Positions 1 through 46,144 of a DNA stretch of 46,144 bases are shown piece after piece. Within the stretch, counting starts at the first letter, position 1. Every line of letters begins with the position of its first letter. A model generated the notes under the pieces. That model was not told the DNA's origin. It saw nothing but the letters and a program-made list of their open reading frames with translations, and did no database searches. The stretch comes from a virus. Lineage: Duplodnaviria > Heunggongvirae > Uroviricota > Caudoviricetes. The position numbers were made by a program, and so were the translations under genes. The DNA lies in IMG/VR virus record IMGVR_UViG_2718218453_000007. One strand, 5' to 3'.

Positions 1-552
1 ATGCATGACAATATTTGGTTTACATATAAAGCACGTATCCAAGCGCACCATCGACTAGAATGGCTTGAAAAACACTCTCAATTTATCCTCGTTTGGTATG
101 CTATATTGAGTGCGGTACTTTCAATTGTAACGTTGCGATTTCCAAAGGTTCTAGGAGATAATACAGATATCGTTGCGGCGATACTTTCAGTGGCTCTACT
201 GGGTATTTCTCTGATCGTATCTAACCTAGATTTTCGTGGTCGAGCAATAGCTATGAGAAGGAATTATATTGCACTACAGCGACTCTATTTTGACATTACC
301 ACCAGTCAACAGTTATCTCTTGAACAGAAAGAAAAATATTTTAATTTGCTCAATGAGGTTGAGAATCACCGTGACATAGATGATAAAATTTCAAGGGTAA
401 CTCAAGTTGGACTTAAGACGAGGATCCCCACACAAAAAGAAAAAATAATTGTTATTTTATGGATATTACTTCGAATATTTATTACTGCCGCACTTTATAT
501 ACTCCCATTAATATATCTTTGGATTGACTATGACTGCAAGCAGAATTTTTAA
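1..552 (+). CDS. Small integral membrane protein (3 predicted TM helices), first gene of the reverse-transcriptase operon; candidate effector partner
   Basis: ATG at window position 1; hydrophobic segments FILVWYAILSAVLSIVTL, IVAAILSVALLGISLIVSNL and IIVILWILLRIFITAALYILPLIYLWI; 3' end overlaps the RT ORF by 29 nt (operon arrangement); strongly AT-rich relative to neighbouring tail genes. Confidence 0.55.
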   Translation: MHDNIWFTYKARIQAHHRLEWLEKHSQFILVWYAILSAVLSIVTLRFPKVLGDNTDIVAAILSVALLGISLIVSNLDFRGRAIAMRRNYIALQRLYFDITTSQQLSLEQKEKYFNLLNEVENHRDIDDKISRVTQVGLKTRIPTQKEKIIVILWILLRIFITAALYILPLIYLWIDYDCKQNF

Positions 553-1900
553 AAAGTCATTCTCGAAAAAAAACCTTCTAAAAGTATACTCTGAAAAAAT
601 CAAAGAATCAGGAGCGATTGGCATAGATCGGATTCGCCCATCAAAACTTGATTTGACAATAAAAAATGAGATCACTTTCATTTTTGAAAAGGTTAATTCT
701 GGCAATTACAAATTTACAGCATATAAAGAAAAATTAATATCTAAAGGCGCTAACTCTACACCCAGACAGATTTCCATACCAACTGCTAGGGACAGAATTA
801 CTCTTAGAGCTCTCTGTGAATGCCTTACGGAAATATATCCTAAGTCCAGATTAAAACTACCACATACAGTAATTGACTCATTGAAAGAAGCATTAAACAA
901 CAGTCTATATGCTGAATATGCAAAAATAGATCTTAAAAGTTTCTATCCTTCAATTGAACATAAATTGATAATTAATGCAATAAAAAATAAAATTAGAAAA
1001 AAAGAAATTAGACAGTTAATAACATCATCATTAATCGTGCCTACTGTAAGTGGAACCACAGGAAGCAAAGGTATCCCTAATAATACCAGAGGAGTACCTC
1101 AGGGATTAGCGATATCAAACATTTTAGCTGAAATATCACTATCTAATTTCGATGATGAAATCAATAAAATGCATGACATATGGTACATGCGATACGTTGA
1201 TGACATTCTTATTTTAACACCAAAATATCAAGCAACAAAAATAGCTTCTCATATCATTGATAAGCTTCAATCATTAAATTTAAACCCACATCCATTAAAT
1301 GAAGAGAACTCAAAATCCAAAGTAGGCAGTTTGGATGAAAGTTTTAACTTTTTGGGATACCACATAGAAAATCGAGAATTATTGATAAAACATGAGAGCA
1401 TTCTTAGATTTGAGTCATCCTTAGCAAAAATTTTTACTGCATATAGGCACGCTCTACTACAAGCTAAAAGTAAGCGTGATAAAGAACGAGCTGTTGCATA
1501 TTGTCAGTGGAAACTAAATCTCAGAATTACGGGATGTGTGTTTGAAGGTAAACGATTGGGATGGGTATCGTACTTCTCACAAATAACCTCAACAGCTCAA
1601 CTTCGCTCTGTTAATCATACTATCAATAATCTTATCCGCCGATTCGGCCTTTCATCAGAAATAAAACCAAAATCTTTGATTAAAACTTTCTATGAACTCC
1701 GCAGAGGTAGAGCGGAGACTTTTAAATACATACCTAACTTTGACAATCTACATATATCTCAGAAACGAGAACTTGTTTCTATGTGGATAGGTAAAGAGAA
1801 GGAAAAAAAACTTAGCAATAGTGAAATAGAGAGGAAGTTTAAATTTAAAATTGCGAAATCAGTAAAAGAGCTTGAAGAGGATATTTCAGGAATATCATAG
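524..1900 (+). CDS. Reverse transcriptase, non-retron Abi/UG/DRT-like (458 aa) with ~150-aa C-terminal extension
   Basis: RT motifs visible in translation: ISIPTARDRITLRAL (fingers), KIDLKSFYPSI (motif A), RGVPQGLAISNILAEISL (motif B), RYVDDILILT (motif C, YxDD), FNFLGYHI (motif E-like); no retron VTG signature seen; AT-rich. Confidence 0.8.
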   Translation: MTMTASRIFKKSFSKKNLLKVYSEKIKESGAIGIDRIRPSKLDLTIKNEITFIFEKVNSGNYKFTAYKEKLISKGANSTPRQISIPTARDRITLRALCECLTEIYPKSRLKLPHTVIDSLKEALNNSLYAEYAKIDLKSFYPSIEHKLIINAIKNKIRKKEIRQLITSSLIVPTVSGTTGSKGIPNNTRGVPQGLAISNILAEISLSNFDDEINKMHDIWYMRYVDDILILTPKYQATKIASHIIDKLQSLNLNPHPLNEENSKSKVGSLDESFNFLGYHIENRELLIKHESILRFESSLAKIFTAYRHALLQAKSKRDKERAVAYCQWKLNLRITGCVFEGKRLGWVSYFSQITSTAQLRSVNHTINNLIRRFGLSSEIKPKSLIKTFYELRRGRAETFKYIPNFDNLHISQKRELVSMWIGKEKEKKLSNSEIERKFKFKIAKSVKELEEDISGIS

Positions 1901-1963
1901 ATATGTAATCCATTAAGTCATTAAAATATATCGCAATAAACACACTATTTAAACTCACAAACC

Positions 1964-2004
1964 AGCCGCAGTATCCTGCCATGGCAAGTTGCTGCGGCTT
2001 TTTA
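1964..2004 (+). terminator. Intrinsic terminator downstream of RT gene
   Basis: Inverted repeat AGCCGCAG ... CTGCGGCT (8-bp stem, ~20-nt loop with internal pairing) followed by a T-run. Confidence 0.5.
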
Positions 2005-2007
2005 TGT

Positions 2008-2301
2008 TCAACGGATCAACAGCCAGATCAGAAGACACGCTACCATCGGCACAGCAAAATCCATCAGGCTTGCCACATCCCATGCGCGTGGATCAAAACC
2101 GCCCCACCACGGCATGTTAATCCGCTTGCCATGCCCGAACATTTCAATCCAGCGATATTATGCTTGGGTGTGTTCGCCCGCAATGAAGAACGTACAACTG
2201 GCTATCGCTCCGTAAACCCAGTTTCCGGTAAAAAGCCCCACCAGTATCTGCGCAGCCACAGCACAAAGTGCATGAAGGAAAGGTGTTATACCCATTTTCA
2301 T
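2008..2301 (-). pseudogene. Small membrane-protein ORF interrupted by an in-frame TAA (47-aa + 44-aa halves)
   Basis: Minus-strand reading frame MKMGITPFLHALCAVAAQILVGLFTGNWVYGAIASCTFFIAGEHTQA-stop-YRWIEMFGHGKRINMPWWGGFDPRAWDVASLMDFAVPMVACLLIWLLIR is continuous except for one TAA at 2158-2160; hydrophobic helices in both halves. Confidence 0.3.
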
Positions 2302-2308
2302 CCTACCC

Positions 2309-2331
2309 AATAAAACGGGGCGCACAGCCCC
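2309..2331 (-). terminator. Intrinsic terminator just downstream of stf stop
   Basis: GGGGC-tgtgc-GCCCC hairpin followed by GTTTTATT on the minus strand, immediately after the stf stop codon. Confidence 0.5.
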
Positions 2332-2337
2332 TTAATA

Positions 2338-5300
2338 TTATTTAGAGGCAAGCGCCGCCTCAATTGCAGATAATCTTTGTTTTAATTCTGCGTTTTCTTC
2401 TTCCAGCGCGGTAACGCGACCATCTGTTTCACGGGCGACCTGAACAAGTAACCCCGTCACGGCGGCGTAGTCAACATTCAGATAACGTGTTTCTTCACGT
2501 AATTCATTGCCGTCAACCGTTGGTCCCTGCAACTCTTCACCGTAATGAGTAAACGATCCCACAGCTTCTGGTATCGCCTCCATTACTTCCTGTGCAATAA
2601 CGCCAGCATAAGGCATCCCGTTTTCCCTGAGCGTGTAGGTGTATCCGTTCATTTTACGGATTGCTTTCGTCGCGTCGCTGATAACGAGAATATCGTCTTT
2701 AAGGTCGCGGTCTGATGACTGATTCAGCGTTGTGCAATTAATAGCGCCATTTACATCAAACAACTGGCCTGCTGACGTTTTTTGCGCATAAAACAGATAC
2801 GCAGCAGACGTTCCAACCTCAAAAACGTTTTGTCGAGTACTGGAACCCCACACCCTGACAGAAAACGGTAGTTCTGCATTACCTGAGTTCTGTAAAACAA
2901 AACGATTGCCAGTCCCTGTTTGTTTTGTAAGAGTTAAATCAACAGTTGAGTTAACCTCATCCTTGTTGATAGTGAGCGCCTGCGCTTTAGCCCCGTTAAC
3001 AGCACCTGTTTTGAGTTGAACCGCGCCGTCATTACCATTTAACAGTATCTCAGCTCCGCTAAAGAAATTTTTTAGCGACAACATCTTACTTACGCCGACT
3101 GATGAACCCAACGCCCACGCGAGAGAATTACCGGTGCTATCAAACCCACGTACAAAGCAATCCATTTTGCTATAGTCTGACGTGCTTCCAAGGACATCAA
3201 TCCGCCCTCCGCCAGATTTTACCGGGTTAGATGTGGTTAATGACCTGACAGCAAGATCGGTAGATGAATTGAGATCGTCTACTGTTAATAGTCGTTTCCA
3301 TCCCTTATCAACCCCAGCCTCAAAGCTTCTTGCCCAAAATTTGGAGTTGCGACCGGCGAATTGTGTGACGTAATTACCGCTAAATTGAGCATGGAATCCG
3401 CCAACAACCATTGTTCCGTCAGGACCGCCTGCGCTCCCTGCTATTGGCTTAAACTTATTTACATTCTCTGTATGTTGAGTGCTCCAGTTTTGCCCTGTGT
3501 GAACAACCAATCCCTGATAAGAACTGAAGGTACCATCAAGGTTAAAATTAAAGAACTTACTGTTCCATGAATTATTTATATCCGTGACAACAATTTCACC
3601 AGAAGCGTTAGCGGCCCTTAGTTCAGTTTGATCGACAACCGGACCTCCTTCGGATTGTAATCTTTGAGAAACAAATGTTCTGTTTGAAACGTCCGTACCA
3701 TACGCGGTGAAAGATTGTGTTGCTTTAATCTGACCATTGTTTACAAATATAGGAATAGTGACGGTAAAATTTTTGTCAAAACTCAGGCCATTTGTTAATG
3801 CAATCCTTTCTGACACCCCTTGTCTGAACGGAAGGTTGCTGTAGAAGCCATGTTCACCGCCAGTGAAGTCAAGAACATTTTTAACAAAGTTCTTGTCGTT
3901 ATCCTCCGTTGACGTTGATACACCAAACTTATATCTAACCCCGTTGTCACCAATTACGTAGTCTTCTGTTGGAACCTTAACTTTCGCCTTGTAGCCAGTT
4001 TGCACAACGACAGGAAAAGCGCTTTTATGGATGTAGAAAGCTACATGCTGCGCATAATCTCTTTGCGACGCTTTAATGCAAAGTATCCCGAGTTCATTTT
4101 TTTCATAGCAAACAAATGACCCGTAAGCCACATCGCGAACGTCACTCCAGCCACCACATCGAATGAACCCAAAAAATGAGTTACTATTAAGCGGATTTGA
4201 TGCCGGACCTCCTGCTGTTTTTATTTCAACAGGACATAACATAGCACCGCTCCCATTCATTGCGGATGTGTCTATTATGACAGGGTAGTATTTGCCATCC
4301 ACTGCACCACCAGGGGCATTAAGGGTCATCGCTTTTGTTAATCCACCCTCAGGGATTTGCAAATTAGTTTTGGCGTCATCAAGGCTATTTGCGCCAGTGC
4401 CACCATGAGAAACATCAAGCGGTATCCATTTTTTTTGTGTGTCGCTGTAACACCCCCATGTTGATCCGGTTAAACCCAGGCGCATGGATTTATCATGGTT
4501 ATATAACCATGTTTCGCTATTCCATTGGTCAAGACGGTCCACTTCATTTTTGCGAGCGTGGCGTGTCCATTGCGGGCCTGTTGTCGGATTCCAGCGATAA
4601 GTATAAAGCGAGCGCGTAGCCCATCCCTGAAATACACCTGTATACGCTGGAGTTCCATCTACCTGACTAATAAACCCCGTAAGACTGCTTTCACCGGATG
4701 CAATCGATGGAAAGCCTTTTGCATTACTCATAATGCGCATAAATCCGATATACCCTGATGGGTTGCCGGAAATATCAGGACAATCACGCGGGGCTGAGCC
4801 AAGACCGATATTATCGCCAACAATTACTTGCGCCTGGTTGCGATAATTAAGTGCGTCCGCCGCAGATTTCGCCGCGTTTGTTTCACTGGATTTAGCATTA
4901 GTTTCGCTGGCTTTAGCGTTTGTTTCGCTGCTCTTTGCTGCTGCCTCGCTATTTTTCGCGTTGGTTTCTGATTTTTTGGCTGCTGTCGCGGAGTTTGCCG
5001 ATGCAGTTTGTGAGTCTGCTGCCGCCTGTGCGCTGTTATCCGCATTCGTCTCAGACGTTTTTGCGGCCTTCGCGGAATTTCCTGCCGCCGTTGCCGAGGA
5101 AGCGGCATTACTGGCGCTCGAGGCTGCGCTCGTTTCTGATGATTTCGCTGCCTCTTTTGAGGCCGCCGCATCCCGGGCTGAGGTGGCAGCTTCTGACGCT
5201 TTCGTGGTCGCGGTGGATGCAGAAGTGGCTGCAGATTTTTGTGACGCTGCCGCATTCGTTTCTGACGTTTTCGCCGCACCGGCACTGGTAGCCGCCGCGC

Positions 5301-5883
5301 TTTTTGAGGACTCTGCAGCGGCAGCACTTTTTGATGCTTCAGTGGCCTTTGTTGATGCCGTTCCTGCGCTGGAAGACGCCTCCTGAGCCGAAGTCGCGGC
5401 CTGTCCGGCTGACGTGCTGGCTGCACGCGCTGAGCCTGCAGCATCAGTCGCATGGGTTGCCGCCTCACGGGCAGATGTGCCGGCATCACTGGCTGACTTC
5501 TTCGCGGCTGCCGTGTTCTGTGCCACCGCGGACGCGTTACGCGTCACCTCTTCCACCATCAGTTCAAAACGGCGCAGAGCCTCCGGACGGGCATCATCCT
5601 CCGTCATGGCACCGAGAAAATCATTCAGCGTACCGGGTCGGGAATCTTCATACACGGTGATGGTCCCGGCATGTGACGGCGGGAATCCTTCCACCAACAG
5701 AATAACGCTGTACTGACCGTACTCAACGTCCATGCTGTAACGCCCGGCTTCATCCGGATTTTCTGAGGCCACCGTGTTCACCACCACCGTGGTGCTGTTA
5801 CGTTTTGCTTTCAGCTGGATTGTGCAGTTCTGTACCGGTTTACCTGCACCGTCTTTCAGTACACCTGAAATCTTTACTGCCAT
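2338..5883 (-). CDS. stf: Side tail fiber protein Stf with C-terminal intramolecular chaperone (peptidase S74-like) domain
   Basis: N-terminus MAVKISGVLKDGAGKPVQNCTIQLKAKRNSTTVVV matches lambda Stf from memory; long Ala/Ser/Thr-rich repeat region (SETNA.., KSSETN..); C-terminal ...SDRDLKDDILVISDATK...EENAELKQRLSAIEAAL resembles self-cleaving endosialidase-type chaperone domains. The ORF track start (5889) is an upstream GTG; ATG at 5883 gives the lambda-like N-terminus. Confidence 0.9.
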   Translation of the reverse strand: MAVKISGVLKDGAGKPVQNCTIQLKAKRNSTTVVVNTVASENPDEAGRYSMDVEYGQYSVILLVEGFPPSHAGTITVYEDSRPGTLNDFLGAMTEDDARPEALRRFELMVEEVTRNASAVAQNTAAAKKSASDAGTSAREAATHATDAAGSARAASTSAGQAATSAQEASSSAGTASTKATEASKSAAAAESSKSAAATSAGAAKTSETNAAASQKSAATSASTATTKASEAATSARDAAASKEAAKSSETSAASSASNAASSATAAGNSAKAAKTSETNADNSAQAAADSQTASANSATAAKKSETNAKNSEAAAKSSETNAKASETNAKSSETNAAKSAADALNYRNQAQVIVGDNIGLGSAPRDCPDISGNPSGYIGFMRIMSNAKGFPSIASGESSLTGFISQVDGTPAYTGVFQGWATRSLYTYRWNPTTGPQWTRHARKNEVDRLDQWNSETWLYNHDKSMRLGLTGSTWGCYSDTQKKWIPLDVSHGGTGANSLDDAKTNLQIPEGGLTKAMTLNAPGGAVDGKYYPVIIDTSAMNGSGAMLCPVEIKTAGGPASNPLNSNSFFGFIRCGGWSDVRDVAYGSFVCYEKNELGILCIKASQRDYAQHVAFYIHKSAFPVVVQTGYKAKVKVPTEDYVIGDNGVRYKFGVSTSTEDNDKNFVKNVLDFTGGEHGFYSNLPFRQGVSERIALTNGLSFDKNFTVTIPIFVNNGQIKATQSFTAYGTDVSNRTFVSQRLQSEGGPVVDQTELRAANASGEIVVTDINNSWNSKFFNFNLDGTFSSYQGLVVHTGQNWSTQHTENVNKFKPIAGSAGGPDGTMVVGGFHAQFSGNYVTQFAGRNSKFWARSFEAGVDKGWKRLLTVDDLNSSTDLAVRSLTTSNPVKSGGGRIDVLGSTSDYSKMDCFVRGFDSTGNSLAWALGSSVGVSKMLSLKNFFSGAEILLNGNDGAVQLKTGAVNGAKAQALTINKDEVNSTVDLTLTKQTGTGNRFVLQNSGNAELPFSVRVWGSSTRQNVFEVGTSAAYLFYAQKTSAGQLFDVNGAINCTTLNQSSDRDLKDDILVISDATKAIRKMNGYTYTLRENGMPYAGVIAQEVMEAIPEAVGSFTHYGEELQGPTVDGNELREETRYLNVDYAAVTGLLVQVARETDGRVTALEEENAELKQRLSAIEAALASK

Positions 5884-5894
5884 ATTCACCCCAC

Positions 5895-5920
5895 AAAAAA
5901 GCCCGCCTGAACCGGCGGGC
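5895..5920 (-). terminator. Intrinsic terminator after lom
   Basis: GCCCGCC-tgaacc-GGCGGGC hairpin followed by a T6 run on the minus strand. Confidence 0.55.
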
Positions 5921-5947
5921 TGTCATAACACTGTGTTACCTGGCTAA

Positions 5948-6547
5948 TCAGAACTTATAACCGACACCCACGATGAAACCGTCAGTGCGCCAGTCGCCAC
6001 TGCCGGAGCCTTCATAAGCAATATCAATGGCCACGGATTCGGTCGGGTTAAACTGCACGCCAGCCCCCCACGCCAGAGACGTGTTGCTGCGGCGACCGTC
6101 ATCACTTCCGGTCAGCACTTCGTGCGTTTTCCCCTTGTTGTCAGTTACGCGGAGATAATCCCCGGAGAAAGTCGAAATACGGCTGTAAGCCACCCCCGCC
6201 ATCGCATACGCGCTGAACCATTCATTCACGCGCACAGACGGCCCCGCCATCACGCTGAACCAGCGGTTACGCAAGGAATCTTCATGCCAGCGGGTATCGC
6301 TGTAACGGGTCAGCTGGCGATTCTTGTCTCCTGCATAGCTGAATGACGTCACCAGCCCCAGTGTGTCCGTAAACTCATAACGGTATTTCACGTTAATCCC
6401 GTTCAGTTCATCGCTGCCGGGAACGTTCGTCGAGGCATGAAGATAGCCCGCGCTCAGCGTGGACTGATGTTCAGACGCCCATGCAGGCGCACCGGATACG
6501 ACCAGACAGATGGCTGCGGACAAAATGGCTGCACAAACTTTACGCAT
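5948..6547 (-). CDS. lom: Outer-membrane protein Lom (Ail/Lom family)
   Basis: Signal peptide MRKVCAAILSAAICLVVSGAPAWA, beta-barrel-like sequence ending GVGYKF; position directly after J as in lambda. Confidence 0.9.
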   Translation of the reverse strand: MRKVCAAILSAAICLVVSGAPAWASEHQSTLSAGYLHASTNVPGSDELNGINVKYRYEFTDTLGLVTSFSYAGDKNRQLTRYSDTRWHEDSLRNRWFSVMAGPSVRVNEWFSAYAMAGVAYSRISTFSGDYLRVTDNKGKTHEVLTGSDDGRRSNTSLAWGAGVQFNPTESVAIDIAYEGSGSGDWRTDGFIVGVGYKF

Positions 6548-6570
6548 AATTACCTCTCGCTTTTCTGCAA

Positions 6571-6601
6571 TAAAAAAGGCGTCATTCCTGACGCCCTTTA
6601 T
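6571..6601 (-). terminator. Intrinsic terminator after J
   Basis: GGCGTCA-ggaa-TGACGCC hairpin followed by TTTTTTATT on the minus strand. Confidence 0.55.
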
Positions 6602-6617
6602 TGGGGTTATAACAATT

Positions 6618-9600
6618 TCAACGAATACTGATGCCGGAAGCAGCCTTTTTGGTCACAATCACCGTACAGTCGGTGATATTGCCTGCCCCCTGATTGCCTT
6701 TCTGGAAAATCTTAAACTCCAGAGTGACGCTTCCCCTGCCACTCGGCATATCAATAACCGCACTGTAACTACCGGGAATGGCCCCTTTAGTTTCTCTGGA
6801 TGCGATTAATACGCCGTTTTTGCGAACTTCAAAACCATACCCCGTGTACCTTGTACCTCCCGGGTTATCACCACTTCCCGGATCGTCATACGCTATACCG
6901 TTAAAGATAATGGGCGGAATAATGATTTGACGGTCAAAGTTATGATCATCGCTGATGGTGACTGTAACCGTCCCGTCTGGTGTTTCCGTATTACCCCACG
7001 TACCAGCCTTTTTCGGGAATGATTTGGATACTGTTTTAACAAAATCACCTCTGACCTGATTCGCCTCCAGCATGCCCTTAATCGTACAGTTTTCATTTAC
7101 CGTGACATTGTTGAGCGTTCCTGAGTTCGCATTCACACTGCCACTGATATCCGCATTTTTAGCGGTCAGCTTTCCGTCTGATGTCAGGGAAAATACCGGA
7201 GGACTGCCACCGCTGGTAATGGTGGGAGCCGTCAGGCGTTTCAGGAACACGTCATTCATGAATATCTGGTTGCCCTGCGCCACAAACATCGGCGTTTCAT
7301 TCCCGTTTGCCGGGTCAATAAACGCGATACGGTTAGCGGCAACCAGAAACTGGCTCAGCTTGCCTTCCTCCGTGTCCTCCATGCTGAGGCCAATACCCGC
7401 GACATAATGTTTGCCGTCTTTGGTCTGCTCAATTTTGACGCCCCACATGGCATTCCACTTATCGTTGGCGTCCTTCCACTCTTTCGAAAACTCCTCCAGT
7501 TTGCTGGCGTTATCCTCCGTCAGCTCAAAGTTTTCCAGCAGTTCCTTTCCGAGATGCGTTTTATTGATCAACCCTTTATAAAAATTCAGATAACCTTCCG
7601 CATCATCGCTCGCCCGACCGACGGCCTCCACAAATGCCGATTTACCAACGGTATTCACGCTGCGGATATAAAAGTAATAATCATAACCCGGCTTAATATT
7701 GCTACTGGCAGCTATCCAGTACAGCGCCGTGCCAAGATAGCGGGCTGTGGTTTCAACCTGCCTGATATCCGCAATCCGCTTTTCCGAGAACCAGAACTCA
7801 AACTGCACCGTCGGGTCATATACAGCCAGTTTCGGGACCGCTGTTATCTGAAAATACCCTGGTATCAGTTCAATAGTGACAGGCGCTGCAGGTGCGGCAA
7901 TCCGGAACGATACCGATGCAGGATCGCCCTGCTGCCCCCACGCATTTGCCGCCCGGACTGTCAGCCTGTAGTTTCCCAACGCCAGTTGCGTGAAGCGGTA
8001 TGTGGTTTCCGTCGTCCGGGCCGTGCTGACCAGCCGCTCACTGCCGTCATCGGCGGCCACGGTCAGGCGAAGCATAAAGCTCACGCCCTTCACCACCTTC
8101 GGCGTATCCCAGCGCGCCAGCACCTGGTATTCCCCGCTGTCTGCGGTGACTTCGGCGGTCAGGTGCTGCACCGCTGGCGGCGTGACACCATTCACCGTGC
8201 CGCTCTGGTCGCCGTCAAAGTGCGCCCCGTTATCCACGATGGCTTCTTTTTCCGGTACATGCTGCACGGCGGTGATGGCATACGTGCCGTCGTCGTTCTC
8301 ACGGATACTCACGCAGCGGAACAGGCGCTGGCGCAGCGTCGGCAGCTTCAGCCCCCACACGCTGTATTCAGCAACGCCGTCAGGAACACGGCTCACTTTC
8401 ACCTTCACGCCGTCGGTGACGGACTGAACCTCCACGCTGACCGGATTGCCACTTCCGTCAACCAGGCTTATCAGCGTGGTACCGGAGGATGGCAGCGTGA
8501 TTTCACGGTCGAGCGTCAGCGTCCGGGTCTGGCTGTTTACCGCCAGCACGCGACCACCGGTGCTGATACCGGCATAGTCATCATCGCAGATTTCAATGAC
8601 ATCGCCCGGTACATGGCGAAGCCCTTCAGCACCCACGCTGAAGTCCACGGTCTGCGTTTCCAGCAGTTCCGTTTTAATCAGCCACAGCCCGGCGCGGTGC
8701 GCCTGCCCCCGGCTGGTACAGCCAAAGGCATCCATCTTCGTGACGTTACGACCGTAACGGGCAATGGCCTGCGTATCTTCAACAAGCTCTGTCGCCGTCT
8801 CCCAGCCGTTATCCGGGTCAATCCAGTTCACCTCAACGGCATTATGGCGGTCCTTCAGGGCGCTGAAACTGTAGCGGAACGGCGCGCCATCATCCGGCAT
8901 CACCACATTACTACGGTTATAGGTCCACACCTTATCTGATGGTCGGTCCTGCACGAACGTCAGCGTCTGCCCGTTCCATACCGGCATACAGCGCATCGCC
9001 GAGCAGAAATCACTGAGCACATCCCACGCCTTACGCTGCGTGGTCAGGTAGGCATTACAGGTGATGCGCGGCTCCGTGCCGCCAAAACCGTCCGGCACTG
9101 ACTGGTCGCAGTACTGGCCGATGACATACAGCGCCCATTTATCCACATCCGCCGCACCAAGACGTTTCCCCATGCCGTAGCGCGGATGGGTCAGCATATC
9201 CCACAGACACCAGGCCATGTTGTTGCTGTATGCCGGTTTAAACGTTCCGTCCCAGATACCGCTGTATTGCCGCGTCTGCGGGTTATAGTTCGACGGCACC
9301 TGCAGAATGCGCCCGCGCAGATGATAATTACGGCTCACCTGCTGGCTGCCGAACTGCTCCGAATCCACCTGCACGCCGACCAGTGCCGTGTTCGGGTAGC
9401 CCTGTTTCACATCGATGATTTCGGTGTATGACGACCAGAGCGTTTTGTTCTGCAGCTGGTCTGTGGTGCTGTCCGGCGTCATCCTGCGCATCCGGATATT
9501 AAACGGGCGCGGCGGCAGGCTACCCACCACCACCGAGGCCAGATACTGCGAGGTGGTTTTGCCCTTAATGGTGATGTCTTTTTCCGTCACCCAGCCACCG

Positions 9601-10031
9601 TTACGTTGTATCTGAACCAGCAGACGGACTTCCGACGGATTCCTGTCACCCTTTGAGGTGGTTTCCACCAGTGCCTGTACACCGAAGGTAAAGCGCAGAC
9701 GGTCGATGTTTGCAGACGTAATGGTGCGGGTGATCGGCGTGTCATATTTCACTTCCGTACCCAGCACCGTCTCGGAGCCGGAGGATTCAAACCCCTCCGG
9801 CGGTGTCTGCTCCTGCTCACCGGCACGGAACACCACCGTGACACCGGAGATGTTGGTATTCCCCTCAGTGTCCAGCACCGGCGTACTGTTCAGCAGCACG
9901 CTTTTTAATCCATCCACCGGACCTTCAACCGGCCCTTCGCTGATGGCATCGATCACACTCAGCAACTGCGTGGACTTCAGGTTGTCCTTCGCTTCGCGCG
10001 GGGTATGCCCCTTACTGCTTCCTTTACCCAT
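6618..10031 (-). CDS. J: Tail tip / host-specificity protein J (central tail fiber)
   Basis: 1137-aa ORF at the lambda J position (lambda J is ~1132 aa); N-terminus [24 protein letters not shown] typical of J. Confidence 0.95.
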
Positions 10032-10091
10032 TCCTCACGCTCCATAAATGACAAAACCGCCCGCAGGCGGTTTCACATAAAACATTTTGCA

Positions 10092-10763
10092 TCAGCGACC
10101 AATCACCACAACCTGACCACCGTCCCCTTCGTCTGCCGTGCTGATCTCCTGAGAAACCACGCGTGACCCCACGCGCATTTCCCCGTACAGAACAGGCAGA
10201 ACATTGCCCTGGGCAACCATGTTATCCAGTGAGGAGAAATAGGTGTTCTGCTTACCGTTATCCGTTGTCTGTGTACGGGGAGTTCTGGCTTTCGGTGCCA
10301 GCATCTGCGCCACACCACCGAGCACCATACTGGCACCGAGAGAAAACAGGATGCCGGTCATACCACCGGCCCCAATGGCTGCCCCCCATGCTGCAAGGGT
10401 GGCTCCGGCGGTAAAGAATGATCCGGCAATGGCGGCAGCCCCCAGGACAATCTGGAATACGCCACCTGACTTGGCCCCGGCGACTCTGGGAACAATATGA
10501 ATCACAGCGCCATCAGGCAGAGTCTCATGTAACTGCGCCGTTAACCCGGACGTGCTGACGTCCCGCCCGGCAATCCGTACCTGATACCAGCCGTCGCTCA
10601 GTTTCTGACGAAACGCCGGGAGCTGTGTGGCCAGTGCCCGGATGGCTTCAGCCCCCGTTTTCACACGAAGGTCGATGCGGCGACCAAATCGTTGTAAATC
10701 CCCGTAAAGGCAGATGCGCGCCATGCCCGGTGACGCCAGAGGGAGTGTGTGCGTCGCTGCCAT
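10092..10763 (-). CDS. I: Tail assembly protein I
   Basis: 223-aa ORF at the lambda I position, overlapping K by ~100 nt as in lambda; ubiquitin-like N-terminal region and Gly-rich hydrophobic C-terminus. Confidence 0.9.
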   Translation of the reverse strand: MAATHTLPLASPGMARICLYGDLQRFGRRIDLRVKTGAEAIRALATQLPAFRQKLSDGWYQVRIAGRDVSTSGLTAQLHETLPDGAVIHIVPRVAGAKSGGVFQIVLGAAAIAGSFFTAGATLAAWGAAIGAGGMTGILFSLGASMVLGGVAQMLAPKARTPRTQTTDNGKQNTYFSSLDNMVAQGNVLPVLYGEMRVGSRVVSQEISTADEGDGGQVVVIGR

Positions 10764-11404
10764 TTGTCGGTGTACCTCTCTCGTTTGCTCAGTTGTTCAG
10801 GAATATGGTGCAGCAGCTCGCCGTCGCCACAGTAAATGGCGGCGTGATTCGGCACCGATGAACCAAAACAGCACAGCAGCACATCGCCCGGCTGTGCCGC
10901 TGACAACGGCACCTGATACAGCCCCGTCGCCTCCAGATTATCCAGATAGAGATTCTGGCCGTTACGCCACCAGTCATCCTCACGATGAAAGTCCGGCATC
11001 TCAATCCCCGCCAGATGATAAGCATCCCGGAACAGTGTGTAACAGTCCGTCACACCGTGCTCAAAGCGCCGCCCGGTGAGATGCGGCACACAGCGGAACT
11101 TATGAATCGTCCCCCGGCAGACCAGCCACCACGGCAAATCACTCTGCACCTGCAGCCGCCGGTCGGCCTCACTCAGCCAGGGCAGACCACCGGGGTGGCT
11201 GTGGACCAGCGCCACAATCTCACCCTGCATTTCTGCCTGCAGCCAGTCTTCCGGCGACATACGGAAATACGCCTCCGGCTCACCGGAGATATTCACGCAG
11301 GGGAAATATCTTTCCCCCTCCGGCGTGCTTACCACAAAGCCGCACGACTCCGCTGGCGCACATCGCCGGGCGTGCGCCAGAATCGCTGATTCTGTCTGTG
11401 TCAT
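10661..11404 (-). CDS. K: Tail tip assembly protein K (JAMM/MPN + NlpC/P60-like)
   Basis: Contains JAMM-like motif HSHPGGLPWLSEADR near the N-terminus; lambda position; the open frame is longer (247 aa) than the classical 199-aa K annotation. Confidence 0.85.
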   Translation of the reverse strand: MTQTESAILAHARRCAPAESCGFVVSTPEGERYFPCVNISGEPEAYFRMSPEDWLQAEMQGEIVALVHSHPGGLPWLSEADRRLQVQSDLPWWLVCRGTIHKFRCVPHLTGRRFEHGVTDCYTLFRDAYHLAGIEMPDFHREDDWWRNGQNLYLDNLEATGLYQVPLSAAQPGDVLLCCFGSSVPNHAAIYCGDGELLHHIPEQLSKRERYTDKWQRRTHSLWRHRAWRASAFTGIYNDLVAASTFV

Positions 11405-11409
11405 GGGAT

Positions 11410-12108
11410 TTACTGCGAAAGTTTGTTAATGGAAAGGAAGCCGCCAAAGTTGCCGACGTTATTGCGGAACTTACAACCGCTCAGGCATTTGCTGCATTTA
11501 TCCTTCGTGATATCGGACGTTGGCTGGTCATATTCATCCGCGACAGCCGGACCGCTATAACCGCACTCGTCACCGCGATAGGTCCAGGTGCAGGTGTTGG
11601 CCAGCATGATACGTCCCGGAAAAACAGCGCCATCCGTTTCCGTCGGCGTGGACAGTACAAAGGAGGCACTCACCGCGCTCAGTTCGCTGCACTGCTCGAT
11701 GCGCCAGCGGCTGATCACCTCCTGCTCCGGATCGGCGTCACTGTTTCCGTTGACGAAGTTCACCGCATCCAGAAAACGGGCGTAAACCTTACGCCGGACC
11801 ACCGTTCCGCCGACCAGACTCTGCAGATCTTCCGCCATCCCGGTGACCATACCGTACAGGTTAGAAACCGTCAGCGTGGGGCGCGTACTGGTGCCTTTGC
11901 CATTCAGTTCAAAACCGCTCCCCTGAATGGGATACGGCTGATACTGTCGCCCCTGCCAGGTGACCGGCTCACCTTTTTCGTTCTGCTCATTACAGAAAAA
12001 ATAACGTTCTCCACCGACCTCTGTCAGGTCGATTTCCCAGAGCACCACGCTGGCCGACTGCTCCGCACGGGTGCATTCATTCAGTGTTTCCTGCCGGATA
12101 TCCTGCAT
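11410..12108 (-). CDS. L: Tail tip protein L
   Basis: 232-aa ORF at the lambda L position; Cys cluster CTWTYRGDECGY and C..C near the C-terminus. Confidence 0.9.
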   Translation of the reverse strand: MQDIRQETLNECTRAEQSASVVLWEIDLTEVGGERYFFCNEQNEKGEPVTWQGRQYQPYPIQGSGFELNGKGTSTRPTLTVSNLYGMVTGMAEDLQSLVGGTVVRRKVYARFLDAVNFVNGNSDADPEQEVISRWRIEQCSELSAVSASFVLSTPTETDGAVFPGRIMLANTCTWTYRGDECGYSGPAVADEYDQPTSDITKDKCSKCLSGCKFRNNVGNFGGFLSINKLSQ

Positions 12109-12437
12109 CAGTTCACCACCTGTTCAAACTCTGCGCTGAACTCAACACGCAGCATACTGACCCGCGACGACCATTTTGCGCAGATCACCTTTATCTGCCG
12201 CCACTCATAAGGCGGCGTCCACAGAAAGGCTTTCCAGCCCCCGTGCTCTTCCAGAAACGACTCCAGTACCGTGGCCTCCTCACGGGGGACAGAAAGCGTC
12301 ACGCTGTACGTTTTCAGGTTGGCATTCAGCCCGGCAGGCGCTCGCTGAGAATAGCCATCACCAAAGCGCACCTTTCTTACAGAAGGGGCCGAAGCCACAT
12401 CCATACCGGGTTTCACTTTCCAGCGGAAGGTCTTCAT
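12108..12437 (-). CDS. M: Tail tip protein M
   Basis: 109-aa ORF at the lambda M position, N-terminus MKTFRWKVKPGMDV. Confidence 0.9.
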   Translation of the reverse strand: MKTFRWKVKPGMDVASAPSVRKVRFGDGYSQRAPAGLNANLKTYSVTLSVPREEATVLESFLEEHGGWKAFLWTPPYEWRQIKVICAKWSSRVSMLRVEFSAEFEQVVN

Positions 12438-15013
12438 CGTCCACCTCCGGAGAACAGGCCACCATCACGCATCTGTGTCTGAATTTCATCACGGGCACCC
12501 TTGCGGGCCATGTCATACACCGCCTTCAGAGCAGCCGGACCTATCTGCCCGTTCGTGCCGTCGTTGTTAATCACCACATGGTTATTCTGCTCAAACGTCC
12601 CGGACGCCTGCGACCGGCTGTCTGCCATGCTGCCCGGTGTACCGACATAACCGCCGGTGGCATAGCCGCGCATCAGCCGGTAAAGATTCCCCACGCCAAT
12701 CCGGCTGGTTGCCTCCTTCGTGAAGACAAACTCACCACGGTGAACAATCCCCGCTGGCTCATATTTGCCGCCGGTTCCCGTAAATCCTCCGGTTGCAAAA
12801 TGGAATTTCGCCGCAGCGGCCTGAATGGCTGTACCGCCTGACGCGGATGCGCCGCCACCAACAGCCCCGCCAATGGCGCTGCCGATACTCCCGACAATCC
12901 CCACCATTGCCTGCTTAAGCAGAATTTCTGTCATCATGGACAGCACGGAACGGGTGAAGCTGCGCCAGTTCTGCTCACTGCCGGTCAGCATCGCTGCCAT
13001 ATTCTGTGCAATACCATCAAAGGTCTGCGTGGCTGCACTTTTTACCTGCGACATACTGTCCGTGGCGCTCTCTTCCCACTCACTCCAGCCGGACTTCAGG
13101 CCTGCCATCCAGCTCCCGCGAAGCTGGTCTTCAGCCGCCCAGGTCTTTTTCTGCTCTGACATGACGTTATTCAGCGCCAGCGGATTATCGCCATACTGTT
13201 CCTTCAGGCGCTGTTCCGTGGCTTCCCGTTCTGCCTGCCGGTCAGTCAGCCCCCGGCTTTTCGCATCAATGGCGGCCCGTTTTGCCCGTTGCTGCTGTGC
13301 GAATTTATCCGCCTGCTGCGCCAGCGCGTTCAGGCGCTCCTGATACGTAACCTTGTCGCCAAGTGCAGCCAGCTGGCGTTTGTACTCCAGCGTCTCATCT
13401 TTATGCGCCAGCAGGGATTTCTCCTGTGCGGATAGCTGGCGACGTTGTGCCGCCTCCTCCAGTACCGCGAACTGACTTTCTGCCTTCCACAAATCCCGGC
13501 GCTGCTGGCTGATTTTCTCATTTGCTCCGGCATGCTTCTCCAGCGTCCGGAGTTCTGCCTGAAGCGTCAGCAGGGCAGCATGAGCACTGTCTTCCTGACG
13601 ATCGCCCGCAGACACCTTCACGCCGGACTGTTTCGGCTTTTTCAGCGTCGCTTCATAATCCTTTTTCGCCGCCGCCATCAGCGTGTTGTAATCCGCCTGC
13701 AGGATTTTCCCGTCTTTCAGTGCCTTGTTCAGTTCTTCCTGACGGGCGGTATATTTCTCCAGCGGCGTCTGCAGCCGTTCGTAAGCCTTCTGCGCCTCTT
13801 CGGTATATTTCAGCCGTGATGCCTCAGACTCGGCCCAGTCCTTTGCTGCCATCTCTCTGGCCTTTTCAAGATCGGCCTGCAACGTGGCGGCTGAAAGCCC
13901 AAGTTGCGCATTCGCTCTGTCCTCCCATGCTCCCCGGAGATTGGCAAGAAATGCTGAGGTTTTACCGCGCCGGTGGCTCCGGCTCTGATACCACTGCCAT
14001 TTTTTGTCCGCCTCATCAAAAGCCTTTTCTGCTTTCTCCAGCATTCCCTGGGCAGTGTCCGGGCGACCAATATCCAGCACCGAATCCCACATGGATTTGA
14101 ATGCCCGTGCTGTCCTGTCTGCCCAGGTCTCCAGCGTGCCCATGTTCTCTTTCAGGCGGCGGGTCTGGTCATCAAACCCTTTCGTTGCGGCCTCGTTCGC
14201 CGCCTGCAATGCCCCGGCTTCATCTCCGGAACGCTGCAACTGAGCAACATACGCAATCTGCTCCGCCGTCACGTTATGGAACTGACGTGCCATCGCTGTC
14301 AGTCCCGACGTCGGGTCTGTGGTCAGCTTCCCGAAGGCTTCAGCGACCTTGTCCACCTCCACGCCGGATGCAGAGGAGAAACGCGCCACACTCTGGCTGA
14401 TCGCCTCAAACTGCTCACCACCACGCACACCGGCATTCACCAGCGCCGTCAGTGACTCGCTGGTCTGGTTAAACGTCAGCCCTGCCGCCTGCCCGGCTCT
14501 GGACAGGGCCAGAATACGATCTGCCGTCAGTCCCGCCTGATTGCCGGAAAGGACCAGCGTTTTGTTGAAATCGGACAGGGTTGAGTTGCCCTGATACCAG
14601 GCATACGCCAGCGCACCGGTCGCCACCGCCAGCGAGGTGGCCCCCACCATCGGCAGGGTGATCGCACCGGCAAGCCCCCTGAACATGGGGATCATCCCGC
14701 CGAAGGAGTCCTTAACCTGACCACCCTGTTGCAGCAGGATCAGCCACGGACTTTGCCCGCCTGCAAGCTGCGTGGCCACGTCGGTGAACTGTGCAGGCAG
14801 CATACGCATGGCGGCTTTATACTGCCCGACGGAAATCCCCGCTTTCTGTGCAGCCAGCGCCTGTCGGCTCAGCGACTGTTCAACGACTGCCGCTGTTTTT
14901 TTCGCATCAGTTTCCGTACCGGAAAAATGACGCCTGACTCTGGCCATCTGCTCGTCAAATCTGGCCGCATCCAGACTTAAATCAACGACCAGATCGCCTA
15001 CCGGTTCAGCCAT
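12434..15013 (-). CDS. H: Tail tape measure protein H
   Basis: 859-aa ORF, N-terminus MAEPVGDLVVDLSLDAARFDEQMARVRRHF matches lambda H from memory; long coiled-coil region; Gly-rich C-terminal part. Confidence 0.95.
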   Translation of the reverse strand: MAEPVGDLVVDLSLDAARFDEQMARVRRHFSGTETDAKKTAAVVEQSLSRQALAAQKAGISVGQYKAAMRMLPAQFTDVATQLAGGQSPWLILLQQGGQVKDSFGGMIPMFRGLAGAITLPMVGATSLAVATGALAYAWYQGNSTLSDFNKTLVLSGNQAGLTADRILALSRAGQAAGLTFNQTSESLTALVNAGVRGGEQFEAISQSVARFSSASGVEVDKVAEAFGKLTTDPTSGLTAMARQFHNVTAEQIAYVAQLQRSGDEAGALQAANEAATKGFDDQTRRLKENMGTLETWADRTARAFKSMWDSVLDIGRPDTAQGMLEKAEKAFDEADKKWQWYQSRSHRRGKTSAFLANLRGAWEDRANAQLGLSAATLQADLEKAREMAAKDWAESEASRLKYTEEAQKAYERLQTPLEKYTARQEELNKALKDGKILQADYNTLMAAAKKDYEATLKKPKQSGVKVSAGDRQEDSAHAALLTLQAELRTLEKHAGANEKISQQRRDLWKAESQFAVLEEAAQRRQLSAQEKSLLAHKDETLEYKRQLAALGDKVTYQERLNALAQQADKFAQQQRAKRAAIDAKSRGLTDRQAEREATEQRLKEQYGDNPLALNNVMSEQKKTWAAEDQLRGSWMAGLKSGWSEWEESATDSMSQVKSAATQTFDGIAQNMAAMLTGSEQNWRSFTRSVLSMMTEILLKQAMVGIVGSIGSAIGGAVGGGASASGGTAIQAAAAKFHFATGGFTGTGGKYEPAGIVHRGEFVFTKEATSRIGVGNLYRLMRGYATGGYVGTPGSMADSRSQASGTFEQNNHVVINNDGTNGQIGPAALKAVYDMARKGARDEIQTQMRDGGLFSGGGR

Positions 15014-15440
15014 ACCGGACTCCTCCTGCGATCCCTTCTGATACTGTCATCAGCATTACGTCATCCTCCGTCATGTCCGCCACATCCGGGGAAGCGGGGA
15101 TAACTTCATTCCCGTCCGGGCCAAAACGAACGCCTCCGGCAAGCCCTGCCGCTTTCTGCATCAGCACATCATCTTCAGGCTCTTCGTCAGCCTCGCGCCG
15201 GTTCAGCAGACTGAAATCCAGCGGATGCATATCCGGATCGCTGAAAAACAGGCTGAGCACGGTGTACGTCAGCCCGGAAAAGTGCATATCCAGCAGAACA
15301 TCATGAAAATAATGGGTACTGTAAAAGCGGTGCCAGTCGGCATACTCCGTGGATGACATCCCGGCAAGCATGGCACGCCAGTCGGGTCGCCCCATCTCAC
15401 GCGCCAGTTTCAGGGCAAAACTCAGCTCACCGTCGAACAC
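15006..15440 (-). CDS. T: Tail assembly chaperone T segment (expressed as G-T fusion by -1 frameshift)
   Basis: ORF in the -1 frame overlapping the 3' end of G, as in lambda; GGGAAAG slippery heptamer present on the coding strand. Confidence 0.8.
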   Translation of the reverse strand: MFDGELSFALKLAREMGRPDWRAMLAGMSSTEYADWHRFYSTHYFHDVLLDMHFSGLTYTVLSLFFSDPDMHPLDFSLLNRREADEEPEDDVLMQKAAGLAGGVRFGPDGNEVIPASPDVADMTEDDVMLMTVSEGIAGGVRYG

Positions 15441-15844
15441 TTTCCCGCAGAAACAGGCTCTGCAGGCCCGGCGTCCTCTGTCTGTTCAGGGGCATTATTC
15501 ACCACAAACTCATACATACCGGACAGCCGGTACACCACGTTTTCAGCATGAGAAATTGCCTCCGTGGGCCAGGTGGTAAGCACTTCCTGCTCAATCTGTT
15601 TAACGGCTTCATTCATGGACGGCATCTGCGTCTTCTGCGGATGGTTATGCCACAGGGACATCGCCACCAGAAACGCGCCGGTTCTGATGGCGTCTTCCAC
15701 AGTAAACTTCCGGTTGCTGTCTGACTCCGCCTGTTCTGCCTGCCGTTTCATCAGGGCGAGATGCTCAATACGCTGCAGGGCTGACAGTTCAGAAAGCGTG
15801 ACGGTCACACCGTTATGTTCAAATGATTCGGTTTTCAGGAACAT
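15422..15844 (-). CDS. G: Tail assembly chaperone G
   Basis: 140-aa ORF at the lambda G position, N-terminus MFLKTESFEHNGVTVTLSELSALQRIEHLAL. Confidence 0.9.
   Translation of the reverse strand: MFLKTESFEHNGVTVTLSELSALQRIEHLALMKRQAEQAESDSNRKFTVEDAIRTGAFLVAMSLWHNHPQKTQMPSMNEAVKQIEQEVLTTWPTEAISHAENVVYRLSGMYEFVVNNAPEQTEDAGPAEPVSAGKCSTVS
15440..15446 (-). promoter_or_regulatory. G-T programmed -1 ribosomal frameshift slippery site (GGGAAAG)
   Basis: Plus-strand CTTTCCC at 15440-15446 is GGGAAAG on the coding strand, at the G/T overlap. Confidence 0.7.
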
Positions 15845-15859
15845 CGCTGACTCTCCGGA

Positions 15860-16600
15860 TTAACTGGCGGTGACGGTGATTTCTGCAACCGCAGCAAGTT
15901 CACCATTACCGGATACGACCGGAATGTTGACCTTGCCTGCAGCAACACCTTTCACGGTGATGGTCATACCACTGACCGACACGGTGGCTTTTGTTTTATC
16001 CGCTGACACCGCACGGAAGCTCTTGTCGGTTGCGCCTTCCGGCTGGAATGCCACGGTCAGCGTGGTGCTCTTCCCTTTCACTACGGAAGCGCTGGCTGGC
16101 GTCACGGTCATACCGGTTGCCGCTGTTACCGTGCTGCGATCTTCTGCCATCGACGGACGTCCTACGTTGGTGACTTTCACCGTGCGGGTGATCACGTCCT
16201 TCGCCGTCACAGCCTTACCGATACTGCTGACCCAGCCGCGGAACACATCGACCGTGCCGTTCGGGAAGCGGATTTTATAGGCACGGGTATCACCTTCATT
16301 AAACCACGCCAGCAGCGCCTGCTGCCCCTGCTCTCCGGGCATCCACGCCAGCGTGAAGCTGGTATCTCCGGCAGATTTCTGCCCCTGTCCGGTCGCGGTC
16401 CAGTCCGCATCTTCATCATCAAGATAACTGTCGTCATAGGACTCAGCGGTCAGTTCGCCGGGCGTCAGGTCTTTAACCTTTGCCAGACGCGACCAGTCAT
16501 TGTCTGAAAGCGGGTTTGCATAAGGGTCGCCGCTCCCGTTATAAACCCACAGTGTGGTCCCGGCCCCTTTCACCGGTGCCAGAGGATTTGGTACAGGCAT
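15860..16600 (-). CDS. V: Major tail tube protein V (with C-terminal Ig-like domain)
   Basis: Sequence [20 protein letters not shown]...EITVTAS matches lambda V from memory; track ORF extends 10 codons upstream of the likely start. Confidence 0.95.
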
Positions 16601-16607
16601 ATCGTCC

Positions 16608-17003
16608 TCACATTTCATAGGTAATGACATAAGTCAGATCGGCTGAACTCCACAGGCCCGCATCATCGTCGCGCCGGTAGTCATAGCCACTGGCCACCAT
16701 ACTGGTGATCAAATCTGACAGTGCCGGGATATCGCTCATCACCGGATAAATCCGGGACTCCATCCACGAATCCAGCTCTGAATCCGGCACCTGAGCAGGC
16801 AGGAAAACTTCAATATGCAGCTCCGCCTGCCAGGTATCGCTGTCCAGCTCTTCGCCCGTGTATTCAGCGCCGGTGAGATAAACGGCAATTGCCGGAAAAT
16901 CTTCCTCATCAAAAACAGCGGGGCGACCATCAAAAAGCGTCGCCCCGGTGTCATGCTTCTCCAGTGCATCCAGTACGGCTGCACGGAGTTCAGTATGTTT
17001 CAT
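16608..17003 (-). CDS. U: Tail terminator protein U
   Basis: 131-aa ORF at the lambda U position, N-terminus [31 protein letters not shown]. Confidence 0.9.
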
Positions 17004-17578
17004 CGCTTTATTACCATCCTCAGTTGATGCTGCAGCGCATAGCCCAGCTCTTTCGGAAGACGCTCACGCCGTATCCGCTCAATATTCTGTTTAAACGCCG
17101 TGGTCAGCGGCACCGCCATCGGGATTTTCACCACATCAATGGGGTAACGGTTTTTCCCGGCCACACGCTGCATGACATGCCAGCGGCCATTTTTCAGTTG
17201 CTGAATAAACGCGCCGGGAATACGACGGTTTCCCACCACAAGCACGCTGCCGCCACCTTTCAGGGATGAACGCTGCCCCTTTTTACGACGTCTGCGGCGG
17301 GAAAGGACAACCCGCGCGTTACCCAGCTTGATTACGGGCAAATCCCCCCGGTTAACCCTGATCCTGGCCTGCGGATTTTTGACCGTGGCCCTTTTCAGCC
17401 TGGCCCTTTCCTTTACCAGTTTCCGGCGTACCTTTGTCTCACGGGCAACCTGTGACGCAGACTGCGATATCGCGGATGACGCAACGCGGTTAATGGCCAT
17501 TGCGGCGGCACCAGGCACCGCCGTTTTGCTGATACGGCTGAGGTTTTCAATGGCCTGCTCAAGACCTTTTATGGCCAT
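17000..17578 (-). CDS. Z: Tail completion protein Z
   Basis: 192-aa ORF at the lambda Z position, overlapping U start. Confidence 0.9.
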   Translation of the reverse strand: MAIKGLEQAIENLSRISKTAVPGAAAMAINRVASSAISQSASQVARETKVRRKLVKERARLKRATVKNPQARIRVNRGDLPVIKLGNARVVLSRRRRRKKGQRSSLKGGGSVLVVGNRRIPGAFIQQLKNGRWHVMQRVAGKNRYPIDVVKIPMAVPLTTAFKQNIERIRRERLPKELGYALQHQLRMVIKR

Positions 17579-17589
17579 ACATCCCCCTT

Positions 17590-17943
17590 TCAGCGGCGAC
17601 GGTTAACGGCAGGCGGTACGCCCCGCCCAAGCCAGAGATGACAGCTTCCACCATCATCCGGCGAAACCCGGTCTATCCAGAAGTTTTCCTCACCGATGGT
17701 CAGCGTGTCTCCACGCCGCAGCTGCCGCACATCATCAGTCCGGACAAACAGGGACGGGCTGGAGCCTTCAACGCGCACGCCCTGTCCGGCATAGCTGATA
17801 TTTTCAGGGTCATCAAAAACACCACGTATTACTGCGCCGGACTGCTCACCGGATGTCATGGTGGCTGACGTTCCCATGTACCCGCGTATCGTTTCATCGG
17901 CGCGGACAATGGCAGCATCGAACAGGTTATCGAAATCAGCCAC
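17590..17943 (-). CDS. FII: Head-tail joining protein FII
   Basis: 117-aa ORF, N-terminus MADFDNLFDAAIVRADETIRGYMG, lambda FII position. Confidence 0.9.
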   Translation of the reverse strand: MADFDNLFDAAIVRADETIRGYMGTSATMTSGEQSGAVIRGVFDDPENISYAGQGVRVEGSSPSLFVRTDDVRQLRRGDTLTIGEENFWIDRVSPDDGGSCHLWLGRGVPPAVNRRR

Positions 17944-17954
17944 AGCGCCTCCCG

Positions 17955-18350
17955 TTATTGCATTCTGGCCAGGCCGCGCTCTGTCATTTCGGCTGCCACA
18001 CCGGCAGAGACACGAAACGCCGTTCCCGGCAGCACAAATGCCACAGGTTCATCCCGCGTGGCGTGAAGTGCATCGGTATGCAGCGTCACCAGTGCCACAA
18101 CCGTGACCAGAGCAGCCGTATCAGTCACGGTATCCGTCTGTGCTGATACCACCTCATTTTCATGTCCGGTCAGCGCATTTTCCGGGCTGACAGACGAGTC
18201 CTGACCGGCTCCGTCATCCGTGTCATCAAGCTCCTCTTCCAGCTCTGCCACACGGAGCGCCAGTTCTTCTTTCGTCCCCGTCAGGCTGACATCACGGTTC
18301 AGTTGCTCACCCAGCGACCGGAGACGGGCAATCAGTTCATCTTTCGTCAT
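17955..18350 (-). CDS. FI: DNA packaging protein FI
   Basis: MTKDELIARLRSLGEQLNRDVSLTG... matches lambda FI from memory; start chosen at the internal Met of the longer track ORF. Confidence 0.9.
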   Translation of the reverse strand: MTKDELIARLRSLGEQLNRDVSLTGTKEELALRVAELEEELDDTDDGAGQDSSVSPENALTGHENEVVSAQTDTVTDTAALVTVVALVTLHTDALHATRDEPVAFVLPGTAFRVSAGVAAEMTERGLARMQ

Positions 18351-18391
18351 GGACTCCTCCACAGAGAGAAAATGGCCCCTAAGGGCCATGA

Positions 18392-19417
18392 TTACGCCAG
18401 TTGAACGGACACGAACTCATCAGGATCAGCCAGCAGCATCAGCGGTGCTGACTGAATCATGGTGAACTCTCGCGCCGGATCGCCGGATGTCTTCCAGTTT
18501 TTCGGATAACGGGGAGACGCATTAATACCCTCACTCAATGCATCCGCATCCTGAATACAGCCATAGGTGCGCAGACCGCGTGCATGAGTGTTACCCAGCA
18601 CCATCGTGTTGTCCGGCAGGAAGTTCTTTTTGACGCCGTTTTCCACGTACTGTCCGGAATACACGACGATGGCCACATCGCCATACATTCCCTTATAAGA
18701 CACCGCTTTGCCCAGGTCTCTTACCGCTGTCTCCAGTTCGGAATGAGAGCCGCGACGGGTATCCAGCTTCTCCCTGACGGCTTTGAAGGAACGGAACAGC
18801 GCCCAGCCTTTCGGGTCAAACACGATGATATTCACCACGCCGCTGGCGTTCAGCGCGTAGGCTTCGATATCGTCGGTCGGGTCATACGTGGACTTGTCAC
18901 GCTTGCTCCACTCCGTGCCGCCGGACTGCGTGATGTTGTTCGCCGCACTGCGGCCCATATCCACCTCAACCGGATCGAAGGCTTCACCGGTCATGGTGTA
19001 TTTGCCCTTGAGCACGGCAGAAACTGCCTGCATCTCTTCGACCTGAGCAATGGCCAGCTCTTCGTCACGCATGTTCTGCATGATGATGCGACGGCGGCGG
19101 TAAGCCGGGTCCGCCAGATTCTGCGGATCTTCATCCGGCAGGCGACGCAGGGTCATCTGCGGATTCACTTCATGCTTGGGTTTGACATATCCCGGCGTAA
19201 ATTCAGAGGTGGAGCCGCCACGGGAACGGATAACATCACCGGAAACAATCGGCGAAACGTACAGCGCCATGTTTACCAGTCCCGGAATTTGTGAGAGATA
19301 GACTTTCTCCGTAGTGAAGGGATAGCTCTCACGGAAAAAGAGACGCAGAAACAACGGATCAAACTTAAATTTCTGCTCATTTGCCGCCAGCAGCTGGGCG
19401 GTTGTGTACATCGACAT
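18392..19417 (-). CDS. E: Major capsid protein E
   Basis: MSMYTTAQLLAANEQKFKFDPLFLRLFFRESYPFTTEKVYL... matches lambda E; start at the internal Met of the track ORF. Confidence 0.95.
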   Translation of the reverse strand: MSMYTTAQLLAANEQKFKFDPLFLRLFFRESYPFTTEKVYLSQIPGLVNMALYVSPIVSGDVIRSRGGSTSEFTPGYVKPKHEVNPQMTLRRLPDEDPQNLADPAYRRRRIIMQNMRDEELAIAQVEEMQAVSAVLKGKYTMTGEAFDPVEVDMGRSAANNITQSGGTEWSKRDKSTYDPTDDIEAYALNASGVVNIIVFDPKGWALFRSFKAVREKLDTRRGSHSELETAVRDLGKAVSYKGMYGDVAIVVYSGQYVENGVKKNFLPDNTMVLGNTHARGLRTYGCIQDADALSEGINASPRYPKNWKTSGDPAREFTMIQSAPLMLLADPDEFVSVQLA

Positions 19418-19472
19418 AAAAAAATCCCGTAAAAAAAGCCGCACAGGCGGCCTTTAGTGATGAAGGGTAAAG

Positions 19473-19805
19473 TTAAACGATGCTGATTGCCGTTCCGGCA
19501 AACGCGGTCCGTTTTTTCGTCTCGTCGCTGGCAGCCTCCGGCCAGAGCACATCCTCATAACGGAACGTGCCGGACTTGTAGAACGTCAGTGTGGTGCTGG
19601 TCTGGTCAGCAGCAACTGCAAGAATGCCAACGGCAGCACCGTCGGTGGTGCCATCCCACGCAACCAGCTTACGGGTGGAGGTGTCCAGCATCAGCGGGGT
19701 CATTGCAGGCGCTTTCGCACTCAATCCGCCGGGCGCGGTTGCGGTATGAGCCGGGTCACTGTTGCCCAGCGGCTGGTAATGGGTAAAGGTTTCTTTGCTC
19801 GTCAT
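19473..19805 (-). CDS. D: Head decoration protein D
   Basis: [41 protein letters not shown]... matches lambda D. Confidence 0.95.
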
Positions 19806-19814
19806 AAACATCCC

Positions 19815-20420
19815 TTACACTGGTGTGTTCAGCAAATCGTTAACGGCATCAGATGCCGGGTTACCTGCAGCCAGCGGTGCCGGTGCCCCCTGCATCAGAC
19901 GATCCAGCGCAGTGTCACTGCGCGCCTGTGCACTCTGTGGTGCTGCGGCCAGAATGCGGCGGGCCGTTTCCACGGTCATACCGGGGGTTTCTGCCAGCAC
20001 GCGGGCCTGTTCTTCGCGTCCGTGAGCCTCCTCACAGTTGAGGATCCCCATAATGCGGCTGTTTTCTGCCGCAACCGCAGCGGTGATCTGCGCGTTCACG
20101 TCCGGCTGCGCCGCGCTGGCGTTTTCGCCCTCCGTCGCTGGCACCACGTCAGTAACGTCAGCCTGCGAAGCAGTGGCTGAAACAGTTGTTGATTGAGTCT
20201 CTTTGGTCATTCGCCCTCCTGAGAGACGGGATTTACGTGCATCCAGTGCATCACGCATGACGGTGATCGCATCGGTGCTGTTGACAAGTTCATCAGCCAG
20301 TCCGGCATCAATGGCCTCCTGACCGCTGTACACTGCAGCCTCGGTATCCAGCACAGCCTGCACGGACAGGCCGGTATATGCCGACACCTTCTGCGCAAAC
20401 ATCTGGCGGGTTGCATCCAT
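19815..20420 (-). CDS. nu3: Scaffolding protein Nu3 (in-frame internal start within C)
   Basis: Internal ATG (plus-strand CAT at 20418-20420) in the C frame at the position corresponding to lambda Nu3. Confidence 0.75.
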   Translation of the reverse strand: MDATRQMFAQKVSAYTGLSVQAVLDTEAAVYSGQEAIDAGLADELVNSTDAITVMRDALDARKSRLSGGRMTKETQSTTVSATASQADVTDVVPATEGENASAAQPDVNAQITAAVAAENSRIMGILNCEEAHGREEQARVLAETPGMTVETARRILAAAPQSAQARSDTALDRLMQGAPAPLAAGNPASDAVNDLLNTPV

Positions 20421-21114
20421 CCGGAACTGCAGTGTCTCCCGGACGTCATCCGGAAGATGGCTGTAGGGGTTGCCATCCACCTTATGGCTGCCGCTGTAAA
20501 TCAGCGTGATTTCCACGCCCTGTTTCTCCAGCGCAGCACCGTAATTACTGTGAGCCATCATGACGCCGATGGAGCCTGTCCGGGCGGTCTGCGTGACCAG
20601 ACGCCGGGAGGCGGCGCTGGCAAGCAGCTGCCCTGCACTGCAGTTCATGTCATTGGCCAGCGCCCATACCGGCTTTATGTCACGCACACGGGCGATGATG
20701 TCAGCGCAGTCAAATGCCCCTGCCACCATTCCGCCGGGCGTGTCCATATCGAGCAGAATGCCGTCCACCATCGGGTCGCTGGCAGCCTGTTGCAGACGGG
20801 CGATAATGCCGTTGTAACCGGTCATTCCCGAATACGGCTGCAGCGCCCGCGTCCGACTGACCAGCGTACCGGACACCGGCAGCACGGCGATGCCGTTCAT
20901 GACCTGATAACTGCGGGCCTGTCGTGGTCCGTCATCATCACCGGATAACGCCAGCGCCGCGGGTGCCTCTCCGGCAGTCAGGCTGTCGCCGGATACTGCA
21001 TCCGTCAGGCGGCTGATCCCAAGCTGGCCTGCAAGCGCACAAAAGAAAACCCGCGCATAGGCGGGTTCAAGCATCAGCGGCTCATTAAAAGCCATGCTGG
21101 CAATATGCGGGAGA

Positions 21115-21134
<20 letters not shown>
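19815..21134 (-). CDS. C: Prohead protease/scaffold fusion protein C (GTG start)
   Basis: TAELRNLPHIASMAFNEPLMLEPAYARVFF... matches lambda C; start codon GTG at 21132-21134 as in lambda; overlaps B. Confidence 0.9.
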
Positions 21135-24815
<3,681 letters not shown>

Positions 24816-24841
<26 letters not shown>

Positions 24842-25361
24842 TCAGCAACCCCGGTATCAGTTCATCCAGCGCGGCTGCTTTGTTCATGGCTTTGATGATA
24901 TCCCGTTTCAGGAAATCAACATGTCGGTTTTCCAGTTCCGGAAAACGCCGCTGCACCGACAGGGGGATCCCGTCGAGAATACTGGCAATTTCACCTGCGA
25001 TCCGCGACAACACGAAAGTACAGAATGCGGTTTCCACCACTTCAGCGGAGTCTCTGGCATTCTTCAGTTCCTGTGCGTCGGCCTGCGCACGCGTAAGTCG
25101 ATGGCGTTCGTACTCAATAGTCCCTGGCTGGAGATCTGCCTCGCTGGCCTGCCGCAGTTCTTCAACCTCCCGGCGCAGCTTTTCGTTCTCAATTTCAGCA
25201 TCCCTTTCGGCATACCATTTTATGACGGCGGCAGAGTCATAAAGCACCTCATTACCCTTGCCACCGCCTCGCAGAACGGGCATTCCCTGTTCCTGCCAGT
25301 TCTGAATGGTACGGATACTCGCACCGAAAATGTCAGCCAGCTGCTTTTTGTTGACTTCCAT
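24816..25361 (-). CDS. nu1: Terminase small subunit Nu1
   Basis: 181-aa ORF MEVNKKQLADIFGASIRTIQNWQEQGMPVLRGGGKGNEVLYDSAAVIKWYAERD... matches lambda Nu1 essentially residue for residue from memory. Confidence 0.95.
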
Positions 25362-25379
25362 TGTTCATTCCACGGACAA

Positions 25380-25550
25380 AAACAGAGAAAGGAAACGACA
25401 GAGGCCAAAAAGCTCGCTTTCAGCACCTGTCGTTTCCTTTCTTTTCAGGGGGTATTTTAAATAAAAACATTAAGTTACGACGAAGAAGAACGGAAACACC
25501 TTAAACCGGAAAATTTTCATAAATAGCGAAAACCCGCGAGGTCGCCGCCC
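25380..25550 (-). other. cos region: cosN cohesive-end sequence (25539-25550) and cosB upstream of nu1
   Basis: Plus strand AGGTCGCCGCCC at 25539-25550 is the reverse complement of the lambda 12-nt cohesive end GGGCGGCGACCT, followed by CGCGGGTTTTCGCTATTTATGAAAATTTTCCGG as at the lambda left end. Confidence 0.85.
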
Positions 25551-25749
25551 CGTAACCTGTCGGATCGCCGGAAAGGACCCGCAAAATGATAATAATTATC
25601 ATCTACATGTCACAACGTGCATCTACGCCATCAAACCACGTCAAATAATCAATTATGACGCAGGTATCGTATTAATTGATCTGCATCAACTTAACGTAAA
25701 AACAACTTCAGACAATACAAATCAGCGACACTGAATACAGGGCAACCTC

Positions 25750-25983
25750 ATGTCAACGAAGAACAGAACCCGCAGAACAACAACCCGCAACATCCGCTTT
25801 CCTAACCAAATGATTGAACAAATTAACATCGCTCTTGATCAAAAAGGGTCCGGGAATTTCTCAGCCTGGGTCATTGAAGCCTGCCGCCGGAGACTGTGCT
25901 CAGAAAAAAGAGTTTCTCCTGAAGCAAACAAAGAAAAGAGTGACATTACTGAATTGCTCAGAAAACAGGTTAGACCAGATTGA
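25750..25983 (+). CDS. YlcI-like small protein (DUF3950 family), lambdoid right-end gene
   Basis: MSTKNRTRRTTTRNIRFPNQMIEQINIALDQKGSGNFSAWVIEACRRRL resembles DLP12 YlcI and the lambda right-end ORF, from memory. Confidence 0.6.
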   Translation: MSTKNRTRRTTTRNIRFPNQMIEQINIALDQKGSGNFSAWVIEACRRRLCSEKRVSPEANKEKSDITELLRKQVRPD

Positions 25984-26025
25984 AGCAATTTAGATAATCG
26001 TGCAGACTACGCCCCCTCATATCAC

Positions 26026-26451
26026 ATGGAAGGTACTACAATGGCTCAGGTTGCCATTTTTAAACAAATATTCGATAAAGTGCGAAATAATTTAAACTAT
26101 CACTGGTTTTATTCTGAACTAAAACGTCACAATGTCTCACATTACATTTACTATTTAGCCACAGAGAATATTCATCTTGTTCTTGAAAACGATAATACGG
26201 TTTTAATAAAAGGACAGGGTAAGGTTGTAAATGTAAGATTTTCAAAAAATAAATGCCTTATAGAAGCCACCTTAAAAGGATTCAAATCAGGAGAGTTATC
26301 ATTTTACGAATACAGGAAAAATCTTGCTACAGCAGGGGTTTTCAGATGGATTACAAATATCCACGAAAACAAAAGGTATTACTATACCTTTGATAATTCA
26401 TTACTCTTTACTGAGAACATTCAGAACACTACACAAATATTTCCGCACTAA
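26026..26451 (+). CDS. YbcV-like protein (DUF1398 family)
   Basis: 141-aa AT-rich ORF; resembles DLP12 YbcV family from memory; lies between cos and the lysis genes where lambda carries bor. Confidence 0.5.
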
Positions 26452-26710
26452 ATCATAACGTCCGGTTTCTTCCGTGCCAGAACCGGACTCGCTGGCATGA
26501 TGAAATATGTGTACCCGGTAACCCCGGTGTGCATCGTTTTTGATTATTCCCGCACACTCGCGCAGAAGGAGTTCCCCGTCGGGCTACGGTCTCTGTTAAT
26601 ACGGGAATACGGCGACGATACAGCGCATGATGTGTCAGGCTTGAATACCTTTATCCTTTAAAAGGGATATCAGTTAAGTTATCCCGTGTAGGGTATAAAC
26701 CATTATCAAA

Positions 26711-26740
26711 GCCACTCTGTAGGAAGTGGCTTTTGTAATG
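26711..26740 (+). terminator. Putative intrinsic terminator downstream of YbcV-like gene
   Basis: GCCACT-ctgtaggaa-AGTGGC hairpin followed by TTTTGT. Confidence 0.4.
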
Positions 26741-26942
26741 GCAATAAAAAGCCCCGCGAATGCGAGGCTAAATCCTGGTATTTGTAATGACTGGCTCTTA
26801 TCTCAACGCAGCCCCTTACCGCGCGCAAAATGCTCAATATCAAGCATCAGCAATGAGATGTTTAATCTGGATTCACTCCAGAAGTGAGCACCACCCTGTC
26901 TACAGAGCCAGATGTGAAGGATGATGAGTAAAATTATCGCTA

Positions 26943-27425
26943 TCATCGAAGGCATTGCGTCCTGATGTATTCCTGAAGCGTTCTCAGTGCTGTTTGGTCG
27001 CGGATAATTCCGTCCCGGATACCGAGAACGTTTCGTCCAGCAACTGGAGAGAGTTCGACGGTGGCATCATTGCCCATGCCGGAGGCGCTGGAGGTTTCGG
27101 CTGAGGATGGCACAGAGCATTTTCCTTTGACGAGCACCCGACCACCATTATCAAGCTTGCGCCGAAGAGCATCATTTTCAGCTTTCGCATCAGCCAACTC
27201 CTTCGTGTATTTAGCATCGAGTACATCAGCAGCACGCTGGCGTTGCTGCATGTCAGTAATGGTGGCGGTCGCCTGCTTCAGCTCACTGACTTTTTTATCA
27301 CGCTGTTCTTTGTAGGCGATGGCGTTATCACGGTAATGATTGACCGCCCACGACAGGCAGACGATGATGCAGATAACCAGAGCATAAATAATCGCGGCGA
27401 CTCTGCTCACTGATCTATCCCCCAA
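26943..27425 (-). CDS. Rz: Spanin inner-membrane subunit Rz (i-spanin)
   Basis: N-terminal TM segment [17 protein letters not shown], coiled-coil body, overlaps the endolysin 3' end; contains an embedded +1-frame lipoprotein ORF. Confidence 0.85.
26984..27190 (-). CDS. Rz1: Spanin outer-membrane lipoprotein Rz1 (o-spanin), embedded in Rz
   Basis: Embedded [24 protein letters not shown]... with lipobox VVGC and Pro-rich mature region ([11 protein letters not shown]). Confidence 0.8.
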
Positions 27426-27940
27426 CAGGCTAATGCGCTTTCCTGGTCACGACGAATAACCTGTCCATAGCAGTTATTTGAACGTATGCGGCAATCGCGC
27501 CCACCATCTTTTATCCACCAGCGAATCGCCTCGCATGCACCCTTACGATCACCGGCATTCAGCCGCTTATAAAACGTCGACGGGAAACACTTACCGGGGC
27601 CAATGTTATAGGGACAAAATGACGCTATACCCGCTTTCTGTGGTTCGGTCAGTGGTACTTTAATATTGCGCTCCACCCATGCCAGCGCCTTATCACGTTC
27701 AATAGCGTTAACCTGGTCGCATTTTTCCTTCGACAGCTTCATTCCCGGTATGACGGGCTTACCATCCACCATTATGGCACCACGACAGATGGTCCATATA
27801 CCGGAACCATCGCGGTATGCCGTAGTGTGGTTACCCTCTTTTTCATCCAGAAACTGGTCAAGGATTTGAGGAGCTGACGCGCCTGCAGCAATCAGCGCCA
27901 GAACAGCAGCTGACAGGCCGTATTTGATTTTTGCGCTCAT
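27407..27940 (-). CDS. SAR endolysin (T4-lysozyme-like muramidase with signal-anchor-release domain)
   Basis: N-terminal weakly hydrophobic Gly/Ala-rich segment [16 protein letters not shown] followed by lysozyme catalytic region (E..D..T spacing in [22 protein letters not shown]). Confidence 0.85.
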
Positions 27941-27995
27941 GGATATTTATCAGGATGCTACCAATGAAAGATACTGGAAAGCCAACTGCAAAAAG

Positions 27996-28310
27996 CTAAC
28001 AACCCGTAATCGAGTTATCAGAACTGTTAATTTTTATGGTATACCGCGCCTCTGAACAGGGGCGCGTTTCTGGCAACAGCTCGTCCCCTTCACATAACCC
28101 GGCAGCAACATCCAGGAAGACCTGTCTGATGCTCCTTCTGGCTGCTGCCTCATAAAACTCCAGCGCGGCACCTTCAACACGGTCCAGCGAGATGTCCAGG
28201 TCAAAAATTTCACCGTCAAAGCGGTTTTTGTCCCGTAACGCTAAAGTTACCGTAACTTTATTCTCAAAATTGCGGATCCCTTTCACAATCAGTTCATAGT
28301 TTTGAGTCAT
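27996..28310 (-). CDS. Hypothetical protein inserted between holin and endolysin
   Basis: 104-aa ORF with tight spacing to the holin stop; no family recognised. Confidence 0.45.
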   Translation of the reverse strand: MTQNYELIVKGIRNFENKVTVTLALRDKNRFDGEIFDLDISLDRVEGAALEFYEAAARRSIRQVFLDVAAGLCEGDELLPETRPCSEARYTIKINSSDNSITGC

Positions 28311-28314
28311 TGAA

Positions 28315-28530
28315 TTACTCTCCCCGTGCAGCCTTACGCTTGTCTTCTTTAATCTTGAAATAAAGATTTGTCAGATACGTCAGCAGGCCAAAAACCAGGC
28401 TACCCAGCACACCGATTGCAGCCCACTGTGACGGAGTTACTTTATCGAGCAACTGTAAAAACCAGTACCCGGCACTACCTGCTGAGGTGCCATAGGCGAC
28501 ACCCGTTGTTAACTTATCCATGGATTTCAT
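28315..28530 (-). CDS. Pinholin, phage-21 S21-like, with dual-start motif
   Basis: [71 protein letters not shown] closely resembles the S21 pinholin (71 aa) from memory; MKSM dual start; track ORF extends upstream. Confidence 0.9.
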
Positions 28531-28597
28531 AACCCCACCTCGCAGATGCGGGTGCTGTGTAATGGAAATAAAAAGGCCACCTGACGTGGCCACCAGA

Positions 28598-29650
28598 TTA
28601 TTTCCCCACCAGCTCGTTTATCTCTTTCACTGTCTGGTTAAACCGCTCTGACTCAAGCTCAACACCTAAGGCCCGACGCCCCAGCGCCATTGCTGCTTTT
28701 ATTGTGGAACCGGATCCCATAAAAAAATCAGCAACCAGATCACCAGGTCGACTACTGGCATTGATTATTTGCCTGAGCATATCCGCCGGTTTCTCACACG
28801 GATGTTTACCCGGGTAGAACTGAACGGGTTTATGCATCCAGACATCGGTATAAGGCACGGAGACTGATACGGAGAAATAGCGCCGGAGAGATTTAAACTC
28901 ATCCAGCAATTCAGAATATTTACGATTCAGTGAATCATAAGATGCCACCAGCTGGTGGTGTGGTTGTTCCAGTTGTTGTTCCTGAAACTTCTCTGCCGCT
29001 ATACGGGAAAACAGTGCCTGTAACTTCCGATAGTCAGCCTCATTCGGCAACTGCCACTGACTGGCACCAAACCAGTGGGAAACCATATTTTTCTTACCTG
29101 TGGCTTCGGCAATTTGTTTTGCCGTTATACCCAGTTCGGCACGAGCATCCCTGAAATACGATATCAGCGGTGCCATTATGTGCTGTTTGAGTTCCCTTTC
29201 TTTTGCTGCATAGCCGTCACTTTTGCCGCGATATGGCCCCTGGTAATGTTCAGCAAACAGAACGCGCTCTGTGGCAGGAAAATATGCGCGCAGACTTTCT
29301 TTATTACACCCATTCCAACGTCCGGACGGCTTCGCCCAGATGATATGGTTAAGCACGTTGAAACGTTCACGCATCATGATCTCAATATCAGATGCCAGGC
29401 GATGCCCACAGAACAGGTAAAGGCTTCCGGCAGGTTTTAACACCCGCCAGAACTGGGCCAGACAGTGGTCCAGCCACTTAAGGTAATCTTCGTCCCCTTT
29501 CCACTGATTGTCCCAGCCGTTGGGTTTCACCTTGAAGTACGGCGGATCGGTAACAATCAGGTCAATGGAATCATCAGGCAGGGACTGAATAAAATGCAGG
29601 CAATCAGCGTTGATTAAATCAACACTGTTTATTTTTACAGTATTTTTCAT
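28598..29650 (-). CDS. Orphan DNA methyltransferase, beta-class (N6-adenine or N4-cytosine)
   Basis: DPPY motif ([11 protein letters not shown]) near the N-terminus and AdoMet-binding FxGxG motif (DFFMGSGST) near the C-terminus; no adjacent restriction endonuclease ORF. Confidence 0.85.
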
Positions 29651-29800
29651 GGATCAGTAAGCGTAACTCTGGTAGGCTCACTCTGCTTTTGCGCTAAAGC
29701 AGTGGGCCGTGGTTCGCTTGTGACCAGTAGGCATGAGCGAATGGCTGGCAGGTGCTACCAACACCCACCAGCCGCCCATTTTCACAGCAGGAAACCGCCA

Positions 29801-30004
29801 TTACTGGCAGCGTCTGAATTTATTCCCGTACCCGCCGTTATCCTTCGCCAGACCCGCCAGAACTAACTGAGTCAGTATTAACTGGCACCGGGCTTCGCTT
29901 ACTCCGGTAGTTCTCGTCATCATGCGTGGCGTTACCCACTTGTCAGCAGGTAAGAAATGAAGGACTGCGGCGGCGGTTTCTGTCATATCTTGCTGTTTTA
30001 GCAT
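29801..30004 (-). CDS. Small hypothetical protein (possible winged-helix), first ORF after the tR'-like terminator
   Basis: 67-aa ORF from the ATG at 30004 preceded by AAGGGA Shine-Dalgarno; track ORF (95 aa) extends upstream. Confidence 0.4.
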   Translation of the reverse strand: MLKQQDMTETAAAVLHFLPADKWVTPRMMTRTTGVSEARCQLILTQLVLAGLAKDNGGYGNKFRRCQ

Positions 30005-30120
30005 GTTTTTTCCCTTCTGGTTAACATGACATACCAATAACTCTTGTCTAAAAAGCCAGCAAGATAAAAAGCCAGTATTCACGACCACCAGCGTGTTTAC
30101 TGTACTGCACCAGGTTTACA

Positions 30121-30150
30121 GGTACAAAAAAACCGCTCAGCGGCGGGTTT
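30121..30150 (-). terminator. Putative late-operon leader terminator (tR'-like)
   Basis: CCGC-tga-GCGG GC-rich hairpin followed by T7 on the minus strand, upstream of the late MTase/lysis genes; stem is short. Confidence 0.35.
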
Positions 30151-30227
30151 AAGTTGTGTGGCGAAGTAACCACTCTTAACAGATTACAATGTTTTTTGCG
30201 GACCGCGCTAATGATTTCCTCTTTTTT

Positions 30228-30257
30228 TTGTTGTATTTTTCACACGGTTGCTAAAAT
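30228..30257 (+). promoter_or_regulatory. Putative sigma70 promoter for the plus-strand accessory cassette
   Basis: TTGTTG (-35), 18-nt spacer, TAAAAT (-10), ~15 nt upstream of the ATG at 30273. Confidence 0.35.
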
Positions 30258-30272
30258 TATTTCGGATCGATA

Positions 30273-31214
30273 ATGAGTACAGAAAATAAGAATAAAACTA
30301 GGCGAGTGAGAGTTGGTTTTTTCACTGGTAATGGAAGCAAAAAAGATGGCACATCTGCTGCAAAACTAGCCTTTGAGCAAATGACCACAGCAGATACTGT
30401 AACTTTTCCAATAACTTACACAACAGACACCCCAAATCGAGGGTTAAAGTTAGTTATTCTTCAAAAAGATACCACACTGCAATGTTACTTTGGTTACGTA
30501 TCGTGGAGAAGGGAATGCCTACTACCGTTCATCGAGGATGCTACAGGTAGTGAGAGAACAATTCCTTTAAATGATAAAGATTCTGTAGTTGAAAGAACAT
30601 ATTTTATCTATTACTACGAAACGGATTTATTAGCTATGACCCTCAACCATATAGGGCCCAAAGTAAATGATCTGGCATTCATTTTGTATAACAAAACTGA
30701 TTTAAAAAGCGTCACTTTTGAAGCCATTTGGAAACAAGAGAGCATGAAGGAACTGCTTGAGGACGGAAATATCCTACGTAGTTTCGATCTTATAGTTGCT
30801 GCTCCAAGAAACTTTAACAAAGCTAATTATAAGATTAAAAACCCTTTAGCTAATGAAATTATTGACATGGTTGTTGGTATGGGCGGGTCGCATCTAAGAT
30901 TAAATATGCGAGGTCGGATTCGCCCGAAAAAACAAGGTTTTAACTATCTAAAAACTTCTGTCACCGATGCTATTAAGGAACTACTTGAACTTTTTCCAAA
31001 AGGTTCTGGAGGTCTAAAAATTAAAAAAATTGATGTAACAGAGCCATCCAATAGAACGCCCAAAAGTCTACTTGACCAAGTATTGGTCAGTACAAAGACA
31101 ATCATTGTCAAAAGCGGTTATCCATCCGATTCTGATATCAGAACGGCGATGATATCTGCTAAAATTGATAACGCGAACTATCTTGCACAGTATGAGCTCG
31201 CTAGCAGAGACTAA
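30273..31214 (+). CDS. Hypothetical cytoplasmic protein (313 aa), first gene of a two-gene accessory cassette
   Basis: AT-rich ORF, opposite orientation to flanking phage genes; no recognisable catalytic motif. Confidence 0.6.
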   Translation: MSTENKNKTRRVRVGFFTGNGSKKDGTSAAKLAFEQMTTADTVTFPITYTTDTPNRGLKLVILQKDTTLQCYFGYVSWRRECLLPFIEDATGSERTIPLNDKDSVVERTYFIYYYETDLLAMTLNHIGPKVNDLAFILYNKTDLKSVTFEAIWKQESMKELLEDGNILRSFDLIVAAPRNFNKANYKIKNPLANEIIDMVVGMGGSHLRLNMRGRIRPKKQGFNYLKTSVTDAIKELLELFPKGSGGLKIKKIDVTEPSNRTPKSLLDQVLVSTKTIIVKSGYPSDSDIRTAMISAKIDNANYLAQYELASRD

Positions 31215-31223
31215 TAACCAAGC

Positions 31224-31685
31224 ATGGAGGACACAATGAGAGAATTAGCCACTTTTCTCTGGAAATGCGTCCTCTGGATTCTGTTGACCTATGCAGCGAC
31301 AAAACTGTTTAAACCGATGAAGCATGCTGACGTACTCACAACAGCGGGGGTGCTCTCGACTATATCAGGCATCCTGTTTGGTTTTGTTCTGGCTGCAATA
31401 TCTATATTTAGTAGTGCAAACAGCGATAAGGAAGGAGCAATTAATGCCCTTAAGCAAAACAACGTGTTACCAACTCTGGTAAATCGATTACTTTCAACAG
31501 GGTTAACTCTCATCGTCGCATGTATATTTCCATTGATAGCGATGTTTCTACCAGATGATGTTATTGTTGCGGGCAAACCTATTGATTTCCTATTCATACT
31601 GTTAGGCTTATCCTCCCTTATAATTTCGCTATATACCTTCGGAAGGTGTTGGTTAGTGTTACGAAAAATCTTCCCCCACTTGTGA
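31224..31685 (+). CDS. Integral membrane protein (about 4 TM helices), second gene of the accessory cassette
   Basis: Hydrophobic segments VLWILLTYAATKLF, VLSTISGILFGFVLAAISIF, LTLIVACIFPLIAMFL, FLFILLGLSSLIISLYTF; 9-nt gap after the upstream gene. Confidence 0.6.
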   Translation: MEDTMRELATFLWKCVLWILLTYAATKLFKPMKHADVLTTAGVLSTISGILFGFVLAAISIFSSANSDKEGAINALKQNNVLPTLVNRLLSTGLTLIVACIFPLIAMFLPDDVIVAGKPIDFLFILLGLSSLIISLYTFGRCWLVLRKIFPHL

Positions 31686-31687
31686 CA

Positions 31688-31714
31688 GGTTGGCCTCATA
31701 TGGGGCCAACCTGT
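31688..31714. other. Inverted repeat between the convergent cassette and Q-like gene
   Basis: AGGTTGGCC-tcatatgg-GGCCAACCT perfect 9-bp inverted repeat; no flanking T-run. Confidence 0.4.
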
Positions 31715-31720
31715 GCAACC

Positions 31721-32089
31721 CTAAGCGTCCATTTCAAGGTTAACATCCAACATTGAAAGGCAACCATCAATAAATCCTTCGGCTAGTTGTATTTCTATGC
31801 GTACCAATTTTTCATCCTTTCCACGCACCTTTGCAATCTTACGCTTGGATATTCTGTATAAATAATGTGCCACAAGCAGCGAGTGCTCATCTGGCTTTTT
31901 TTGCTTTAGACGAGCAAGACAACCTTCAATAATTAATGCATCACTATCTGAACAAGCCTGACGTGTTTTGCTTGTGTAGGGAAGAAGCCCCTTAAACCCA
32001 GCAGCTATAGGCGAATAGTCTACTCCAGAACTATCACTCGCCGCCCATGCTCCCCAACGCTCCAGAACCATCTGAATATCACGCATCAA
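31721..32089 (-). CDS. Q-like late antiterminator (small Q family)
   Basis: MRDIQMVLERWGAWAA...GCLARLKQKKPDEHSLLVAHYLY...MLDVNLEMDA resembles the ~125-aa phage antitermination Q family from memory; positioned upstream of the late/lysis genes. Confidence 0.55.
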   Translation of the reverse strand: MMRDIQMVLERWGAWAASDSSGVDYSPIAAGFKGLLPYTSKTRQACSDSDALIIEGCLARLKQKKPDEHSLLVAHYLYRISKRKIAKVRGKDEKLVRIEIQLAEGFIDGCLSMLDVNLEMDA

Positions 32090-32103
32090 CTTTCTCCACC
32101 AAA

Positions 32104-33099
32104 TCAGGCCAACACACCAATCGCCAGCGCGCGATCGATAAAACGAAATATCAGCTCCAGTTGGGAGCCATACTTCTCTTCAAATGCCACGGTATCCGCA
32201 TGCAGCTCGTCGTGATGCTTTCTGCACAAAGGCAACACAAAGAGGTCATGCGCTTTTGTACCCATTCCACCCTGACCGTGACCTATCAGGTGGTGGGGAT
32301 CATCAGCAGGCTTTCCACAACATGCACACGGCTGTGTCTTAACCCAGCGCGTGTACTTTTCATTAACCCAGCGGCGACGTTTTGGGCGTAACATAAAAGA
32401 CTCCGGCGACTCCGGATCCACTTCCAGCGCCAGCACTTTTTTCGCTTTATCCTGGATGATGCTGGTGGCAGGAACCGAAGGCACAAGGTCACTTTCCCGG
32501 GTAACAGACGGCACAACAGGCTTCGGTAATCTCAGTGCCTTACGGGCTGCACTTTCCGGTAAGGCATCAGCCAGGTCATTACGAACCAGCCACCAGCACA
32601 GTTCCGGCATTGTCACAACGTGACTGTCATCAAAACCGAGATCCCGACGCACAACAGACAACACCCAGCGGGCACAGTTATCCGTTGCCATTGATTCCAG
32701 CCGTTCCGTGAACTGATCGCGCAGCTGGTTATCGCAGTGCCAGCACAGACGGATTGCGCCCGGAGCGTGTCGCATTGTGGTCATGTTCTCGCTGTGCCAG
32801 TCGGAATGAGGCCACTGACAGCCCTTTTCACGAAGTAACCAGCTTTCAAGACATTCCACGCCACCCGCACGACGAATAACTGCCTCATTGCGGAACACGG
32901 CCCGAACGGCAGGATCATCCGCCAGCGGTTGTGATGCCGCCGGAACGGCACCACTGGCGAAAGATGAATAACGTTCCGGCTCAGGCTCCAGCAGGACACG
33001 CCCCTGCATAAACAGGGGCATCAGCTCTGAACCTGGCCTGAACAATACGATCCCCATACGCGGGGCAATTTCAGGGGTCAGTAGTGCTCTCACGGTCAC
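32104..33099 (-). CDS. DUF968 family protein (YdfU-like) with C-terminal HNH-like Cys/His motif
   Basis: C-terminal CACCGKPADDPHHLIGHGQGGMGTKAHDLFVLPLCRKHHDELH; nin-region location. Confidence 0.6.
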   Translation of the reverse strand: MTVRALLTPEIAPRMGIVLFRPGSELMPLFMQGRVLLEPEPERYSSFASGAVPAASQPLADDPAVRAVFRNEAVIRRAGGVECLESWLLREKGCQWPHSDWHSENMTTMRHAPGAIRLCWHCDNQLRDQFTERLESMATDNCARWVLSVVRRDLGFDDSHVVTMPELCWWLVRNDLADALPESAARKALRLPKPVVPSVTRESDLVPSVPATSIIQDKAKKVLALEVDPESPESFMLRPKRRRWVNEKYTRWVKTQPCACCGKPADDPHHLIGHGQGGMGTKAHDLFVLPLCRKHHDELHADTVAFEEKYGSQLELIFRFIDRALAIGVLA

Positions 33100-33100
33100 C

Positions 33101-33943
33101 TCAATGAACGGTATCGAGCAGCTTTAACAGCTCAGGGAATCGGGATTCGAAGAAATGCGGCTGCGTCTCGCGCGGATTTGCGGGACTGGTGATGTTCTTG
33201 CCGAACATGCAGCCTTTCGCTGTCAGCGACCAGAATTTTTTGATGTTGTTAATCGCGGTACGGCTGTATCGTTCGCGCTGCTCGACGATCCCCAGCTTCA
33301 CCATCTGGTGATATGCCTGATTAGCCGTCAGGCGGATACCATACTGTTTCAGCAGTGCACTCAGTGACAGTGTCGGGCGACTTGAGCCATCGTGTGCATC
33401 AGCAGGAGCATCAATGGCATAGCGCGGTGCCAGATTCGGTAAGCCAACAGCCTCCTGGAGTTTCTGACAGGCACCAAGCACTGAAGAGTTAGACAGGTTT
33501 AACTCCCGGCGCATAAAGTCCAGCAGGATCACGCCAGCCTGCATCTTGTCAGCAGCCTGTCCGGATAATTTTTCCGGTACGCTGGTTACCATATCGAAAG
33601 TACGGATCACCTTCAGATGGAATGACGGGCTGATCCACATTGCATAAGCATACACCAGTTCCTTGCAGACATACGTTCCCCGTTCATTTCCCCCATGAAT
33701 CACACTCACCGGGTCAACACCCAAATTCTGGGTGTTGGTCAATTCATGAACAAGCTCAACAGTTTGTTGGCTGGAAAGAAACTTTCCCGGCTCCTTGGTT
33801 CTGGCATTTGCACCAGATGCTACTGCTGCGCGATGCAGATCGTTCAGGCTGTAACGCCCATAAGCATCACGACGAACTTCAATACCATCAATGACCATCA
33901 GATTATTCATACTTCGTTTCTCCTCTTGATCAGGCGGCTGCAC
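33101..33943 (-). CDS. KilA-N domain protein
   Basis: N-terminal IDGIEVRRDAYGRYSLNDLHRAAV pattern typical of KilA-N DNA-binding domains. Confidence 0.6.
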   Translation of the reverse strand: MQPPDQEEKRSMNNLMVIDGIEVRRDAYGRYSLNDLHRAAVASGANARTKEPGKFLSSQQTVELVHELTNTQNLGVDPVSVIHGGNERGTYVCKELVYAYAMWISPSFHLKVIRTFDMVTSVPEKLSGQAADKMQAGVILLDFMRRELNLSNSSVLGACQKLQEAVGLPNLAPRYAIDAPADAHDGSSRPTLSLSALLKQYGIRLTANQAYHQMVKLGIVEQRERYSRTAINNIKKFWSLTAKGCMFGKNITSPANPRETQPHFFESRFPELLKLLDTVH

Positions 33944-34319
33944 CCGCCGTTTTCTCGTACTTACTGATGGTGATCTCGACCTTCCCTTCCGGGATAACCG
34001 GTCCCCACTCCACCAGCATTCTTTTCACCTGTCTGTCGTCTTCCCACACACCCGCGTGGGTCAGGGCGTCAAACAGCGCCTTGTTATAGTTGTCCAGATC
34101 GCGGATCCGGTTATCCGGAGGAAACAACACGATCTCCACTGAAGCAGGTGCCGACGTTGGTTTTGGCAGACGACGTAACTGCTCAACTATTGCTGCGCAC
34201 GCCGCGCTCTGAAATTTTCGCCCCGCCGCGCTTATCAGGCTCTTACCAGCAAATGCCCCTTTGTTGGGGTGTCGCCAGTAGGTGTTCACGCTGGGCGGGA
34301 AAGGCAGGATCAGCTTCAT
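33930..34319 (-). CDS. rusA: Holliday junction resolvase RusA
   Basis: MKLILPFPPSVNTYWR...DLDNYNKALFDALTHAGVWEDD matches the RusA family including catalytic Asp residues. Confidence 0.9.
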   Translation of the reverse strand: MKLILPFPPSVNTYWRHPNKGAFAGKSLISAAGRKFQSAACAAIVEQLRRLPKPTSAPASVEIVLFPPDNRIRDLDNYNKALFDALTHAGVWEDDRQVKRMLVEWGPVIPEGKVEITISKYEKTAGAAA

Positions 34320-34642
34320 ACTTTCAGGCCTCTCTCATGTAACCAGTGAGTTGCACGCAGCCTTGCGTTTTCCTCACCGGCAAGCAGTGAGCGGATAATC
34401 CCGACCGCCTCGCTGTCGTCGTCCTTCACCGCGGTATGAAGCGTGATCCCCCGGGCCACACCACGCTTTATCGTGATGACGCCTTTTTTCTCCAGTGCGC
34501 GAAGATGCTCCACCGCTGCATTCACCGAACGGTATCCCAGCATGGTTGCCACCTCCTGATTGGTTGGCGGGAAGCCACGCTCTTTCTGATAAGAAATCAG
34601 CATATCCAGCACCTGCTGCTGGCATTGAGTTAACGTCGTCAT
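34316..34642 (-). CDS. LexA N-terminal DNA-binding-domain-like protein (no S24 peptidase domain)
   Basis: LTQCQQQVLDMLISYQKERGFPPTNQEVATMLGYRSVNAAVEHLRALEKKGVITI resembles the LexA winged-helix domain; protein is only 108 aa. Confidence 0.6.
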   Translation of the reverse strand: MTTLTQCQQQVLDMLISYQKERGFPPTNQEVATMLGYRSVNAAVEHLRALEKKGVITIKRGVARGITLHTAVKDDDSEAVGIIRSLLAGEENARLRATHWLHERGLKV

Positions 34643-35292
34643 GCCGCCATCTCCCTGACCAGCTTTTCCGCCTGCAGGCGAACCTGCGCCAGAAACGCCT
34701 CACCACATGCCTCAAGTTCATCGCGCCCGATATAGCTGATTGCCGGTCCCTTCCAGGTCTTGTCGAAAACAGCAATAGCACCAGCGAAGAAAGCGCCTGT
34801 CGGCACCTGCTTCTCATCCTTCGGGATAAACCAGGCAGGCAGTTCAAAACCAATACGCCCGCGAATAAAAGCAATATGATCTGCATCTTCCGGCCACCAC
34901 ACTTCGCTGGTGGCAGCTTTGATCAGGAAAACATAGCGCCCGCCCTTATCACGCATGGCACTGGCATGCTTCATGATGTAACGCATGCCGGTGATGTATT
35001 GCCCCTCATGCTGACTGGCGCGGCTGTATGGGGGATTTCCAAAGGCAGCACCTTTAAGCTCCGCAAGGCGTTCTGACCAGTCATGCGCCAGCGCGTTGTC
35101 TTCCGCCGTGTAATACGCAGCGCATTTGGCGTTATCACCGTCAGTGAACAGATCCAGAACAAACGGACCAAACAGGGTGTTAATTCCCCAGAAAATGTTG
35201 TCCGGCGTGCGCCACTGATCGCCCACTTCCTTCAGTTCATGGGCTGGTTTGTTCCGCAGTTCCACCAGCGCCTGGCAATATTTATTACTCAT
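34639..35292 (-). CDS. Phage Dam-type N6-adenine DNA methyltransferase (orphan)
   Basis: NPPY motif (FGNPPYS); stop/start overlap TAATG with the upstream gene at 35290-35294; the track ORF start (35325) is 11 codons upstream. Confidence 0.85.
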   Translation of the reverse strand: MSNKYCQALVELRNKPAHELKEVGDQWRTPDNIFWGINTLFGPFVLDLFTDGDNAKCAAYYTAEDNALAHDWSERLAELKGAAFGNPPYSRASQHEGQYITGMRYIMKHASAMRDKGGRYVFLIKAATSEVWWPEDADHIAFIRGRIGFELPAWFIPKDEKQVPTGAFFAGAIAVFDKTWKGPAISYIGRDELEACGEAFLAQVRLQAEKLVREMAA

Positions 35293-35780
35293 TAAGCCCC
35301 CACGTAATTCCCTGACAGATACCACTCATCACCCGATACAGCGCGCTTGCTGCTTTTCCGTAAACACTGCTCACGACGCGCCAGAAAATTGTTTCGTTCT
35401 GGCTGGGAGTGGCTTTCACGGAATGCAGCCATCCACACCGTTGCAGCACGACGGTATAAGCCCCTGGACTCCAGTTCTTCAGCCTGGCGGGTCAGGCATA
35501 AAATCTCCCGCGGGTCGTTAGTGCCGACATAGAAATTGCGCACAGGTCTGGTTTCACGAACTGGTTGCCGTTCCGCCTCCGGCGATATCTTTATCTGGCG
35601 CGGAAAATGTCTGCGTGTATCCCCTTCACAACGGTGAGCCACACGCCCACTCTGACGTAACTTGCTTGCTGACTGCAGAACGCGCTGCCGTGAGTAACCT
35701 GCAAAAGCATCTGCAATGTCTCCGGAAGTACACCCCGGATGGGCTTCAATGAATTTCTGAACTTCATTCAAAAGACTCAT
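35292..35780 (-). CDS. YfdN-like hypothetical protein
   Basis: 162-aa ORF between the O-like and Dam genes; same position and length as CPS-53 YfdN, from memory. Confidence 0.45.
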   Translation of the reverse strand: MSLLNEVQKFIEAHPGCTSGDIADAFAGYSRQRVLQSASKLRQSGRVAHRCEGDTRRHFPRQIKISPEAERQPVRETRPVRNFYVGTNDPREILCLTRQAEELESRGLYRRAATVWMAAFRESHSQPERNNFLARREQCLRKSSKRAVSGDEWYLSGNYVGA

Positions 35781-35782
35781 GA

Positions 35783-36601
35783 TTACCCCCTGAATCCTGC
35801 CGGGATCTGGCTGTAGTCCACGTTGTCGTAACTGGCTTTGAAGTACGGGTCCTCGCGTCTGGCTGCAGATACCGCAGGAACTTCCCAGGATTCTTCGAAA
35901 TGACGATCCGGACCAAAGAACGTGACAGCCTGTTTCACAAATTGTGTGCCGCTGTTACCCATCGCAGATACCCAGCCCGCATAGCGTTTCACACCTTCCA
36001 GCATGGTTTCGGGGTTTACCCCCTCATTCAAACGGGCTTTCCAGGCTTTGAAGGCTGCAGATTTTGAATTGCCACCAGCACGTTTGGGATATGCCAGCCA
36101 TGCCTGCTCAAACTCCGGAGAGTATTCCGGTCGGTTTGAACGAACTCGCACAGACTCATCAGCAGATGCACCAACAGCTATTGGTTCATTGACTGGTTCT
36201 TTGACTGGTTCAAAAGAGTGACTGGTTCTGGGTGAATCTCCTGCACTACCCCCTGGTGCAACTCCTGCACTACCTGGTGAATTTGCTGCACCAGATAGTG
36301 AATTATTTGCACTACCCCCTAGTGAATCTCCTGCACCATCCAGATGAAGGAGATAGATATTACTTGAGTTACCTTTTTCACCTTTCCGGGTGACTTTTTT
36401 TACCAGCCCGGACTCACAAAGGGCCGCAATATGATTCATCACAGAACGTTTGCTAATCTCGCACTGGTCAGCAATATGCTGGTAGCTGGGCCAGCACTCA
36501 CCCTGATCGCTGGCATTATCAGCCAGCTTGATCAGAACCAGTTTTCGCAATGGATTACCCACTCGAATTTTCATCGCTTTAACCATCAGCTCCATACTCA
36601 T
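35783..36601 (-). CDS. Replication initiator, lambda O-like (N-terminal HTH, repeat-encoded linker)
   Basis: N-terminal KLVLIKLADNASDQGECWPSYQHIADQCEISKRSVMNHIAAL HTH; central low-complexity linker GGSANNSLSGAANSPGSAGVAPGGSAGDSP encoded by DNA direct repeats. Confidence 0.75.
   Translation of the reverse strand: MSMELMVKAMKIRVGNPLRKLVLIKLADNASDQGECWPSYQHIADQCEISKRSVMNHIAALCESGLVKKVTRKGEKGNSSNIYLLHLDGAGDSLGGSANNSLSGAANSPGSAGVAPGGSAGDSPRTSHSFEPVKEPVNEPIAVGASADESVRVRSNRPEYSPEFEQAWLAYPKRAGGNSKSAAFKAWKARLNEGVNPETMLEGVKRYAGWVSAMGNSGTQFVKQAVTFFGPDRHFEESWEVPAVSAARREDPYFKASYDNVDYSQIPAGFRG
36180..36340. repeat. Candidate replication origin iterons inside the O-like gene
   Basis: Three copies of TGACTGGTTC (36184-36227) followed by three to four copies of a ~19-bp unit TGCACTACC(C)CCT(G/A)GTGAA (36241-36336) with internal dyad symmetry. 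Confidence 0.6.
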
Positions 36602-36834
36602 GCTGCACCTCCGAGATGCTTCATGTTTTTTCCGGAGCGAAAGGCTATAAGCGGCATACTGACGCGGTAATTACGGCCCAGCGGTTCACAAATCACCTTC
36701 TGACATTCACGGTCAACCAGGCTGACACGTAGAACATGCCCTGCTGGCGTGGTGTACCACTGCCCAACTGTGGGTGTTGATATTTTTTTACGCTGAAATA
36801 AACGGTAAATGTTGAGGAGCAACGGATTAAGCAT
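36598..36834 (-). CDS. Small hypothetical protein
   Basis: 78-aa ORF overlapping both neighbours by a few nt (operon-like); no family recognised. Confidence 0.35.
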   Translation of the reverse strand: MLNPLLLNIYRLFQRKKISTPTVGQWYTTPAGHVLRVSLVDRECQKVICEPLGRNYRVSMPLIAFRSGKNMKHLGGAA

Positions 36835-37663
36835 GACGATGCCCTCCGCTGATATTCAGGAGACGGTGAATATGAAAATTAGCCTTATCCGCCAGACGAA
36901 TACGTTCAGCTTGCAAGTTAAGAAGGGTTTCTACCAGAACCTGATGTGCCTGCGGATCCGAAAGAGTTACCTTGCGCAGAGCACGTAGTGCAGTTGTTAC
37001 ATAACTGAGTTTATGTAAGTCTTCATCATTCAGACGAGTGAGGGCTGGGACAGTAGCCATGATGGCAGCCTCCTTGATCGGTGAAATACTTCCACCACCG
37101 GAAACGCCAATTTCGCTGGTGGTGAACTGAACGGGGTTGGCGTAACCGGTGATCAAGGAAACCGGCGCATCTTTCGATGCCCCCGCCCAGCCCACCATAA
37201 CTTTGATGTGAGCAAATGCGGACGATAAAAAAGACGCTGGCGCGTCATATATCGCCTTGATCAATTCCAGGACGCCAATCCCGGCACCCGCTTTATAAGG
37301 TGCCTGAACAGTGTAACGTCCCGGAATGGCAGAATCAATGTGCTGGTGGTCCTTCACACTCAACAAAATCACGCTTGAATTTCCACAAAGGACTAAAGCA
37401 CTCATGCGGGTAGTCTTTGCGAAGATAGATAACGCGCTGTGTTTCTGGCTCCCAACGAATAACATGAACATAAAGTCCTCTTCCGTCACGAAACCAGCGG
37501 TTAAGTTCCTGCACAACTCGCCCCCCACAGTCAGGTAAAGTTCTCTGTGGTTACTTACAGCCAGGAGATTTGGTAATCTGCATTCATGCCGTAACAACAG
37601 GTGTTCAGCGACGCTGACCACCAGCTGTTGCGACAAACGGTTATTTGCCGTTAAACTGTTCAT
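36827..37663 (-). CDS. Hypothetical early protein (278 aa)
   Basis: ORF in the early-right operon between the CII-like and O-like genes; no family recognised. Confidence 0.5.
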   Translation of the reverse strand: MNSLTANNRLSQQLVVSVAEHLLLRHECRLPNLLAVSNHRELYLTVGGELCRNLTAGFVTEEDFMFMLFVGSQKHSALSIFAKTTRMSALVLCGNSSVILLSVKDHQHIDSAIPGRYTVQAPYKAGAGIGVLELIKAIYDAPASFLSSAFAHIKVMVGWAGASKDAPVSLITGYANPVQFTTSEIGVSGGGSISPIKEAAIMATVPALTRLNDEDLHKLSYVTTALRALRKVTLSDPQAHQVLVETLLNLQAERIRLADKANFHIHRLLNISGGHRHA

Positions 37664-38223
37664 GCGTTAGTTTCTCCACAGACACAAAACGCCACGACGC
37701 CCGGAGCTGCACACTCGCGGGCGTCACTCTTTTCTGGAGCGCAAAAGATTTTGTAGACCAGTGCTGCATGCTCCTGGAGCTTCGAAATTGACAGATACAA
37801 CTCATCATTAATTGCTGTCTGCTCGTGTGGCTCCACTACCCCATCTTCGATTGCCGAACGAATCTGCTTTGAGTAACTCCCGATCTGTTCGATGACTTCC
37901 AGCAGGCGCTGGTTTATATCGGCGTTCTCTACTTCCTCAATTTCAGGAAGCGATACAAACACCCCACCAGCAGACTGTGCGACAGCATCCGCAATGTAGT
38001 GAGTGCCAGCCGCGCGCTGTAAAATCATTGCCCATCCCAGCGGGAAAATCTGATCGCCATCTGCACGAAGGCGGTTGAATAAAGCGTTCTCTGTTACATC
38101 TAGCCACTCAGCAGCTTCAGCGTACCCCCCCGGCAACGCCGCGATAGTTTTTCTGACAGCTTTCACGTACCACTCAGGCTGTTTTTCTACTTTCCAGTGA
38201 TGCTTACCCACGGTTAGCCTCAT
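37660..38223 (-). CDS. CII-like / YdaT-like early regulator
   Basis: 187-aa ORF immediately downstream of the Cro-like gene; resembles the phage CII (CP76) / YdaT family by position and HTH-like segment AEAAEWLDVTENALFNRL. Confidence 0.4.
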   Translation of the reverse strand: MRLTVGKHHWKVEKQPEWYVKAVRKTIAALPGGYAEAAEWLDVTENALFNRLRADGDQIFPLGWAMILQRAAGTHYIADAVAQSAGGVFVSLPEIEEVENADINQRLLEVIEQIGSYSKQIRSAIEDGVVEPHEQTAINDELYLSISKLQEHAALVYKIFCAPEKSDARECAAPGVVAFCVCGETNA

Positions 38224-38254
38224 CGTTCTGTGGTTAAAAATTGAAGGTGTTCTG

Positions 38255-38455
38255 TTAATCTTTCGGATAGATATCCGGTCTTAAGTCAGATTTCGTAATT
38301 GCACCTGACGTGCATTGCTCAAGTTTTTTAGCCAGCACAAAACTGGCTTTTTTATAACCATTGAAAACCAGCCGTAAATAGCCTGGTGTTGAGCCAACTT
38401 TTCCGGCCAACTCGCCCTGCTGTTCTTTGGTTAAAGAGTCCCAATACGCTTTCAT
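38255..38455 (-). CDS. Cro-like HTH repressor (YdaS family)
   Basis: 66-aa ORF MKAYWDSLTKEQQGELAGKVGSTPGYLRLVFNGYKKASFVLAKKLEQCTSGAITKSDLRPDIYPKD; GGAGG Shine-Dalgarno 11 nt upstream; the longer track ORF overlaps the divergent repressor gene. Confidence 0.7.
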   Translation of the reverse strand: MKAYWDSLTKEQQGELAGKVGSTPGYLRLVFNGYKKASFVLAKKLEQCTSGAITKSDLRPDIYPKD

Positions 38456-38545
38456 ACAATATGTACCTCCGATATACATATTACATGATTGAGATGAACC
38501 TTCAAGATACTTGTACCCTATCGGTACAAAGGTTTTAATTTCTTT
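38456..38545. promoter_or_regulatory. Immunity operator/promoter region (OR-like) between divergent Cro-like and repressor genes
   Basis: Palindromes ATGTA-N9-TACAT (38461-38479) and TTGTACC-ctatc-GGTACAA (38511-38529); minus-strand promoter TTGAAG-16 nt-TAATAT (38478-38505); repressor ATG at 38546 has no obvious Shine-Dalgarno (possible leaderless mRNA as for lambda cI). Confidence 0.55.
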
Positions 38546-39220
38546 ATGAAAACAGTCCATGACATCCGGCGGTCTAACGCCAGAAAACTGAGAGATGGTG
38601 TTGGCGGGAATTCTTCCTTTGCCACCATGATTGATCGCGAGCCAACCCAGACCAGCAGGTTTATGGGAGATGGTGCTACTAAAAATATCGGTGACAGCAT
38701 GGCACGGCACATCGAAAAATGTTTCGACCTGCCTGTCGGATGGCTTGATCAAGAACACCAGACAACAAACATCACAAAAAAACCTGATGTTTCAATTACT
38801 AACAAACAAATAACGTTAGTCCCTGTCATATCATGGGTACAGGCCGGAGCATGGAAAGAAGTTGGCTATTCTGAGGTTGATTTGAGCACAGCAGAAACTT
38901 ATCCCTGCCCTGTACCCTGTGGCGAAATGACTTATATCTTGCGGGTGATTGGTGATTCAATGATTGATGAGTACCGCCCGGGAGACATGATTTTTGTAGA
39001 TCCTGAAGTCCCTGCCTGCCACGGTGACGACGTTATTGCATTGATGCACGATTCAGGCGAAACCACCTTCAAGCGGTTGATAGAAGATGGAACACAGCGT
39101 TATCTCAAAGCATTAAACCCAAACTGGCCTGAGCCTTACATTAAGATTAACGGTAATTGCTCTATAATTGGTACAGTGATTTTCTCGGGAAAACCAAGAA
39201 GATACACAATAAAGGCCTAA
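38546..39220 (+). CDS. CI-like prophage repressor (HTH + S24 LexA-like peptidase domain)
   Basis: C-terminal ...ILRVIGDSMIDEYRPGDMIFVDPE...ALMHDSGETTFKRL... with the Ser (GDSM) / Lys (FKRL) dyad arrangement of S24 autopeptidases. Confidence 0.85.
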   Translation: MKTVHDIRRSNARKLRDGVGGNSSFATMIDREPTQTSRFMGDGATKNIGDSMARHIEKCFDLPVGWLDQEHQTTNITKKPDVSITNKQITLVPVISWVQAGAWKEVGYSEVDLSTAETYPCPVPCGEMTYILRVIGDSMIDEYRPGDMIFVDPEVPACHGDDVIALMHDSGETTFKRLIEDGTQRYLKALNPNWPEPYIKINGNCSIIGTVIFSGKPRRYTIKA

Positions 39221-39232
39221 TCAATATTTATG

Positions 39233-39257
39233 AACCTGCTTCGGCAGGTTTTTTTAT
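39233..39257 (+). terminator. Intrinsic terminator after repressor gene
   Basis: AACCTGC-ttcg-GCAGGTT hairpin followed by T7. Confidence 0.7.
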
Positions 39258-39259
39258 GC

Positions 39260-39292
39260 TTGACAATGTACCCATGAGATACATAATGTATC
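39260..39292 (+). promoter_or_regulatory. pL-like early promoter with overlapping palindromic operator
   Basis: TTGACA (39260-39265), 16-nt spacer, CATAAT (39282-39287); 15-bp perfect palindrome GATACATAATGTATC (39278-39292) over the -10 element, sharing the ATGTA/TACAT half-site with the OR palindromes. Confidence 0.55.
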
Positions 39293-39738
39293 TAAAAGAA
39301 ACATAACACAGGCAAGATTAAAACAAAATTTGGTTGTAACACGGCGTATGGCACATGCGTCGTTAGCGGTCTGGTGACGTTAAAGGGGACAATCCACTCC
39401 TTGCTCGAGCAAACAAACCAGGTAGCCGGAATGTGCAAGTCAATGATGATGCTGATAAGACGCCTAACCAGCGTGGCGATTCGGTTTGACGCCTGGGAAG
39501 AGACCAGGGTGCAACGATGAGGGCATTTATGGAACCGCGACAAAGTGTGGTGCCGTAACTGGCTAAGTGCTCTCAGCGTTGTGGTAATCCGCGAAATGGC
39601 GCGGCGGTAAGTATGGCGGGGTTACTCTTTCCCCGTTGAGGACACCGGATTGTCAGGTTGACCATACGCCTGAGTGACAACCCCACCACAACAGCCACTG
39701 CTTTGGCGGTACCAGTTTGTACACTTGCTTCCGGCTGG

Positions 39739-39753
39739 TACCGCTCTTTTTAC
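39739..39753 (+). promoter_or_regulatory. boxA-like element (possible nutL component) in the early-left leader
   Basis: CGCTCTTTTTACAA resembles the boxA consensus (rrn TGCTCTTTAACAA; lambda CGCTCTTA) and lies in the long leader between pL-like promoter and the first early gene. Confidence 0.3.
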
Positions 39754-39888
39754 AAAACAGAGAAGAGCATCACCGGACGACGGGCTCATAACCCAATCCA
39801 TCCGGGCGGCTGCCACCGCAGGTGTTCTTCTCTGTTTTGTGGAGAAACCAACCGACCTTGCAGGGTCGATATGATGAGGAGCAGCAAA

Positions 39889-40251
39889 ATGGCTAGCGAA
39901 CGCAGTACTGATGTACAGGCATTTATCGGGGAGCTGGACGGCGGCGTATTTGAAACCAAAATCGGCGCAGTTCTCAGTGAAGTCGCTTCCGGTGTGATGA
40001 ACACGAAAACCAAAGGTAAGGTCTCACTCAACCTGGAAATCGAACCGTTTGATGAGAGCCGTGTGAAAATCAAACATAAACTCTCATATGTCCGCCCGAC
40101 TAACCGCGGGAAAATTTCCGAAGAAGACACCACCGAAACGCCGATGTATGTCAATCGCGGTGGTCGCCTGACTATTCTGCAGGAAGACCAGGGACAATTA
40201 CTGACTCTTGCCGGTGAACCTGACGGAAAACTCCGCGCAGCAGGTCATTAA
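39889..40251 (+). CDS. YfdP-like early protein (120 aa)
   Basis: ATG at 39889 preceded by GAGGA Shine-Dalgarno; same length and position as CPS-53 YfdP upstream of YfdQ; the longer track ORF (39658) extends into the leader. Confidence 0.5.
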   Translation: MASERSTDVQAFIGELDGGVFETKIGAVLSEVASGVMNTKTKGKVSLNLEIEPFDESRVKIKHKLSYVRPTNRGKISEEDTTETPMYVNRGGRLTILQEDQGQLLTLAGEPDGKLRAAGH

Positions 40252-40316
40252 TATCGTTCTTAATTAACTGATTATTTATCTCATCACTGAATATCTTTAT
40301 ATAGTGAGGACTTATT

Positions 40317-41141
40317 ATGTCTCAGAACTTAGACGCAACCGCAATTAATCAAATCCATGCCCTTATTTCTTCTCAGGGTGTTAATGAAATTATCAGTAAG
40401 ATTGGTGCCGATGCTGTGGCATTACCTGAGAATTTCCGCATTCATGATCTGGAAAAATTTAATTTAAATCGCTTCCGTTTCCGTGGCGCGCTTTCCACTG
40501 CCAGCATCGATGACTTTACCCGTTATTCTAAAGATCTTGCAGATGAAGGCACCCGCTGCTTTATCGATGCCGATAATATGCGAGCCGTCAGTGTGCTTAA
40601 CCTGGGCACTATTGATGAACCAGGTCACGCAGATAACACCGCCACTCTCAAACTGAAAAAGACAGCACCGTTCTCTGCTCTGTTGTCTGTTAATGGCGAG
40701 CGTAACTCCCAGAAATCACTGGCAGAATGGATTGAAGACTGGGCCGACTACCTTGTGGGCTTTGATGCTAATGGTGACACCATTCAGGCAACAAAAGCGG
40801 CTGCGGCGGTCCGTAAAATCACGATTGAAGCAAACCAGACCGCTGATTTTGAAGATAATGACTTCAGCGGCAAACGCTCCCTGATGGAGTCTGTCGAAGC
40901 GAAGACCAAAGACATTATGCCAGTGGCATTTGAATTTAAATGCGTTCCGTTTGAAGGCCTGAAAGAACGTCCATTTAAATTACGCCTCAGCATTATCACT
41001 GGCGATCGTCCTGTACTGGTTCTGCGCATTATTCAGCTGGAAGCGGTGCAGGAAGAAATGGCTAACGAATTTCGTGATCTGCTTGTTGAGAAATTCAAAG
41101 ACAGCAAAGTAGAAACCTTTATTGGTACTTTCACCGCCTGA
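40317..41141 (+). CDS. yfdQ: YfdQ-like protein (DUF2303 family)
   Basis: 274-aa ORF; length and sequence character recalled as CPS-53 YfdQ family; followed by an HD-domain gene as in CPS-53. Confidence 0.6.
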
Positions 41142-41268
41142 TTTCATTACTGCAAATGCCCCTGCGGGGGCATTTATGGAAACGTAATTTACTCAATAAT
41201 CGCCGGATGGTGAGGGATTCTTTTTACCAGAATTCAGCGCGGTGCAGCGCATATACGTGGAGAACAAA

Positions 41269-41805
41269 ATGTCATTTATTAAAACTTTTTCCGGGAAGCA
41301 TTTTTATTATGACAAGATAAATAAAGACGACATCAATATTAACGATATCGCGGTTTCCCTTTCAAATATCTGTCGCTTTGCCGGTCATCTTTCGCACTTC
41401 TACAGCGTCGCCCAACATGCGGTTCTTTGCAGCCAGCTGGTGCCGCAGGAATTTGCTTTTGAAGCCTTAATGCATGATGCAACAGAAGCGTATTGCCAGG
41501 ACATCCCCGCGCCACTGAAACGCCTTCTTCCTGACTATAAACGGATGGAAGAAAAAATAGACGCCGTAATCCGTGAGAAATACGGGTTACCCCCGGTTAT
41601 GAGTACGCCCGTGAAATATGCCGATCTTATCATGCTGGCAACCGAACGCCGCGATCTCGGGCTTGATGATGGCTCTTTCTGGCCTGTACTGGAAGGCATC
41701 CCGGCAACAGAGATGTTCAACGTGATTCCACTGTCGCCAGGCCATGCCTATGGGATGTTTATGGAACGCTTCAACGAGTTATCGGAATTACGCAAATGTG
41801 CATAA
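41269..41805 (+). CDS. yfdR: HD-domain 5'-deoxynucleotidase, YfdR-like
   Basis: HD-type metal-binding residues in ...LSNICRFAGHLSHFYSVAQHAVLCSQL...ALMHDATEAY...; ATG at 41269 preceded by GGAGAA; 178 aa as K-12 YfdR. Confidence 0.65.
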   Translation: MSFIKTFSGKHFYYDKINKDDININDIAVSLSNICRFAGHLSHFYSVAQHAVLCSQLVPQEFAFEALMHDATEAYCQDIPAPLKRLLPDYKRMEEKIDAVIREKYGLPPVMSTPVKYADLIMLATERRDLGLDDGSFWPVLEGIPATEMFNVIPLSPGHAYGMFMERFNELSELRKCA

Positions 41806-42674
41806 CTCATGTAGTTAGTTTTTCTGGCGGGAGAACATCCGCATATCTTGTTCACCTGATGGAAGAACAAAGAAAGGCTGGCAATAACGTCTGCTACATC
41901 TTTATGGATACCGGTTGCGAACATCCGCTGACATACCGCTTTATTCGGGAGGTTGTGAAGTTCTGGGGCATACCACTAACTGTGTTGCAGGTCGATATCA
42001 ATCCTGAGCTTGGGCAGCCAAATGGTTATACAGAATGGGAGCCAAAGGATATTCAGACGCGAATGCCGGTACTTAAACCGTTTATGGACATGGTTAAAAA
42101 GTACGGCACGCCATACATCGGTGGCGCATTCTGTACTGACAGGCTAAAACTCATCCCTTTCACGAAATACTGCGATAACCATTTCGGGCGAGGTAATTAC
42201 ATCACATGGCTGGGTATTCGTGCAGACGAACCCCGTAGGCTGAAACCGAAATCGGGCATCCGGTATCTTGCCGAACTGTCAGATTTTGATAAGTCGGATG
42301 TTATCCGGTGGTGGCGAAAACAACCTTTTGATTTGCAAATCCCGGAGCATCTCGGGAACTGTGTTTTCTGCATCAAAAAGTCAACGCAAAAGCTGGGGCT
42401 TGCATGTAAAGACGAACCAGGTCTGATGCGGGTTTTTAATGAACTGGTTACAGGCAAACACGTCAGGGATGGTCATCGCAGAACAGGTAAAGACGTTATG
42501 TACCGTGGTCACCTGACGCTTGACGGAATTGCCAGAATGTCTGCCAACAGCGACTACAGAAATTTGTATCAGGCGATGGTACAGGCCAGGCGATTCGATA
42601 CCGGCTCGTGTTCAGAGTCATGTGAAATCTGGGGTGATCAATTGGAATTGAAATTCGAAGAGGTAGGGGTATGA
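41796..42674 (+). CDS. PAPS-reductase-like / PP-loop ATP pyrophosphatase family protein
   Basis: N-terminal PP-loop-like motif VVSFSGGRTSAYL; C-terminal Cys cluster (CVFC...C..C). Confidence 0.65.
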   Translation: MCITHVVSFSGGRTSAYLVHLMEEQRKAGNNVCYIFMDTGCEHPLTYRFIREVVKFWGIPLTVLQVDINPELGQPNGYTEWEPKDIQTRMPVLKPFMDMVKKYGTPYIGGAFCTDRLKLIPFTKYCDNHFGRGNYITWLGIRADEPRRLKPKSGIRYLAELSDFDKSDVIRWWRKQPFDLQIPEHLGNCVFCIKKSTQKLGLACKDEPGLMRVFNELVTGKHVRDGHRRTGKDVMYRGHLTLDGIARMSANSDYRNLYQAMVQARRFDTGSCSESCEIWGDQLELKFEEVGV

Positions 42675-43018
42675 CAACCGAAATTAACTACCATGCACTG
42701 CTTGAGCGCGCACGGAATAAAGTGCAGAGCATTGAGTTCGCCTTAACACAGAGTGCATTCGCTGAGATTCGCGCTGAGCTTGAAGATGATTTAGAACTGG
42801 CACGGATTGCACTGGCATCTCTGGAAGTTGAGCCAGATGAACGCGCAGCCTATGAATTATTTATGGAAAAGCGTTTCGGTAAAACAGTCGATCGTCGGAG
42901 AGCAAAAAACGGTGATAACGAGTACATGGCGTGGGATATGGCTCTCGGCTGGGTCGTCTGGAAACAACGCGCTGGCATGAGTCTTTCAACTGCACAACCA
43001 CAGGAGGGTCAACAATGA
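42671..43018 (+). CDS. Hypothetical early protein (115 aa)
   Basis: ORF overlapping the upstream stop by 4 nt (translational coupling); no family recognised. Confidence 0.45.
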   Translation: MTTEINYHALLERARNKVQSIEFALTQSAFAEIRAELEDDLELARIALASLEVEPDERAAYELFMEKRFGKTVDRRRAKNGDNEYMAWDMALGWVVWKQRAGMSLSTAQPQEGQQ

Positions 43019-43209
43019 ACAACTTAATGACAACAAAACAAGTCGCCGAATTCTGTGGAGTTTCAATATCGACGGTGCTTCGCTGGAACAGTGTAAACCG
43101 GAGGACTGGTCAGAAATATCGGCCTGATTTTCCAGATCCTGATATTAAATCCTGCCCAAATAAATGGGCATCACGTAAGATATACAGGTTTGCAGGAGTA
43201 ATTGAGTAA
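43015..43209 (+). CDS. Excisionase-like HTH protein (Xis/AlpA-type)
   Basis: MNNLMTTKQVAEFCGVSISTVLRWNSV... HTH typical of small excisionase/AlpA proteins; GGAGGG Shine-Dalgarno upstream of the ATG at 43015; last gene of the operon facing int. Confidence 0.55.
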   Translation: MNNLMTTKQVAEFCGVSISTVLRWNSVNRRTGQKYRPDFPDPDIKSCPNKWASRKIYRFAGVIE

Positions 43210-43268
43210 CAAACATTAGCTCAAATGTGAGCTGGCACATCTATGGCACAAGCCAAACAGATCTGACT

Positions 43269-43309
43269 GTCTGCTCTGTATCAAGAGCAGACAAGCTATT
43301 TATTTTTTT
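43269..43309 (+). terminator. Intrinsic terminator ending the early-left operon
   Basis: GTCTGCTCT-gtatca-AGAGCAGAC 9-bp perfect stem followed by a T-rich run (TATTTATTTTTTT). Confidence 0.7.
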
Positions 43310-43494
43310 ACATGAAAATGCGCGCTCTTTGGACGTTAGGGTTATTCTATCCAGAGCCAGCAGCACCTCTTAGCCAAGTACATAATTGCAGGCACAATCC
43401 GGCATCGATGTGCAGCTCCGGTCGCTGAACTGCTGGAAAACCCTTCCGTTCATAAGCCAGTCTCGATACGTGGCAACAGTATCATTGATACAAT

Positions 43495-44748
43495 TTATTT
43501 TAATTTTCCCGTACCTCGAAGAAGTGATAGGTATTGATCAGTGGCAAGTAATGGTAGATTATTCTCTTGGCTAGAGTCGATATCTCTAATTAAAATTGTA
43601 CGGTTTTTTATGCTGAACTTGTATTTAGCCTCCAGCATTGCCCAAAACATTCTTTTATTTAATCTTGATAGTCTTATAAAATTTACAAGACCTTCAAGGC
43701 TCATAACTAAAACTTTCGCCCCTTTTGACTCTTTAAGGTTGCTAATTTCGTTATAAATCTTTTCAGCACCTTCTTTCTCTAAAACAAGATCTGAGATTAT
43801 CACTAAATGATAAATACCCTTTCTGCGCTTTATTAAGCATTCCCTCCCGTCATAATTAATAACCACATCATTATTTAGAATTGGGATAACGCCTTTAACC
43901 TGATCGATCCCTTGCAATGCTTTTTTCTTATACATGCTACAAAGCTTTTCATGAGATTTCAAACCCATTTCAATCAAAGATGATGCTTTAGACTGTATAG
44001 ATAATACATAGTCATTTTCTACAATAAGAATATCAACTAGTTCTCTTTTTTTATTACCCTCAATAATATCTGGAGAAAAAAACACTTCCTCCGGTGAAAA
44101 GACCTGCCGCAAAGCATGGTATATAAGAGCTTCCTGCTCATATCCCTCAGAGCCGTTTTCACTGACGCTAAATTCATATGTTAATACGGTATCGTTTGGT
44201 TCATGAACACTTGCTAGGTAAGATTTTTTATCGATTACACTTAGTGGCAGACTAATTATTTTCTCGTTACCAGTCAAAGCATTGTTGCAGAATTCATCCA
44301 TTGCTTCATTACCTTCCCTAAATCCTGAATTGAGAGAATATGAATTAGCACAAAATTTTTTTAAACATTCACACGGTAAATTTTCCGAAACTTTTATTTT
44401 CAGGTCCATAACACGCATTGTATGCGAGTCAAAAAATGATAATAGAATACCATCATAAGCGCCTGACAATAACAAATCCAGCCCTTTAATTTCATCTACC
44501 TCTCTTGGTGGATAGGCTAGTAAAAATGGATTATCGACATTATCTTCAATCAACATCCCAATCACTAGTATATTTTTAGTAGATAAACCTACCAAAAAGT
44601 GGATAGGTGCTCCTGACCAGACGGATTTAATTATAGGAAGGCTTGATTTAAGTATTATGTGGATATTACGATTTTCACTATCTACCCACACTCCATGTAA
44701 CTCATTGTTTAAATAGGCCAAAAGTTTAGTATTCATTTCAACTTTCAT
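43495..44748 (-). CDS. Hypothetical protein (417 aa), AT-rich orphan gene between Xis-like and int
   Basis: Long uninterrupted AT-rich ORF with its own upstream intergenic region; no confident domain assignment; a possible PD-(D/E)xK-like segment (VDILIVENDYVLSIQSK) is speculative. Confidence 0.6.
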   Translation of the reverse strand: MKVEMNTKLLAYLNNELHGVWVDSENRNIHIILKSSLPIIKSVWSGAPIHFLVGLSTKNILVIGMLIEDNVDNPFLLAYPPREVDEIKGLDLLLSGAYDGILLSFFDSHTMRVMDLKIKVSENLPCECLKKFCANSYSLNSGFREGNEAMDEFCNNALTGNEKIISLPLSVIDKKSYLASVHEPNDTVLTYEFSVSENGSEGYEQEALIYHALRQVFSPEEVFFSPDIIEGNKKRELVDILIVENDYVLSIQSKASSLIEMGLKSHEKLCSMYKKKALQGIDQVKGVIPILNNDVVINYDGRECLIKRRKGIYHLVIISDLVLEKEGAEKIYNEISNLKESKGAKVLVMSLEGLVNFIRLSRLNKRMFWAMLEAKYKFSIKNRTILIRDIDSSQENNLPLLATDQYLSLLRGTGKLK

Positions 44749-44920
44749 TTCCTTATTGTGATAATGATGGTGTTCAACACAAACTGGCCAGCAGTTCCAG
44801 TATAGTACATCAGTAACTTAGATTGCTTAACTGCAAATCGCGCGTTTTCTAAACATCATATATCCGCTCCTCGCTCAAAGCGGACTGTCATATTTTATTG
44901 CGTTCAAAATATGCAAACTG

Positions 44921-46144
44921 TCAGTTGGTGTCTGAACCAGAACAAGTAACAATCGATTCAACTCTCTCCCACCATGCCTGGTAGGCTTTACGCTGTTCTT
45001 CTAAATAATCACTCTTGTCATAAACTTGCCATACCCCCGGCAGTTTATGACCGAGCATTATTTCTGCGATATGAGGCGCAGTAAGATCAGAAAAGTTTGT
45101 TCGTGCTGTTCGCCTCAAATCATGCAGAGACCAATGAGGGAATTGATACCCCAAACGCCGCCATGCATACTGCATTAAATTGTAAGGCAGCGACTGCAAT
45201 GATGTCCGACCAACGGGTTCCCTGCTTCCTTCCTTAGTAAAAAGCATATCGGAACCATTGTTCATAGAAATAGCGTACTTTATAAGCTCTTCAACCGGTT
45301 CAATAATGGGCCGCTTTAGCGGTTCGCCCGTTATCTCCCCAGTCTTATGTCGTTCTGGTGGTACAGTCCATACTTTATTAATGAAATCAAAATCGTCCAC
45401 CCTGGCGGTAATTAGCTCTGAACTACGGCAGCCAAAATGCAGCAATAGTTTAATGAAGGCCCGGTATTTAGGAACCATTCGAGAACCATCGATCGCAGCA
45501 TAAAGGATTTTAATTTCATCATGTGTCAGAAACCGTTTCTTCTGACCTTTACGGATATCCATATCTTTACCCGTGATATCCGACAGCGGGCGAGTTTCAA
45601 TGAGCTTTCTCTTATACGCCCAGACATGGGCCTGCTTTGCGTTAATTAGCAATCGGTCTGCTATTGCTGGAGTCTTAGTGCTAAGAGGCTCCAGGACTTC
45701 TAACCAATCATGCAATGTAGCTGCATCGTGAGGGATATTCCCGATTTTAGAGAACAGGTGCAGCTCAAACGAGCGGAGTATCTGTTCAGAGCCTTTTTTA
45801 TTTTTTACACAATATGCTTCATACCAGGCACGGATCACAGACTCTACCGTCATGGCTTCAGTAGCTTTTCGTTTTTCAGCCTGCTTGACCAATCGTGGAT
45901 TACGGTTTGACTCGAGTTCACCACGGAGACGGATAACTTCTTCTCTGGCCTCTTTTAATCCAGTTGCTGGGTAAGTTCCGATATCAAGACGCTCACCTTT
46001 CCCTGCCCATTGATAACGATATTGGAACACTACGCGACCTTTCGGTGATACTCTGACAGACAGACCATCACGATCGGATTTAACCAAAACCTTATCACGT
46101 TCCTTTCCAACGACTGAACGCAACCACGCATCAGACAGCGCCAT
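44921..46144 (-). CDS. int: Tyrosine integrase, P4-family
   Basis: N-terminus MALSDAWLRSVVGKERDKVLVKSDRDGLSVRVSPKGRVVFQYRYQWAGKGERLDIG typical of P4-type integrases; C-terminal catalytic region with HDLRRT and LGHKL...Y; start codon is the last 3 nt of the window. Confidence 0.9.
   Translation of the reverse strand: MALSDAWLRSVVGKERDKVLVKSDRDGLSVRVSPKGRVVFQYRYQWAGKGERLDIGTYPATGLKEAREEVIRLRGELESNRNPRLVKQAEKRKATEAMTVESVIRAWYEAYCVKNKKGSEQILRSFELHLFSKIGNIPHDAATLHDWLEVLEPLSTKTPAIADRLLINAKQAHVWAYKRKLIETRPLSDITGKDMDIRKGQKKRFLTHDEIKILYAAIDGSRMVPKYRAFIKLLLHFGCRSSELITARVDDFDFINKVWTVPPERHKTGEITGEPLKRPIIEPVEELIKYAISMNNGSDMLFTKEGSREPVGRTSLQSLPYNLMQYAWRRLGYQFPHWSLHDLRRTARTNFSDLTAPHIAEIMLGHKLPGVWQVYDKSDYLEEQRKAYQAWWERVESIVTCSGSDTN

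Follow-up and report, generated by a model that had tools for sequence, protein, structure and literature searches.

A variable single-gene cassette between the integrase and excisionase genes of a lambdoid prophage encodes a predicted PD-(D/E)xK nuclease, a candidate anti-phage protein

Single genes that couple a sensor to a non-specific cleavage module and have no methyltransferase are represented by END, MspJI/AspBHI and Mrr. In the END nucleases the cleavage module is a PLD nuclease and the sensor is an inactivated EndoIII domain, and the MspJI-type enzymes have SRA-like sensors. The Type IIS enzymes FokI and R.BspD6I-Nt.BspD6I, with PD-(D/E)xK cleavage domains, have a recognition domain and a cognate methyltransferase, and in Can2/Card1 a CARF sensor is joined to a PD-(D/E)xK nuclease. 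Defence islands often contain NERD proteins, one of which, ZwsA, has been validated as a nuclease in defence against RNA phages.

Rousset and colleagues described the psu-int region of P4 and the gpA-gpQ region of P2 (the site of old and tin) as defence hotspots. In the P4 hotspot 11 of the 16 systems tested by Rousset and colleagues were protective, and in a 2026 follow-up six out of eight randomly picked uncharacterised loci of this hotspot gave protection. The hotspots hold non-defence cargo too, e.g. partition systems and toxins in P2. A domain-centric defence screen left out single genes by design.

The gene described here lies in a window of 46,144 nucleotides (the whole stretch of DNA that was analysed) that is, over the stretches compared, a base-for-base match to a lambdoid prophage located beside yjjG in E. 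coli a15. It is found on the minus strand at 43495..44748 and encodes 417 amino acids from an ATG at 44748 to a TAA stop codon at 43495-43497. Met5 (44736) is the start used by PGAP and by most homologues; it is likely the true one and gives a protein of 413 aa. This is the form annotated in E. coli a15, whose sequence is identical here, and it is present in RefSeq as WP_078071578.1 (413 aa), labelled 'hypothetical protein'. From the genomic context and the predicted fold we infer that int and xis enclose a defence hotspot, that this gene is its single-gene cargo and that the product acts as a self-contained anti-phage nuclease, a reading to which we assign a probability of roughly 0.6.

The cargo gene is bordered by two conserved genes. 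One is a tyrosine integrase (44921..46144, minus strand) with the domains Arm-DNA-bind_3, Phage_int_M and Phage_integrase, in a prophage that adjoins yjjG; the other is an excisionase-like HTH gene (43015..43209, plus strand) with homology to the gene that is annotated as excisionase in phage 2H10. Both flanks are 93-98% identical to those of Stx1a- and Stx2c-converting phages, of phage 2H10 and of PhiR63_1. The cargo gene is codirectional with int and, as a reading made from the sequence only had stated, convergent with the early operon, i.e. the plus-strand yfdP/yfdQ/yfdR-PAPS reductase-xis operon. We note that the excisionase-like gene is without a PGAP annotation and that its longest ORF begins with a GTG at 42931.

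The sequence-only reading had also singled out this long ORF for a GC content below that of its neighbours, which proved correct: the GC content is 0.340 (GC3 0.285) as against 0.454 in int, 0.45-0.48 in the early genes and 0.506 in the 46-kb window. The value for the gene lies 2.5 standard deviations under the mean of 1254-nt windows, and only two other AT-rich islands exist in the window. At this base composition the probability of meeting 417 open codons by chance is ~4e-16. The dN/dS ratio is 0.29-0.30 in comparison with the Salmonella and Kluyvera copies described below, so the ORF is a real gene and is subject to purifying selection.

The structure of the protein was predicted by AlphaFold2 from an alignment of 101 sequences that are 17-61% identical to the query, mostly below 30%. 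The resulting model had a pLDDT of 92.3 and a pTM of 0.90; when only the 14 close sequences were used the pLDDT was 68. The model has a restriction-endonuclease-like alpha/beta core fold in which the helix-1 acidic residue (E206), the strand-2 aspartate (D239) and the strand-3 lysine (K254) are invariant, with a Q at position 252. By predicted fold and motif the protein is therefore a member of the PD-(D/E)xK superfamily, an assignment that had earlier been offered as a mere guess. The C-terminal half is predicted to be an endonuclease of the FokI/BspD6I cleavage-module type. Its core comprises residues ~196-330 (43759..44163, minus strand), the bounds being set from the motif positions, the mapping of the NERD matches and the secondary structure.

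The catalytic-type residues, all encoded on the minus strand, are E206 (44131-44133), E236 (44041-44043), D239 (44032-44034), Q252 (43993-43995), K254 (43987-43989) and Q283 (43900-43902). Six residues are invariant in the 101-sequence alignment, i.e. G202, E206, E236, D239, K254 and Q283, and K34, D69, P226, G286, L372 and R375 are nearly so. The core is followed by a C-terminal strand and helical region (residues 331-417; 43498..43758, minus strand) that is net basic (15 K+R vs 8 D+E). Residues ~389-402 form a conserved tail, DIDSSQExNLPLL, that is specific for the clade of the cargo protein and is missing in most of the wider family. A membrane-anchored nuclease was considered and rejected, the maximum hydropathy being 1.76 and the region being modelled as beta strands.

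Around the third motif the family consensus reads LIESKAL. At position 252 there is E in 83 of the 101 sequences, Q in 16 (the cargo protein included) and S in two, and Q252 arose repeatedly, in several otherwise consensus-like lineages. In the clade of the cargo protein further acidic residues conserved in the family are replaced as well (E108S/A, E252Q, D350S, E353G), and these replacements could change the catalysis or make it weaker. TnsA of Tn7 is active with an E/D/QxK set, so Q252 alone is no proof of inactivity. The loss of several conserved acidic residues, E252Q among them, might be taken to indicate that the nuclease fold has lost its catalysis and serves in regulation or as a structural element, and the presence of the gene on plasmids and phage-plasmids would suit an addiction or toxin module. 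However, no conserved small antitoxin-like neighbour accompanies the gene, the E-to-Q change recurs independently in the family and the whole protein is under purifying selection. The invariance of E206/D239/K254 also makes an inactive enzyme less likely, and we consider explanations of this kind very improbable.

The family to which the protein belongs is rare but real, and it has a fixed two-domain architecture. A word-indexed search of 5.8 billion proteins returned 13 clusters with 54-99% identity, and those named by source are all from Enterobacterales. When 1.84 billion representatives were scanned exhaustively with HMMER, 134 cluster representatives were obtained at E <= 1e-3; most of these are ~400 aa long and align end to end (21-39% identity), so that the architecture is fixed. 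The named members come from Escherichia, Salmonella, Klebsiella, Kluyvera, Serratia, Morganella, Yersinia, Rouxiella, Pantoea and Aliivibrio, and the others are mostly metagenomic singletons. When genome contigs were searched with a profile made from the close alignment, a single locus was found.

The label 'orphan', under which the gene had first been described, holds only in part. Direct family searches gave no match to the protein in Pfam, NCBIfam or the PDB sequences, and PADLOC-DB 2.0 gave 0 matches at E <= 10; on the other hand PHROG 30399, a group without an assigned function, does match it, and there is the family of 134 representatives. With the 101 relatives as queries PADLOC-DB 2.0 produced three isolated matches (E 0.003-0.008) and no significant system model. 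A profile search of the family alignment against the PDB gave 0 matches, and the BFVD viral fold library gave sub-threshold matches to the nuclease domain only, with no full-length analogue. Weak malic-enzyme matches (E ~0.01) were judged spurious.

Like END, MspJI/AspBHI and Mrr, the proposed protein would be the product of a single gene with a sensor and a non-specific cleavage module and no methyltransferase; neither the PLD nuclease nor the EndoIII domain of END was found in the cargo family, and nor were the SRA-like sensors of the MspJI-type enzymes. The sequence identity to FokI and R.BspD6I-Nt.BspD6I is only 11-13%. Unlike these enzymes the cargo protein has neither their recognition domain nor a cognate methyltransferase, and its N-terminal domain is unrelated to theirs. 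In terms of a Type IIS restriction-modification system, the gene is alone in its slot, with no cognate methyltransferase adjacent to it, and no separate recognition domain related to known Type IIS enzymes was detected.

NERD (PF08378, PDDEXK clan) is the only Pfam family that was matched repeatedly. The matches, found in 18 of the 101 relatives, are weak: the ten relatives scored individually reached 13-17 bits against a gathering threshold of 22.1, and the best E-value among all 101 was 9.8e-5. In the inspected relatives the match covers residues ~205-320, i.e. the predicted nuclease core. The cargo protein itself has no NERD match at E <= 1, and the validated NERD defence proteins differ from it in architecture, ZwsA being multidomain, DS-26 532 aa and SC24 463 aa long. 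The last two, both NERD-type proteins of DefensePredictor, differ in length and neither is among the cargo homologues found; WP_078071578.1 was not found in the DefensePredictor supplements that were searched.

Can2 aligns with the cargo protein over 136-151 residues, a nuclease-sized part only. No CARF or SAVED domain was matched by Pfam in the 101 members (the PADLOC profile CARF_2M gave a single weak match, E 0.0077, in one of them), and in contrast to Can2/Card1 the cargo gene has no CRISPR type III or cyclase genes nearby. The DUF4263 nuclease profile that characterises Shedu (SduA) did not match. The P4 systems Crouga, Bandua, Aernus, Toga, Reve and Hailong were rejected as identical systems on account of their other architectures, and Zws, Upx and END gave no match. 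In the literature that we searched we found no sign that the protein had been named or tested before. The protein, in which a known kind of effector is combined with a novel partner domain, is a credible candidate for a new single-gene defence nuclease.

The partner domain comprises residues 1-195 (44164..44748, minus strand) and is modelled as a mixed alpha/beta fold. Its family-conserved polar residues are K34 (44647-44649), K41, D69 (44542-44544) and W21. No Pfam family was detected in this domain in any of the 101 members, the profile search of the PDB gave no match and no fold match was reported. A profile search for reuse of the domain with other effectors, limited by the word-index prefilter, gave only fragments of the same family. 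The suggestion that it is a degenerate duplicate of the nuclease domain was dropped (hhalign probability 0.6%). We suppose that it is a sensor or regulatory domain.

If the protein is a defence nuclease, the N-terminal domain would sense the invading phage as modified or non-self DNA, as a DNA structure or through a phage protein, and this trigger would let the nuclease modules come together and cleave DNA. Dimerisation is generally taken to be a requirement of FokI-type cleavage domains, and cleavage by the cargo protein would probably require two assembled nuclease modules. Either the DNA of the invader would be destroyed or the cell would undergo abortive infection, and neither a methyltransferase nor an antitoxin or other partner would be needed. 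The END and MspJI-type enzymes can serve as a working model of how a host may live safely with such a protein.

A more specific form of this mechanism, which we count within the overall defence reading, is a Type IV-like, modification-dependent restriction in which the N-terminal domain would bind hmC, glucosyl-hmC or other hypermodified bases and direct the FokI-type module to them, so that the unmethylated host and prophage would need no protection. It would agree with a single polypeptide that has no cognate methyltransferase or antitoxin in ten genomic contexts, and AspBHI and McrC are among the fold matches. However, these matches have the length of the nuclease domain only, and no SRA, EVE, YTH, ASCH, PUA or winged-helix domain was found in the 101 members by Pfam or by the PDB profile search of the N-terminal domain. 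Moreover, a methyl-directed enzyme would have to tolerate the two DNA methyltransferases of the same prophage, which belong to other modules 8-15 kb from the cargo gene. We regard this sub-mechanism as possible, with the odds clearly against it.

The broader reading, a self-contained defence nuclease, is supported by the slot in which the gene resides. The integrase, identified by a nucleotide identity of at least 80%, is present in 699 of 5,426 complete E. coli genomes, with at least 90% identity in all but one. The cargo gene was found in 74 of these 699 genomes (10.6%; ~1.4% of the complete E. coli genomes), always as a single copy, at least 99% identical and in the order xis-cargo-int throughout. 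Other genomes that have this integrase at this chromosomal site carry in the slot an AIPR protein of 566 aa, a dGTPase-family protein of 408 aa, a pair of 160 and 150 aa or a 331-aa protein, and in PhiR63_1 and 2H10 it is filled by still other genes, so that there are at least six alternative alleles in total. In PADLOC the AIPR protein matches AbiU (E 2.6e-111) and is identified as such, and the dGTPase-family protein is identified as the dGTPase defence gene (E 3.5e-105). These two share the slot, the integrase, the chromosomal site and the kind of junction hairpin (see below) with the cargo gene, but they are unrelated to its product in sequence and fold and differ in mechanism.

The cargo gene is, in other words, a variable occupant of a fixed slot between conserved genes, and two established defence genes are among the other alleles. 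The sequence-only reading had suspected a cargo or defence hotspot next to int and had recommended looking for presence/absence polymorphism; both the alleles named above and the homologues in the P4 and P2 hotspots described below speak for that idea. It had further named two outcomes that would count against it, and neither was observed: the gene is far from universal at this position, and no homology to a conserved core function of phages was found. We found no description of the int-xis slot as a defence hotspot for this group of lambdoid phages in the literature searched.

The same counts bear on the question whether the nuclease serves the phage itself, be it in host DNA degradation, in recombination and repair during lytic growth, in anti-defence or in competition. 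A nuclease fold encoded in a phage genome would be in line with such a role, as would the failure of the defence databases to recognise the protein. But the gene is missing in ~89% of the prophages with the same integrase and flanks, and no homologue was detected by tblastn in 50,697 deposited phage genomes, 34 of which share the flanks; it is therefore dispensable for the life cycle. It also lies outside the early operon and convergent to it, and relatives occur in non-phage settings (Tn7-like, serine-recombinase and plasmid islands). A function in the phage life cycle is accordingly less likely, and we consider it improbable.

The limits of the variable segment are sharp. Homology between the slot alleles ends at 43258-43292 on the xis side and restarts at 44866-44914 on the int side, which delimits a cassette of ~1.6 kb that includes ~115-165 nt upstream and ~200 nt downstream of the coding sequence. 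The left end is formed by a hairpin and a run of T (43268..43309, plus strand; TGTCTGCTCT-N6-AGAGCAGACA). This hairpin is at the same time the intrinsic terminator of the plus-strand early operon (stem 10 bp, dG -17.6 kcal/mol, z -4.2), and the strong terminator that had been proposed for this operon thus exists, as a 10-bp stem at 43268-43293 followed by the T-run, which reaches ~43309. The right end is formed by a hairpin at 44862..44885 (minus strand; GTCCGCT-N10-AGCGGAT, dG -12.8 kcal/mol) that lies 36 nt past the int stop codon. The two hairpins, at 43269-43292 and 44862-44885, are alike (GTCYGCT-loop-AGCRGAC) and there is no other such site in the window. The motif count of 4 strand-hits, compared with a mean of 1.0 and a maximum of 4 in shuffled sequences, is not significant alone; only the location of the hairpins at both junctions is notable. 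Every alternative allele of the slot has a comparable hairpin at both junctions.

The non-coding parts of the cassette travel with the gene. The 3' tail (43294..43494, minus strand) is ~92% identical to that of the Salmonella copy, and the 5' region (44749..44861, minus strand) is present in the copies on a Salmonella phage-plasmid and on a Kluyvera chromosome. Because it accompanies the gene into both, this 5' region presumably holds the gene's own promoter and RBS. The earlier statement that the gene has its own upstream region is in agreement with this, since ~125-135 nt 5' of the start codon are carried into unrelated elements; yet a consensus promoter scan found no consensus sigma-70 promoter upstream of the gene.

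The Salmonella copy, on the phage-plasmid pCFSAN006211 of Salmonella Senftenberg, corresponds to window positions 43285-44874 at 92% nucleotide identity and has the same cassette limits. The chromosome of Kluyvera sichuanensis shares window positions 43477-44885 and the terminal segment 43286-43337. Here the gene is broken near codon 378 by an IS3-family element, and the terminal segment, 52 nt in length, is all that is left of the 3' tail, shifted past the IS3 insertion. The limits of the cassette are identical in the lambdoid prophage of the window, the Salmonella phage-plasmid and the Kluyvera chromosomal island, which are unrelated elements. The cargo gene moves autonomously as a hairpin-bounded single-gene cassette. 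According to the defence reading this 1.6-kb unit, with its own flanking non-coding DNA, would circulate among prophages, satellites, phage-plasmids and islands.

Discrete ends that are the same in all three elements, with a similar hairpin at each end and nowhere else in the 46-kb window, could also be accounted for by a selfish, homing-type nuclease that cuts an empty or differently filled slot, or the hairpin itself, so that the cassette is copied in by recombinational repair. Against this, the alleles that do not encode nucleases, AbiU and the dGTPase, have the same kind of junction hairpin, as do all the others. It follows that the boundaries belong to the slot rather than to the cargo gene, which makes homing less likely. 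Distant homologues reside in P2 and P4 hotspots without these hairpins. In addition, a size of ~400 aa with a conserved extra domain is atypical of free-standing homing endonucleases. We consider homing quite improbable.

The distant relatives point again to a defence nuclease. P0015 (33% identity, Rouxiella badensis) belongs to a P4-like satellite, where it lies between Ogr/Delta and the integrase gene and adjoins a two-gene Hydrolase/Hydrolase-TM system recognised by PADLOC. P0016 (32% identity, Pantoea) is located in a P2-like prophage between gpA, which is a replication gene, and the portal gene. These two positions are the very P4 and P2 hotspots defined by Rousset and colleagues. A copy with 54% identity on a Yersinia pseudotuberculosis plasmid has a restriction endonuclease and a PLD-family gene as neighbours, and the Kluyvera copy adjoins PDC-S11. 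Other homologues lie in an integrase/AlpA island, in a serine-recombinase island and in a Tn7-like element. No conserved neighbour gene was seen across the ten contexts examined, and there was no methyltransferase near the P4, P2 or Tn7-like copies.

If the defence reading is true, a compact (~1.2 kb) single-gene nuclease system would be added to the anti-phage repertoire, and the int-xis slot of the yjjG-integrating lambdoid prophages, whose integrase is common with Stx1a and Stx2c phages, would join the P2 and P4 loci as a defence hotspot. A FokI-type module joined to a new sensor domain would be a tractable route to a new phage cue and might find biotechnological use as a conditional non-specific nuclease. 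The gene, at its frequency among complete E. coli genomes, may affect host range in phage therapy, and the hairpin-bounded cassette offers a handle on the exchange of defence genes between unrelated mobile elements. A far-reaching version would have the protein be a novel autonomous sensor-effector with an N-terminal fold not seen before, in which a novel phage cue (not a modified base, a cyclic nucleotide or any known class of trigger) induces dimerisation, and would have the hairpins guide a general exchange of defence genes between lambdoid prophages, phage-plasmids and islands; we hold this to be distinctly unlikely. At the other end of the same prophage there is a UG17 DRT+SLATT system.

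The Enterobacterales clade of the cargo protein (encoded at 43495-44748, minus strand) differs from the consensus of the family (101 aligned sequences) in a characteristic set of conserved residues. E108 is replaced by S or A, E252 by Q, H313 by Y or F, D350 by S, E353 by G and R375 by K, and all these changes occur jointly. None of the invariant residues E206, E236, D239, K254 and Q283 is altered in this clade. The joint substitutions suggest that a secondary metal site or a regulatory site has been altered specifically in this clade. Its members share a conserved tail at the C-terminus as well, DIDSSQExNLPLL, that is missing from most of the family.

Short palindromic hairpins of the form GTCYGCT-loop-AGCRGAC are located at positions 43269-43292 and 44862-44885 of the window. 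A similar hairpin is found on each side of the variable cassette in all alleles examined, i.e. in the window and at the junctions of loci L004, L005 and L008-L011, and the upstream one accompanies the cassette into Kluyvera. The junction hairpins may have a dual role, serving as terminators and also as the joints at which recombination swaps the cassettes. We note that the count of the motif by itself was not significant when compared with shuffled sequences.

In the Kluyvera copy (Kluyvera sichuanensis NZ_JABBJF010000001.1, locus L007, 8010-10552) an IS3-family element (orfA 9329-9613, orfB 9670-10482) splits the gene at about codon 378, and beyond it the tail of the cassette picks up again at 10501-10552. 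Two neighbours of the gene copy give this stretch the appearance of a defence island: a defence candidate of the PDC-S11 type (6716-7801, E = 8.6e-107) and a protein of 311 aa (10733-11668) that contains an Mrr-like D...EAK motif. The copy on the Klebsiella pneumoniae plasmid NZ_CP057035.1 (hit H72, approximately 70228-71061) matches at two separate places; since the best-matching one spans residues 1-277 only (92% identity), this copy is probably disrupted too. In the Salmonella SSU5-like phage-plasmid pCFSAN006211 (locus L003, 4613-5851) the cassette starts about 20 nt past the gene of an IS110-family transposase, which could be a coincidence or could be tied to the arrival of the cassette there.

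Dam-like methyltransferases are encoded 1-1.5 kb away from the homologues in this phage-plasmid and in another locus, L014. The prophage itself encodes two DNA methyltransferases, both on the minus strand: a 350-aa 'DNA-methyltransferase' adjoining the lysis genes (28598-29650) and, within the replication/nin region, a phage N6-adenine methyltransferase (34639-35292).

An excisionase-like ORF (42931-43209, plus strand) carries no PGAP annotation in the source genome. Its HTH_17/MerR-type matches are weak (E ~1e-3), but phage 2H10 has a homologue that is annotated as an excisionase; the start is likely the ATG at 43015, giving 64 aa. The early-left operon also includes a PAPS-reductase-family (PP-loop) protein (41796-42674, plus strand), whose gene is flanked by yfdR (5'-deoxynucleotidase) and a 115-aa hypothetical gene.

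The window has three AT-rich islands, one of them formed by the cargo gene. The third contains two hypothetical genes of 313 aa and 149 aa (30273-31685, plus strand, GC below 0.40); the genes on either side, for the Q antiterminator and the DNA methyltransferase, run on the other strand. A PADLOC search gave no match for either gene, and the pair looks like another moron-type cargo of unassigned function. The lowest GC content of the window (~0.32) is seen at 1-1900, at the prophage end opposite the cargo gene and past the tail-fibre genes. Here a SLATT-domain protein gene (1-552, plus strand; PADLOC RTasSLATT, E = 1.3e-56) is paired with a reverse transcriptase gene (530-1900, plus strand; RT_UG17, E = 1.2e-158), and these matches identify the two as a defence-associated reverse transcriptase system.
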